64,000 nucleotides of DNA, taken from the NCBI RefSeq assembly GCF_024223415.1, contig NZ_CP100500.1. The stretch is one strand, 5' to 3'. Both the position numbers and the translations under genes were made by a program. Shown here piece after piece: positions 1-64,000 of this stretch. Under the pieces are notes generated by a model, which made no database searches, had not been told where the DNA came from, and saw only the letters and a list, made by a program, of their open reading frames with translations. Each line of letters opens with the position of its first letter. Positions within the stretch are counted from its first letter, which is position 1. Source of the stretch: Escherichia coli. Lineage in GTDB: Bacteria; Pseudomonadota; Gammaproteobacteria; Enterobacterales; Enterobacteriaceae.

Positions 1-353
1 TTTATTTATGGGTGAAAATTTAGCTTTTTGTGCAAGTCATTAAATAGATACTTAAGTTATATTTCTGACTCTGCGGACAGTGAATAATTCATTATTCAGA
101 GTGAATAATAATGACCTGCCTTTAATTAGCAACTATTGGAAATACGTCGAAGTAGGTATATACGCCAGGATAAACCGATATATTTTTTATGGATATTCAT
201 TTTCCTTTAGCGGACTGTAAATTGCGGGGATATCGAACTTGTACTACTCATCTCAACACTCAAACAGATTTATGAATTTCGTTCATAACCCCTGACAAAT
301 CCTGCCGTCTAATCGAGCTCTTCTCTTTACGTTATGCTTCTCATGAACGATAA

Positions 354-3220
<2,867 letters not shown>

Positions 3221-3360
3221 CTATTATTTTAGCCACATTATTAGTAACAATGATAATCTGGCTGTATCGAAAATAATTCTAAACTTTCAGGAGATTTATT
3301 ATGAATAAACGTATCCTCACGATTGTGCCATTCTTCTTACCGATATTCTGACACATATCA

Positions 3361-4287
3361 TCAATTTTCGAGTTTTACTCTTTTCTCCACCATAAAATCA
3401 ATAAAAGCACGAACTTTAGAGGGCATTCTCACCCGTGATGAAACATAAATATAAAATCCAGGAAATGAAACAGCCCAATCCTCAAGAATCGGCTGTAACT
3501 TGCCCGCATTGATATGTTCAGCGATTGCAAAATCCAGATGTTGAATGATACCCGTTCCATTCAGCGCCATTCGTATCATGCTTTCGTCATCATTAGAAAT
3601 ATACTTACCTGAAACCTCTATTTCGAACTCTTCATTACCCCCCACAACATTAGAAAACTCCCATGCAGAGAGTGCACCGCTACTTTTATGCCGCAACCGA
3701 AGGCAATTATGGTTACTCAGTTCCTGAGGCGTTTCAGGAATACCGTGTTCTTTTAAATAATCTGGCGATGCCACAGTAACCAGTTTAATAAGCGGAGAAA
3801 CAGGAACGGCAGTCATATGCTCATCCAGTCCTTGCTCAAGACGTATGCCCACATCACAGCCGTCCGCAATAATGTTAGATAAACCGTCATCCATAATGAG
3901 TTCTATCTTTGTTTTGGGGTAACGAGTAAGAAACTCGCCAATATGAGGCTCAACAAGCATCCGTGCTGCAACACGGGAGGAATTTATTCTCAACAGGCCT
4001 GTAGGTTCAAGTTGGGTATCACCAACATCTTTCAAAGCATCATCAATTTGCCCCAAAGCCGACACCAGCACTTCATACAGACGCTGTCCTTCCTCAGTAA
4101 GCGACATATTGCGGGTCGTACGGTATATCAGCTTGGTGTTAAGACGTTCCTCAAGAGATTTTAAATTCTGGGACAATGCGGCCCGCGTAATACCCATTTC
4201 AGAAGCGGCTCTGGAAAAACTGCCGGCACGAACAATAAGCGCAAACCAGGCAAGAGAAGGCAAAATTGAAGGCTCTATTTTCATCAT
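3361..4287 (-). CDS. LysR-family transcriptional regulator
   Basis: 308-aa ORF with LysR helix-turn-helix and substrate-binding domain; divergent from the hydrolase gene at 4444. Confidence 0.85.
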   Translation of the reverse strand: MMKIEPSILPSLAWFALIVRAGSFSRAASEMGITRAALSQNLKSLEERLNTKLIYRTTRNMSLTEEGQRLYEVLVSALGQIDDALKDVGDTQLEPTGLLRINSSRVAARMLVEPHIGEFLTRYPKTKIELIMDDGLSNIIADGCDVGIRLEQGLDEHMTAVPVSPLIKLVTVASPDYLKEHGIPETPQELSNHNCLRLRHKSSGALSAWEFSNVVGGNEEFEIEVSGKYISNDDESMIRMALNGTGIIQHLDFAIAEHINAGKLQPILEDWAVSFPGFYIYVSSRVRMPSKVRAFIDFMVEKRVKLEN

Positions 4288-4443
4288 TGTAAACCTTAAC
4301 TTAACACTGTGATAGATATTAGATCATTGATGATAACCAATACAAGTCATACTATTACGCCGTTCTCGATATGAACACGAATGCCAGTTGCGGATAATAG
4401 AAATGATATTTAAATCTGTTTAGGCAAATCCCCGGAGCTTGAA

Positions 4444-5364
4444 ATGAAAACTGTTTCGATAAAACACACTTACTGGGATATAGCTGCTGATATCTATTTC
4501 CCTGACGATTTTAATAGTGAAAAAAAGTATCCTGCCATTATCAGCGCCCATCCAATTGGAAGCTGCAAAGAACAGACATCGGGTAGTGTGTATGGTGCCG
4601 CCCTGGCAAAAGCTGGCTTTATCGTCATTGCTTTTGATGCCAGTTTTCAGGGAAGCAGCGGTGGGGAACCGCGTTATCTGGAAGATCCAACAATGCGAGT
4701 AAAAGACTTCAGCATTGTCGTTGATTACCTTACCAGCTTACCTTACGTTGATGCCGGGCGTATTGGTGTACTGGGTATTTGTGGTGGAGGTGGATATGCC
4801 ATTAATGCCGCAATGACAGAACGTCGAATTAAAGCTATTGGTACTGTCACGGGTGCAAACTACGGGCGTCTTATGCGTGAGGGATTTACAGCGTTTAATC
4901 CTATCGGAGCACTCGAAGCAATGGCGCAACAAAGAACAGACGAAGCTAACGGCGCAAAACTTCGCGTAGATGATTTACTCCCCTCTTCTCCGGATGCAGC
5001 TCTTGAAGCGGGATTAACAGAAATAGACCTTTTTGAAGCCACAGAATATTATCGTTCGCCACGAGGCTGTGCACCTAATGGGGTAAATCGTTCGCTATTC
5101 TCACATCAGACTGTTGCCGTGGGTTGGGATGCATTTCATCTTGCAGAAGTGCTGTTAACTCAACCAATAATGGTTGTGGTGGGCGATAGAGTGGGCGCAT
5201 TTGGTGCCTACCGTGACGGCTGCGAAATTATTGGCCGCGCTGCCTCAAAACATAAAGAGCTGGTCGTGGTTGAAGGTTATTCACATTACGACCTGTATGA
5301 TAAGCCAGAACCTGTGAAACAGGCACTCGATAAATTAATTCCTTTTTATAAAACACATTTGTAA
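4444..5364 (+). CDS. alpha/beta hydrolase (dienelactone-hydrolase-like), no signal peptide
   Basis: 306-aa ORF with IGVLGICGGGGYAINAAM nucleophile-elbow region and KELVVVEGYSHYDLYD C-terminal motif; homologous to the ORF at 24130-25266. Confidence 0.8.
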   Translation: MKTVSIKHTYWDIAADIYFPDDFNSEKKYPAIISAHPIGSCKEQTSGSVYGAALAKAGFIVIAFDASFQGSSGGEPRYLEDPTMRVKDFSIVVDYLTSLPYVDAGRIGVLGICGGGGYAINAAMTERRIKAIGTVTGANYGRLMREGFTAFNPIGALEAMAQQRTDEANGAKLRVDDLLPSSPDAALEAGLTEIDLFEATEYYRSPRGCAPNGVNRSLFSHQTVAVGWDAFHLAEVLLTQPIMVVVGDRVGAFGAYRDGCEIIGRAASKHKELVVVEGYSHYDLYDKPEPVKQALDKLIPFYKTHL

Positions 5365-5607
5365 TAATCTTACAGGGAGATCCCTTATCTCCCTGACATT
5401 TATCCTTTATTGACTACACAACAATAATAAAATTACTCAAAAAGAAATTTCATTAAAAAACAAAAAAGCAGCAACTCAATTATTAAGATTATTAGAAACC
5501 CTTTAAAGGGATTATAAATAAAGCCAGAACTCTTGGTTCCAAAGCTGGCAACAACTAACCAGTTAAAACATACGCATCAAAATCAGATAAACATTTGAGG
5601 TATTGTT

Positions 5608-6750
5608 ATGACAAATAAACACCCATCATTGTTTTCTCCTTTTATGCTGACAGAAAAAATAAAGCTACGTAATCGTATCGTTATGGCTCCTATGACGACC
5701 TGGTCAGCGAATCCTGATGGAACCATCTCTGAGCAAGAACTCGAATTTTATAAACGTCGCTCACAAAATGTTGGTTTAGTAATAACAGGATGTACCTATG
5801 TCACGCCAAGCGGCATTGGGTTTACTCATGAATTTGCCGCGTATGACGACCGTTTCATTAACAGCCTTGAAAAGTTAGCAGCGGCAGCCAAAAGTGGGGG
5901 TGCTCCGGCTATTTTGCAGGTTTTCCACGCCGGTAATAAAGCCATCCCGGAGCTTGTACCAACTAACGATGTTATTAGTGCCAGCGCATCAAGCGTAAAA
6001 TCTGGTGACTTTATGAAGAGAGTGGTACAAAGCAGGGAAATGACTGAAAACGAAATTCAGGAAACCATTAGAGCATTCGGAGATGTCACAAAAAGGGCGA
6101 TTAAAGCAGGTTTTGATGGCATTGAACTTCATGGTGCGCACGGATTCCTTCTACAGAATTTCTTCTCCCCTCTATTTAACCAGCGTAATGACCGATGGGG
6201 AGGAGATCTCGAAGGACGTATGCGCTTCCCGCTGGCCGTATTACAGGAAGTAAAAAATGTAGTCTATGAATATGCGACAAAGCCCTTTGCCATCGGTTAC
6301 AGAATATCTCCTGAAGAATCTGCAACAGGGGGGCTGCGGATAGAGGATACTTATAAACTCCTTGATCGGCTCATTTCATCCGGTATTTCGTATATACATA
6401 CCTCGCTGGTCAGTATTAACGATAGCTACCCTGTTGAGTCGCCAAATGGCCCCCGAACTATTGAATTGATTTTAAATCATATTGCAGGCAGAGTGCCGGT
6501 AATCGCTGCAGGTAAAATACGCACACCGTCTCAGGCTCAAGAAGCAATTTCCACTGGCCTGCCACTTGTTGCGATCGGTAAAGGGCTGGTGATAAATCCA
6601 GAATGGGTGACTTTAGCTGAATCAGGTAGAGGCCATGAAATTCAAACAACCCTTAATCCACAACTTGTTCCTGAATTAACCATTCCGGATAAACTATGGG
6701 ATCAAATTCAGGCATCGAAAGGAACTGGCTGGTTTCCGTTAATGGATTAA
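5608..6750 (+). CDS. NADH:flavin oxidoreductase (Old Yellow Enzyme family)
   Basis: 380-aa ORF; LFSPFMLTEKIKLRNRIVMAPMTT N-terminus and HGAHGFLLQNFFSPLFNQRNDRWGG core are characteristic of the family. Confidence 0.85.
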   Translation: MTNKHPSLFSPFMLTEKIKLRNRIVMAPMTTWSANPDGTISEQELEFYKRRSQNVGLVITGCTYVTPSGIGFTHEFAAYDDRFINSLEKLAAAAKSGGAPAILQVFHAGNKAIPELVPTNDVISASASSVKSGDFMKRVVQSREMTENEIQETIRAFGDVTKRAIKAGFDGIELHGAHGFLLQNFFSPLFNQRNDRWGGDLEGRMRFPLAVLQEVKNVVYEYATKPFAIGYRISPEESATGGLRIEDTYKLLDRLISSGISYIHTSLVSINDSYPVESPNGPRTIELILNHIAGRVPVIAAGKIRTPSQAQEAISTGLPLVAIGKGLVINPEWVTLAESGRGHEIQTTLNPQLVPELTIPDKLWDQIQASKGTGWFPLMD

Positions 6751-7223
6751 ATATCTATTACTCTCCCGAGAGTAAAACTATCAAATCAATGAGTAACCGA
6801 TACAGCCTCACAAATTCTTTCAAATAATTAACCCGTCACTGCGGCACGTTCTCTCATAAGGCGTGCCTGCAGTGTAATCCAGTATGTATCCGGCTTAGTT
6901 GACGGTTTAATAGAGCTCAATTCCTCGCCCAGGTTACCAACAACGATATCTTGTATAACACCCCAGGAGATACGACATTATGATGAGATGCGATATGCTC
7001 CTCAGCGCCAATCAACGCCAGGACTGGGCCAGTCTTGAGATCAGACTCATTCCCGGAACTGACTTCAGGCGACATATATCAATGACGTTGGTGCAATAAA
7101 AGATAGCCGATGTAATACATCTATTCAAATTTGTGATACATGTCAAAAAATTGGTTGACCAAACTCGTTATTTATATAAGGGCACTTACGAAGTGCGCTC
7201 TTTTTTAAAGCGAGGAAGTACCA

Positions 7224-7325
7224 ATGAAAGAGAATAAAGTACAACAAATCAGTCATAAACTGATTAATATCGTTGTTTTTGTCGCAATTGTAGAATACGC
7301 CTATTTATTTCTCCATTTCTATTAA
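7224..7325 (+). CDS. ykgR: small hydrophobic protein, 33 aa (YkgR-like)
   Basis: ATG with GAGGAAG ribosome-binding site; encodes MKENKVQQISHKLINIVVFVAIVEYAYLFLHFY. Position upstream of ykgM matches K-12 as recalled. Confidence 0.55.
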   Translation: MKENKVQQISHKLINIVVFVAIVEYAYLFLHFY

Positions 7326-7648
7326 TAACGGCAATAAACTGTTCACTTCAGTGATATTTAAAATATGCATCCTCTCCCTTTTTGTAAGTAATTATTATAT
7401 CCGTGGGAGAGGAATACACGCTGTCAGGTAATCAATCATACTGCGATAAATCATCGGCCAGTAAAGTGGAGATAACCTCAATCCATACTCTCAGCGAAAC
7501 TATCATCAATCACTCATCCAGGCGTTTATGGGAGCGTCGCCAATGGCTGTTAACAATGCCAGACTTCCCCGTTGCGGAAATTCCACATACCACTAATGGT
7601 CACAGGGATTGGGTGTTGAAATGATCCGGATGAGCATGTATCTTTATG

Positions 7649-7666
7649 GTTATGTTATAACATAAC
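7649..7666. promoter_or_regulatory. Zur box (perfect 18-bp palindrome GTTATGTTATAACATAAC)
   Basis: Perfect palindrome 9 bp upstream of the ykgM start codon; matches the known Zur operator class and the known zinc regulation of ykgM-ykgO. Confidence 0.7.
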
Positions 7667-7674
7667 AGGTAAAA

Positions 7675-7941
7675 ATGATGAAGCCCAATATCCATCCTGA
7701 GTATCGTACTGTGGTGTTCCACGACACCAGTGTTGATGAGTACTTTAAAATCGGCTCGACTATCAAAACAGACCGTGAGATTGAGCTGGATGGCGTAACG
7801 TATCCGTACGTAACAATTGATGTCTCTTCGAAATCGCACCCGTTCTATACAGGGAAGCTGAGAACAGTGGCATCAGAAGGAAATGTTGCACGGTTCACCC
7901 AACGTTTTGGTCGTTTTGTTAGCACGAAAAAGGGGGCATGA
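7675..7941 (+). CDS. ykgM: ribosomal protein L31 paralog (zinc-independent)
   Basis: 88-aa ORF ([19 protein letters not shown]...) with L31 type B signature; Zur box upstream. Confidence 0.9.
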
Positions 7942-8081
7942 TGAAAGTCCTTAACTCTCTGCGTACCGCAAAAGAACGCCATCCAGACTGTCAGATTGTG
8001 AAGCGAAAAGGACGGCTGTATGTGATTTGTAAATCTAATCCACGTTTTAAGGCCGTTCAGGGTCGTAAGAAAAAACGTTGA
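7941..8081 (+). CDS. ykgO: ribosomal protein L36 paralog
   Basis: 46-codon [49 protein letters not shown]; start overlaps the ykgM stop (ATGATG). Below the track size cutoff; read from sequence. Confidence 0.85.
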
Positions 8082-9096
8082 TTTAAAATTCGACGAATTA
8101 ACGATATTTGTCTGATTAATAATCAGACCGGATTAATGTTGGTGTATTTATTACACCAGCATTAATTTTCCTGGGGATGTATCTTCCTGTTCATTTAAGG
8201 TCAACTGCCTGACGTTTCTCTCCGAATATTCCATTATATTAATGTTGACTTGTTGACCAGCTTCGCCCCTGTATGCTGGCATCAACCCTCTTTTAGACTG
8301 AACACGCCACTCAGTTTCCTCCCTTTGCGACGCAGCCTGCATTTACACTCAAACTGTTAAGATGATAAATGTGGTAAATCTGTTGGTACTGACATAAAAA
8401 CGTTTACGCCACAGGAACGGCCTGATCCACCGGTAACCCCATCGCCGACGTTCGAGTGCCAGTTAGAGTAACGCGCACAGATGACTGAATGCAGTGCCCT
8501 GGCAAAGAGGCCATCGTTCCTGTGACAACTGGCAGTCTTCGTTTAACTTCACTTAATTTGGCTCTTAGGGGGCTTACCGGACAGATGACATACTTACACC
8601 TGTTTAATTTTTCATCACTTATTGGGATGAACACCCATAACCATTTTGTGCGGCATGTTAATCCATTAAAACACCTTACTGATTGGCAAATCATCTTTAA
8701 TTATGACTCATGATAGTTTTATATTCTATTTCTTATCATTTAAACTTGTTTTTTTACTAGTCCATTACACAACATATTAAGACTATTCCTAACACCTCAG
8801 GGCAAAGTTCCTGGCTAATATAAAATGCAAGTAAGAATTGAACGTTATATTGCCAATAACCTTATGAAACTGAATGTCTTTTTCTTCTTATCAAAAAAGC
8901 AATATTTTCATTTTTTGTAAATATTGACTTAACCATGGAATTCATTTTCTGTTCACATATTGACACTCATCAGGAAAAAAACATAAATTTAAACCTAATC
9001 GAAATAATTAAAACTTAATCTCGTTTAACCTATATTGATATGTGCTACGTATCTTATTTACTTCCGATTTACTAAAGAAACTGAATGTACCTGTAA

Positions 9097-9708
<612 letters not shown>

Positions 9709-9782
9709 ACTCCAGGCAAGTTAGTTTTGAAAAATGACTCACTGGGACATCACGTCCTCAATTCAACTCGGGAAGAAATACA

Positions 9783-10370
9783 ATGAAAAAAAAGGTTCTG
9801 GCAATAGCTCTGGTAACGGTGTTTACCGGCATGGGTGTGGCGCAGGCTGCTGACGTAACAGCTCAGGCTGTAGCGACCTGGTCGGCAACAGCCAAAAAAG
9901 ACACCACCAGTAAGCTGGTTGTGACGCCACTCGGTAGCCTGGCGTTCCAGTATGCCGAAGGCATTAAAGGTTTTAACTCACAGAAAGGTCTATTTGACGT
10001 GGCTATCGAGGGTGACTCAACGGCTACCGCCTTTAAACTGACCTCACGTCTTATCACCAACACATTAACCCAGTTGGATACCTCAGGTTCCACACTGAAT
10101 GTGGGCGTGGATTATAACGGCGCGGCAGTCGAAAAAACTGGCGATACCGTGATGATCGATACCGCCAACGGCGTACTGGGCGGCAACCTTAGCCCGCTGG
10201 CAAACGGTTACAATGCCAGCAATCGTACCACCGCACAGGATGGTTTCACTTTCTCCATCATCAGCGGCACCACCAATGGTACCACCGCAGTAACCGACTA
10301 CAGCACTCTACCGGAAGGCATCTGGAGCGGCGACGTTAGCGTACAGTTCGACGCGACCTGGACCAGTTAA
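9783..10370 (+). CDS. ecpA: E. coli common pilus major subunit
   Basis: 195-aa ORF with signal peptide and Thr/Gly-rich pilin sequence; position in the operon. Confidence 0.9.
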
Positions 10371-10427
10371 TCTCTCTGATGTACCAGCAGGGGTAGCCCC
10401 CCTGCTTTATTCCTGGACGGAATTGTT

Positions 10428-11096
10428 ATGAAAAAGCACCTTCTGCTTCTCGCTCTGCTGTTATCCGGAATATCTCCGGCCCAGGCGCTGGATGTCGGCG
10501 ATATATCATCGTTTATGAACAGTGACAGCAGCACGCTGAGCAAAACGATCAAAAACAGTACCGACAGTGGTCGCCTTATCAATATCCGTCTCGAACGGCT
10601 CTCTTCACCGCTTGACGACGGGCAGGTTATCTCAATGGACAAGCCGGACGAGTTGCTACTCACTCCCGCCAGCTTGCTGCTACCCGCCCAAGCCAGCGAA
10701 GTGATCCGCTTCTTCTATAAGGGACCAGCAGATGAAAAAGAGCGCTACTACCGCATTGTCTGGTTTGATCAGGCCCTCAGTGATGCGCAGCGCGATAATG
10801 CCAACCGCAGCGCTGTGGCCACTGCTTCCGCCCGCATCGGCACCATTCTGGTCGTCGCCCCCCGCCAGGCAAACTACCACTTTCAGTACGCCAACGGCAC
10901 CCTGACAAATACAGGAAATGCGACGCTGCGGATCCTCGCCTACGGCCCCTGCCTGAAAGCCGCCAATGGTAAAGAGTGTAAAGAGAATTACTACCTGATG
11001 CCGGGCAAGTCGCGTCGTTTTACCCGCGTGGACACGGCGGATAACAAAGGACGGGTTGCACTTTGGCAGGGTGATAAGTTCATTCCCGTGAAATAG
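10428..11096 (+). CDS. ecpB: common pilus periplasmic chaperone
   Basis: 222-aa ORF with signal peptide; second structural gene of the operon. Confidence 0.85.
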
Positions 11097-11121
11097 ATAG
11101 CTGTGCAGATGGATAACGACA

Positions 11122-13647
11122 ATGCCTTTACGACGGTTCTCCCCAGGACTGAAAGCCCAGTTTGCCTTCGGCATGGTCTTTTTGTTCGTTCAGCCCGATG
11201 CCAGCGCTGCTGACATAAGTGCGCAGCAAATAGGTGGGGTGATTATTCCGCAGGCCTTCAGTCAGGCGCTTCAGGACGGCATGAGCGTCCCGCTCTATAT
11301 TCATCTCGCCGGTAGCCAGGGTCGCCAGGACGATCAGCGAATCGGCAGCGCTTTTATCTGGCTGGATGATGGACAGCTACGCATCCGGAAAATACAGCTG
11401 GAAGAGAGTGAAGATAACGCCAGTGTCAGCGAACAAACTCGACAGCAGCTGATGGCTCTGGCGAACGCCCCGTTCAATGAGGCCCTTACCATCCCCCTGA
11501 CTGACAACGCGCAGCTGGATCTCAGCTTGCGCCAACTGCTGCTGCAGCTGGTGGTCAAGCGCGAAGCGCTGGGCACCGTACTACGCTCACGTAGCGAAGA
11601 CATCGGGCAGTCCAGTGTTAACACCCTCAGCAGTAATCTGAGCTATAACTTGGGCGTCTATAACAACCAGTTGCGTAACGGCGGGAGCAACACATCCAGC
11701 TATCTGTCGCTGAATAACGTTACTGCGCTGCGCGAACATCATGTGGTGCTCGACGGCTCGCTGTACGGGATCGGTAGCGGTCAACAGGACAGTGAATTAT
11801 ATAAAGCGATGTATGAACGCGATTTTGCCGGTCACCGATTTGCCGGTGGAATGCTCGACACCTGGAACTTGCAGTCCTTAGGGCCGATGACCGCCATTTC
11901 AGCAGGGAAGATTTACGGCCTTTCCTGGGGAAACCAGGCCAGCTCCACCATCTTCGACAGCAGCCAGTCAGCCACGCCAGTGATCGCCTTTTTACCGGCG
12001 GCGGGTGAAGTACATCTCACCCGTGATGGGCGGCTACTAAGCGTTCAGAACTTCACTATGGGCAATCATGAAGTGGATACCCGGGGTCTACCGTACGGTA
12101 TTTACGATGTGGAAGTTGAGGTGATCGTTAACGGTCGCGTGATCAGCAAACGCACCCAGCGGGTCAATAAGCTGTTTAGCCGGGGGCGCGGCGCCGGTGC
12201 ACCACTGGCGTGGCAGATATGGGGCGGTAGCTTTCATATGGATCGCTGGTCGGAAAACGGGAAAAAGACGCGACCAGCTAAAGAGAGTTGGCTGGCAGGT
12301 GCCTCGACCTCCGGCTCACTGAGTACGCTTAGCTGGGCGGCAACGGGATATGGATACGATAATCAGGCGGTGGGTGAAACCCGTCTGACGCTGCCGCTTG
12401 GGGGAGCGATCAACGTTAACCTGCAAAATATGCTGGCCAGTGACAGCTCATGGAGCAACATCGCCAGCATCAGCGCCACTCTACCGGGAGGCTTTAGTTC
12501 GCTGTGGGTTAACCAGGAAAAAACCCGCATTGGCAATCAATTGCGACGTAGCGATGCCGACAACCGTGCAATCGGCGGCACACTCAACCTGAACTCACTG
12601 TGGTCGAAGCTGGGCACATTCAGCATCAGCTACAATGATGACCGCCGTTACAACAGCCATTATTACACGGCAGATTACTATCAAAATGTCTACAGCGGTC
12701 CCTTTGGTTCGCTTGGCCTGCGGGCCGGTATTCAGCGCTATAACAACGGCGACAGCAACGCCAATACAGGGAAATATATCGCTCTCGATCTCTCGCTACC
12801 ACTGGGCAACTGGTTTAGCGCAGGGATGACTCATCAAAACGGCTACACCATGGCAAACCTGTCAGCACGCAAGCAGTTTGATGAAGGGACCATTCGCACT
12901 GTTGGTGCCAATCTGTCACGAGCCATCTCCGGCGATACCGGTGATGACAAAACTCTCAGTGGTGGGGCGTATGCACAGTTCGACGCTCGCTACGCCAGCG
13001 GAACGCTGAACGTCAATAGCGCGGCGGACGGCTACGTCAATACCAACTTGACCGCCAATGGCAGCGTCGGCTGGCAGGGTAAAAACATTTCTGCCAGCGG
13101 GCGGACTGATGGCAACGCTGGGGTGATATTCAACACCGGGCTGGAGGACGACGGTCAGATCAGCGCCAAAATCAACGGGCGGATTTTCCCGCTTAACGGC
13201 AAGCGTAACTATCTCCCGCTCTCTCCCTATGGAAGATATGAGGTGGAGTTACAGAACAGCAAAAACTCACTCGACAGTTACGATATCGTCAGCGGCCGCA
13301 AAAGTCATCTGACTCTCTATCCAGGCAATGTCGCTGTCATTGAGCCAGAGGTGAAGCAGATGGTTACCGTCTCCGGTCGTATCCGTGCGGAAGACGGCAC
13401 ACTGCTGGCTAACGCACGGATTAACAACCATATCGGCCGAACCCGAACCGATGAAAACGGCGAGTTTGTCATGGACGTGGATAAGAAATACCCCACTATC
13501 GATTTTCGCTACAGTGGCAATAAAACCTGCGAAGTGGCACTGGAACTCAACCAGGCGCGCGGTGCCGTCTGGGTCGGTGATGTGGTCTGCAGCGGCCTCT
13601 CATCGTGGGCGGCGGTGACGCAGACAGGAGAAGAGAATGAGAGTTAA
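11122..13647 (+). CDS. ecpC: common pilus outer-membrane usher
   Basis: 841-aa ORF with signal peptide; size and position fit the usher. Confidence 0.9.
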
Positions 13648-15280
13648 CCTACTGATAGCGATGATAATCTTTGCGCTAATCTGGCCTGCAACCGCGCTCA
13701 GAGCGGCAGTGAGCAAAACAACCTGGGCGGATGCACCGGCACGCGAGTTTGTGTTTGTCGAAAACAACTCAGACGACAACTTTTTCGTCACTCCTGGCGG
13801 GGCGCTGGATCCGCGCCTGACCGGTGCCAACCGCTGGACCGGTTTAAAATACAATGGTTCAGGAACCATCTATCAGCAAAGCCTCGGCTACATTGATAAC
13901 GGTTACAACACCGGCCTTTATACCAACTGGAAGTTTGATATGTGGCTGGAAAATTCACCAGTTTCATCTCCTTTAACTGGCTTGCGCTGCATCAACTGGT
14001 ACGCTGGGTGTAATATGACCACCAGTCTTATCCTGCCGCAAACCACCGACGCCAGTGGATTTTATGGCGCGACGGTGACCAGCGGCGGCGCGAAGTGGAT
14101 GCACGGCATGTTGTCAGACGCGTTTTACCAGTATCTGCAACAAATGCCCGTCGGCAGCAGCTTTACAATGACCATCAATGCCTGCCAGACCTCTGTGAAC
14201 TATGACGCCAGCAGCGGCGCACGCTGTAAGGATCAGGCCTCCGGCAACTGGTATGTTCGCAACGTCACCCATACGAAAGCAGCAAATCTACGGTTGATAA
14301 ATACCCACTCGCTGGCGGAAGTATTTATCAACAGCGACGGAGTACCGACTCTGGGCGAAGGGAACGCCGACTGCCGGACGCAAACCATCGGCAGCCGTTC
14401 AGGATTAAGTTGTAAGATGGTTAACTATACCCTGCAAACAAACGGACTCAGCAACACCTCAATCCATATATTCCCGGCGATCGCCAACTCGTCGTTAGCC
14501 TCGGCCGTCGGGGCGTACGATATGCAGTTCAGTCTGAATGGCAGTTCATGGAAACCGGTGAGCAATACTGCCTATTACTACACCTTCAACGAGATGAAGA
14601 GCGCAGACTCGATCTATGTTTTCTTCTCGAGCAACTTCTTTAAGCAGATGGTGAACCTGGGGATCAGCGATATCAACACCAAAGATCTATTCAACTTTCG
14701 CTTTCAGAACACCACATCACCGGAGTCTGGCTGGTATGAATTTTCTACCTCCAACACGCTGATTATCAAACCCCGTGATTTCAGCATCAGTATTATCTCC
14801 GATGAATATACTCAGACACCGTCGCGGGAGGGATATGTTGGCAGCGGCGAGTCGGCACTCGATTTCGGCTATATCGTAACCACCAGCGGTAAAACAGCTG
14901 CCGACGAAGTGCTGATCAAGGTGACCGGACCCGCGCAGGTGATTGGCGGGCGCTCCTATTGTGTCTTCAGCTCCGATGACGGTAAGGCGAAAGTACCGTT
15001 CCCGGCGACACTTTCCTTTATTACCCGCAACGGAGCTACAAAAACCTACGATGCCGGGTGCGATGATAGCTGGCGGGATATGACCGATGCGCTGTGGTTG
15101 ACCACACCGTGGACTGATATCTCTGGCGAAGTGGGGCAGATGGATAAGACCACAGTCAAATTTTCGATTCCAATGGATAACGCCATTTCTCTGCGTACGG
15201 TAGATGATAACGGCTGGTTTGGCGAAGTCAGCGCTTCAGGAGAGATTCATGTTCAGGCGACGTGGCGTAACATTAACTAA
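13637..15280 (+). CDS. ecpD: common pilus tip adhesin
   Basis: 547-aa ORF with signal peptide; overlaps the ecpC stop. Confidence 0.85.
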
Positions 15281-15959
15281 GGCCCTGCTGACAGTGGTCT
15301 GTATGCTGGCGGCACCTTTGACACAGGCGATTTCGGTCGGCAATCTGACTTTTTCACTGCCGTCCGAGACTGACTTTGTCAGCAAACGTGTAGTGAATAA
15401 CAACAAAAGCGCACGGATATACCGTATTGCCATCAGTGCTATTGATAGCCCGGGCAGCAGTGAATTGCGCACCCGACCGGTGGATGGTGAACTGCTTTTC
15501 GCCCCCCGCCAGCTGGCGTTGCAGGCTGGTGAGAGCGAGTATTTTAAATTTTACTATCATGGTCCACGGGATAACCACGAGCGCTACTACCGGGTCTCAT
15601 TTCGCGAGGTCCCCACTCGTAACCAGACAAGACGCAGCCCAACCGGCGGCGAGGTCAGCACGGAGCCGGTGGTGGTGATGGATACCATTCTGGTAGTACG
15701 ACCACGTCAGGTTCAGTTTAAATGGTCCTTCGACCAGGTGACAGGAACGGTAAGTAACATCGGCAACACGTGGTTTAAGCTATTGATTAAACCAGGATGT
15801 GATTCGACCGAAGAGGAAGGCGATGCCTGGTATCTACGTCCGGGAGACGTTGTTCATCAGCCTGAGTTACGTCAGCCGGGGAATCATTATCTGGTCTATA
15901 ACGACAAATTCATTAAGATTAGCGATTCCTGTCCGGCTAAGCCCCCTTCGGCAGACTGA
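15249..15959 (+). CDS. ecpE: common pilus chaperone
   Basis: Start taken at the internal ATG 15249 ([11 protein letters not shown]...), preceded by a CAGGAGAG ribosome-binding site; signal peptide follows. Confidence 0.8.
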
Positions 15960-16271
15960 TACTTATCCATCGGTCGAGGGAAGAATTCCACCTCAGAGAC
16001 TCAAAAATCGTTTAAATGATGTGGAAGCGATCGTCAATATCACCTGTAACGATGGGCTTTCTCATATGCACACCATAGTGTTCAGGAGACACAGAAAGGT
16101 ACCAGGCAGCCTGCTAACGAGTGGTTTATTCACGAATTAGTACGTAAAATCGGTAACGGCTGGAAATCATTCAATACTCACACTATCGAAAGTTCCCCAG
16201 CCAACCGCGGTACGTTCTTACATACGATGTACCGCTGTTCTCTTTACGATTTATAGCTGTACTGGTGAATT

Positions 16272-16601
16272 ATGAGCAATCTGAATCCATGCATGACGTG
16301 TGGTGCCTGTTGTGCATTTTTCCGCGTCTCTTTTTACTGGGCCGAAGCCGACGATGCTGGCGGCACTATTCCCGCCAGGCTCACTGAACAAATATCCCCT
16401 TTTCACCGATGCATGAGCGGAACTAATCAGAAAAACCCCCGATGTATTGCCCTTGCAGGAACCCCGGGCAAAAATGCCTGCTGCACGATATATAAAAATC
16501 GATCGTCCACATGCAGAGAATTCGCCATGTCTGGTGAGAACGGAGTCGTCAATGAGGCTTGCAATCGTGCAAGGGCTAAATACGGGCTGACACCGTTATA
16601 A
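16272..16601 (+). CDS. ykgJ: cysteine-rich YkgJ-family protein (putative metal-binding)
   Basis: 109-aa ORF with CxxCxxCC motif ([11 protein letters not shown]); position matches K-12 order as recalled. Confidence 0.8.
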
Positions 16602-16624
16602 ACATACAATAATTAATTGCACTG

Positions 16625-16656
16625 CCCCGCCAGCGATAATAGCGGGGCTTCGTTTT
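16625..16656 (+). terminator. rho-independent terminator after ykgJ
   Basis: Hairpin CCCCGC-N-GCGGGG followed by a T-rich run, directly after the ykgJ stop. Confidence 0.55.
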
Positions 16657-16847
16657 CAGGGACAACAAAACCCGATACTTCTTCTATTTGCCAGCAACAA
16701 TGCCTCTCTTCTGTAGCGTTCTTCGGATCTACATCATCCTGAAGTGGCACGATATACTCACTGGCTATCTGCATCAGAATATAAAAAGCAATGTTTTTAA
16801 CCTATAAAAATGGCGCTGTATTTGCGCCATTTTTATCATTCAATGCA

Positions 16848-17462
16848 TTATCTGTTTGAGCCTAAAGGGATCTCAGGATCTGGCTCATGAGTAATTCTGT
16901 TTCGTAAATCTCTGCGAATAATTTCAATAGACCAGAACCAGACTAAATGTCCAAAAATTTCAGAGACATTCTCATACCACGGAAGATCAAACAGAGGTGG
17001 TGTCAGTCCCATGAGAGGGAATGAAATCATATGAACAAAAAGTTGGGCTAAAGCACCTGCCAGTAAGCCCTGCCAGAGTTTAATTTTTGGAAATACTTCA
17101 GCGACCACACAATAACCGACAGCAAACACTATCGAAAAGATAATGTGCGTAACACCAACCCAGTTAAAGACATGCCCGGCAAAGGTATAAACAGCCGCAT
17201 TGGGATCTGTCAGCCCCAGCCAGTCTCGAAGAAAAATATACGGAGGATTGAGAAAATTACGCGAGCAATCAATTTGCCCAGCAGCCCTGATTAATGATTC
17301 CGGGCCACACGCTGCATTAAACATATCCACCGGGCTACGTGGCGGCAATGGAACTTCAGCCCCCCACTTCACAAATGCGGAAACAACGCCAGCAATCAGC
17401 CCAATGAATGCAGCAAGACCATAACGTCTGCGGTTCGGTGGAGTTTGTTCAAATATATTCAT
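16848..17462 (-). CDS. yagU: inner-membrane protein YagU (DUF1440)
   Basis: 204-aa ORF with several hydrophobic helices; position between ykgJ and paoA. Confidence 0.8.
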
Positions 17463-17878
17463 ATCTACCCTGCTTGTACCATTATGTTATACACCTCTTT
17501 AGGAGTATTCATAAAACAAGGAAAATGTAAAGAACCGTATTGTTTTGTATAACAAGATGGTTGTCTAATCGCCAAAGAATATAAGCACCATCATTTCTCC
17601 CTATTTTTATATTAGAAGTGACATAGATTTGCAGGGTGATGCAGAGCTGACAATCACAGGTTTCCTTATCGGTTTTTGCATCGTACAACTCAAGCAATAA
17701 ACCAGCTCCCATCATCATCAACATCCCGGCGAACATGAATTTATTAGCCGGGCTCATAGCTGCATTCGCGTTTTAAGAATAATCCTCCTGCTGTCGCCGA
17801 CTATGCTTAACGTTTAAAAAAGCATCAGCACTCTCGCAACGCACTCTTATTTTCCCTTTAGAATACCGGAGGCCTGGT

Positions 17879-18568
17879 ATGAGCAACCAAGGCGAATACC
17901 CCGAAGATAATCGGGTTGGGAAGCACGAGCCGCACGATTTCAGTTTGACCCGTCGCGATCTGATTAAAGTGAGCGCCGCAACGGCGGCGACCGCCGTGGT
18001 TTATCCTCATTCTACGCTTGCGGCAAGCGTTCCGGCAGCTACACCCGCGCCAGAGATAATGCCCCTGACACTTAAGGTGAACGGCAAAACCGAGCAGCTT
18101 GAGGTGGATACCCGAACCACGCTACTGGACGCTTTGCGTGAAAATCTGCATTTGATCGGTACCAAGAAAGGTTGCGATCACGGACAGTGCGGAGCCTGTA
18201 CCGTGCTGGTCAATGGTCGCAGGCTTAATGCCTGCCTGACGCTTGCAGTCATGCATCAGGGGGCCGAGATCACCACCATTGAAGGCCTGGGTTCACCAGA
18301 TAATCTTCACCCCATGCAGGCGGCCTTTATCAAGCATGATGGCTTCCAGTGCGGCTACTGCACCTCCGGGCAAATTTGCTCATCAGTAGCGGTGCTAAAA
18401 GAGATTCAGGACGGCATTCCCAGTCACGTCACGGTCGATTTGGTTTCCCCTCCAGAAACAACTGCCGATGAGATCCGTGAACGTATGAGCGGCAACATCT
18501 GTCGCTGTGGTGCATACGCTAACATCCTTGCCGCCATTGAAGACGCTGCGGGGGAGATAAAATCATGA
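17879..18568 (+). CDS. paoA: periplasmic aldehyde oxidoreductase, 2Fe-2S subunit
   Basis: 229-aa ORF with twin-arginine signal ([16 protein letters not shown]) and two 2Fe-2S cysteine clusters ([11 protein letters not shown]; CGYCTSGQ). Confidence 0.9.
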
Positions 18569-19521
18569 AGGCGTTTACCTATGAACGAGTGAACACCCCC
18601 GCCGAGGCGGCACTTAGCGCTCAGCGCGTACCCGGCGCAAAATTTATCGCGGGCGGGACCAATCTGCTGGACCTGATGAAGCTGGAAATTGAAACGCCCA
18701 CCCACCTTATCGATGTGAACGGGCTCGGGCTCGATAAGATCGAAGTGACCGACGCGGGTGGGCTGCGCATCGGCGCACTGGTACGGAACACCGACCTGGC
18801 GGCTCACGAGCGCGTGCGTCGTGATTACGCGGTACTCTCCCGCGCCCTGCTCGCTGGCGCGTCTGGTCAGTTACGCAATCAGGCAACCACAGCAGGTAAT
18901 CTGCTCCAGCGCACGCGCTGCCCCTATTTTTACGACACCAATCAGCCCTGCAATAAGCGCCTGCCCGGGAGCGGCTGCGCGGCGCTTGAAGGCTTTAGCC
19001 GTCAGCACGCGGTGGTAGGCGTAAGCGAAGCCTGCATTGCCACCCATCCGAGCGATATGGCGGTCGCAATGCGGTTGCTGGATGCGGTGGTGGAAACCAT
19101 CACGCCGGAGGGAAAGACTCGCAGTATCACACTGGCTGATTTTTATCACCCACCGGGGAAAACGCCGCACATTGAAACCGCCCTGCTTCCCGGTGAGCTT
19201 ATCGTTGCGGTGACGTTACCTCCGCCGCTCGGCGGAAAACATATCTACCGTAAGGTGCGCGATCGCGCCTCCTACGCCTTTGCCCTGGTATCGGTCGCGG
19301 CGATTATTCAGCCTGACGGCAGCGGGCGCGTCGCGCTGGGCGGAGTAGCACATAAGCCCTGGCGCATTGAGGCTGCGGATGCTCAGCTATCCCAGGGGGC
19401 ACAGGCCGTGTATGACGCGCTGTTCGCCAGCGCCCATCCCACCGCTGAAAACACCTTTAAACTCCTGTTGGCGAAGCGAACGCTTGCCTCCGTACTGGCT
19501 GAAGCGAGGGCACAGGCATGA
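18565..19521 (+). CDS. paoB: periplasmic aldehyde oxidoreductase, FAD-binding subunit
   Basis: 318-aa ORF; start overlaps the paoA stop, indicating translational coupling. Confidence 0.9.
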
Positions 19522-21716
19522 AATTTGATAAACCCGCAGGGGAAAACCCGATCGATCAGCTGAAGGTTGTCGGTCGTCCCCATGACCGCATCGACGGACC
19601 GCTGAAAACTACCGGCACGGCACGCTACGCCTACGAATGGTTTGAAGAAGCTCCCAACGCCGCCTATGGCTATATCGTCGGTTCCGCCATTGCCAAAGGA
19701 CGCCTCACCGCCCTTGATACGGACGCCGCGCAAAAAGCGCCGGGCGTACTGGCTGTCATTACCGCCAGTAACGCCGGGGCACTCGGCAAAGGCGACAAAA
19801 ACACCGCCAGGCTGTTAGGCGGCCCCACTATTGAGCACTATCATCAGGCCATTGCGCTGGTAGTGGCCGAGACCTTCGAACAGGCACGAGCGGCGGCCTC
19901 GCTGGTGCAGGCGCACTATCGCCGTAATAAAGGAGCTTACTCCCTGGCGGACGAAAAACAGGCCGTCAGTCAGCCGCCGGAAGACACGCCCGACAAAAAC
20001 GTCGGTGACTTTGACGGGGCTTTCTCCTCCGCTGCGGTGAAGATTGATGCTACCTACACGACCCCGGACCAGAGCCATATGGCGATGGAGCCGCATGCCT
20101 CGATGGCCGTCTGGGATGGAAATAAGCTTACTCTCTGGACCTCAAATCAGATGATTGACTGGTGCCGCACCGATCTGGCAAAAACGCTGAAAGTGCCCGT
20201 GGAGAATGTGCGTATTATCTCCCCGTATATCGGCGGAGGGTTTGGCGGCAAGCTCTTCCTGAGAAGCGATGCGCTGCTGGCAGCCCTCGCCGCCCGAGCG
20301 GTGAAACGTCCGGTTAAAGTGATGCTCCCCCGCCCCACTATTCCCAATAACACCACGCACCGCCCCGCAACCCTTCAGCATCTGCGTATCGGTGCTGACC
20401 AGAGCGGGAAAATCACCGCTATCTCACATGAAAGCTGGTCCGGAAACCTGCCCGGCGGCACGCCGGAAACGGCGGTACAGCAAAGCGAATTACTCTACGC
20501 AGGGGCAAACCGTCATACCGGCCTGCGGCTCGCCACGCTTGATTTGCCGGAAGGGAATGCCATGCGTGCGCCCGGCGAAGCCCCCGGTCTGATGGCGCTC
20601 GAAATCGCGATCGACGAACTGGCGGAAAAAGTGGGCATCGATCCCGTCGAGTTTCGCATCCTGAATGACACTCAGGTTGACCCCGTCGACCCGACGCGCC
20701 GCTTCTCTCGCCGTCAGCTTATCGAGTGCTTGCGCACCGGAGCGGATAAATTTGGCTGGAAGCAGCGCAACGCCACACCCGGACAGGTGCGCGACGGGGA
20801 GTGGCTAGTCGGCCACGGCGTCGCGGCGGGCTTTCGCAATAATCTGCTGGAAAAATCGGGGGCTCGGGTTCACCTCGAACCAAACGGCACCGTTACCGTG
20901 GAAACGGACATGACCGACATTGGCACCGGCAGCTACACCATTCTGGCCCAGACGGCAGCGGAAATGCTTGGCGTACCGCTGGAGCAGGTTGCGGTTCACC
21001 TCGGCGATTCCAGTTTCCCGGTTTCTGCGGGTTCTGGTGGACAATGGGGCGCGAATACCTCCACCTCCGGCGTTTACGCCGCCTGTGTGAAGCTTCGCGA
21101 AATGATTGCCTCGGCAGTCGGGTTTGATCCTGAGCAGTCGCAGTTTGCCGACGGCAAGATTACCAACGGTACCCGAAGCGCCATGCTAAATGAGGCCACC
21201 GCAGGCGGCAGACTGACAGCGGAAGAGAGCATTGAATTCGGAACACTGAGCAAGGAGTACCAGCAGTCGACCTTTGCCGGGCATTTTGTGGAGGTCGGCG
21301 TGCATAGCGCGACGGGAGAAGTTCGGGTCCGGCGTATGCTCGCTGTGTGTGCTGCAGGACGCATCCTGAATCCGAAAACTGCACGCAGCCAGGTCATTGG
21401 CGCAATGACTATGGGCATGGGCGCGGCACTGATGGAGGAGCTGGCGGTGGATGACCGTTTGGGCTACTTCGTTAATCACGATATGGCGGGGTATGAGGTG
21501 CCGGTCCATGCGGATATCCCAAAACAGGAGGTGATTTTCCTGGATGATACCGACCCCATATCCTCCCCGATGAAGGCCAAAGGTGTCGGTGAGCTGGGCC
21601 TGTGCGGCGTGAGCGCGGCTATCGCCAACGCAGTGTATAACGCCACCGGTATTCGGGTACGCGATTATCCCATCACTCTGGATAAGCTGCTCGATAAGCT
21701 GCCTGATGTGGTTTAA
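19518..21716 (+). CDS. paoC: periplasmic aldehyde oxidoreductase, molybdopterin subunit
   Basis: 732-aa ORF of the xanthine-dehydrogenase large-subunit family; coupled to paoB. Confidence 0.9.
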
Positions 21717-21725
21717 GGAGGAACA

Positions 21726-22682
21726 ATGTCATACCCGCTTTTTGATAAAGACGAACACTGGCATAAGCCAGAGCAGGCGTTTCTCACCGATGACCACCGG
21801 ACCATTCTGCGCTTCGCCGTAGAGGCGCTAATGTCCGGTAAAGGAGCGGTGCTGGTGACGCTGGTGGAGATACGCGGCGGCGCGGCGCGCCCGCTCGGGG
21901 CGCAGATGGTGGTGCGCGAAGATGGTCGTTACTGCGGTTTTGTCTCTGGCGGCTGCGTGGAGGCCGCTGCCGCTTTTGAAGCGCTGGAGATGATGGGCTC
22001 AGGCCGCGATCGCGAAATTCGCTATGGCGAAGGTTCGCCGTGGTTTGACATCGTTCTGCCCTGCGGCGGAGGGATCACGCTGATGCTCCATAAACTACAC
22101 ACGGCACAGCCTCTGCTCGCCGTGCTGAACCGCCTGGAACAGAGAAAACCGGCGGGGCTGCGCTACGATCCGCAAGCACAATCGCTGGTGTGCCTGCCCA
22201 CGCAAACCCGGACGGGCTGGAATCTCAATGGCTTTGAGGTGGGGTTCAGGCCATGCGTCAGGCTGATGATTTACGGACGTTCTCTTGAGGCGCAGGCAAC
22301 CGCGAGTCTTGCAGCAGCCACAGGCTATGACAGCCATATCTTCGATCTTTTTCCGGCCTCAGCCAGCGCTCAGATCGATACCGATACGGCGGTCATTTTG
22401 CTGTGCCATGATCTCAACCGGGAGCTGCCAGTGTTGCAGGCCGCGCGAGAGGCAAAACCCTTTTATCTCGGCGCATTGGGCAGCTATCGAACCCACACTT
22501 TACGTCTGCAAAAGCTCCACGAGCTGGGATGGTCCAGGGAGGAGACAGCGCAAATCCGGGCACCCGTCGGGATATTCCCCAAAGCCCGGGATGCGCATAC
22601 TCTGGCACTCTCCGTGCTGGCAGAAGTCGCCTCTGTACGTCTCCATCAGGAGGAGGATTCATGCCTGCCCCCGTCGTCCTGA
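21726..22682 (+). CDS. paoD: XdhC-like molybdenum-cofactor insertion chaperone
   Basis: 318-aa ORF, last gene of the pao operon. Confidence 0.9.
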   Translation: MSYPLFDKDEHWHKPEQAFLTDDHRTILRFAVEALMSGKGAVLVTLVEIRGGAARPLGAQMVVREDGRYCGFVSGGCVEAAAAFEALEMMGSGRDREIRYGEGSPWFDIVLPCGGGITLMLHKLHTAQPLLAVLNRLEQRKPAGLRYDPQAQSLVCLPTQTRTGWNLNGFEVGFRPCVRLMIYGRSLEAQATASLAAATGYDSHIFDLFPASASAQIDTDTAVILLCHDLNRELPVLQAAREAKPFYLGALGSYRTHTLRLQKLHELGWSREETAQIRAPVGIFPKARDAHTLALSVLAEVASVRLHQEEDSCLPPSS

Positions 22683-22741
22683 TCCTTGCGGCCGGGCGTG
22701 GAAAGCGCTTTCTCACCTGCGGGGGAAATACCATAAATTAA
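22661..22741 (+). pseudogene. truncated nucleotidyltransferase (MobA/MocA-like) stub, 26 codons
   Basis: ATG with GGAGGAGG ribosome-binding site overlapping the paoD 3' end; encodes MPAPVVLILAAGRGKRF..., the N-terminal nucleotide-binding motif of MobA-like transferases, then stops after 26 codons. Confidence 0.5.
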
Positions 22742-22860
22742 GAGAAAAATCTGCAGTAGCCGTTTTAGAAAATCACCTAAATCGTTTAAAAGAGCGCCCT
22801 ACCCATAGTGGTTGCTCATCGCCTTGTGTAACTTATTCAGCAACGCGCGCCCTCGCCGGA

Positions 22861-24054
22861 CTAAAGCGCACCGGCCTTCTGGCGTGCGGTAACAAAGGTC
22901 AGTACGCCCGCGCAAAGGAGCAGCACACTACTCATGGCAAACGTACTCTGCCAGCCAAGGCGGTCAAACACGATGCCTCCTGCCGTTGATCCAAGGGCGA
23001 TTGAGAGCTGAATCACCGCGACCATGAGCCCGCCTCCGGCTTCGGCGTTGTCAGGCAACGTACGCGCAATCCATGTCCACCATCCGGTTGGCGCGGCGGT
23101 GGCCAGCATGCCCCAGAGTCCTAACAGCAGCGAGACCGTCCAGACGTGATGCCCGGTAAGCATCAGACCGATGGCAATGACGGCCATCAGTCCGGGTATG
23201 GCCATCAGCGTGGGGTAGAATTTTCTGTTGAGAAATGTCGAAACAACCAGCGTGCCAATAAAACCGGCCACGCCGATAATCAGCAAAATCAACGACAAGC
23301 CTAAGGAATTAACCCGTGTCACCGACTCCAGAAATGGGCGCACATAGGTGAATAGCGCAAACTGCCCCATGAAAAACAGGCCACAAGCTATCATGCCGAC
23401 CACGACCATGCGGCGGCTAAATAAGCGGAATACCGCGCCAAATGACGCGTGGCTTTTATTCGCATCCATGCTGGGCAGACTAATACACTGCCAGATAAAG
23501 GCGACAACCGCGATAGGCACCAGGCACAAGAAAGCGCCTCGCCATCCGACCGTAGCCCCCAGATAGCTTCCCAGCGGTGCGGCCACGACCGTTGCCAGCG
23601 CATTACCGGCGTTGAAAATCGCCAGCGCACGCGTGACCTGATGCTGCGGCACCAGACGAATCGCCGTTGCCGCTGACATCGACCAGAATCCGCCAATGGC
23701 CACACCAATCATCGCACGACCGACCATATACATCAGATAATTGGAAGCCAGCGCAATAATAAGCCCCGATACGGCCATCAGAACCGTCATCCCCAGCAGC
23801 AGGAACTTACGATTCATCTTTCCAGCTAGCGTTGAAAGCGTCAGGCTGGTCAGAACCGCCAGCGCGCCGGAGATAGCAATCCCCTGCCCTGCAAGCCCCT
23901 CCGTCACGCCTAAATCGCGGGTAATCGGCGTGAGCAGGCTGACGGGCATAAATTCAGAAGCAATCAGCACAAACACGCACAGGGTCATGGCAAAAATACC
24001 GCCCCAGTATGCGCGCTGATGATGAGGTGATGGTGTTTGGCTTAGTGTCGACAT
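22861..24054 (-). CDS. MFS transporter (12 predicted helices)
   Basis: 397-aa hydrophobic ORF with major-facilitator-type loop motifs. Confidence 0.85.
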   Translation of the reverse strand: MSTLSQTPSPHHQRAYWGGIFAMTLCVFVLIASEFMPVSLLTPITRDLGVTEGLAGQGIAISGALAVLTSLTLSTLAGKMNRKFLLLGMTVLMAVSGLIIALASNYLMYMVGRAMIGVAIGGFWSMSAATAIRLVPQHQVTRALAIFNAGNALATVVAAPLGSYLGATVGWRGAFLCLVPIAVVAFIWQCISLPSMDANKSHASFGAVFRLFSRRMVVVGMIACGLFFMGQFALFTYVRPFLESVTRVNSLGLSLILLIIGVAGFIGTLVVSTFLNRKFYPTLMAIPGLMAVIAIGLMLTGHHVWTVSLLLGLWGMLATAAPTGWWTWIARTLPDNAEAGGGLMVAVIQLSIALGSTAGGIVFDRLGWQSTFAMSSVLLLCAGVLTFVTARQKAGAL

Positions 24055-24129
24055 AGTGAAATTTCACAAAGATCAGGATAAAAGCCACCAGCCTATGGCC
24101 GGTGGCTTTGCATCAATTCAGGAGAGGTT

Positions 24130-25266
24130 TTATTTCAGTTTGGTCTGGAAAAATTGTTCGAACTTTGCGAAAGGTATTTTTCCGGCCACGTTATCGTACA
24201 GGTCCACGTGATTTGCCCCTGGTACCACTACCAGCTCTTTGTCGTTACTGCCAACCGCCTTGTAAGCATCTTCAGCAAAATAGCGTGAATGCGCTTTCTC
24301 ACCGGTCACAATCAGCGTCGGGATGGTGATTTCACTGGCGTAGCTCAACAGCGGCATATTCATAAATGACAGCGGCATCGTTGCCGTCCACGCCCCGGTA
24401 GAGTTAACGGAACGTTCGTGGAAGCCGCGCGGCATGCGATAGTAGTCAAAGAACTCTTTCAGTACCGGATGAGGATTTGCCGGCAGCGTTTCTGGCAGAA
24501 TACGCTCGCCCGCACTGACCTTGCCGTTGCTATCGACATTAATATCATGACCACCGTGAGCGAACGTTCCGCTCTGCGCATCCTTCCAGCGCTGTTCATT
24601 CAGATATTGCAGAACAGCACGACGGTCGGCGGTAGAATAACGGTCTTCGCCATCCCCCACACCATGGCCCATCGCCCGGCTCATGTCATACATCACGCTG
24701 GTAGCAACCGCTTTAACGCGGGTATCCATCGCCGCGTCGTTCAGCGCCATGCCGCCCCAGCCACAAATACCGAGCAGCCCGATACGGTTGCGATCTACCT
24801 CTTTTTGCAGCCCTAAGAAATCCACCGCCGCGCTGAAATCTTCAGTGTTGATATCCGGTGAGGCGACGTTTCGCGGATAGCCGCCGCTTTCCCCGGTGTA
24901 AGAAGGATCGAACGCCAGGGTAACAAACCCTCGTTCCGACAGCGTCTGCGCATACAAGCCGCTGGATTGCTCTTTCACCGCGCCAAATGGCCCACTGACC
25001 GCAATCGCCGCCAGCTTGCGATCGCCACGGTCTTTAGGCAGGTAAAGATCGCCCACTAAGGTGATGCCATATCGGTTCGGGAACGATACTTTACGATGAT
25101 CGACTTTCTGGCTCTCGGCGAACGTTTTATCCCATTTATCTGTCATGGACACAGGGGCATTAGGATTGGTTGAATCAGCATAACTCATTGTCGTGACTCC
25201 ACTTAATGATGCGAAAAGCAGCATGGCCGGCATCGCGGTTTTTAGCGTTCGGGTGAAGGCTTTCAT
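24130..25266 (-). CDS. secreted alpha/beta hydrolase (dienelactone-hydrolase-like)
   Basis: Start at the ATG with GGGGA ribosome-binding site (MKAFTRTLKTAMPAMLLFASLSGVTTMSYA signal peptide); IGLLGICGWGG and KELVVVPGANHVDLYD motifs; homologous to the ORF at 4444-5364. Confidence 0.8.
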   Translation of the reverse strand: MKAFTRTLKTAMPAMLLFASLSGVTTMSYADSTNPNAPVSMTDKWDKTFAESQKVDHRKVSFPNRYGITLVGDLYLPKDRGDRKLAAIAVSGPFGAVKEQSSGLYAQTLSERGFVTLAFDPSYTGESGGYPRNVASPDINTEDFSAAVDFLGLQKEVDRNRIGLLGICGWGGMALNDAAMDTRVKAVATSVMYDMSRAMGHGVGDGEDRYSTADRRAVLQYLNEQRWKDAQSGTFAHGGHDINVDSNGKVSAGERILPETLPANPHPVLKEFFDYYRMPRGFHERSVNSTGAWTATMPLSFMNMPLLSYASEITIPTLIVTGEKAHSRYFAEDAYKAVGSNDKELVVVPGANHVDLYDNVAGKIPFAKFEQFFQTKLK

Positions 25267-25452
25267 AAAAATCCCCATAAAAAACAACAGAGAGATACAG
25301 GTTTCCGACGGACAACGCTGCGGTGCTTTACTTTGATGGGGTCATTATAGTGAGCAGAATTAGTGCTGATTAGGGGGCGATTAATGCTAAGATTAATACC
25401 ATATTGTTATAAATTAATGCGAAGATTGCCGGCATGAAGGGGGGATGTTTCA

Positions 25453-26337
25453 ATGGCGAAAAGGGAGAACTACAACGAGCTGTACCTGTTTATGCAGGTG
25501 GTGCGAGAAGGCAGCTTTACCGCAGCGGCTCAGCGGCTGGGTCTTGCTCAGTCAGGAGTCAGCCGTTCTGTTCGCGAGCTTGAAGAAAGGCTGGGCGTCC
25601 AGCTGCTGGTGCGCACCACGCGTAAACTGTCGCTGACGCAAGCAGGCGAGCAGCTCTACCAGAAGACGGCATCTGGATTTGAAATGTTAGATCTTGGGCT
25701 TGCCACGCTGGCGCACTATCGAGAGACGCCCTCCGGCACGGTGCGTATCAATGCCAGCCAGCACGCGATTGATAAATGCCTGCTGCCAAAGCTGGCGGTA
25801 TTTAAACAGCGATATCCTGATATCCGGCTTGAACTGATAAATGAGAGCCGGTTCGTCGATATCATCGAGGAAAGATTCGATGCAGGTGTCCGCCTGGGGC
25901 CTGAAGTCGGCCAGGGCATGGTCGCGGTACGCATCACGCCCGATATGGAGATGGCAATTGTGGGGACTCCGGAACATTTTCGTCGCTATGGTTTTCCGCA
26001 AACTCCGGCGGATTTAAAGGCGCATCCCTGTATCGCCTATCAGTTTGCCGACGGCAGCGTATACCAGTGGGAACTCAATCAGGATGATAAAAAAATCACT
26101 CATCGCCCTGAAGGGCAATGGGCCCTATCCGACAGCTATATGGAAGCAGAAGCCGCCCGGCTGGGCCTCGGATTGGCCTATGTTCCTGTTGAACTGGTCG
26201 CGGATGATTTAGAACACGGTAAGCTTATCAGAGTGTTGCAGCGTTACAGCCTGCGAATGGAGGGATTGTTTCTCTATTACCCTCATCGCAACGTCTCCCC
26301 CGCTCTGCGGATGGTCATTGATACATTGAAAATCTGA
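25453..26337 (+). CDS. LysR-family transcriptional regulator
   Basis: 294-aa ORF with LysR helix-turn-helix; divergent from the secreted hydrolase gene. Confidence 0.85.
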   Translation: MAKRENYNELYLFMQVVREGSFTAAAQRLGLAQSGVSRSVRELEERLGVQLLVRTTRKLSLTQAGEQLYQKTASGFEMLDLGLATLAHYRETPSGTVRINASQHAIDKCLLPKLAVFKQRYPDIRLELINESRFVDIIEERFDAGVRLGPEVGQGMVAVRITPDMEMAIVGTPEHFRRYGFPQTPADLKAHPCIAYQFADGSVYQWELNQDDKKITHRPEGQWALSDSYMEAEAARLGLGLAYVPVELVADDLEHGKLIRVLQRYSLRMEGLFLYYPHRNVSPALRMVIDTLKI

Positions 26338-26562
26338 ACGTTAACAACGACCGACTCTTCACTGTGCAATATTGTGTCAGGTAGTCACTCTGCGTTCAAT
26401 TCCAGGGGCCGCTTTGAGCGAGAAAGAGCGGACTTATCTGTACAAGGGGACTATCCAGCAATGGAGATCACCCAAAAGAAAAAACTACCTGGCTCCCTCA
26501 ACAACCTTCATCCGGGAATTTAGCCTCAATCAACATTTTTATATCTGTCAGGTTACTTCATT

Positions 26563-26836
26563 ATGAAAACCGATCAATATCGTTGTTTTTGTTGTAATAA
26601 TAGAATACGCGTATTTATTCCTCCATTTCTATTAATAACGGCCATAAACTGTTCACTTCACTGATATTTAAAATATGCATCCTTTTCCTGCTTTTCAAGT
26701 TGTTCAGCGGCGTAAGAAAACGTATTAAATATGAATTCGACGATTTAACCATTTCTGTCTGATTGGTAATCATCTGTGATTAATGCTGGTCTATTGATTA
26801 CGCCAGCATTAACCGCTTAGGGATGTATTCTTCCTG
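26563..26836 (+). repeat. degenerate copy of the ykgR region and the ykgO-downstream hairpin element
   Basis: 26576-26683 is about 93 percent identical to 7266-7373 (3' half of ykgR plus flank); 26734-26836 is about 75-80 percent identical by eye to 8087-8189. The ykgM-ykgO module between them in copy 1 is absent here. Confidence 0.7.
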
Positions 26837-27047
26837 ATCATATACAGCCCTCGAAAAAGAGAGAAAATAAAACTGTGTCCAATATTACTCTACCACTCCA
26901 GACCGAAGCATCGGTAGAATTAGCAGAACGACTGGTACAATAGATTGGGATAGCGTCATTTGTCAGGTATTCCATTGCCTGACAAATGACAATTTTGAGT
27001 CAATAGACGTGCTTCTTGATCATGTCTTAAAAATTATACCATGAGCC

Positions 27048-27326
27048 TTATGAAGCATCATTTTTACTGACTGGTGTTAACTTTGCTATCATATAAACTC
27101 TGTTCTTAAAAAACGCGCCCAGAATTTTATATGATTTCCCTTGTTTTTCTGCCTGTAAAGAAATTTCTTTTTCAGTGCTGTTAATGGTTGAACCGACGGC
27201 AGTAATCGTTTTGGCGACGCTACTGAATGATAATAAAGACAGTGCAACCACAACAATTAAAGAACAGATAGTATTCACGCTAATTCTCCTGACAATTGAG
27301 AGGATGAGTTTTATATATAAAGGCAT
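27048..27326 (-). CDS. small secreted protein, possibly DUF1471 (YhcN/BhsA-like)
   Basis: 92-aa ORF with hydrophobic leader (ICSLIVVVALSLLSFSSVA) and a short mature domain with KQGKSYKILG resembling DUF1471; start codon uncertain. Confidence 0.4.
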   Translation of the reverse strand: MPLYIKLILSIVRRISVNTICSLIVVVALSLLSFSSVAKTITAVGSTINSTEKEISLQAEKQGKSYKILGAFFKNRVYMIAKLTPVSKNDAS

Positions 27327-27491
27327 TAAACATGAGTCATGTTTACTTCCTGTGAAAATAATCTTTCTGTAATTAAACCTTCATCTCCTTCGGGGTGAGC
27401 AATACATAATGCATCTTGCTATGAAAAACACAGGGATATATAAATCTTCCTTCTGACCTATTTAATAAAACGTGAATGTAAAAGTTATTCT

Positions 27492-28214
27492 TCAGTTTGC
27501 AGATGCAGTGGGTCTGATGGTAATTTCGGTTGTATCAACGCTTTCGGGAGATTCAATAATATGCCTTACCGCACGGGCAATATCCGCAGGTTGAAGTGCA
27601 ACAGAACGGTAGGCGTCCATTGCCTTCATGGTTTCCATATGGGTAATTGTTGAAGCCAGTTCACTTTCGACAACGCCAGGATTTACGCAGGTCACACGGA
27701 TTTTCGAGCTTTCCTGCCGTAAGCCATCAGAAATAGCCCGTACTGCAAATTTGGATGCACAATAGACTGCGCCTGTGGGCACAACAGAAAGGGCACCAAT
27801 AGAACCAAGATTGATTATCTGACCGGAACCCTGTGCTTCCATCACCGGAAGTACAGCGCCAATTCCCCACAGTACACCTTTGATATTCACGTCAATAGTG
27901 AGCTCCCATTCATCTTGTTTTCCTGCTGCAAGCGGTGAAAGCGGCATAACGCCCGCATTATTGATAAGAACATCAACTCGCCCCCAGCTATCCAGCGCTG
28001 CTTGCACGAAATCGGCCATGGACTGTCGGTCTGTGACATCCAACTCCCGCGCTTTAGCAATTCCTCCTGCGCGGCAAATTTCGGTTGCAATGGCTTCGAT
28101 ACGCTCAACTCTGCGTGCTCCCAGTAAAACCTTTGCACCTGTCATTCCAAGCTCTCTGGCAATACCTTCCCCAATACCACTTGATGCGCCGGTAATTAAT
28201 ATGACCTTATCCAT
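27492..28214 (-). CDS. short-chain dehydrogenase/reductase
   Basis: Start at the ATG with AAGGAG ribosome-binding site (MDKVILITGASSGIGEG Rossmann motif); YCASK catalytic motif present. Confidence 0.85.
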   Translation of the reverse strand: MDKVILITGASSGIGEGIARELGMTGAKVLLGARRVERIEAIATEICRAGGIAKARELDVTDRQSMADFVQAALDSWGRVDVLINNAGVMPLSPLAAGKQDEWELTIDVNIKGVLWGIGAVLPVMEAQGSGQIINLGSIGALSVVPTGAVYCASKFAVRAISDGLRQESSKIRVTCVNPGVVESELASTITHMETMKAMDAYRSVALQPADIARAVRHIIESPESVDTTEITIRPTASAN

Positions 28215-28312
28215 TACGTTCTCCTTCAAATGTGTTCGGAGAGAGAATAGAACTTTATGATTGGTTCCAGTATCCTGCTTTCAATGTACTCAGTGGTTAG
28301 CGGCATTAAACA

Positions 28313-29212
28313 ATGAAAATCGATCTTAATCTTTTACCCATTTTTATCGCGGTAGCAGAAGAGAGTAATTTTAGTAAAGCCGCCGCACGGCTGGGCGTTA
28401 CCCGTTCAGCGGTCAGTCAGGGAATAAGACGCCTTGAAGATGCATTCGGGACAATGCTTGTAATGCGGACCACGCGCTCAGTTAATTTGACAGAAGCGGG
28501 AGAACGGCTGCATAAATCGCTGTCATTACCTTTATCCGGTATTGAGACAGCGTTCGAAGAGATGGTTTCTGACCATGTGCCACGCGGACTTCTCAGAATC
28601 GCGGTGAGGTCGATAGCAGAAGAATTTCTTTCAGGTCCGCTAATCGCTTCGTTTGCAGCTGCCAATCCAGCCGTTACGCTTGATATTGTTGTAACGGATG
28701 AGGAATTCGATATCGTGGCCGCAGGTTACGATGCTGGCGTAAGGCTCGGAGAGGTCATTGAAAAAGACATGATTGCTGTGCCCCTTACCGGCAGGCAGCG
28801 TGAAATGGTCGTTGCCTCTCCCTCCTATCTCGCAGCCAACAGCACACCTGTTCATCCGCGTGAACTTGTGAATCATAAGTGTATCGGCTGGCGTCAATCC
28901 CCGGATGTTGCGCCTTATCGCTGGCCATTTGAAGAAAACGGGAGAGTTTTCGACCTTGCGATTGAACCGCAGATTACGACTAATGATCTGCGTCTGATGT
29001 TGAGGCTGGCTCTTGCCGGCGGAGGAATAACAATTGCCACTCAGGAAACTTTCAGGCCATATATTGAAAGCGGTAAGCTTGTATCTCTGCTTGATGACTT
29101 TCTTCCACAATTTCCGGGCTTCTATCTGTATTTCCCACAGCGTCGCAATATTGCACCAAAGCTCCGCGCCCTGATTGACCACGTCAAGGAATGGCGGCAG
29201 CAATTGGCTTAA
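28313..29212 (+). CDS. LysR-family transcriptional regulator
   Basis: 299-aa ORF with LysR helix-turn-helix; divergent from the SDR gene. Confidence 0.85.
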   Translation: MKIDLNLLPIFIAVAEESNFSKAAARLGVTRSAVSQGIRRLEDAFGTMLVMRTTRSVNLTEAGERLHKSLSLPLSGIETAFEEMVSDHVPRGLLRIAVRSIAEEFLSGPLIASFAAANPAVTLDIVVTDEEFDIVAAGYDAGVRLGEVIEKDMIAVPLTGRQREMVVASPSYLAANSTPVHPRELVNHKCIGWRQSPDVAPYRWPFEENGRVFDLAIEPQITTNDLRLMLRLALAGGGITIATQETFRPYIESGKLVSLLDDFLPQFPGFYLYFPQRRNIAPKLRALIDHVKEWRQQLA

Positions 29213-29338
29213 ATGTCTGCACCTGCATTGCCTGATGTCAGAACAGTATTTTGATTAATTGCCAGGGTTACAATGGCATAAATACGGCACAGGAGGAAAC
29301 GTGGTGTATTTAAATATGGGGTAACTACTTGATTTAAA

Positions 29339-29414
29339 TGGTGCCGATAATAGGAGTCGAACCTACGACCTTCGCATTACGAATGCGCTGCTCTACCAAC
29401 TGAGCTATATCGGC
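29339..29414 (-). tRNA. thrW: tRNA-Thr (anticodon CGU)
   Basis: Reverse complement reads GCCGATATAGCTCAGTTGGTAGAGCAGCGCATTCGTAATGCGAAGGTCGTAGGTTCGACTCCTATTATCGGCACCA, a 76-nt cloverleaf with CGT anticodon and encoded CCA. Confidence 0.95.
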
Positions 29415-29528
29415 CCTGAAAGGACATGTTCACGAACGTGAATCACGGTGGACAAGGTTAAAACTAACCGGGCGATGCGTCAATGGCCTTGTGAATCAAA
29501 TGGCTACTTTTGCATCACCCGGTTTTAT

Positions 29529-30782
29529 TTACGCACGAATGGTGTAATCACCAATGCCGATCCACTTGTAAGTGGTCAGTGCTTCCAGCCCCATTGGGCC
29601 ACGCGCGTGGAGTTTTTGTGTGCTTACCGCCACTTCCGCACCCAGACCAAACTGGCCGCCATCGGTAAAACGCGTAGAGGCGTTAACGTAAACAGCGGAC
29701 GAATCCACTTCGTTAACAAAACGCTGGGCGTTGCGCATATCGCGGGTCAGGATCGCATCGGAGTGTTGCGTGCCGTGTTCACGAATATGGGCGATGGCAT
29801 CGTCAAGATCGCTGACGATTTTGACGTTCAAATCTAATGACAGAAACTCATCGTCATACTCTTCGGCTTTAACCGCCACCACCTTCGCAGGGCCTGTCTG
29901 CAACTGCGCCAGCGCAGCTGCATCTGCGTGTAACGTCACGCCGCTTTCCGCCATTTGTTTGCTTAATGCGGGCAGGAAGCTATCGGCGATGTTTTTATTC
30001 ACCAGCAACGTTTCTACCGTATTACATGTGCTCGGACGCTGAGTTTTCGCGTTGACGATCACTTTTAATGCTTCAGCGATCTCTGCACTTTCATCAACGT
30101 AAATATGGCATACGCCTATACCACCTGTGATCACCGGGATCGTCGACTGTTCGCGGCACAGTTTATGCAAACCAGCCCCGCCGCGCGGGATCAGCATGTC
30201 GATGTATTTATCCATACGCAGCATTTCACTGACCAGCGCACGGTCAGGATTATCAATCGCCTGCACGGCACCCGCCGGTAAGCCACAGGATTTCAGGGCG
30301 TCCTGAATCACCGCCACCGTTGCAGCGTTAGTGCGACAGGTTTCTTTGCCACCGCGCAGGATCACCGCGTTACCTGTTTTCAGGCACAGCGAAGCGACAT
30401 CAACCGTCACGTTCGGGCGCGCTTCATAAATCACGCCAATAACCCCCAGCGGTACGCGACGACGCTCAAGACGCAGGCCGCTGTCCAGTACGCCGCCATC
30501 GATTACCTGCCCCACGGGATCGGCGAGGTTGCACACCTGACGTACATCGTCGGCAATGCCTTTCAGCCGTGCGGGCGTCAGTGCCAGACGGTCAAGCATC
30601 GCTTCGCTAAGGCCATTGGCACGCGCGTCAGCAACATCCTGGGCGTTAGCGTTGAGGATGATTTCGCTTTGTGCTTCCAGTTCATCGGCGATTTTTTCCA
30701 GCACGCGATTTTTTTCGCGGCTGGAGAGTTGCGCTAATTTATACGAGGCTTGCTTCGCGGCAATGCCCATTTGTTCCAGCAT
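29529..30782 (-). CDS. proA: gamma-glutamyl phosphate reductase
   Basis: 417-aa ORF recognised as ProA from the translation; adjacent to proB. Confidence 0.95.
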
Positions 30783-30793
30783 CGGCCAGCTCC

Positions 30794-31897
30794 TTAACGG
30801 GTAATCATGTCATCACGGTGAACGGCAACCGGGCCGTATTCATATCCCAGTATTGCATCAATTTCTTGCGAGTGGTGTCCGGCAATACGGCGTAATGCAT
30901 CGCTGTTGTAACGACTGACACCGTGGGCGATATCGCGACCTTCGAGGTTGCAAATGCGGATGACTTCACCACGCGAGAAATTGCCAGTCACGCTTTTAAT
31001 GCCTTTCGGCAACAGGGAGCTGCCGCGTTCAAGAATGGCGGCGGTTGCCCCTTCATCTACCGTGATTTCACCCGCAGGCGGCGCACCGAAAATCCAGCGT
31101 TTACGGTTTTCAAGCGGAGTCGCCTGGGCATGGAACAGCGTACCGACGGAAATGCCTTCCATCACATCACCAATAACGCCCGGCTTGCTGCCCGCGGCAA
31201 TAATGGTGTCGATACCTGCACGGCAAGCCACGTCAGCGGCCTGCAATTTGGTACTCATGCCGCCAGTTCCGAGGCCTGAAACGCTGTCACCGGCAATCGC
31301 GCGCAGTGCGTCATCAATGCCGTAAACATCTTTAATCAGTTCTGCCTGCGGATTGCTGCGCGGGTCAGCGGTATACAAACCTTTTTGATCGGTCAGCAGC
31401 AACAGTTTATCGGCACCCGCCAGAATCGCCGCCAGCGCAGAAAGGTTATCGTTATCGCCGACCTTAATCTCTGCCGTAGCGACAGCATCGTTCTCATTGA
31501 TTACCGGAACGATATTGTTATCGAGCAGCGCACGCAGGGTGTCGCGGGCGTTCAGGAAGCGTTCACGGTCTTCCATATCAGCACGGGTCAGCAGCATTTG
31601 CCCGACGTGAATGCCATAAATCGAAAACAGCTGTTCCCACAGTTGAATCAGTCGACTCTGCCCTACCGCCGCCAGCAGTTGTTTCGAGGCGATAGTCGCT
31701 GGCAGTTCCGGGTAACCCAGGTGCTCACGTCCGGCGGCGATCGCGCCCGACGTCACAATAACAATCCGATGCCCGGCGGCATGTAACTGCGCGCACTGGC
31801 GAACAAGTTCAACGATATGGGCACGGTTCAGACGGCGCGATCCGCCTGTTAGCACACTGGTGCCGAGTTTTACCACCAGCGTCTGGCTGTCACTCAT
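30794..31897 (-). CDS. proB: glutamate 5-kinase
   Basis: Start at the internal ATG giving the 367-aa protein [16 protein letters not shown]...; the track ORF has a 29-codon upstream extension. Confidence 0.95.
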
Positions 31898-32085
31898 GAT
31901 TCTCTGCCATTCAATTTTTGGAAAAATGATATCAAACGAACGTTTTAGCAGGACTGTCGTCGGTTGCCAACCATCTGCGAGCAAAGCATGGTGTTTTGTT
32001 GCGCGGGATCAGCAAGCGTAGCGGCAGTTGTTTACGTTTTTATTACAGATTTACTAAATTACCACATTTTAAGAATATCATTAAT

Positions 32086-32104
32086 CTGTAATATATCTTT
32101 AACA
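32086..32104 (+). promoter_or_regulatory. Pho box (PhoB binding site) of the phoE promoter
   Basis: CTGTAATATATCTTTAACA about 80 bp upstream of the phoE start; matches the CTGTxATA-type PhoB repeat class. Confidence 0.6.
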
Positions 32105-32184
32105 ATCTCAGGTTAAAAACTTTCCTGTTTTCAACGGGACTCTCCCGCTGAATATTCGCGCGTTAATTAAAATCAGGAATGAAA

Positions 32185-33240
32185 ATGAAAAAGAGCACTC
32201 TGGCATTAGTGGTGATGGGCATTGTGGCATCTGCATCCGTACAGGCCGCAGAAATATATAACAAAGACGGTAATAAACTGGATGTCTATGGCAAAGTTAA
32301 AGCCATGCATTATATGAGTGATAACGACAGTAAAGATGGCGACCAGAGTTATATCCGTTTTGGTTTTAAAGGCGAAACACAAATTAACGATCAACTGACT
32401 GGTTATGGTCGTTGGGAAGCAGAGTTTGCCGGTAATAAAGCAGAGAGTGATACTGCACAGCAAAAAACGCGTCTCGCTTTTGCCGGGTTGAAATATAAAG
32501 ATTTGGGTTCTTTCGATTATGGTCGTAACCTGGGCGCGTTGTATGACGTGGAAGCCTGGACCGATATGTTCCCGGAATTTGGTGGCGACTCCTCGGCGCA
32601 GACCGACAACTTTATGACCAAACGCGCCAGCGGTCTGGCGACGTATCGGAACACCGACTTCTTCGGTGTTATCGATGGCCTGAACTTAACCCTGCAATAT
32701 CAAGGGAAAAACGAAAACCGCGATGTTAAAAAGCAAAACGGCGATGGCTTCGGCACGTCATTGACATATGACTTTGGCGGCAGCGATTTCGCCATTAGTG
32801 GGGCCTATACCAACTCAGATCGCACCAACGAGCAGAACCTGCAAAGCCGTGGCACAGGCAAGCGTGCAGAAGCATGGGCTACAGGTCTGAAATACGATGC
32901 CAATAATATTTATCTGGCAACTTTTTATTCTGAAACACGCAAAATGACGCCAATAACTGGCGGCTTTGCCAATAAGACACAGAACTTTGAAGCGGTCGCT
33001 CAATACCAGTTTGATTTTGGTCTGCGTCCATCGCTGGGTTATGTCTTATCGAAAGGGAAAGATATTGAAGGTATCGGTGATGAAGATCTGGTCAATTATA
33101 TCGATGTCGGGGCTACATATTATTTCAACAAAAATATGTCAGCGTTTGTTGATTATAAAATCAACCAACTGGATAGCGATAACAAATTGAATATTAATAA
33201 TGATGATATTGTCGCGGTTGGCATGACCTATCAGTTTTAA
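32185..33240 (+). CDS. phoE: phosphate-starvation-inducible outer-membrane porin
   Basis: Start at [21 protein letters not shown] signal peptide; ends with the porin C-terminal YQF. Confidence 0.95.
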
Positions 33241-33278
33241 TGATTATTGCCGGATGTGATGCATCCGGCACATTTCAC

Positions 33279-33737
<459 letters not shown>

Positions 33738-34982
33738 TTAACACAAACGTTTTTCGATCCATTCTGTGATTTCCTGAAGACCTTTGTCAAAATTCCGATA
33801 CACCGGGTTAAATGGGATCTCTAATAATTTACCGTCAGCAGATGATGAGGTGATTAAGCGTGAGTCCTCTTCCGGGCTGAACGGATCGTTCTTCCAGTAG
33901 CCTGATAACATTGGCGTTGGGCAGCGACGTCCCAGCAATCCTTGCACTTTTAATGAATAGCGATTCAGCTCCACGCGCAACGCTTCGTCGGAAGCATCAT
34001 GCATCCCCAAACGACTGGCCAGAACGTCAAGATACATTTCCGGCACCTGTTGCTGGCACTTAAAATCACTCAACAGGGTATGAACTACCGGACCAAGACA
34101 GGCAACCGCTTTCAGACGCGGCGATTCAAGGTATGCCAGACGCACGGCAACGTTAGCGCCGAAACGGAAACCAAAGGCCGCGACGCGAGTGTGATCCACC
34201 CACGGTACGTTAGGCAGTGCCTTTAAGACGTGCTGATGCAACAGGCTGGAGTCCTGGGTGAGCTTCCATTTTGAAGAAAAGCCCACCGACGGCATATCAA
34301 TAGTCAGCATCGCAATGCCGCGCGGCGCAAAATAACGTTCATACAGGCTGTAATAGTCCGTCTGCATCGCATCCAGACCACCACACATTAATACCGTCGG
34401 GAACGGGCCATCGCCTTTCGGCATATGCAAAAAGCCGGTGATGGGCGCACCGCCGGGTACGGTAAACTCCATCTGCCGCATCGTGCCCGGTAGACGCTGA
34501 GCGGCCTCTTCATAGGCGCGGTTTGACAAAGCCTGCGCTTGCTCGGCCAGGTCATCTCCTTTCAGATGAGGATAGGCGGCAATGTTGTACAACGTAGCCG
34601 CATGCAGCCAGTGACGACCACTGAGTTGCGGATCTTCTTCCGCACAGGCTTTTTGTTGCCACACCATCGCCTGGGTGGCCCACTCATAAATCCAGTTGCC
34701 GCCACGGTAGCCAATCACCGTATCGTATAAATCATCGTCGGTACGTTCAGCATCGCTCATCACAATACGTGCCTGGACGTCGAGGATTTCACGTGGGTCA
34801 ATGCCGCGCCAGATCCACATCAGACGGTTAATCATGCGATACCAGTGAGGGATGGTTTTACCATCAAGGGCCGACTGCACAGGCGGTTGTGCGCCGTGAT
34901 TAAAGCGGCGGACTAGCGTCGAGGTTTCAGGATGTTTAAAGCGGGGTTTGAACAGGGTTTCGCTCAGGTTTGCCTGTGTCAT
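33738..34982 (-). CDS. frsA: fermentation/respiration switch esterase
   Basis: 414-aa alpha/beta-hydrolase ORF in the conserved position between crl and gpt. Confidence 0.9.
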
Positions 34983-35073
34983 GGATGCAGCCTCCAGAAT
35001 ACTTACTGGAAACTATTGTAACCCGCCTGAAGTTAAAAAGAACAACGCCCGGCAGTGCCAGGCGTTGAAAAGA

Positions 35074-35532
35074 TTAGCGACCGGAGATTGGCGGGACGAA
35101 TACGACGCCCATATCCCACGGCTGTTCGATCCAGGTATCTTGCGGGATATCAACAACATAATCATCAACCAGCGGACGACCAGCCGGTTTTGCAAAGATG
35201 GTGACAAAGTGCGCTTTTGGATACATTTCACGAATCGCAACCGCAGTACCACCGGTATCCACCAGGTCATCAATAACGATGAAGCCTTCGCCATCGCCTT
35301 CTGCGCGTTTCAGCACTTTAAGCTCGCGCTGGTTGTCGTGATCGTAGCTGGAAATACAAACGGTATCGACATGACGAATACCCAGTTCACGCGCCAGTAA
35401 CGCACCCGGTACCAGACCGCCACGGCTTACGGCAATAATGCCTTTCCATTGTTCAGAAGGCATCAGTCGGCTTGCGAGTTTACGTGCATGGATCTGCAAC
35501 ATGTCCCAGGTGACGATGTATTTTTCGCTCAT
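35074..35532 (-). CDS. gpt: xanthine-guanine phosphoribosyltransferase
   Basis: 152-aa ORF with phosphoribosyltransferase motif ([12 protein letters not shown]). Confidence 0.95.
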
Positions 35533-35792
35533 GTGAAGTGTCCCAGCCTGTTTATCTACGGCTTAAAAAGTGTTCGAGGGGAAAATAGGTTGCGCGAGAT
35601 TATAGAGATCTGGCGCACTAAAAACCAGTATTTCACATGAGTCCGCGTCTTTTTACGCACTGCCTCTCCCTGACGCGGGATAAAGTGGTATTCTCAAACA
35701 TATCTCGCAAGCCTGTCTTGTGTTGACAACATTTTCTGCTAACCCTGTGACCTGCAATACTGTTTTGCGGGTGATCGACAAGGAGACTTAAC

Positions 35793-37250
35793 GTGTCTGA
35801 ACTGTCTCAATTATCTCCACAGCCGCTGTGGGATATTTTTGCCAAAATCTGTTCTATTCCTCACCCGTCCTATCATGAAGAGCAACTCGCTGAATACATT
35901 GTTGGTTGGGCAAAAGAGAAAGGTTTCCATGTCGAACGCGATCAGGTAGGTAATATCCTGATTCGTAAACCTGCTACAGCAGGTATGGAAAATCGTAAAC
36001 CGGTCGTCTTGCAGGCCCACCTCGATATGGTGCCGCAGAAAAATAACGACACCGTGCATGACTTCACGAAAGATCCTATCCAGCCATATATTGATGGCGA
36101 ATGGGTTAAAGCGCGCGGCACCACGCTGGGTGCGGATAACGGCATTGGTATGGCCTCTGCACTGGCGGTTCTGGCTGACGAAAACGTGGTTCACGGTCCG
36201 CTGGAAGTGCTGCTGACCATGACCGAAGAAGCCGGTATGGACGGTGCTTTTGGCTTACAGAGCAACTGGTTGCAGGCTGATATTCTGATTAACACCGACT
36301 CCGAAGAAGAAGGTGAAATCTACATGGGTTGCGCGGGGGGTATCGACTTCACCTCCAACCTGCATTTAGATCGTGAAGCGGTTCCAGCTGGTTTTGAAAC
36401 CTTCAAGTTAACCTTAAAAGGTCTGAAAGGCGGTCACTCCGGCGGTGAAATCCACGTTGGCCTGGGTAATGCCAACAAACTGCTGGTGCGCTTCCTGGCG
36501 GGTCATGCAGAAGAACTGGATCTGCGTCTTATTGATTTCAACGGCGGCACACTGCGTAACGCCATCCCGCGTGAAGCCTTTGCGACCATTGCTGTCGCAT
36601 CTGATAAAGTCGACGCCCTGAAATCTCTGGTGAATACCTATCAGGAGATCCTGAAAAACGAGCTGGCAGAGAAAGAGAAAAATCTGGCCTTGTTGCTGGA
36701 CTCTGTAGCGAACGATAAAGCTGCCCTGATTGCGAAATCTCGCGATACCTTTATTCGTCTGCTGAACGCCACCCCGAACGGTGTGATCCGCAACTCCGAC
36801 GTGGCAAAAGGTGTGGTCGAAACCTCCCTGAACGTCGGTGTGGTGACCATGACTGACAATAACGTAGAAATTCACTGTCTGATCCGTTCTCTGATCGACA
36901 GCGGTAAAGACTACGTGGTGAGCATGCTGGATTCGCTGGGTAAACTGGCTGGCGCGAAAACCGAAGCGAAAGGCGCATATCCTGGCTGGCAGCCGGACGC
37001 TAATTCTACGGTGATGCATCTGGTACGTGAAACCTATCAGCGCCTGTTCAACAAGACGCCGAACATCCAGATTATCCACGCGGGCCTGGAATGTGGTCTG
37101 TTCAAAAAACCGTATCCGGAAATGGACATGGTTTCTATCGGGCCAACTATCACCGGTCCACACTCTCCGGATGAGCAAGTTCACATCGAAAGCGTAGGTC
37201 ATTACTGGACACTGCTGACTGAACTGCTGAAAGAAATTCCGGCGAAGTAA
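35793..37250 (+). CDS. pepD: cytosol non-specific dipeptidase
   Basis: 485-aa M20-family peptidase ORF; GTG start. Confidence 0.95.
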   Translation: MSELSQLSPQPLWDIFAKICSIPHPSYHEEQLAEYIVGWAKEKGFHVERDQVGNILIRKPATAGMENRKPVVLQAHLDMVPQKNNDTVHDFTKDPIQPYIDGEWVKARGTTLGADNGIGMASALAVLADENVVHGPLEVLLTMTEEAGMDGAFGLQSNWLQADILINTDSEEEGEIYMGCAGGIDFTSNLHLDREAVPAGFETFKLTLKGLKGGHSGGEIHVGLGNANKLLVRFLAGHAEELDLRLIDFNGGTLRNAIPREAFATIAVASDKVDALKSLVNTYQEILKNELAEKEKNLALLLDSVANDKAALIAKSRDTFIRLLNATPNGVIRNSDVAKGVVETSLNVGVVTMTDNNVEIHCLIRSLIDSGKDYVVSMLDSLGKLAGAKTEAKGAYPGWQPDANSTVMHLVRETYQRLFNKTPNIQIIHAGLECGLFKKPYPEMDMVSIGPTITGPHSPDEQVHIESVGHYWTLLTELLKEIPAK

Positions 37251-37306
37251 TTATTTGATTTGCTGCCGGATGGCGTTTAATCGCCTTCCGGCAGTTTCAT
37301 CCTTCA

Positions 37307-37864
37307 TTATCCTTCGATAAAAGCCATCCCTGTAAACGTTCGTCGCGGGTTGCCACGTTCAATCTGGTGATGGAACATTCGCCGCTGCGATTTCAGCGCC
37401 GCGCTATTTTCCTGTTGCTGCTGCTCCAGCTTCCAGGCAATCAGCAATCGCGCCAGCCGTTTGTTAGCATGCTGGCTGCGCTCTGACTGAACCTTCACGC
37501 TAATACCGGATGCCAGATGCGTGGCGCGTACCGCCGAGTCGGTTTTATTGACATGTTGACCGCCCGGCCCCGACGAACGCTGCGTCTCATACCGGATCGC
37601 ATCGGATTGCTCCTGCTCATCAGCGGTAAAACGCCCAATGCCCAGAAACCAGTTTTTGCGCCCATGATGAGGCCGATACGGACTCGGACAAATCCACTGA
37701 ATAGTGCCGCACCAACTTTCGCTTAATGCCCATGCGTTATCGCCATCCAGAGAAATCAGCGCCGAACGCAGCGTGTCAGAGTAGCGGCCCGTTTCTGTTT
37801 CCAGCACCGTTACCGCGACGTCTTGTCGGGCAAAAACGACCAACAGAGAAGAACGCTGCGCCAA
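37307..37864 (-). pseudogene. prfH: peptide chain release factor homolog RF-H, N-terminally truncated
   Basis: Contains the GGQ motif ([17 protein letters not shown]) of class I release factors but lacks the normal N-terminus. Confidence 0.7.
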
Positions 37865-38042
37865 TCGGGTAGCCGCGTCCGGGGTGTAAATCTGGCATCC
37901 CCACTACGCGCTGCATGTTGGGTAAATTTGCCGTGGTGTGTAATTGTTGGATCGCTAAACTCTCGATCCACAGGTCATCAGATGCGATGGTAAATACCGC
38001 ATCGGATAAGGGACGAATATATTTGCCCATGTACCATTCCAT
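37776..38042 (-). pseudogene. RtcB-like RNA ligase N-terminal fragment
   Basis: 88-aa ORF with [16 protein letters not shown] motif typical of the RtcB N-terminus; overlaps the prfH remnant in another frame, consistent with an internal deletion. Confidence 0.6.
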
Positions 38043-38175
38043 TTATACTCGTCATACTTCAAGTTGCATGTACTGCGACTGCGTTCGTTCACCCCAGTCA
38101 CTTACTTATGTAAGCTCCTGGGGATTCACTCGCTTGTCGCCTTCCTGCAACTCGAATTATTTAGAGTATATAAAT
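38038..38175. repeat. ERIC (enterobacterial repetitive intergenic consensus) element
   Basis: Contains ATGTAAGCTCCTGGGGATTCAC and the complement of AAGTAAGTGACTGGGGTGAACG, the central inverted repeat of ERIC, within a longer imperfect palindrome. Confidence 0.7.
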
Positions 38176-38347
38176 ATAAAAATCAGGAAATGGCAGACGA
38201 ATCCAGGGCAAGAAAAAAAGAATTAATCCTGGAAAGGTCTGCAAAGAGTCATTGATAAAGGATTTGTCATGATTTACCTCCTTGCAGTTTGTGGAATAAG
38301 AAAACGCGCACATACCAGGCGGGCGTTATTTTCATTGCAAGCTGGAT

Positions 38348-38800
38348 TTAATGTTGCGGTTTATATCGCATATAAAAATTAGTAAACCACGCTCCCCGGC
38401 ATTCAACGCGCTGCTGCTTAACTGTCTGAAAACCATAACGTTCAAAAAAGGGTTTTGCGGTTATGCTGGCGTCCACCGTAAGTTCGGATTCAGACTTAAT
38501 CACAGGTTTTAACAAAGCGCTGGCAACCCCACGGCGGGTGTATTCAGGGTCAACAAATAACATATCGATATAGTGTTCAACGCAGGTAATAAAGCCGACC
38601 AGTTTTGCATTAATGACTGCAACCCGCACTTGTGATTTCGCGAGTTTATCCTTCCAGCGAGATTCGTCAATCTGCGCCCAGGCGGCAATTTGTTGTGGTG
38701 AATAATGCTGACTGGCGGTCATCATAACCGCTCTAATGAAAATAGCGCATAGTTGCTGAAAATCGCCAGGCTGATAGTTTCTTATTTGTATGTTATTCAT
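38348..38800 (-). CDS. yafP: GNAT-family acetyltransferase
   Basis: 150-aa ORF; start ATG overlaps the dinB stop in an ATGA junction. Confidence 0.85.
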
Positions 38801-39852
38801 AATCCCAGCACCAGTTGTCTTTCCATTTGCGGATCCAGCAACGTCACATGCAGCCCCACCAGTCGCACACCGCGCCCGCCGCGGCGTTCATCCCAGGTTT
38901 TACGCGCGGTGGCGATTAAGTCAGCTTTATTCAGCCGCGGCCAGACGTGCTCCTGGGTGGTTTGCTGAAAATCGTCGAACTTTAATTTCACCCCCTGGCG
39001 AGCAATCAGTAAATCAGGTTTTACCTTTGCCAGACGGCGTTCAAGTTCCGGATACAGCCGCTCGATAATCGCTTCACATTCAGACCAGTGATGAATATCT
39101 TCCGCCATCGTGCGTTCCACGCCGACGGATTTTCGTAACCGTTCGCTGTTAACGTCGCGCTCGTCAATCCCCTGACTACGCTCCCACAAAATGCGGCCAA
39201 ATTTTCCAAAGCGTTTAAGCAGAATCACCAGATCACACTTTTGTACATCACCGCAGGTCCGCAGCCCCATCGCTTCCAGTTTTGCCGCCGAGACTTTGCC
39301 GACGCCGGGGATTTTTGCCAGTGGTAAGGTTTGTAAAAATGCCGGAACTTCTGCCGGCGTAATCACAAACTGGCCGTTGGGTTTATTCATGTCGGAGGCG
39401 ATTTTGGCGAGAAACTTTACTGGTGCCACGCCCGCAGACGCCGTCAGTTGCAGCTCGCTGAAAATCGTCTGGCGGATTTCCTGGGCGATGAGGGTCGCAG
39501 AACCGTGGCAATGGACGCTGTCGGTGACATCGAGATAAGCCTCATCCAGTGACAACGGCTCAATGCGAGAGGTGTAGCGCGAGAAGATTTCACGGATATG
39601 ATTTGAGGCTTCTTTGTAGGCGTCAAAGCGCCCCGGAAGCAAGGTGAGATGTGGGCATAATTTGAGCGCCATCCCTGTCGGCATAGCGCTGCGTACGCCA
39701 AATTTACGCGCGGGATAATTGGCGGTGCTGATCACCCCCCGACGTTCGCGGCTGCCGCCAATAGCAATAGGGATATCGCGCAGGGCGGGATTGTCGCGCA
39801 TCTCCACTGCGGCGAAAAAGCAGTCCATATCCACATGAATGATTTTACGCAT
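38797..39852 (-). CDS. dinB: DNA polymerase IV (Y-family translesion polymerase)
   Basis: 351-aa [23 protein letters not shown]...; a LexA box lies upstream. Confidence 0.95.
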
Positions 39853-39866
39853 TACTCACCTCTCAA

Positions 39867-39886
39867 CACTGGTAAAGTATACAGTG
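39867..39886. promoter_or_regulatory. LexA box upstream of dinB
   Basis: CACTGGTAAAGTATACAGTG, a CTG-N10-CAG SOS-box-like palindrome 15 bp upstream of the dinB start. Confidence 0.65.
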
Positions 39887-39922
39887 ATTTCAGGGTTTGA
39901 GAAATGCGTAAAGATTCAGCAT

Positions 39923-40690
39923 TTAGCGCGTTCGCTGCGAAAGCACCTGCTGCTTATCCAGCTTTTGCACCAGCGGCTGCACCACTTTATCCCCATGCTG
40001 ACCAAAGTATTGATACAGCGTATCGGACGCACTTTTGGTCAACACCATAATCTCAATACGCCGATTGCCCGCGCTTTGCGGATTTTTGGCATCCAGCAGC
40101 ATCTGGTCCGCCATTGCGCTTACCTGCATCACTTTATCTTCCGGCATTCCGGCCTCTTCCAGCACCCGACGAGCCGAAAGCGCGCGGTCACCCGAAAGGT
40201 TCCAGTTGTTGTAGATATTGTTTTTGTAGGCCATCGCATCGGTATGCCCGGTAATAATAATTTTATTATCGAGCGAGTCGAACACTGGCGCTAACTCCAC
40301 CAGCAGCGTTTTAAAGAACGGCATAATCTGCGCGCTGCCGCGTTCGAACATATTGCGATTCTGGTCGTCTTTAATCAGCACGCGTAATCCCTGCGGGACA
40401 ATCTCCATCTCCAGATTCGCTTCCATATGCGCATCACGGGCAATGGTGTTGATACTGGTTGCCAGCTCACCAAGCTCGGTGGCGGATTTCTTCTTCAGCA
40501 GCGCCGTTTTCTCGTTGACGTCGCGCGCTTTTTTCTCCGTCTCTTCCGGCACCGCCACGGTGGCAGGTTTTGGCGGATGAGACGGGCTGATTTTATTTAA
40601 CGGCGACAACCCGCCACCGTTGAAAATCGACTGCCCGTGCAGCGCGGCGATAATGCTTTCACGCTCGGATTTACTGACGCTGTTGACAAT
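39923..40690 (-). pseudogene. lafU: MotB-like stator protein remnant of a lateral flagellar (Flag-2) system
   Basis: C-terminal OmpA/MotB-like domain is intact, but the N-terminal membrane segment is replaced by read-through into the antisense of lfhA. Confidence 0.6.
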
Positions 40691-42392
40691 CAACTTTATC
40701 GTCGTCACCAAAGGGGCCGAGCGTATTTCCGAGGTTTCTGCCCGCTTTACCCTGGACGCGATGCCCGGCAAACAGATGGCGATTGACGCCGACCTTAACG
40801 CCGGGTTGATCAACCAGGCGCAGGCGCAAACCCGGCGTAAAGATGTCGCCAGCGAGGCCGATTTCTACGGCGCGATGGACGGGGCATCGAAGTTTGTGCG
40901 CGGGGATGCCATCGCCGGGATGATGATTCTGGCGATCAACCTGATCGGCGGCGTCTGTATCGGGATCTTCAAATACAACCTGAGCGCCGATGCCGCCTTC
41001 CAGCAATATGTGCTGATGACCATCGGCGACGGCCTGGTGGCGCAGATCCCTTCCCTGCTGCTCTCCACGGCGGCGGCGATTATCGTCACCCGCGTCAGCG
41101 ACAACGGCGATATCGCCCATGACGTGCGCCACCAGCTGCTGGCAAGCCCGTCGGTGCTCTACACCGCCACCGGGATCATGTTCGTGCTGGCGGTGGTGCC
41201 GGGGATGCCGCACCTGCCGTTTTTGCTGTTCAGCGCCCTGCTTGGCTTTACCGGCTGGCGGATGAGCAAACGCCCGCAGGCGGCGGAGGCGGAAGAGAAA
41301 AGCCTCGAAACGCTGACCCGCACCATCACTGAAACCAGCGAGCAACAGGTCAGTTGGGAAACCATTCCGCTGATCGAGCCCATCAGCTTAAGCCTCGGCT
41401 ACAAACTGGTGGCGCTGGTGGACAAAGCGCAGGGCAACCCGCTCACCCAGCGTATTCGCGGCGTACGGCAGGTGATATCCGACGGTAACGGCGTGCTGCT
41501 GCCGGAGATCCGCATTCGGGAAAACTTCCGCCTTAAGCCGAGCCAGTACGCCATTTTCATCAACGGTATTAAGGCTGATGAAGCGGATATTCCGGCGGAT
41601 AAACTGATGGCCCTGCCCTCCAGCGAAACCTACGGCGAGATTGACGGCGTGCTGGGGAACGACCCGGCGTACGGGATGCCGGTCACCTGGATCCAGCCCG
41701 CGCAGAAAGCGAAAGCGCTGAATATGGGGTATCAGGTGATCGACAGCGCCAGCGTGATTGCCACCCATGTGAACAAGATTGTCCGCAGCTATATTCCTGA
41801 TTTGTTTAACTATGATGACATCACGCAGTTGCATAACCGTTTGTCGTCGATGGCACCGCGCCTGGCGGAGGATTTAAGCGCGGCGCTCAATTACAGCCAA
41901 TTGCTGAAAGTGTACCGGGCGCTGCTGACCGAAGGCGTTTCCCTGCGCGATATCGTCACCATCGCCACCGTGCTGGTCGCAAGTAGCACGGTGACCAAAG
42001 ATCATATTCTGCTGGCAGCTGATGTGCGCCTGGCACTGCGGCGCAGCATTACCCATCCGTTCGTTCGCAAGCAGGAGCTGACGGTGTATACGCTGAATAA
42101 TGAGCTGGAAAATCTGCTGACCAACGTGGTGAATCAGGCGCAACAGGGCGGGAAAGTGATGCTCGACAGCGTGCCGGTCGACCCGAATATGCTCAACCAG
42201 TTCCAGAACACGATGCCGCAGGTAAAAGAGCAGATGAAAGCGGCGGGGAAAGACCCGGTGCTGCTGGTGCCGCCTCAGCTGCGCCCTTTGCTGGCGCGTT
42301 ATGCAAGGTTGTTTGCGCCGGGGCTGCATGTGCTGTCGTATAACGAAGTGCCGGATGAGCTGGAGTTGAAGATTATGGGGGCGTTGATGTAG
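40683..42392 (+). pseudogene. lfhA: FlhA-family export-gate remnant lacking the N-terminus
   Basis: Homology to FlhA starts at about residue 130 of the family (FIVVTKGAERISEVSARFTLDAMPGKQMAIDADLNAG); no proper start or promoter. Boundary approximate. Confidence 0.65.
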
Positions 42393-42605
42393 GCATGATA
42401 AGACGCGTCAGCGTCGCATCAGGCATCGGTGCATAACCGCCGGATGCGGCGTGAACGCCTTATCCGGCCTACCGTTCAGGCGCAGGTTTGTAGGCATTAT
42501 AAGATGTGCCAGCGTCGCATCAGGCATCCGCGCACAATTGCCGGATGCGGCACAAGTTTGTAGGCATGATAAGACGCGCTAGCGTCGCATCAGGCATCTG
42601 CGCAC
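42393..42605. repeat. REP/BIME array (about four REP units)
   Basis: Repeated GCCGGATGCGGCG and CAGCGTCGCATCAGGCA units in alternating orientation. Confidence 0.8.
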
Positions 42606-42607
42606 AA

Positions 42608-43105
42608 TTATAAAATGATACGCTCCCCAGCACTCAAATCCGTTATGTCTCCCGCCCAATTGATGGGATATAACCCTCGCGCGACATCGCGATGGAACGT
42701 TGAGAATGGCCAATCACTCACTTGCTTTACCCAGCCATGTTTTACTGGATTTATATAAATATAATCAACATGATGGCGATAGTTTTTGGTATTGCGGATG
42801 GTGTGCTCCCAAAAACGTGGTTGCCAGATATTTTTCAATCCACAAGCATGGGTGAACTGCTTTTTAATCTCCCGCCAGCGAGAGGAAAAATCATCATCGC
42901 TTTCGGGTAATGTCCATATGCAATGCATATGCTCCGGCAAAACTACCCAGGCATTAATTTCAAAAGGTCTGGCTCGCTTAACTTTAATAATGGCGTTACG
43001 GAGCGTCTGGTACTGGGTAGTCAAAAGTTGGCTTCGACGATTCCGTAAATTCACCGTGAAAAACCAGGTTCCCCCTTTGATGTAATACCGACGATATTCA
43101 GACAT
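42608..43105 (-). CDS. rayT: REP-associated tyrosine transposase
   Basis: 165-aa ORF recognised as a REP-associated tyrosine transposase from the translation; flanked on both sides by REP arrays. Confidence 0.85.
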   Translation of the reverse strand: MSEYRRYYIKGGTWFFTVNLRNRRSQLLTTQYQTLRNAIIKVKRARPFEINAWVVLPEHMHCIWTLPESDDDFSSRWREIKKQFTHACGLKNIWQPRFWEHTIRNTKNYRHHVDYIYINPVKHGWVKQVSDWPFSTFHRDVARGLYPINWAGDITDLSAGERIIL

Positions 43106-43184
43106 GGCGACTCCTTTTTCTCAACGGTAAGAAGAAAAGGAAAGGTCGGCAATGAGGTGATGGAATAACGGGAAAGCGGCTCGC

Positions 43185-44131
<947 letters not shown>

Positions 44132-44308
44132 ACTCAATAATGGCTGGTCATGCTTTAATGTTGCAGTGTATCCCGGATCGTTTCTGAACAAACTTAATAA
44201 ACCATTATTATAAAATTAACATATATATTTCAGTGAATTATGTAAATACATCAGTTTATTGAATTGCTCATAAATTGCCGCTGTTGCTCAATTGAGCTAC
44301 AATTCAAG

Positions 44309-44324
44309 CTGAATATATATACAG
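44309..44324. promoter_or_regulatory. LexA box upstream of dinJ
   Basis: CTGAATATATATACAG, matching the CTG-N10-CAG SOS-box pattern 17 bp upstream of dinJ. Confidence 0.6.
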
Positions 44325-44340
44325 CACAGGAGATACCCCA

Positions 44341-44601
44341 ATGGCTGCAAATGCATTTGTTCGCGCCCGAATCGATGAAGATCTGAAGAATCAGGCGGCG
44401 GACGTACTGGCCGGGATGGGGCTGACCATCTCTGACCTGGTTCGCATAACCCTCACAAAGGTCGCGCGTGAAAAGGCATTGCCGTTTGATTTACGCGAGC
44501 CTAATCAATTAACCATTCAATCAATCAAAAACAGCGAAGCTGGCGTTGATGTTCATAAGGCCAAAGACGCCGATGATTTATTTGATAAATTAGGAATTTA
44601 A
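44341..44601 (+). CDS. dinJ: antitoxin DinJ
   Basis: 86-aa ORF immediately followed by yafQ. Confidence 0.9.
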   Translation: MAANAFVRARIDEDLKNQAADVLAGMGLTISDLVRITLTKVAREKALPFDLREPNQLTIQSIKNSEAGVDVHKAKDADDLFDKLGI

Positions 44602-44603
44602 AT

Positions 44604-44882
44604 ATGATTCAAAGGGATATTGAATACTCGGGACAATTTTCAAAGGATGTAAAACTTGCACAAAAGCGTCATAAGGATATGAATAAATTGAAATATATTA
44701 TGACGCTTCTTATCAATAATACTTTACCGCTTCCAGCTGTTTATAAAGACCACCCGCTGCAAGGTTCATGGAAAGGTTATCGCGATGCTCATGTCGAACC
44801 GGACTGGATCCTGATTTACAAACTTACCGATAAACTTTTACGATTTGAGAGAACTGGAACTCACGCGGCGCTCTTTGGGTAA
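44604..44882 (+). CDS. yafQ: toxin YafQ (RelE-family mRNA interferase)
   Basis: 92-aa ORF 2 bp after the dinJ stop. Confidence 0.9.
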   Translation: MIQRDIEYSGQFSKDVKLAQKRHKDMNKLKYIMTLLINNTLPLPAVYKDHPLQGSWKGYRDAHVEPDWILIYKLTDKLLRFERTGTHAALFG

Positions 44883-45037
44883 AGCCCGCTGCCGATGAAA
44901 TTTGTAAACCCTGCGCCGACAGGCTTGCGTAAAACTCTTTTGGTGATAATGTGAGCCTTCCCAATCCAGACTATTCCGATTTGGGATCCATTTTGCCGTC
45001 CTGGCGTGTGTAACCGTTTTATCAAGGAATAAGCAGT

Positions 45038-45778
45038 ATGCGTAAAATCGCATTAATTCTTGCGATGTTGTTGATCCCGTGCGTTTCGTTTGCCGGTTTG
45101 CTGGGCAGCAGTAGCTCGACCACGCCAGTGAGCAAAGAGTATAAGCAGCAGTTGATGGGATCCCCTGTCTACATCCAGATCTTCAAGGAAGAACGTACGC
45201 TCGATCTCTACGTCAAAATGGGCGAGCAATATCAGCTGCTCGACAGTTATAAAATCTGTAAATATTCCGGCGGATTAGGGCCAAAACAGCGTCAGGGCGA
45301 TTTCAAAAGCCCGGAAGGGTTTTATAGCGTCCAGCGTAATCAGTTAAAACCAGACAGCCGTTACTACAAAGCGATTAATATTGGTTTCCCCAATGCCTAT
45401 GACCGTGCGCATGGTTATGAAGGGAAATACCTGATGATCCACGGCGATTGTGTTTCCATCGGCTGCTACGCAATGACCAATCAGGGTATTGATGAGATCT
45501 TCCAGTTCGTTACTGGTGCGCTGGTGTTTGGTCAGCCGAGCGTGCAAGTGAGTATTTACCCGTTCCGCATGACCGACGCCAATATGAAGCGCCACAAATA
45601 TTCCAACTTTAAGGACTTCTGGGAGCAACTGAAGCCAGGCTACGACTACTTTGAGCAAACCCGTAAGCCACCGACCGTTTCTGTGGTCAATGGCCGTTAC
45701 GTGGTCAGCAAGCCGTTAAGCCACGAAGTTGTGCAACCACAACTGGCATCAAACTACACGCTCCCCGAGGCAAAATAA
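45038..45778 (+). CDS. yafK: periplasmic L,D-transpeptidase-family protein
   Basis: 246-aa ORF with signal peptide and YkuD-type catalytic motif ([12 protein letters not shown]). Confidence 0.85.
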
Positions 45779-46516
45779 GCGCCATTCGCCTGGCATAATC
45801 TTTTGCCAGGTTTCATTGCCCGTCAGCGGCTGTGTCGCAATCACCGTGACCACATCATTCGGTGTGGTCTGCGAGCTGAAGTCGATTTCTACATCCTGAT
45901 CCAGCAACGTTGCCACGCCAAACGGCGCGCGGCGGGTGATCCAGTGTAAATTAGTCGAGCAATACGCCATTACATAGCGCCCGTCCGAAAGCAGCATGTT
46001 GAAAACGCCCTTCGCCCGCAGTTCATCCGCCAGTGAGGCGATATATTTAAACACTGCCGCCATGTTGCCCGGCGTGCGCGGGTAACGCTGCGTTAATTTA
46101 TGCAGCAGCCAGCAAAAGGCTTTTTCGCTGTCGGTTTCACCGACCGGGCGGAAGTTGCCGGTTTCCAGTGATTTGTAGCCCGTCAGTTGCCCGTTATGGG
46201 CATAAGTCCAGTTACGCCCCCATAACTCGCGGGTAAACGGGTGAGTATTTTCCAGCGCCACCTCGCCCCGATTAGCCTGGCGAATATGAGCCACCACCGA
46301 ACAAGATTTTATTGGGTAGTCCTGGACCAGTTTGGCGATAGGTGAGTTAAAGCTGGGTTGCGGATCTTTAAATGTGCGACAGCCTTTACCTTCGTAAAAG
46401 GTAATGCCCCAGCCATCTTTATGTGGCCCAGTTCCACCACCACGCTGCACCAGACCGGTGAAACTAAAGCAGATATCGGTAGGGACGTTGGCGCTCATCC
46501 CGAGCAATTCGCACAT
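45749..46516 (-). CDS. yafJ: class II glutamine amidotransferase-like protein
   Basis: Start at [10 protein letters not shown] with GGAGG ribosome-binding site; N-terminal Cys nucleophile typical of class II amidotransferases. Confidence 0.85.
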
Positions 46517-46577
46517 GGGTAACCTCCACAACAGCGGGAGCGCATGGCCCCCGGCGAAGATTGATTTAAGAATTTTC

Positions 46578-46715
<138 letters not shown>

Positions 46716-46721
46716 CCAGAC

Positions 46722-47300
46722 TTACTTAACCATCTCTTTTTCAATTAACTGGATCAGGATATGGATCACTTTAATGTGGATCTCCTGAATGCGGTCGGCA
46801 TAACCAAAGTGCGGTACGCGAATTTCGATATCCGCCGTGCCAGCCATTTTGCCGCCGTCTTTACCGGTCAGGGTGATCACTTTCATCCCCTTCTCACGCG
46901 CCGCCGCGATCGCTTTGATCACGTTTGCAGAGTTACCGGAAGTGGAGATCCCCAGCAGTACATCGCCTTCGCGACCTACCGCTTCAACGTAGCGGGAGAA
47001 AATATCATTGAAACCGAAATCATTACCGACGCAGGAAATATGACTAACGTCAGAAATGGCAATCGCCGGGTAGCCCGGACGGTTTTCACGGTAGCGACCG
47101 GTCAACTCTTCGGCAAAGTGCATAGCGTCGCAATGGGAACCGCCGTTGCCGCAGGAAAGCACTTTGCCACCGGCTTTAAAGCTGTCTGCTAACAGGACCG
47201 CCGCGCGCTGAATGGCGTGAATATTGGCGTCATCTTTTAAAAAGTTAGCCAGCGTTTCCGCCGCTTCGTTCAGTTCGTTACGAATAAGATCCTGGTACAT
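46722..47300 (-). CDS. gmhA: sedoheptulose-7-phosphate isomerase
   Basis: Start at [15 protein letters not shown] giving the 192-aa protein; the track ORF has a 54-codon upstream extension. Confidence 0.95.
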
Positions 47301-47539
47301 GAGGATATCCTTCAGCATAAATGTAATAGACAAAATGCAGTGTACCGGATACCGCCAAAAGCGAGAAGTACGGGCAGGTGCTATGACCAGGACTTTTTGA
47401 CCTGAAGTGCGGATAAAAACAGCAACAATGTGAGCTTTGTTGTAATTATATTGTAAACACATTGCTAAATGTTTTTACATCCACTACAACCATATCATCA
47501 CAAGTGGTCAGACCTCCTACAAGTAAGGGGCTTTTCGTT

Positions 47540-49984
47540 ATGATGATTTTGAGTATTCTCGCTACGGTTGTCCTGCTCGGCGCGTTGTTCTATCACCGCG
47601 TGAGCTTATTTATCAGCAGTCTGATTTTGCTCGCCTGGACAGCCGCCCTCGGCGTTGCTGGTCTGTGGTCGGCGTGGGTACTGGTGCCTCTGGCCATTAT
47701 CCTCGTGCCATTTAACTTTGCGCCTATGCGTAAGTCGATGATTTCCGCGCCGGTATTTCGCGGTTTCCGTAAGGTGATGCCGCCGATGTCGCGCACTGAG
47801 AAAGAAGCGATTGATGCGGGCACCACCTGGTGGGAGGGCGACTTGTTCCAGGGCAAGCCGGACTGGAAAAAGCTGCATAACTATCCGCAGCCGCGCCTGA
47901 CCGCAGAAGAGCAAGCGTTTCTCGACGGCCCGGTAGAAGAAGCCTGCCGGATGGCGAATGATTTCCAGATTACTCATGAGCTGGCGGATCTGCCGCCGGA
48001 GTTGTGGGCGTACCTTAAAGAGCATCGCTTCTTCGCGATGATCATCAAAAAAGAGTATGGCGGACTGGAGTTCTCGGCTTATGCCCAGTCTCGCGTGCTG
48101 CAAAAACTCTCCGGCGTGAGCGGGATCCTGGCGATTACCGTCGGCGTGCCGAACTCATTAGGCCCGGGCGAGCTGCTGCAACATTACGGCACTGACGAGC
48201 AGAAAGATCACTATCTGCCGCGTCTGGCGCGTGGTCAGGAAATCCCTTGCTTTGCACTGACCAGCCCGGAAGCGGGTTCCGATGCGGGCGCGATTCCGGA
48301 TACCGGGATTGTCTGCATGGGTGAATGGCAGGGCCAGCAGGTGCTGGGCATGCGACTGACCTGGAACAAACGCTACATTACGCTGGCACCGATTGCGACC
48401 GTGCTGGGTCTGGCATTTAAACTCTCCGACCCGGAAAAATTGCTGGGTGGCGCAGAAGATTTAGGTATTACCTGTGCGCTGATCCCGACCACCACGCCGG
48501 GCGTGGAAATTGGTCGTCGCCACTTCCCGCTGAACGTACCGTTCCAGAACGGACCGACGCGCGGCAAAGATGTCTTCGTACCGATCGATTACATCATCGG
48601 TGGGCCGAAAATGGCCGGGCAAGGCTGGCGGATGCTGGTGGAGTGCCTCTCGGTAGGCCGCGGCATCACCCTGCCTTCCAACTCAACCGGCGGCGTGAAA
48701 TCGGTAGCGCTGGCAACGGGCGCGTATGCTCACATTCGCCGTCAGTTCAAAATCTCTATCGGTAAGATGGAAGGGATTGAAGAGCCGCTGGCGCGTATTG
48801 CCGGGAACGCTTATGTAATGGATGCTGCGGCATCTCTGATTACCTACAGCATTATGCTCGGCGAAAAACCTGCCGTGCTGTCGGCTATCGTTAAGTATCA
48901 CTGTACCCACCGCGGGCAGCAGTCGATTATTGATGCGATGGATATTACCGGCGGTAAAGGCATTATGCTCGGGCAAAGCAACTTCCTGGCGCGTGCTTAC
49001 CAGGGCGCACCGATTGCCATCACCGTTGAAGGGGCTAACATTCTGACCCGCAGCATGATGATCTTCGGACAAGGAGCGATTCGTTGTCATCCGTACGTGC
49101 TGGAAGAGATGGAAGCGGCGAAGAACAATGACGTCAACGCGTTCGATAAACTGTTGTTCAAACATATCGGTCACGTCGGTAGCAACAAAGTTCGCAGCTT
49201 CTGGCTGGGCCTGACGCGCGGTTTAACCAGCAGCACGCCAACCGGCGATGCCACTAAACGCTACTATCAGCACCTGAACCGCCTGAGCGCCAACCTCGCC
49301 CTGCTTTCTGATGTCTCGATGGCAGTGCTGGGCGGCAGCCTGAAACGTCGTGAGCGTATCTCGGCACGTCTGGGTGATATTTTAAGCCAGCTTTACCTCG
49401 CCTCTGCCGTTCTGAAGCGTTATGACGACGAAGGCCGTAATGAAGCCGATCTGCCGCTGGTGCACTGGGGCGTACAGGATGCGCTGTATAAGGCTGAACA
49501 GGCGATGGACGATTTACTGCAAAACTTCCCGAACCGCGTGGTTGCCGGGCTGCTGAATGTAGTGATCTTCCCGACCGGACGTCATTATCTGGCACCGTCT
49601 GACAAGCTGGATCATAAAGTGGCGAAGATTTTACAAGTGCCGAACGCCACTCGCTCACGTATTGGTCGCGGTCAGTACCTGACGCCGAGCGAGCATAATC
49701 CGGTTGGTTTACTGGAAGAGGCGTTGGTGGATGTGATTGCCGCCGACCCGATTCATCAGCGGATCTGTAAAGAGCTGGGTAAAAATCTGCCATTTACCCG
49801 TCTGGATGAACTGGCGCACAACGCGCTGGCGAAGGGGCTGATTGATAAAGATGAAGCCGCTATTCTGGTGAAAGCGGAAGAAAGCCGTCTGCGCAGTATT
49901 AACGTTGATGACTTTGATCCGGAAGAGCTGGCGACGAAGCCGGTAAAGTTGCCGGAGAAAGTGCGGAAAGTTGAAGCCGCGTAA
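47540..49984 (+). CDS. fadE: acyl-CoA dehydrogenase
   Basis: Start at [17 protein letters not shown] giving 814 aa; the track ORF begins earlier at a TTG. Confidence 0.95.
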
Positions 49985-49992
49985 TTGAATAA

Positions 49993-50017
49993 CGGAGCCG
50001 AAAGGCTCCGTTTCTTT
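49993..50017. terminator. bidirectional rho-independent terminator between fadE and ivy
   Basis: Hairpin CGGAGCC-GAAA-GGCTCCG followed by TTTCTTT, flanked by convergent genes. Confidence 0.6.
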
Positions 50018-50026
50018 ATCCGCTAA

Positions 50027-50500
50027 TTATTTAAAATTAAAGCCATCCGGATGGTTTTCCAGGCTGCCGGTCAACGCCGCGAACAGCACCGTTTTACCAT
50101 CAATCGAAAGCGCATCGTTCACATTCAGCCAGGTCAGTTTCTCTTGCGACGTTTTCTCATCAATAGTCGAGAACAGCCCCGTCATCTGATTAGATTTCTC
50201 GGACCACATCACAGCGATACGTTGCGAGCCACAGTCATGCGGTTTGCACGCGCTCATCACCTGATACGTCTCATCTCCCAACGTTACGGTTTGTGCGGGA
50301 GTATAAGTACCGCCTTTCATCACCCATGCAGGTAGCTTATGCCCTTGCACCATCTGATTAAACGCAGCTTTGGTGGTTTCGCCCTTTGCAAGGCTGCTAA
50401 TGGTTAAATCATCCTGCGCCATTGCACTGGTGGCGATGACCAGAGCGGCGACTGTCGTTATTGCCTTAAACATCATTCCTCCCGAGCTTATCCTGCCCAT
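50027..50500 (-). CDS. ivy: inhibitor of vertebrate lysozyme
   Basis: 157-aa ORF with signal peptide and the CKPHDCG motif. Confidence 0.9.
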   Translation of the reverse strand: MGRISSGGMMFKAITTVAALVIATSAMAQDDLTISSLAKGETTKAAFNQMVQGHKLPAWVMKGGTYTPAQTVTLGDETYQVMSACKPHDCGSQRIAVMWSEKSNQMTGLFSTIDEKTSQEKLTWLNVNDALSIDGKTVLFAALTGSLENHPDGFNFK

Positions 50501-50653
50501 GTTATTAACCTCCTAAAGCCTGGCGATAACACGATAATTTGCAAATCAGATATTTCCAATATCAGCATTTGTTATCAATTTATTCTGCGCTAAGGCAACT
50601 GCCTGATAAGGTGTTAAAGTTATAAAACCCTTCGCATAAAGGAGTTGTACACC

Positions 50654-51421
50654 GTGCCTGGTTTGAAGATTACGCTTTTGCAGCAACCACTGGTGTGGAT
50701 GGATGGCCCTGCCAACCTGCGTCATTTTGATCGTCAACTGGAAGGTATTACCGGGCGCGATGTGATCGTTCTACCGGAGATGTTTACCAGCGGCTTTGCC
50801 ATGGAAGCGGCTGCTTCGTCGCTAGCACAAGATGACGTAGTGAACTGGATGACAGCCAAAGCGCAGCAGTGCAATGCGCTGATTGCAGGCAGTGTTGCAT
50901 TACAAACGGAGTCTGGTTCGGTTAACCGCTTTTTGCTGGTTGAGCCGGGCGGCACGGTACATTTTTATGATAAGCGTCATCTGTTCCGCATGGCAGATGA
51001 GCATCTGCATTATAAAGCGGGCAATGCGCGAGAGATTGTGGAATGGCGCGGCTGGCGTATTTTGCCGTTGGTGTGCTACGACTTACGTTTTCCGGTGTGG
51101 TCGCGCAATCTCAACGATTATGACCTCGCCATCTACGTTGCCAACTGGCCTGCTCCGCGCTCTCTGCACTGGCAGGCATTGCTGACGGCCCGCGCGATTG
51201 AGAATCAGGCGTATGTGGCGGGATGCAATCGCGTCGGCAGCGATGGCAACGGCTGCCATTATCGCGGTGACAGCCGGGTGATTAATCCACAGGGCGAGAT
51301 TATCGCTACTGCCGACGCGCATCAGGCAACGCGCATTGATGCGGAGCTGTCGATGGCGGTGTTAAGGGAATATCGCGATAAGTTTCCGGCATGGCGGGAT
51401 GCGGATGAGTTTAGGTTGTAG
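50654..51421 (+). CDS. yafV: nitrilase-family omega-amidase
   Basis: Carbon-nitrogen hydrolase family ORF; start taken at GTG 50654 ([11 protein letters not shown]...), preceded by an AAGGAG ribosome-binding site. Confidence 0.85.
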
Positions 51422-51479
51422 TGAGTGGGTGTTGTGTTTAGGGCTGGGGAGAGTCGGGGAAGACTACGAAAGCCCGCTC

Positions 51480-51849
51480 TCCTGCGACCACTTTTATCAT
51501 AGGAGTGTGGAAGTGCTTTTCCATCAATCGCGATGACGTCTTTGTCATTTGATGAATGGCAGTCACGCATCCAGTTAATAAAGCACTCGTGAAATTTTGC
51601 AGGACTGATACAGGATACAACTCTGGCAATGGTATCGTGAACAGGGATACCATTTTCAAAATCACCATATTGTTTTAAAAAATCGAGATGTGTTTCCCCA
51701 AAATCCTCTATATCTTCCCAACCTTCTACACCAGAAATAACGGCACAAATAGTCAACAGAAGAATATCTGACAATTTATGTTCCACTTTCCAGGCTTGAC
51801 TGTAATCGGGAATAATAGAAATATGTTCCATCAATTTTTTAAGTTCCAT
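51480..51849 (-). mobile_element. H-repeat (ISAs1-family) transposase N-terminal fragment
   Basis: N-terminal ~120 residues ([40 protein letters not shown]...) match H-repeat-associated proteins; similarity is lost after about residue 123 and the ORF runs into the yafV 3' end. Has its own AAGGAG ribosome-binding site. Confidence 0.7.
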
Positions 51850-52152
51850 TTTTTCTCCTTATTTATGTAAGGAGTATTTGATCATGTATAAGCAATAAAA
51901 AACAGCTTCAGGTAATGAGGAATATCTCAATTTTTAAACATAAAATGCGAATTATTTAGTATAAAAAGTGTACTTCTGATGATCTTTCCCTGGATTTACA
52001 TTAGGTTGGTTATTTTCCATACCCACAACTATATTTTCTCTCTGAATTTAATACGTGCAAGACAATCGCAGCACTCTAACTGACTTCGATGTGATTTGAT
52101 GTTCAGAAAAATCCCTCATTAGATTATTATCATGAAATACAGCCAATTATCT

Positions 52153-53103
52153 TTAGTTTTTATATTTCTCAATATATTCTTTTGAAAGGATTCGCGCCTT
52201 TTCAAACTCTTCAGGAGTTAATCTATTTTCCATCTTCAATTTATATTGAACACTTTTATCAAGTCCATGAGCGTATGCGGCACTGAACCAGGCATATGCC
52301 TTTTTATTATCGAGTGGTAACTCTTTCGTGCCTACGGAATAGATTAATGCAAGATTATGTTGTGCAACAGGATCACCATGTGTGGCTGACTTTCTTAACA
52401 GTTCTATTGCTTTATATTTATTTACAGTAATCCCACCCAGTCCTTCATAGTAAAAGATACTTAGTGCTGATTGTGCTTTTATGAAACCTTGACTTGCCGA
52501 TTTATCATACCAAAAGGCGGCTTTATTATAATCCTTTTTAATAATAACGCCTTCATAATAGAGTCGCCCTAAATGATACTGAGCAACCTTATCCCCTTGC
52601 TCCGCAGCGATACGATACCACTTATCTGCCAGATCTTTTTTATTAGTCTCATCATATAGTAAAGCAAGGTTAGTTTGAGCCGTAACTAATCCAGAATTTG
52701 CAGCTTTATTTAACCACGCTATGGCCTTACCATAATCTCTTATCACGCCACTCCCTTTACTATATAATACTCCTAAGTTTCCCTGCGCTTCTGGAAAACC
52801 TTTTTCAGCTGCCATTTGATAACATTCAAATGCTTTTTCATAATTTTGAGACACCCCATAACCATGAGCATACATAACACCGAGGTTATACTGAGCCTCT
52901 GTCAGCCCCTGTTTTGCTGCAAGCGAGTACCAATATACTGCATCTTTATAACTCTGGATTCCTTCAGAACCACTTCGATATAACTCCGCGAGTTTAAATT
53001 GCGCAGTAGCATCTCCCTTATCAGCATCTTTTCTTATATATGTCATTTTATTGGAGGCTGCTGTGTCTTCTGTCACCCCAATTGCAACAGGAATACTCAA
53101 CAC
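52153..53103 (-). CDS. Sel1-repeat (TPR-like) protein; candidate immunity protein for the upstream Rhs toxin
   Basis: About eight tandem ~36-aa Sel1-type repeats (AQxNLGxxYxxGxGVxxDYxKAxxWYxKAA). Low GC, 45 bp downstream of the Rhs stop. Start codon uncertain (GTG at 53103 or internal ATG). Confidence 0.8.
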   Translation of the reverse strand: MLSIPVAIGVTEDTAASNKMTYIRKDADKGDATAQFKLAELYRSGSEGIQSYKDAVYWYSLAAKQGLTEAQYNLGVMYAHGYGVSQNYEKAFECYQMAAEKGFPEAQGNLGVLYSKGSGVIRDYGKAIAWLNKAANSGLVTAQTNLALLYDETNKKDLADKWYRIAAEQGDKVAQYHLGRLYYEGVIIKKDYNKAAFWYDKSASQGFIKAQSALSIFYYEGLGGITVNKYKAIELLRKSATHGDPVAQHNLALIYSVGTKELPLDNKKAYAWFSAAYAHGLDKSVQYKLKMENRLTPEEFEKARILSKEYIEKYKN

Positions 53104-53147
53104 TTCAAAAAAAAAACATCACAACAACACACATTAATATTTTTCGA

Positions 53148-56100
53148 TTATTTTTTATCGGCATCTTTTTTATCATCACCTTTAAATTTATCTACCGCTT
53201 CACTAGAAGTCATGTCAGTAATATAATCTCCAAATGCATTTTCAGGCACAAAGGGCAATTTACCCAAAGTTGCACCTAATAATTCCTCCGCTCCTGTATC
53301 AGCAGCAGCATAAACACCAGATTTAAAATCCCCTCCCTTACTTAAAAATGACAATCCCATTTTCAAAGCTATTTTCTCAACAAACGTTTTTCCCGCTCCC
53401 CAAGAACCACCTAAAGCACATAGCGCCAACTCGGATTTATCCGGCATCTTATGATCAGACATATAGTCAGTCGTAGCAACCGCACCACATGAACTAAGAC
53501 TTCCAATTGCTATCTCCCCCCATGTAAGAGTCCCCCCTTCTAATGCAGCCGCACTTGCTACTGGCTCGGTAAATACTACTCCGGCAATAACAGGAGGCAG
53601 TAAAGCCCATCCTTTTACATAATCGTCTAATGGATTATACACTCCACGCATACTTGAAAAATCATCCAACGCTTTAAATTTTTCTTCATCTGACAGGTTC
53701 GGGGCGAATCCAACATTAGCCCCCTGCATAGTGTTATAATAATTAGTTCCAAATATCATTTGCGGCGTTACATTAGCTAACCCCAACGGATCTATATGTT
53801 CAATAGGATTGAGTGGGTACTGGTAAGGATTTAATCCTCCTTCCAGCCCAATCGGGTCCTGGGTGATATACCGTCCCTGCAACGGGTCATAGTACCGGTG
53901 ACGGTTGTAATACAGCCCCGACTCCTCATCATACTGCTGTCCCGGCAGACGGTACGGCTGTTGCAGGTGCTGCGCGCTGGTTTCGCCCAGCAGGTTTCCC
54001 CACTCGTCATACTCCCCCTGCCACGCCGTTTCCCCTTCCGGGCTGATGAGCGCCTGCGGCAGTCCCCGGTGGTCGCAGTGGTAAAGATGAAGTTTCCGCT
54101 CCGGGATGTATTCCGCCTCCAGCTGCGCGGCCATCTGCTCCGCCGTCAGCCCGCACTGCGCAAGCCATGCCTCACTCTCCGCACTCACCGCTCCCGCGCG
54201 CAGTTCCCGCTCCAGCCTCCCCAGCATCACCGACAGCTCCGCCGGTAGCGTCACACCCGTGTCCTCTTGCAACACCTCCGCCAGGCTCCGGTGCCGCGCC
54301 TTCGCCTGTTCGCCATTCTCTGTTTCGATTCTCAGGAGCGGCGTGAAGCTCCCCGGCTGGTATACCGTCTGGATACGCGTGGTGCCGGTCTGTATCGTCG
54401 TCAGCCTGTCGCCGTCCCACCCGTACCATGTCACCTCCGGTTTACGCGACAACGACATCCACCCCGTCAGGTCACGCTCCCGCCGCCATACCCGTTTTCC
54501 CGTCCGGCGGCCCAGCGGGTCATAGAGGTAACGGCTCTCCACCTGTGGTTCGCCGTGCTGTATCCGCGTGTAGAACACCAGGCGGTGCTGGCTGTCGTAG
54601 TGGTAGTGGTGGGTCCGCTCGTCGTGCATCCGGATAACCCCTTCCGGGATGCGGTCCGTCTTCTCCGCCAGCCTGCCGTATTCATCGTGGCGGTAGACAT
54701 AGTGCGCATCTTCCGCGATGCGGTTATCCGGCCACGCCGTGAGCGTGCTGTCCGGGTGCAGTTCCGGGTCCGGCAGCCGGTTTCCCGCCGGGTCTGTTGC
54801 ATACGGGATATCGATATCCAGGTTCGCCGCCGTGGTGTGGACGCCCGTCAGCCTTCCCGTGTCACTGTAACGGTACTCCCGGCTCTCCTGCGGGCCGCTG
54901 ATGCGGATTAGCTGTCCGTTGTCGTTCCAGTCGTAGTCACGGTCAAGCTGCGGGAGGTTCAGGTGCCTGCTCCGGAGCTGGCCGCTGGTATTCCAGGCGG
55001 TGGCAAGTTCATATGCCTCCCCGCCGAAGCTGCGGGCCGTCTCACGGTGCAGCCGGTCCCGCGTGTACTCGACCAGTGGCGTTCCGCCCAGCTTCATCCC
55101 CGCAAGATAACCGCTGCCATACGTCAGCCACTCTACCGGCGGCAGACCGTCCGGCTCCTGACGGGTCGCCAGTCCCTGTTCGCTGTACGCGTGCCCCGTC
55201 TCATGCTCCCACAGCATCTCCCCCGTCTCCGGGTTCTCCACCGTCTGCCGTTCGCCCGTCAGGCGGCCTTTATCGTCATAGCCGTAGTGGACCGCCACAC
55301 GGTGGCCTTCACTGGTATGGCTGATGGTGGTTAACCACCCGTGCTCATCATACTGCCACTGCTCCGCCGGGTCGCCGTTCACCGTCCGGTGCGTGATGCG
55401 GTCCGACGCATCGTAATGCCAGAGGGTGATAAGTCCCTCATCTTCACTCTGCGTGAGTTTTCCGGTCAGGTCATAGTGGTAACGTTGCGTCCGCCCGTCA
55501 AAACCGCGCTGTTCAGTCAGCCTGTCCACCGGGTCATACCGGAACGTGGACTGGCTGCCGTTCTCGTTGGTCAGCACGGTGATGCGCCCGGCAGCGTCAT
55601 ACCCCATGCTGCGCGTAAGACCGCCTTCCGTCACACTCACCGGACGCCCGCGTTTATCATATTCGATGGTGCTGCATTTACCGTCCGGTGATATCGTTGC
55701 TGTCAGGTCGCCTGCGGCGCTGTACTCATAACGGATTTCACGCCCCTGCGCATCCTTCTGACTGACCAGTTGCCCACGCGGGTTATAACTGCTGTAAGTG
55801 CTGATGCCTTCTTCCCGGTGAACGGCGATTTGTTGACCGTACCGGTCGTACTCATACCGCGTCGTGTACCCCGAGCAGTCCGTAAAGGCCAGCAGTTGAC
55901 CGTAACGGCTCCATGCCATCTGTTTTGTACTGCCCGTCGCATCCTCTATCCCTGTCGGCAGCTCACTCGCCGGGTCATCATAGCTGTAACTCGTCGTCTC
56001 ACCGCTGCGTGAGGTCTCCGCCGCCAGCCTTCCCTTCTCATCATACTCCCGGCTGCTGCGAAGCCCGTCCGGGTACGTCACCGACGTCACCTGCCGCTGG

Positions 56101-57536
56101 CTGTTATAGCCATACCGTACCGTCCTGCCGTCCGGCCCCGTCACCGCCGTCACCGCACCCGACGCCATATGCAGGCTGTACTCCGTCCGCTGCCCCGCCG
56201 CATCCGTCTGTGCCTTCAGCCTCCCCGCCTCATCATACTCGCTGCGGGTGATGCTCCCGTCCGCATGCTCCTTCTTCACCACCCGCTTCAGGCCGCCTTC
56301 GCCCTCCGTGTACAGCACCTCCCGCCGGTTCAGGCTGTCCGTGATGGTCACACGGTCCTGCCCGTACTCAAAGCGGTAGTCCAGCCCCTCCGGGTTGACC
56401 TGCTCCGTCACCCGACCGGTATCATCATACCGGTAGCGGCTCTCCGGCCTCCCTGCATAATGGTGCGCCACCATCCGCCCCGCGTGCTCCGCATCATAAG
56501 TAAACCCGCGCACCTGCGTCCCGCTGCGGTCATACACCGCCCGCAGTTCTCCGCTGGCCGTGTACGTGTAGCGCGCCAGCGGCGCAGTCGGCTGTTCATC
56601 CGGGTATGCCGGGTCGTGTGTCAGCCACACCGCCTCCAGCCGGATACCGTTATCGGCACCGTACTCTGTACCGGTGGGCAGCGTGTCGGGGAAAACCTGA
56701 GAAGAGGAAACAGAACGGGGACTGGCCGGGGAAGATAAGGAAGACTCGCGCTGTTTACGGAAGGCTTCCGCCCGCTGCGCCTGTGTGGTCAGCGCCAGGT
56801 GAAAACGGCGGCCCGCGCCGTCCGTCACCCCCGTCACCGCGCCCGCCACGTCACCCTCCGCCGCCCTGTGAAAGGCCAGCGTCCGACCAAAGCCATCCAC
56901 CACGCCCGTCAGCACCCGGTATGCGGGCGGCTCCGGCGGCAGCACCTCGTCCGCCTCCGGCACCCGCTCCGGCCAGCTGAGCACCAGCCACTGCCCGGTT
57001 GTGCTGACAGCCATCATATAGGTGTGTGGACTCAGACGGACCGCTTCCGGCAGCGCCCGCCAGAGCCGGGCCAGCGGGTGGTCTTTGTGTTGTTTCAGCA
57101 CCCCACCCCTTGCCAGCCAGAGTGACTCGCTGCGGCTGTAGCTTATCTCGCCGGGAAACAGCGGCTCAAAGTGAATGCTCCTGCCGCCGTTGTCGTTGAG
57201 TATCAGTTCCCGCTCATGAATCTGTAAGCGGATATCAAAGGGGGCTTTCCAGCCGGGGCCAAACACCCCCACCGGCGCGGGCGTCCTGGTCCGGTAACTG
57301 CTGTAGGCACGGGAAAGAATGAACGGCAGCGGGCCGGGCAGCGCAAGGTCCGTCTCGCCCGGCAGCACCTTCGCACCCAGTAGCGGGTTCACCGGGTTAG
57401 CATAGGTAATCCCTCCCGGACACACCGAGCAGGCCACTCCCGTCGGCGCACCTATCAGCACCCCCGCTGAACCCTGCACAATATCCAGTCCCTTGCGGGT
57501 CATATCACCCTGCCGCGCCGCCGGTTTTCCGCCCAT
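53148..57536 (-). CDS. rhs: Rhs-family polymorphic toxin with N-terminal PAAR-like motif and variable C-terminal domain
   Basis: 1462-aa ORF: N-terminus [12 protein letters not shown], long YD-repeat core, core-terminal PxxxxDPxGL motif (DPIGLEGG...IDPLGL), then a 209-aa low-GC extension. AAGGA ribosome-binding site. Confidence 0.9.
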
Positions 57537-57611
57537 GAATCAATTCCTTCTGCTTTTAATATGGTTTATCTGGTCACTGCACCAGTTCCGTTTTGATTTT
57601 TTGCACCTGAC

Positions 57612-59753
57612 TCAAAATTGCCGCATATCCGGCATTCCGGGGGGTAAATCTTTCGGCACAGGCGCATCCGGTACAGGTTGTGTGGCACCACAGTTCCAGT
57701 TAATCACCGGCGCATCACCGTTCACATCCGACTCCCCTTCCAGATGAATGTGCGTACCATTAAGAAATATGCTTCCGTCCTTCGTCAGCACCAGCCTTGC
57801 CTTACCACAGCAGAGTTCAAGATGCTCACCGGCAGAATAAACTGCTGTTTGTCCGGTGTTTTCCTTCATCGTCTTGCCCACCGAGAAGGTGACGTTATTC
57901 CCTACATTGACGCTGTAGCCCATTCCCACCATCAGTGATTTATGCAGCCCTACCTGTGAGGACTGCAACAACGCCACCGAGGTATTCATAATGCCGCCTA
58001 CCGTCGTCTGATACGCCACACCCACCGTCAGCGCACGAATGATCCCCACCTTTTCAACCTGGTTTGATCCCACTTTGATAATCTGGTTACTGCCTACCGT
58101 TTCCACCTGGTTGACACCAACCGTCTGTATCTGATTAACGCCAATGTTCTGGATCTGGTTATTGGTAACGGTGATCGCCTGGTTGTTACCTATTTTTTCG
58201 GCATGGTTGTTTATCACATCCGTGGTGCGGTTATTCAGCACCTCGGTGTTCATGTTCTTCTGCGCGTGGATGTAGACCTGTTCTTTCCCTGTCGCATCGT
58301 CAAACTTCAGTTCATTAAACCCGCTGCCCTTATAGGTTTTCGAACGAATGGTCATCTGCGTCTTTGTTCCCGGCAGGCTGCCGGGTGTGCGGTTTTCCTG
58401 GTGGTAGGTGCGCCCCATAATGATCGGCTGGTCCGGATCGCCGTTGAGGAAGTCCACAATCACCTCCTGACCCACGCGCGGTATCGCAAGGTTACCGAAT
58501 CCGGTGCCTGCCCACGCCTGTGCCACACGGATCCAGCATGAACTGTCCTGGTTTGACGGGTTATAACGGTCCCAGTTAAATTTCACCCGCACGCGGCCAT
58601 GTTCATCACAGAAGATTTCCTCGCCTGCCGGTCCCGTCACGACGGCGCTCTGCGGGCCGTCCACCAGCGGTTTCAGCAACGGCTGTGGTCGCCATGTTCT
58701 GTCTGCCGGTATTACCGCAAAATGGTTATCCAGCGTGGTGCCTGAACCCCTGCGTCCCGGTACCGCCTGCGGCTGTTCGCCGTGAAGATCGCTCGCCACC
58801 ACCTGCCATTCCCGGTTCAGGTTCGCCTGCGGATGCCCCGTCAGCACAATTTGCCGTCCCGGCCATATCTCCGGCGAACGGCTTGTTCCGCGCGCCACTT
58901 CTGCGTTGTTGCGCCAGCCATCCATCTGCCAGCGGGCAAAGTTCTGCCCGTGGGCGCCCTTGAAACGTCCGGGGTAGTCATACACTTCATACTGTGTGCG
59001 CTGGTAATCCTGGTACTGGCCTTCCTGATCAAAACGCCCTGCCCAGCCGGGTCGTTTAAAGGTGTAGTCTTTGGTCACCACGGAAGAAGGGCGGATTTGT
59101 GCGCTGTAGCGAAACTGGCTGATGCAGAGGGTGCTTACCTCGGTACGGGTGTTCGGATTCCAGGGGATCTCAAAGGACTCCGGCAGATAACGCACGGTAT
59201 CGCACAGGACCAGGCTTTGGTCGGTACTTTTTTGCGCGTGCTCCTCATAAAAGAAGATGCCTTCCTCCGCCGCCATCCGGCACAGGAAATCGTAATCAGT
59301 CTCACCGTACTGGACACAAAACTCACGGGAAGGATGTGGCTCGCTGAACAGCGGGCTCCACTCGGTCACCCCGTTTTCCTGCAATATCGTGCCGAGGATG
59401 CTTTCGATGTCCTCATTCTGGAAGATACGGAAGTTCTGGCGCAGCCCTGTGCGCCACAGCGGCGGGCATACCTTCATGCTGTACAGCTTCTGGTTTTTGT
59501 CGTTCTCCCCCAGTTCAAACCAGGTCACCACACCTTTCACCCGGCGCTGTACGTCATCGCCCTGCCATATCGTCAGGTAGGCCATTTTGTCGAGGATCTG
59601 CTGGAATTCAAGGGAGAGAAACTGCTGGCTGACCAGAGAGAGATCGAGGGAAAAAAGCGAAGAGAGTGACTGGTTCAGATGAAAGGAGACCACCGCAAAA
59701 GCATCCGGTGGCAGGCCGTCCACTTCCAGCGTGAAACGTAATCCGGTTGACAT
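57612..59753 (-). CDS. vgrG: type VI secretion spike protein VgrG
   Basis: 713-aa ORF recognised as VgrG from the N-terminal sequence and size; C-terminal repetitive (beta-helix-like) region. Confidence 0.9.
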   Translation of the reverse strand: MSTGLRFTLEVDGLPPDAFAVVSFHLNQSLSSLFSLDLSLVSQQFLSLEFQQILDKMAYLTIWQGDDVQRRVKGVVTWFELGENDKNQKLYSMKVCPPLWRTGLRQNFRIFQNEDIESILGTILQENGVTEWSPLFSEPHPSREFCVQYGETDYDFLCRMAAEEGIFFYEEHAQKSTDQSLVLCDTVRYLPESFEIPWNPNTRTEVSTLCISQFRYSAQIRPSSVVTKDYTFKRPGWAGRFDQEGQYQDYQRTQYEVYDYPGRFKGAHGQNFARWQMDGWRNNAEVARGTSRSPEIWPGRQIVLTGHPQANLNREWQVVASDLHGEQPQAVPGRRGSGTTLDNHFAVIPADRTWRPQPLLKPLVDGPQSAVVTGPAGEEIFCDEHGRVRVKFNWDRYNPSNQDSSCWIRVAQAWAGTGFGNLAIPRVGQEVIVDFLNGDPDQPIIMGRTYHQENRTPGSLPGTKTQMTIRSKTYKGSGFNELKFDDATGKEQVYIHAQKNMNTEVLNNRTTDVINNHAEKIGNNQAITVTNNQIQNIGVNQIQTVGVNQVETVGSNQIIKVGSNQVEKVGIIRALTVGVAYQTTVGGIMNTSVALLQSSQVGLHKSLMVGMGYSVNVGNNVTFSVGKTMKENTGQTAVYSAGEHLELCCGKARLVLTKDGSIFLNGTHIHLEGESDVNGDAPVINWNCGATQPVPDAPVPKDLPPGMPDMRQF

Positions 59754-59962
59754 AGCAACCTCCGGGGTTAAGGAAAAACAGACAGTTCACTGTTAAAGCG
59801 GCTGTGACAGTACAGTGTTACGCTTGCGTTCAGGCACGCTACCGCCGAAGTTTCCGGCAGCCGCCATCTCCCGTGAACGTAACCCCTTACTGACAACCTT
59901 TCTTTCTACGGCGTAATACAAAAACAGCATCCGGCCTGATAGCCGGATGCTGTTGGCTTAAC

Positions 59963-60481
59963 TTATGCTTCCAGCGGTGCGCGCCAGTCGTCGGCACCGG
60001 AGGTGCCAGATTTGACGTGTTCCCATTCAATTTTGCGGTAGGCCAGTGAAACTTCGAGCAACTGGGTGAACTCGCGTTTCGCCGGGTCCTGGCAATGCGG
60101 CATATGCAGTTTCATATCGACAATCGTCGAATCAGTCAGGCGGGTAGTGAAATAATGCTCCTGTTTGCCTTCCACAGAGGTACGCCACCAGTGAAGTTCA
60201 GTGGTTGGCAGCATTTCGCCGGAGGCCAGTGCGTTGTACATCAGCGGAACCGCTTTGTTCAGCGCCACGGTAAAAATGAAAGGCTTGTGAGCACGCTGAC
60301 CCGCAGGCTGACCGGACTGAGGATCGGTCGGGACAGTAACGTTATGCAGGAATTCCTGCACCAGCATCTCGTCTTCGTGCCCCTGCACATAGATGTTGCC
60401 GACAGAATCAGCGGTAAATGCACCTGCAGTAATATTTCCCTGGGTCTGACCAGTGATGGAGATATAACACGGTGTTGGCAT
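59963..60481 (-). CDS. hcp: type VI secretion tube protein Hcp
   Basis: 172-aa ORF recognised as Hcp from the translation; directly upstream of vgrG. Confidence 0.9.
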   Translation of the reverse strand: MPTPCYISITGQTQGNITAGAFTADSVGNIYVQGHEDEMLVQEFLHNVTVPTDPQSGQPAGQRAHKPFIFTVALNKAVPLMYNALASGEMLPTTELHWWRTSVEGKQEHYFTTRLTDSTIVDMKLHMPHCQDPAKREFTQLLEVSLAYRKIEWEHVKSGTSGADDWRAPLEA

Positions 60482-61177
60482 TTGTAAACTCCTTGTTAAC
60501 GTGGTTAATTACTACTTACAATGACCTGCCGTTAATCCCAGACAGGCAGATGCAGCTCACTTCACGGAACCGCATCATTTTTCAGTATTTTTTACATACA
60601 AACCGAGCTAGAATTTACGGTTGTCGTAAAAACTATTTTTAAAATCATTAAATCTCTTATTCAGCAATAACTTAATAATATATATCTGGATAACCATACC
60701 CAACTGTTCAAAGTCCGTATTGCCTCCATAAAATGGCCAAAGCTGAATCATGAATAAATATTGTATTTATCCTTTCTGAATTATCATTTTGATAATTTTT
60801 GAGATATTCCTTAAAAATACCCACTTAATCAATCACAAAACAAACATATAAACAAGCAATCATTAGATTAGCTTATGTTTAATAAAATTATTATATAATT
60901 CAATAAGATGCATAAAAAACTCTATATTTAAATTATTGCCATAATACACCTGACGCGAATTGCACAGGTTCATACAATCTATTTAACGCTTGCAGAATAC
61001 CCCTCTTTACGATCGATAAAAAGTCCTTTTATTATTTATTTTGAAGCGTAAAATGCGGGGTGATGAAGGAGTGGTGATTTTATTTTCACCGCCATCAAGG
61101 CGGCATTTCCGATATTTTTTGCGGTACGAATATGCCGTGTTCATGGCCTGTACGAGATAACATGACGGATCACTTTT

Positions 61178-61678
61178 ATGAGCAAAAAATTTGAAGGCAG
61201 CGTCGCGCCTCGCGAGCGTATTAATATATCGTATGTCCCAAAAACAGATGGCCAGACGGCTGAAGTGGAACTTCCGCTTAACATGCTCGTTGTCGGCGAT
61301 ACCGGAAATACGCAGGAAACATCCTCACTGGATGAACGTCAGGCAGTTTCCGTTAACAAGCACAATTTCGGTGCAGTGATGGCTGAAGCAGCCATTGGCC
61401 TCAATTTTACCGTCCCCGCCACGCTGAAGGGAAGCACAACGGACGATGAGCTGAATGTGGCGCTGAATATCAAGTCACTGGATGATTTTTCACCAGATAG
61501 CGTGGCCCGGCAGGTTCCGGAAGTGAATAAATTGCTGGAACTGCGTGAAGCACTGACTGCACTGAAGGGGCCGATGGGTAACCTTCCGGCATTCCGTACC
61601 CAGCTCCAGGCATTGCTGGAAAATGAAGAGTCCCGCGAGCAGTTGCTCAAAGAAATCGGCCAGGTGAGCAATAAATAA
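61178..61678 (+). CDS. tssB: type VI secretion sheath small subunit TssB
   Basis: 166-aa ORF recognised as TssB (VipA family) from the translation. Confidence 0.9.
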   Translation: MSKKFEGSVAPRERINISYVPKTDGQTAEVELPLNMLVVGDTGNTQETSSLDERQAVSVNKHNFGAVMAEAAIGLNFTVPATLKGSTTDDELNVALNIKSLDDFSPDSVARQVPEVNKLLELREALTALKGPMGNLPAFRTQLQALLENEESREQLLKEIGQVSNK

Positions 61679-61712
61679 CCACCACTATTTCATTAAACAG
61701 GGTTATCCAGGC

Positions 61713-61937
61713 ATGACGGCACACAAAAATATCTCCGGGACATACCACCTCTCTGTTGCAGACATTCTGCAGGTGGTTTACCAGGTATGTTTCAGCCCGT
61801 CCGTTGAAATCAACCAGGATGGTGTGGCTGCGCTGATTACAACACTGGATCGCCGTATCAGTGATCTATTGGATGAGATTATCCATTTTTGTGAGTTTCA
61901 GCAGAGCGCGTCGCACTGGCAGCGCGTACTTCACTGA
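61713..61937 (+). pseudogene. diverged TssC-like internal fragment (74 codons)
   Basis: VAALITTLDRRISDLLDEIIHFCEFQQSASHWQRVL aligns with residues ~65-100 of the downstream TssC (VDSMIADIDERISRQMDVIIHAPAFQQVESFWRSL); different frame, diverged at DNA level. Confidence 0.45.
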
Positions 61938-61987
61938 CGGCGAAAAGCCGGTTTCAGAAACACAGCTAAAACAGAAGGATTTTCAGT

Positions 61988-64000: not shown

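Follow-up and report, generated by a model that had tools for sequence, protein, structure and literature searches.

The 74-codon open reading frame between the sheath genes tssB and tssC of an Escherichia coli T6SS cluster (ORF74) is probably tssC', an ancient truncated tssC paralogue that originated in a partial tandem duplication, was once under selection and is now drifting in E. coli. It was analyzed in a stretch of 64,000 nucleotides of contig NZ_CP100500.1 (assembly GCF_024223415.1; the window), the end of which is occupied by the T6SS cluster in the order vgrG, hcp, tssB, ORF74, tssC, and tssE. According to the ORF list, vgrG (57612-59753) and hcp (59963-60481) lie on the minus strand and tssE (63470-63883) lies on the plus strand. 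The two sheath genes are likewise on the plus strand. The small subunit (166 aa) is encoded by tssB (61178-61678), an ORF of the lineage-A allele that is annotated as tssB in identical E. coli records. The large subunit (491 aa) is encoded by tssC (61988-63463), the parent gene of the fragment, and its residues 21-168 matched the VipB structure 5mxn with an E value of 3e-60. In the EHEC literature, this cluster is assigned to T6SS-2 (PMC7216683).

The sheath genes are separated by a spacer of 309 nt (61679-61987, plus strand). As the initial annotation had noted, the spacer contains a 74-codon ORF in a frame different from that of tssC; this was confirmed at 61713-61937 on the plus strand, with an offset of 275 nt to tssC and 74 codons plus a stop, from ATG to TGA. 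PGAP annotates the product as a hypothetical protein (WP_000123970.1), and no frame-breaking lesions were found in the window copy. The ORF74 leader (61679-61712, plus) contains an AGGG about 10-11 nt before the ATG (read by eye), a weak Shine-Dalgarno (SD) sequence at unfavourable spacing. The true tssC leader (61964-61987, plus) carries the SD sequence AAGGA at 61975-61979, 8 nt from the ATG, was nearly invariant in 9/9 loci and resembles the entire 17- to 23-nt gap of clusters that do not have the fragment. Judged from its sequence, the spacer as a whole is best fitted by the remnant of a partial tssC duplication, consisting of a leader copy, the truncated tssC', a tail and the true leader.

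The proposed derivation of the ORF from tssC held up well. BLASTP of ORF74 against the adjacent TssC aligned ORF residues 15-72 with TssC residues 50-102 (E 2e-8). The previously stated identity of 45-50% was close for TssC residues ~65-100 alone (15/34, or 44%, counted by eye) and too high for the alignment as a whole (20/58, or 34%). The similarity also passed statistical alignment tests. Against residue shuffles, the Smith-Waterman score of the window ORF had a z value of 10.6 and those of its relatives reached 22, and hhalign comparison of the fragment family with TssC N termini (fragment 29-87, TssC 57-115) gave a probability of 97.4% and an E value of 1.3e-11. Searched against the PDB, the fragment profile matched TssC and VipB structures with E values ranging from 2e-8 to 1e-6 (TssC 5urw, 2.4e-8; VipB 5mxn, 7e-8). 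The top NCBIfam match was TIGR03355 (E 5e-4, 19-23 bits, below the curated cutoff of 271.5), the Pfam VipB match (i-E 0.003), likewise the top one and below threshold, was confined to model positions 2-33 of 301, and the VipB_2 domain was absent from ORF74 in Pfam. ORF74 is thus a homolog of the TssC N terminus and does not belong to the whole-protein TssC/VipB family, for which a score above threshold and both VipB and VipB_2 are expected.

The core of the similarity (codons 38-72, VAALITTLDRRISDLLDEIIHFCEFQQSASHWQRV; 61824-61928, plus) matches TssC 68-102 and was supported by BLASTP, shuffles, hhalign and PDB matches. Codons 13-26 (LSVADILQVVYQVC; 61749-61790, plus) correspond in the family alignment to the N-terminal helix of TssC (LLDQIMAQTRIQ), of which they appear to be a decayed version. 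The window ORF74 N terminus compared alone with this helix gave a nonsignificant result (p 0.18), and the assignment is made because homology is transitive via the family alignment and the fragments of clade 3 (loci L009-L011). The N termini of these clade-3 fragments match TssC 9-35, including the LLDEIMAQT helix, with a score of 48 (null, 18 +/- 3.7; reached in 0/2000 shuffles). The initial statement that the fragment lacks the TssC N terminus is consequently not borne out, as its relatives keep a copy of TssC ~9-35. Following the ORF74 stop codon, a tail in the ORF frame (61938-61963, plus) resembles TssC ~106-115 (..GFRN.. versus ..DFRENI..), a likeness that is weak alone and lies within the range of the hhalign alignment, which reaches TssC 115. 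In total, the fragment covers TssC ~9-35 and ~57-115, and roughly residues 36-56 and everything after ~115 are missing.

At the nucleotide level, the ungapped ORF74 core (105 nt) was 56% identical to tssC, and local alignments of the fragment with the tssC 5' region reached 63-65% identity, above every shuffle. The DNA had been described as much more diverged than the protein; the opposite was found, since both values are higher than the protein identity. Better preservation of DNA than of protein is expected with one copy changing at all three codon positions.

The distribution of the spacer was surveyed with a 501-nt query spanning it against 5426 complete E. coli genomes. The query matched 2268/5426 genomes, with coverage of at least 80% in 2225, and the carriers include O157:H7. 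Two main E. coli alleles were present, with at least 99% and about 94% identity to the window, and a CDS was annotated between tssB and tssC in all 29 of the 29 sampled full-coverage records. Another E. coli cassette, variant B, was found in 553 genomes, including that of the E. coli type strain. It does not have the fragment, its tssB-tssC gap measures 22 nt, and its TssB and TssC proteins are 54% and 77% identical, respectively, to those of lineage A.

Outside E. coli, the same architecture was found in E. albertii, Yokenella regensburgei, Citrobacter youngae, a Citrobacter-like assembly, Salmonella enterica and three further enterobacterial assemblies. The window TssB shares 74-77% amino acid identity with the fragment-carrying alleles of Salmonella, Citrobacter and Yokenella. 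The spacer was present in 11/11 lineage-A loci examined, and lack of the fragment went together with a different tssB allele. Lineage-A spacers measured 286-316 nt and were mutually alignable (nine loci in three clades), and the fragment ATG followed the tssB stop by 29-34 nt in every locus. ORFs of 66-105 codons were found in the Escherichia, Salmonella, Citrobacter-like and clade-3 loci, so that ORF74 shows the conserved position and open frame across genera that would be expected of a small gene. The nearest outside clusters (Superficieibacter, C. farmeri type and Enterobacter) have the same gene order and TssB identities of 68-72%, and the tssB-tssC gap of the nearest sister clusters is only 17-23 nt, without the fragment. 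According to PGAP, the T6SS core genes around the fragment-less gaps of the sister clusters and variant B are intact.

As the spacers align across clades, the fragments have the same internal gap and the sisters have a short tssB-tssC distance, the fragment can be regarded as a single old insertion that defines a sub-lineage, "A." Its occurrence at the same position in at least four genera agrees with the earlier view that it is old and not a recent tandem duplication. Synteny in related strains, suggested there as a check, extended to E. albertii, Salmonella, Citrobacter and Yokenella and stopped short of the closest sister clusters, from which the fragment is absent. Strain HH97 carries a B/A hybrid cassette, in which variant-B tssB and the first ~20 codons of tssC are joined to lineage-A tssC. 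Recombination therefore does occur at the tssB-tssC junction, but it did not create the fragment.

Comparisons with the TssC proteins of different T6SS types placed the fragment close to its own lineage. Core DNA reconstructed as the three-clade majority shared 61-65% identity with the tssC genes of lineage A and of the Superficieibacter type (L015), 59% with variant B tssC and 52-54% with the Enterobacter and C. farmeri types. Likewise, the fragment protein scored higher against lineage-A TssC than against variant B TssC, and with both the protein scores and the DNA identity lower for variant B, an origin from that E. coli variant was rejected. Searched with the fragment profile, 1.84 billion representative proteins yielded only the fragment family and TssC N termini at 35-40 bits, with E. 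coli lineage-A TssC variants among the best TssC matches, and a closer foreign TssC lineage was rejected on this basis; none among these proteins scored clearly above lineage A. In a local profile rescoring with a resolution of about +/-10 bits, Superficieibacter-type TssC obtained 54.8 bits, an unrelated distant TssC obtained 49.6 bits and lineage A obtained 41-44 bits. Lineage-A TssC proteins share 88-92% identity among themselves and 85-90% with the Superficieibacter type, which, being within about the same range, does not amount to a different lineage. A donor from this very close sister lineage is possible, and nothing in the sequence comparisons points to a distant T6SS type as the source.

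A single partial tandem duplication of the leader and about 115 codons is the simplest account and the one that best fits the layout of the spacer. The truncated copy adjoins its parent gene, and the homology runs to about TssC 115, ending where the true tssC leader starts. An upstream leader appears to have been duplicated with it (p 0.026-0.28 across loci): the 25 nt before both ATGs (AAACAGGGTTATCCAGGC-ATG versus AAACAGAAGGATTTTCAGT-ATG) aligned better than shuffles in the window (p 0.026), with p values of 0.04-0.28 in other loci. The ORF74 leader is thus probably a decayed copy of the tssC SD region, although these values are suggestive only. The spacer length is consistent with such an event, as 23 + 345 + 23 nt minus deletions of ~63 nt (residues ~36-56) and ~24 nt (near the N terminus) predicts ~304 nt, compared to 309-316 nt observed (overall, 286-316 nt). 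The left duplication junction is weakly supported.

Under this account, a single enterobacterial T6SS sub-lineage, found in E. coli (as T6SS-2, for example in O157:H7), E. albertii, Salmonella enterica, Citrobacter and Yokenella, would go back to a shared ancestor in which the leader and about the first 115 tssC codons had been duplicated in tandem. Deletions in the upstream copy would later have removed roughly codons 36-56 along with a few codons at the N terminus, leaving a remnant that could encode at most a two-helix peptide of 70-74 aa made up of TssC domain-3 elements.

Selection on the ORF was estimated with a pairwise GY94-type maximum-likelihood codon model (our own implementation), which was checked by frame-shift controls and neutral simulation. 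Between clades, omega in the ORF frame was 0.13-0.34 in all nine pairs (likelihood ratio statistics of 5.6-19.7 versus omega = 1), while the other two frames gave values of about 1 or more (0.96-4.6). For the core (codons 38-72), omega was 0.05-0.15 between clades and about 0.8 within them. When a coding-like ancestor was evolved neutrally to the divergence observed, the simulations had a median omega of 0.97, and 0/120 reached 0.34 or less. The chance that a neutrally evolving lineage would keep the ATG and no stop over 74 codons was about 0.07 per lineage. Indels in multiples of three accounted for 5/6 inside the ORF versus about 1/7 outside (hand count from alignments). A method artefact as the cause of the low deep omega was rejected on the strength of the frame-shift controls and the 120 simulations, as was gene conversion from tssC, since own- and other-clade tssC matches were equal in number (35 versus 35). 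The excess of changes at codon position 3 could not be attributed to GC-dependent mutability either, as positions 1 and 3 have about equal GC contents (58% and 57%).

Within clades, where samples were small (three sequences per clade; 28 substitutions in Escherichia), the joint omega was 0.8-1.0, with a support range of roughly 0.5-1.5, and pairwise values were 0.46-2.35. An omega of 0.25 was rejected by 10-11 lnL units, the conserved core included. The window and the 94% E. coli allele differ at 18 sites (15 nonsynonymous and 3 synonymous; codon positions, 6/10/2), and the NG86 omega of tssB between the same two alleles was 0.05. In the core, E. coli and E. albertii show 0 synonymous and 8 nonsynonymous differences, and the window lineage altered residues that the other clades conserve (D39A, A43T, M53L and R70Q). 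Relaxation may not be universal, because the Citrobacter/Salmonella core has 4 synonymous versus 3 nonsynonymous codon differences. The ORF was open in 8/11 loci. Three copies are disrupted: that of Yokenella by a 1-nt insertion, which shifts the frame, plus a stop; that of C. youngae by a stop at codon 21; and that of the E. albertii type strain by loss of the ATG and several indels. The stop positions of clade 3 vary.

We read these statistics as indicating that the ORF was held open by purifying selection while the three extant clades diverged and that this selection has since relaxed, in Escherichia certainly. No constraint on the protein was detectable within any of the extant clades, that of E. 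coli included, and the ORF is broken in several lineages. Neutral evolution, as expected of a pseudogene, was matched within clades (omega, 0.8-1.0) and unmatched between them (0.13-0.34), and the ongoing purifying selection on the protein that is expected of a small gene was not seen in the within-clade comparisons. The alternative allowed for in the initial annotation, that the fragment is a conserved bona fide small gene, accordingly finds support in the synteny, the mostly intact frame and the deep omega below 1, but not in the within-clade omega. A constant, strongly site-heterogeneous constraint is possible, given the small within-clade samples, but fits less well. Three independent relaxations are less parsimonious than such a constant constraint. 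Spacer divergence was 0.4-0.8 times the flanking four-fold rate, within clades too, and some nucleotide-level or weak protein-level constraint on the spacer may persist.

The mixed history is also apparent when tssC' is compared to known kinds of gene remnants. Like partial-tandem-duplication pseudogenes, it adjoins its parent, is truncated, carries internal deletions, has a recent omega of about 1 and shows some disruptions. Unlike ordinary pseudogene fragments, it is old, is present in at least four genera, has mostly kept its ATG and frame and has a deep omega of 0.13-0.34. On this sequence record, there was a period in which tssC' behaved like a gene.

The spacer was also considered as an RNA or DNA element. 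No sigma-70-like promoter or intrinsic terminator was found in it, and no Rfam family matched it at E <= 1. The RNAalifold consensus was weak (-12.7 kcal/mol over 335 columns). An 11-bp helix (61825-61838 with 61872-61885) was 94% paired across nine sequences; however, its covariation was reached by 73-116 of 500 shuffles and is not above chance, and the window allele breaks one of its pairs. A conserved RNA structure was rejected given the weak consensus and this covariation result. In EHEC, tssB and tssC are said to form separate operons (Kim 2022, as cited second-hand). The tssB operon has also been described in EHEC as a single polycistron (PMC13141884), and, as the spacer contains neither promoter nor terminator, tssB, ORF74 and tssC are likely cotranscribed. 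According to the same study, CsrA may bind at an AGGA/ANGGA motif that precedes tssC by 8 nt, and the T6SS of EHEC is silent in vitro (PMC13141884). CsrA is also reported to control tssC and not tssB.

AlphaFold2 modelled the ORF74 peptide from a 5-sequence alignment with a mean pLDDT of 80 and helices at residues 15-26 and 35-73. A fold search of this model against the PDB returned nothing informative, as expected for a helical hairpin. In solved sheaths, the VipB N-terminal helix is bound by ClpV, and the TssC domain-3 helix bundles with the TssB C-terminal helix (PMC5807055). By homology, ORF74 helix 1 would correspond to the ClpV-targeted N-terminal helix of TssC, and the long helix would correspond to the domain-3 helix that packs on the TssB C-terminal helix, the core also spanning the next helix. 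A TssB- or ClpV-binding decoy is therefore a concrete hypothesis for tssC'. ORF74 is homologous to the N-terminal ~115 residues of TssC/VipB (PF05943 plus PF18945; TIGR03355; PDB 5MXN, 3J9G and 5URW), but it has 74 aa compared to ~490 aa and is without domains 1 and 2 and the handshake strands. Its product cannot serve as a sheath subunit.

TagJ/HsiE1 of the P. aeruginosa H1-T6SS is a small accessory protein that binds sheath components. If functional, tssC' would by analogy be likewise small, lineage restricted and cluster encoded and would act on TssB or ClpV. However, tssC' has no known sequence relationship to TagJ, and TagJ is not known to derive from a sheath subunit.

Several of the above observations could be taken to mean that tssC' is still a working small gene, a domain-3 mimic whose product binds the C-terminal helix of TssB, the N-domain of ClpV or both. 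Such a peptide could tune sheath assembly, recycling or the TssB:TssC balance, and its fast evolution would then reflect weak or shifting selection. The deep-branch omega, which is low in the ORF frame only and was unseen in neutral simulations, speaks for this, as do the retention of ORF and ATG in all three clades and in the 29 sampled E. coli records, the in-frame indels, a spacer divergence under that of flanking four-fold sites, and a confident helical model in which the kept segments are the helices touching TssB and ClpV in solved sheaths. We nevertheless consider it unlikely in view of the within-clade omega, the rejection of 0.25, the exclusively nonsynonymous E. coli/E. albertii core differences and the loss of deeply conserved residues in the window. 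Independent disruptions in three lineages, variable stop positions and a poorly placed, weak SD sequence add to these objections, and the intact core genes of sister clusters and variant B without the fragment indicate that a machine of this type can do without it. In its most specific form, which we judge quite unlikely, this reading makes tssC' a functional, lineage-specific peptide of 70-74 aa whose two helices imitate TssC domain 3; by binding the C-terminal helix of TssB, the N-domain of ClpV or both, it would modulate the assembly, premature polymerisation or recycling of the sheath in the T6SS-2 lineage of Escherichia, Salmonella and Citrobacter. Alternatively, the spacer could owe its maintenance to a cis-acting function of its RNA or DNA, such as a hairpin, an internal promoter or an extended tssC 5' leader under CsrA or sRNA control, with the ORF incidental. 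Its slow divergence without a codon-position pattern within clades, the well-paired 11-bp helix, the reported CsrA control of tssC and not tssB, and one report of separate transcription in EHEC, as far as the second-hand citation goes, are compatible with such an element. Its probability is low, however, as the fold is weak, the helix covaries no more than shuffles and is broken by one pair in the window, and promoter, terminator and Rfam family were absent from the spacer searches. Moreover, constraint at the nucleotide level alone would leave the frame-specific deep omega below 1 and the in-frame indels unexplained.

The initial annotation had interpreted the ORF as a recombination scar, in which a tssC 5' piece from a different T6SS lineage was left behind. 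Recombination breakpoints do exist at this junction, as the HH97 hybrid demonstrates, and the fragment profile scored 11 bits higher on Superficieibacter-type TssC than on lineage-A TssC. However, the fragment is fixed and syntenic across a multi-genus sub-lineage, and its presence does not vary among clusters of like type. The best matches were to lineage A and its nearest sister, L015, with variant B, Enterobacter and C. farmeri types less similar to the fragment than its own lineage, and the search against TssC of the E. coli T6SS types, which had been proposed as a check, found it nearer to lineage A than to variant B. Since Superficieibacter-type TssC lies within the lineage-A identity range, the global search gave no distant TssC a clearly higher score and the leader similarity fits a local tandem duplication, a scar of foreign origin is very improbable. 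That ORF74 is a chance ORF with a chance similarity to TssC has only the short match length in its favour. Against E 2e-8, z values of 10-22, a profile-profile E of 1.3e-11, DNA alignments above all shuffles and matches to solved TssC structures, its probability is negligible.

With tssC' taken as a once-selected duplication remnant, its present role in the window would be that of a transcribed filler in the tssB operon, which lengthens the gap from ~20 nt to 309 nt. With the longer gap, tssC would be translated from its own SD sequence and not by coupling to tssB, and any peptide made from the weak ORF74 start site would probably be dispensable. If such a peptide is active, it would illustrate how a contractile machine can gain a regulator from one of its own structural subunits. 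As a gene remnant, tssC' belongs to an ordinary class; unusual are its age, its spread, the clear trace of past selection and its location in the core operon of a secretion system with medical relevance.

The T6SS-2 cluster whose core operon houses ORF74 is carried by about 41% of the complete E. coli genomes, O157:H7 among them, and the ORF is annotated everywhere as a "hypothetical protein." In the literature searched, we found neither a mention of WP_000123970 nor a description of a truncated tssC between tssB and tssC. Its identity as a truncated paralogue explains the odd 309-nt gap at a position where ~20 nt is normal. The candidate peptide or long leader might also bear on the difficult activation of the T6SS in EHEC. 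Furthermore, the fragment is a partial fossil of the ancestral TssC N terminus and provides a simple marker that splits the two tssB-tssC cassette types of E. coli.

Two strongly differing cassettes comprising tssB and the 5' part of tssC occupy the same position of the T6SS cluster in E. coli (window 61178-62048 versus positions 2418-3000 of the HH97 locus and 4001-4590 of the type strain locus). Among 5426 complete E. coli genomes, the type A cassette, which carries the 74-codon truncated tssC-like ORF (ORF74, here the fragment), was found in 2225, while 553 encoded the type B cassette, with a gap of 22 nt and a tssB sharing 54% amino acid identity with that of type A. Strain HH97 is a hybrid: its tssB and the initial ~20 codons of its tssC are of type B, and these are joined to an A-type tssC that is 98% identical to the window from 61971 onward. 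This junction shows that recombination has occurred within the 5' end of tssC.

Deletion or fusion variants of the tssB-fragment-tssC locus were also found in public assemblies, with variant proteins of 100 aa (P0033, on 7 contigs), 99 aa (P0045) and 107 aa (P0001/P0014). In one variant protein, codons 1 to 26 of ORF74 are fused to the final ~74 residues of TssC, and in another an internal part of TssB is fused to the fragment; the others are stop-loss read-through forms. Unless these variants are assembly errors, they mean that some clusters are degenerating around the tssB-tssC spacer.

In O157:H7 ATCC 35150 (L001 locus, 7778-7780) and in strain ERL03-1416, codon 464 of tssC has become a stop codon (CAG to TAG), which yields a TssC of 463 aa (WP_000056994.1) missing its last 28 residues. 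The equivalent codon of the window (63377-63379) is an intact CAG, and both the window and 2011C_4037, another genome of STEC size, encode the full-length 491-aa TssC. In sheath structures, the region missing here contains the C-terminal strand that makes the handshake contacts. This truncation might be relevant to the reported difficulty in activating the EHEC T6SS.

Within the fragment, the two most conserved nucleotide blocks (TGGATG..CTGATT and GATGAG..ATCCA) are mutually complementary and form an 11-bp helix (window 61825-61838 with 61872-61885) that is 94% paired over nine loci. Covariation in this helix was not significant across these loci, and the D39A change of the window (GAT to GCT) disrupts one of its pairs.

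In the divergent hcp-tssB promoter region (60900-61115), which is reported to be H-NS bound with several start sites (PMC13141884), an indel-shifted stretch with nearly identical flanks distinguishes the window from the ~94%-identity E. coli allele. Downstream of vgrG (57612-59753, minus strand), a 1,462-aa ORF (53148-57536, minus strand), whose O157:H7 counterpart is annotated as "RHS element core protein," is likely the effector module of the T6SS cluster. The sole tRNA within the window, tRNA-Thr (CGT) (29339-29414, minus strand), lies ~24 kb away from the T6SS-associated genes.
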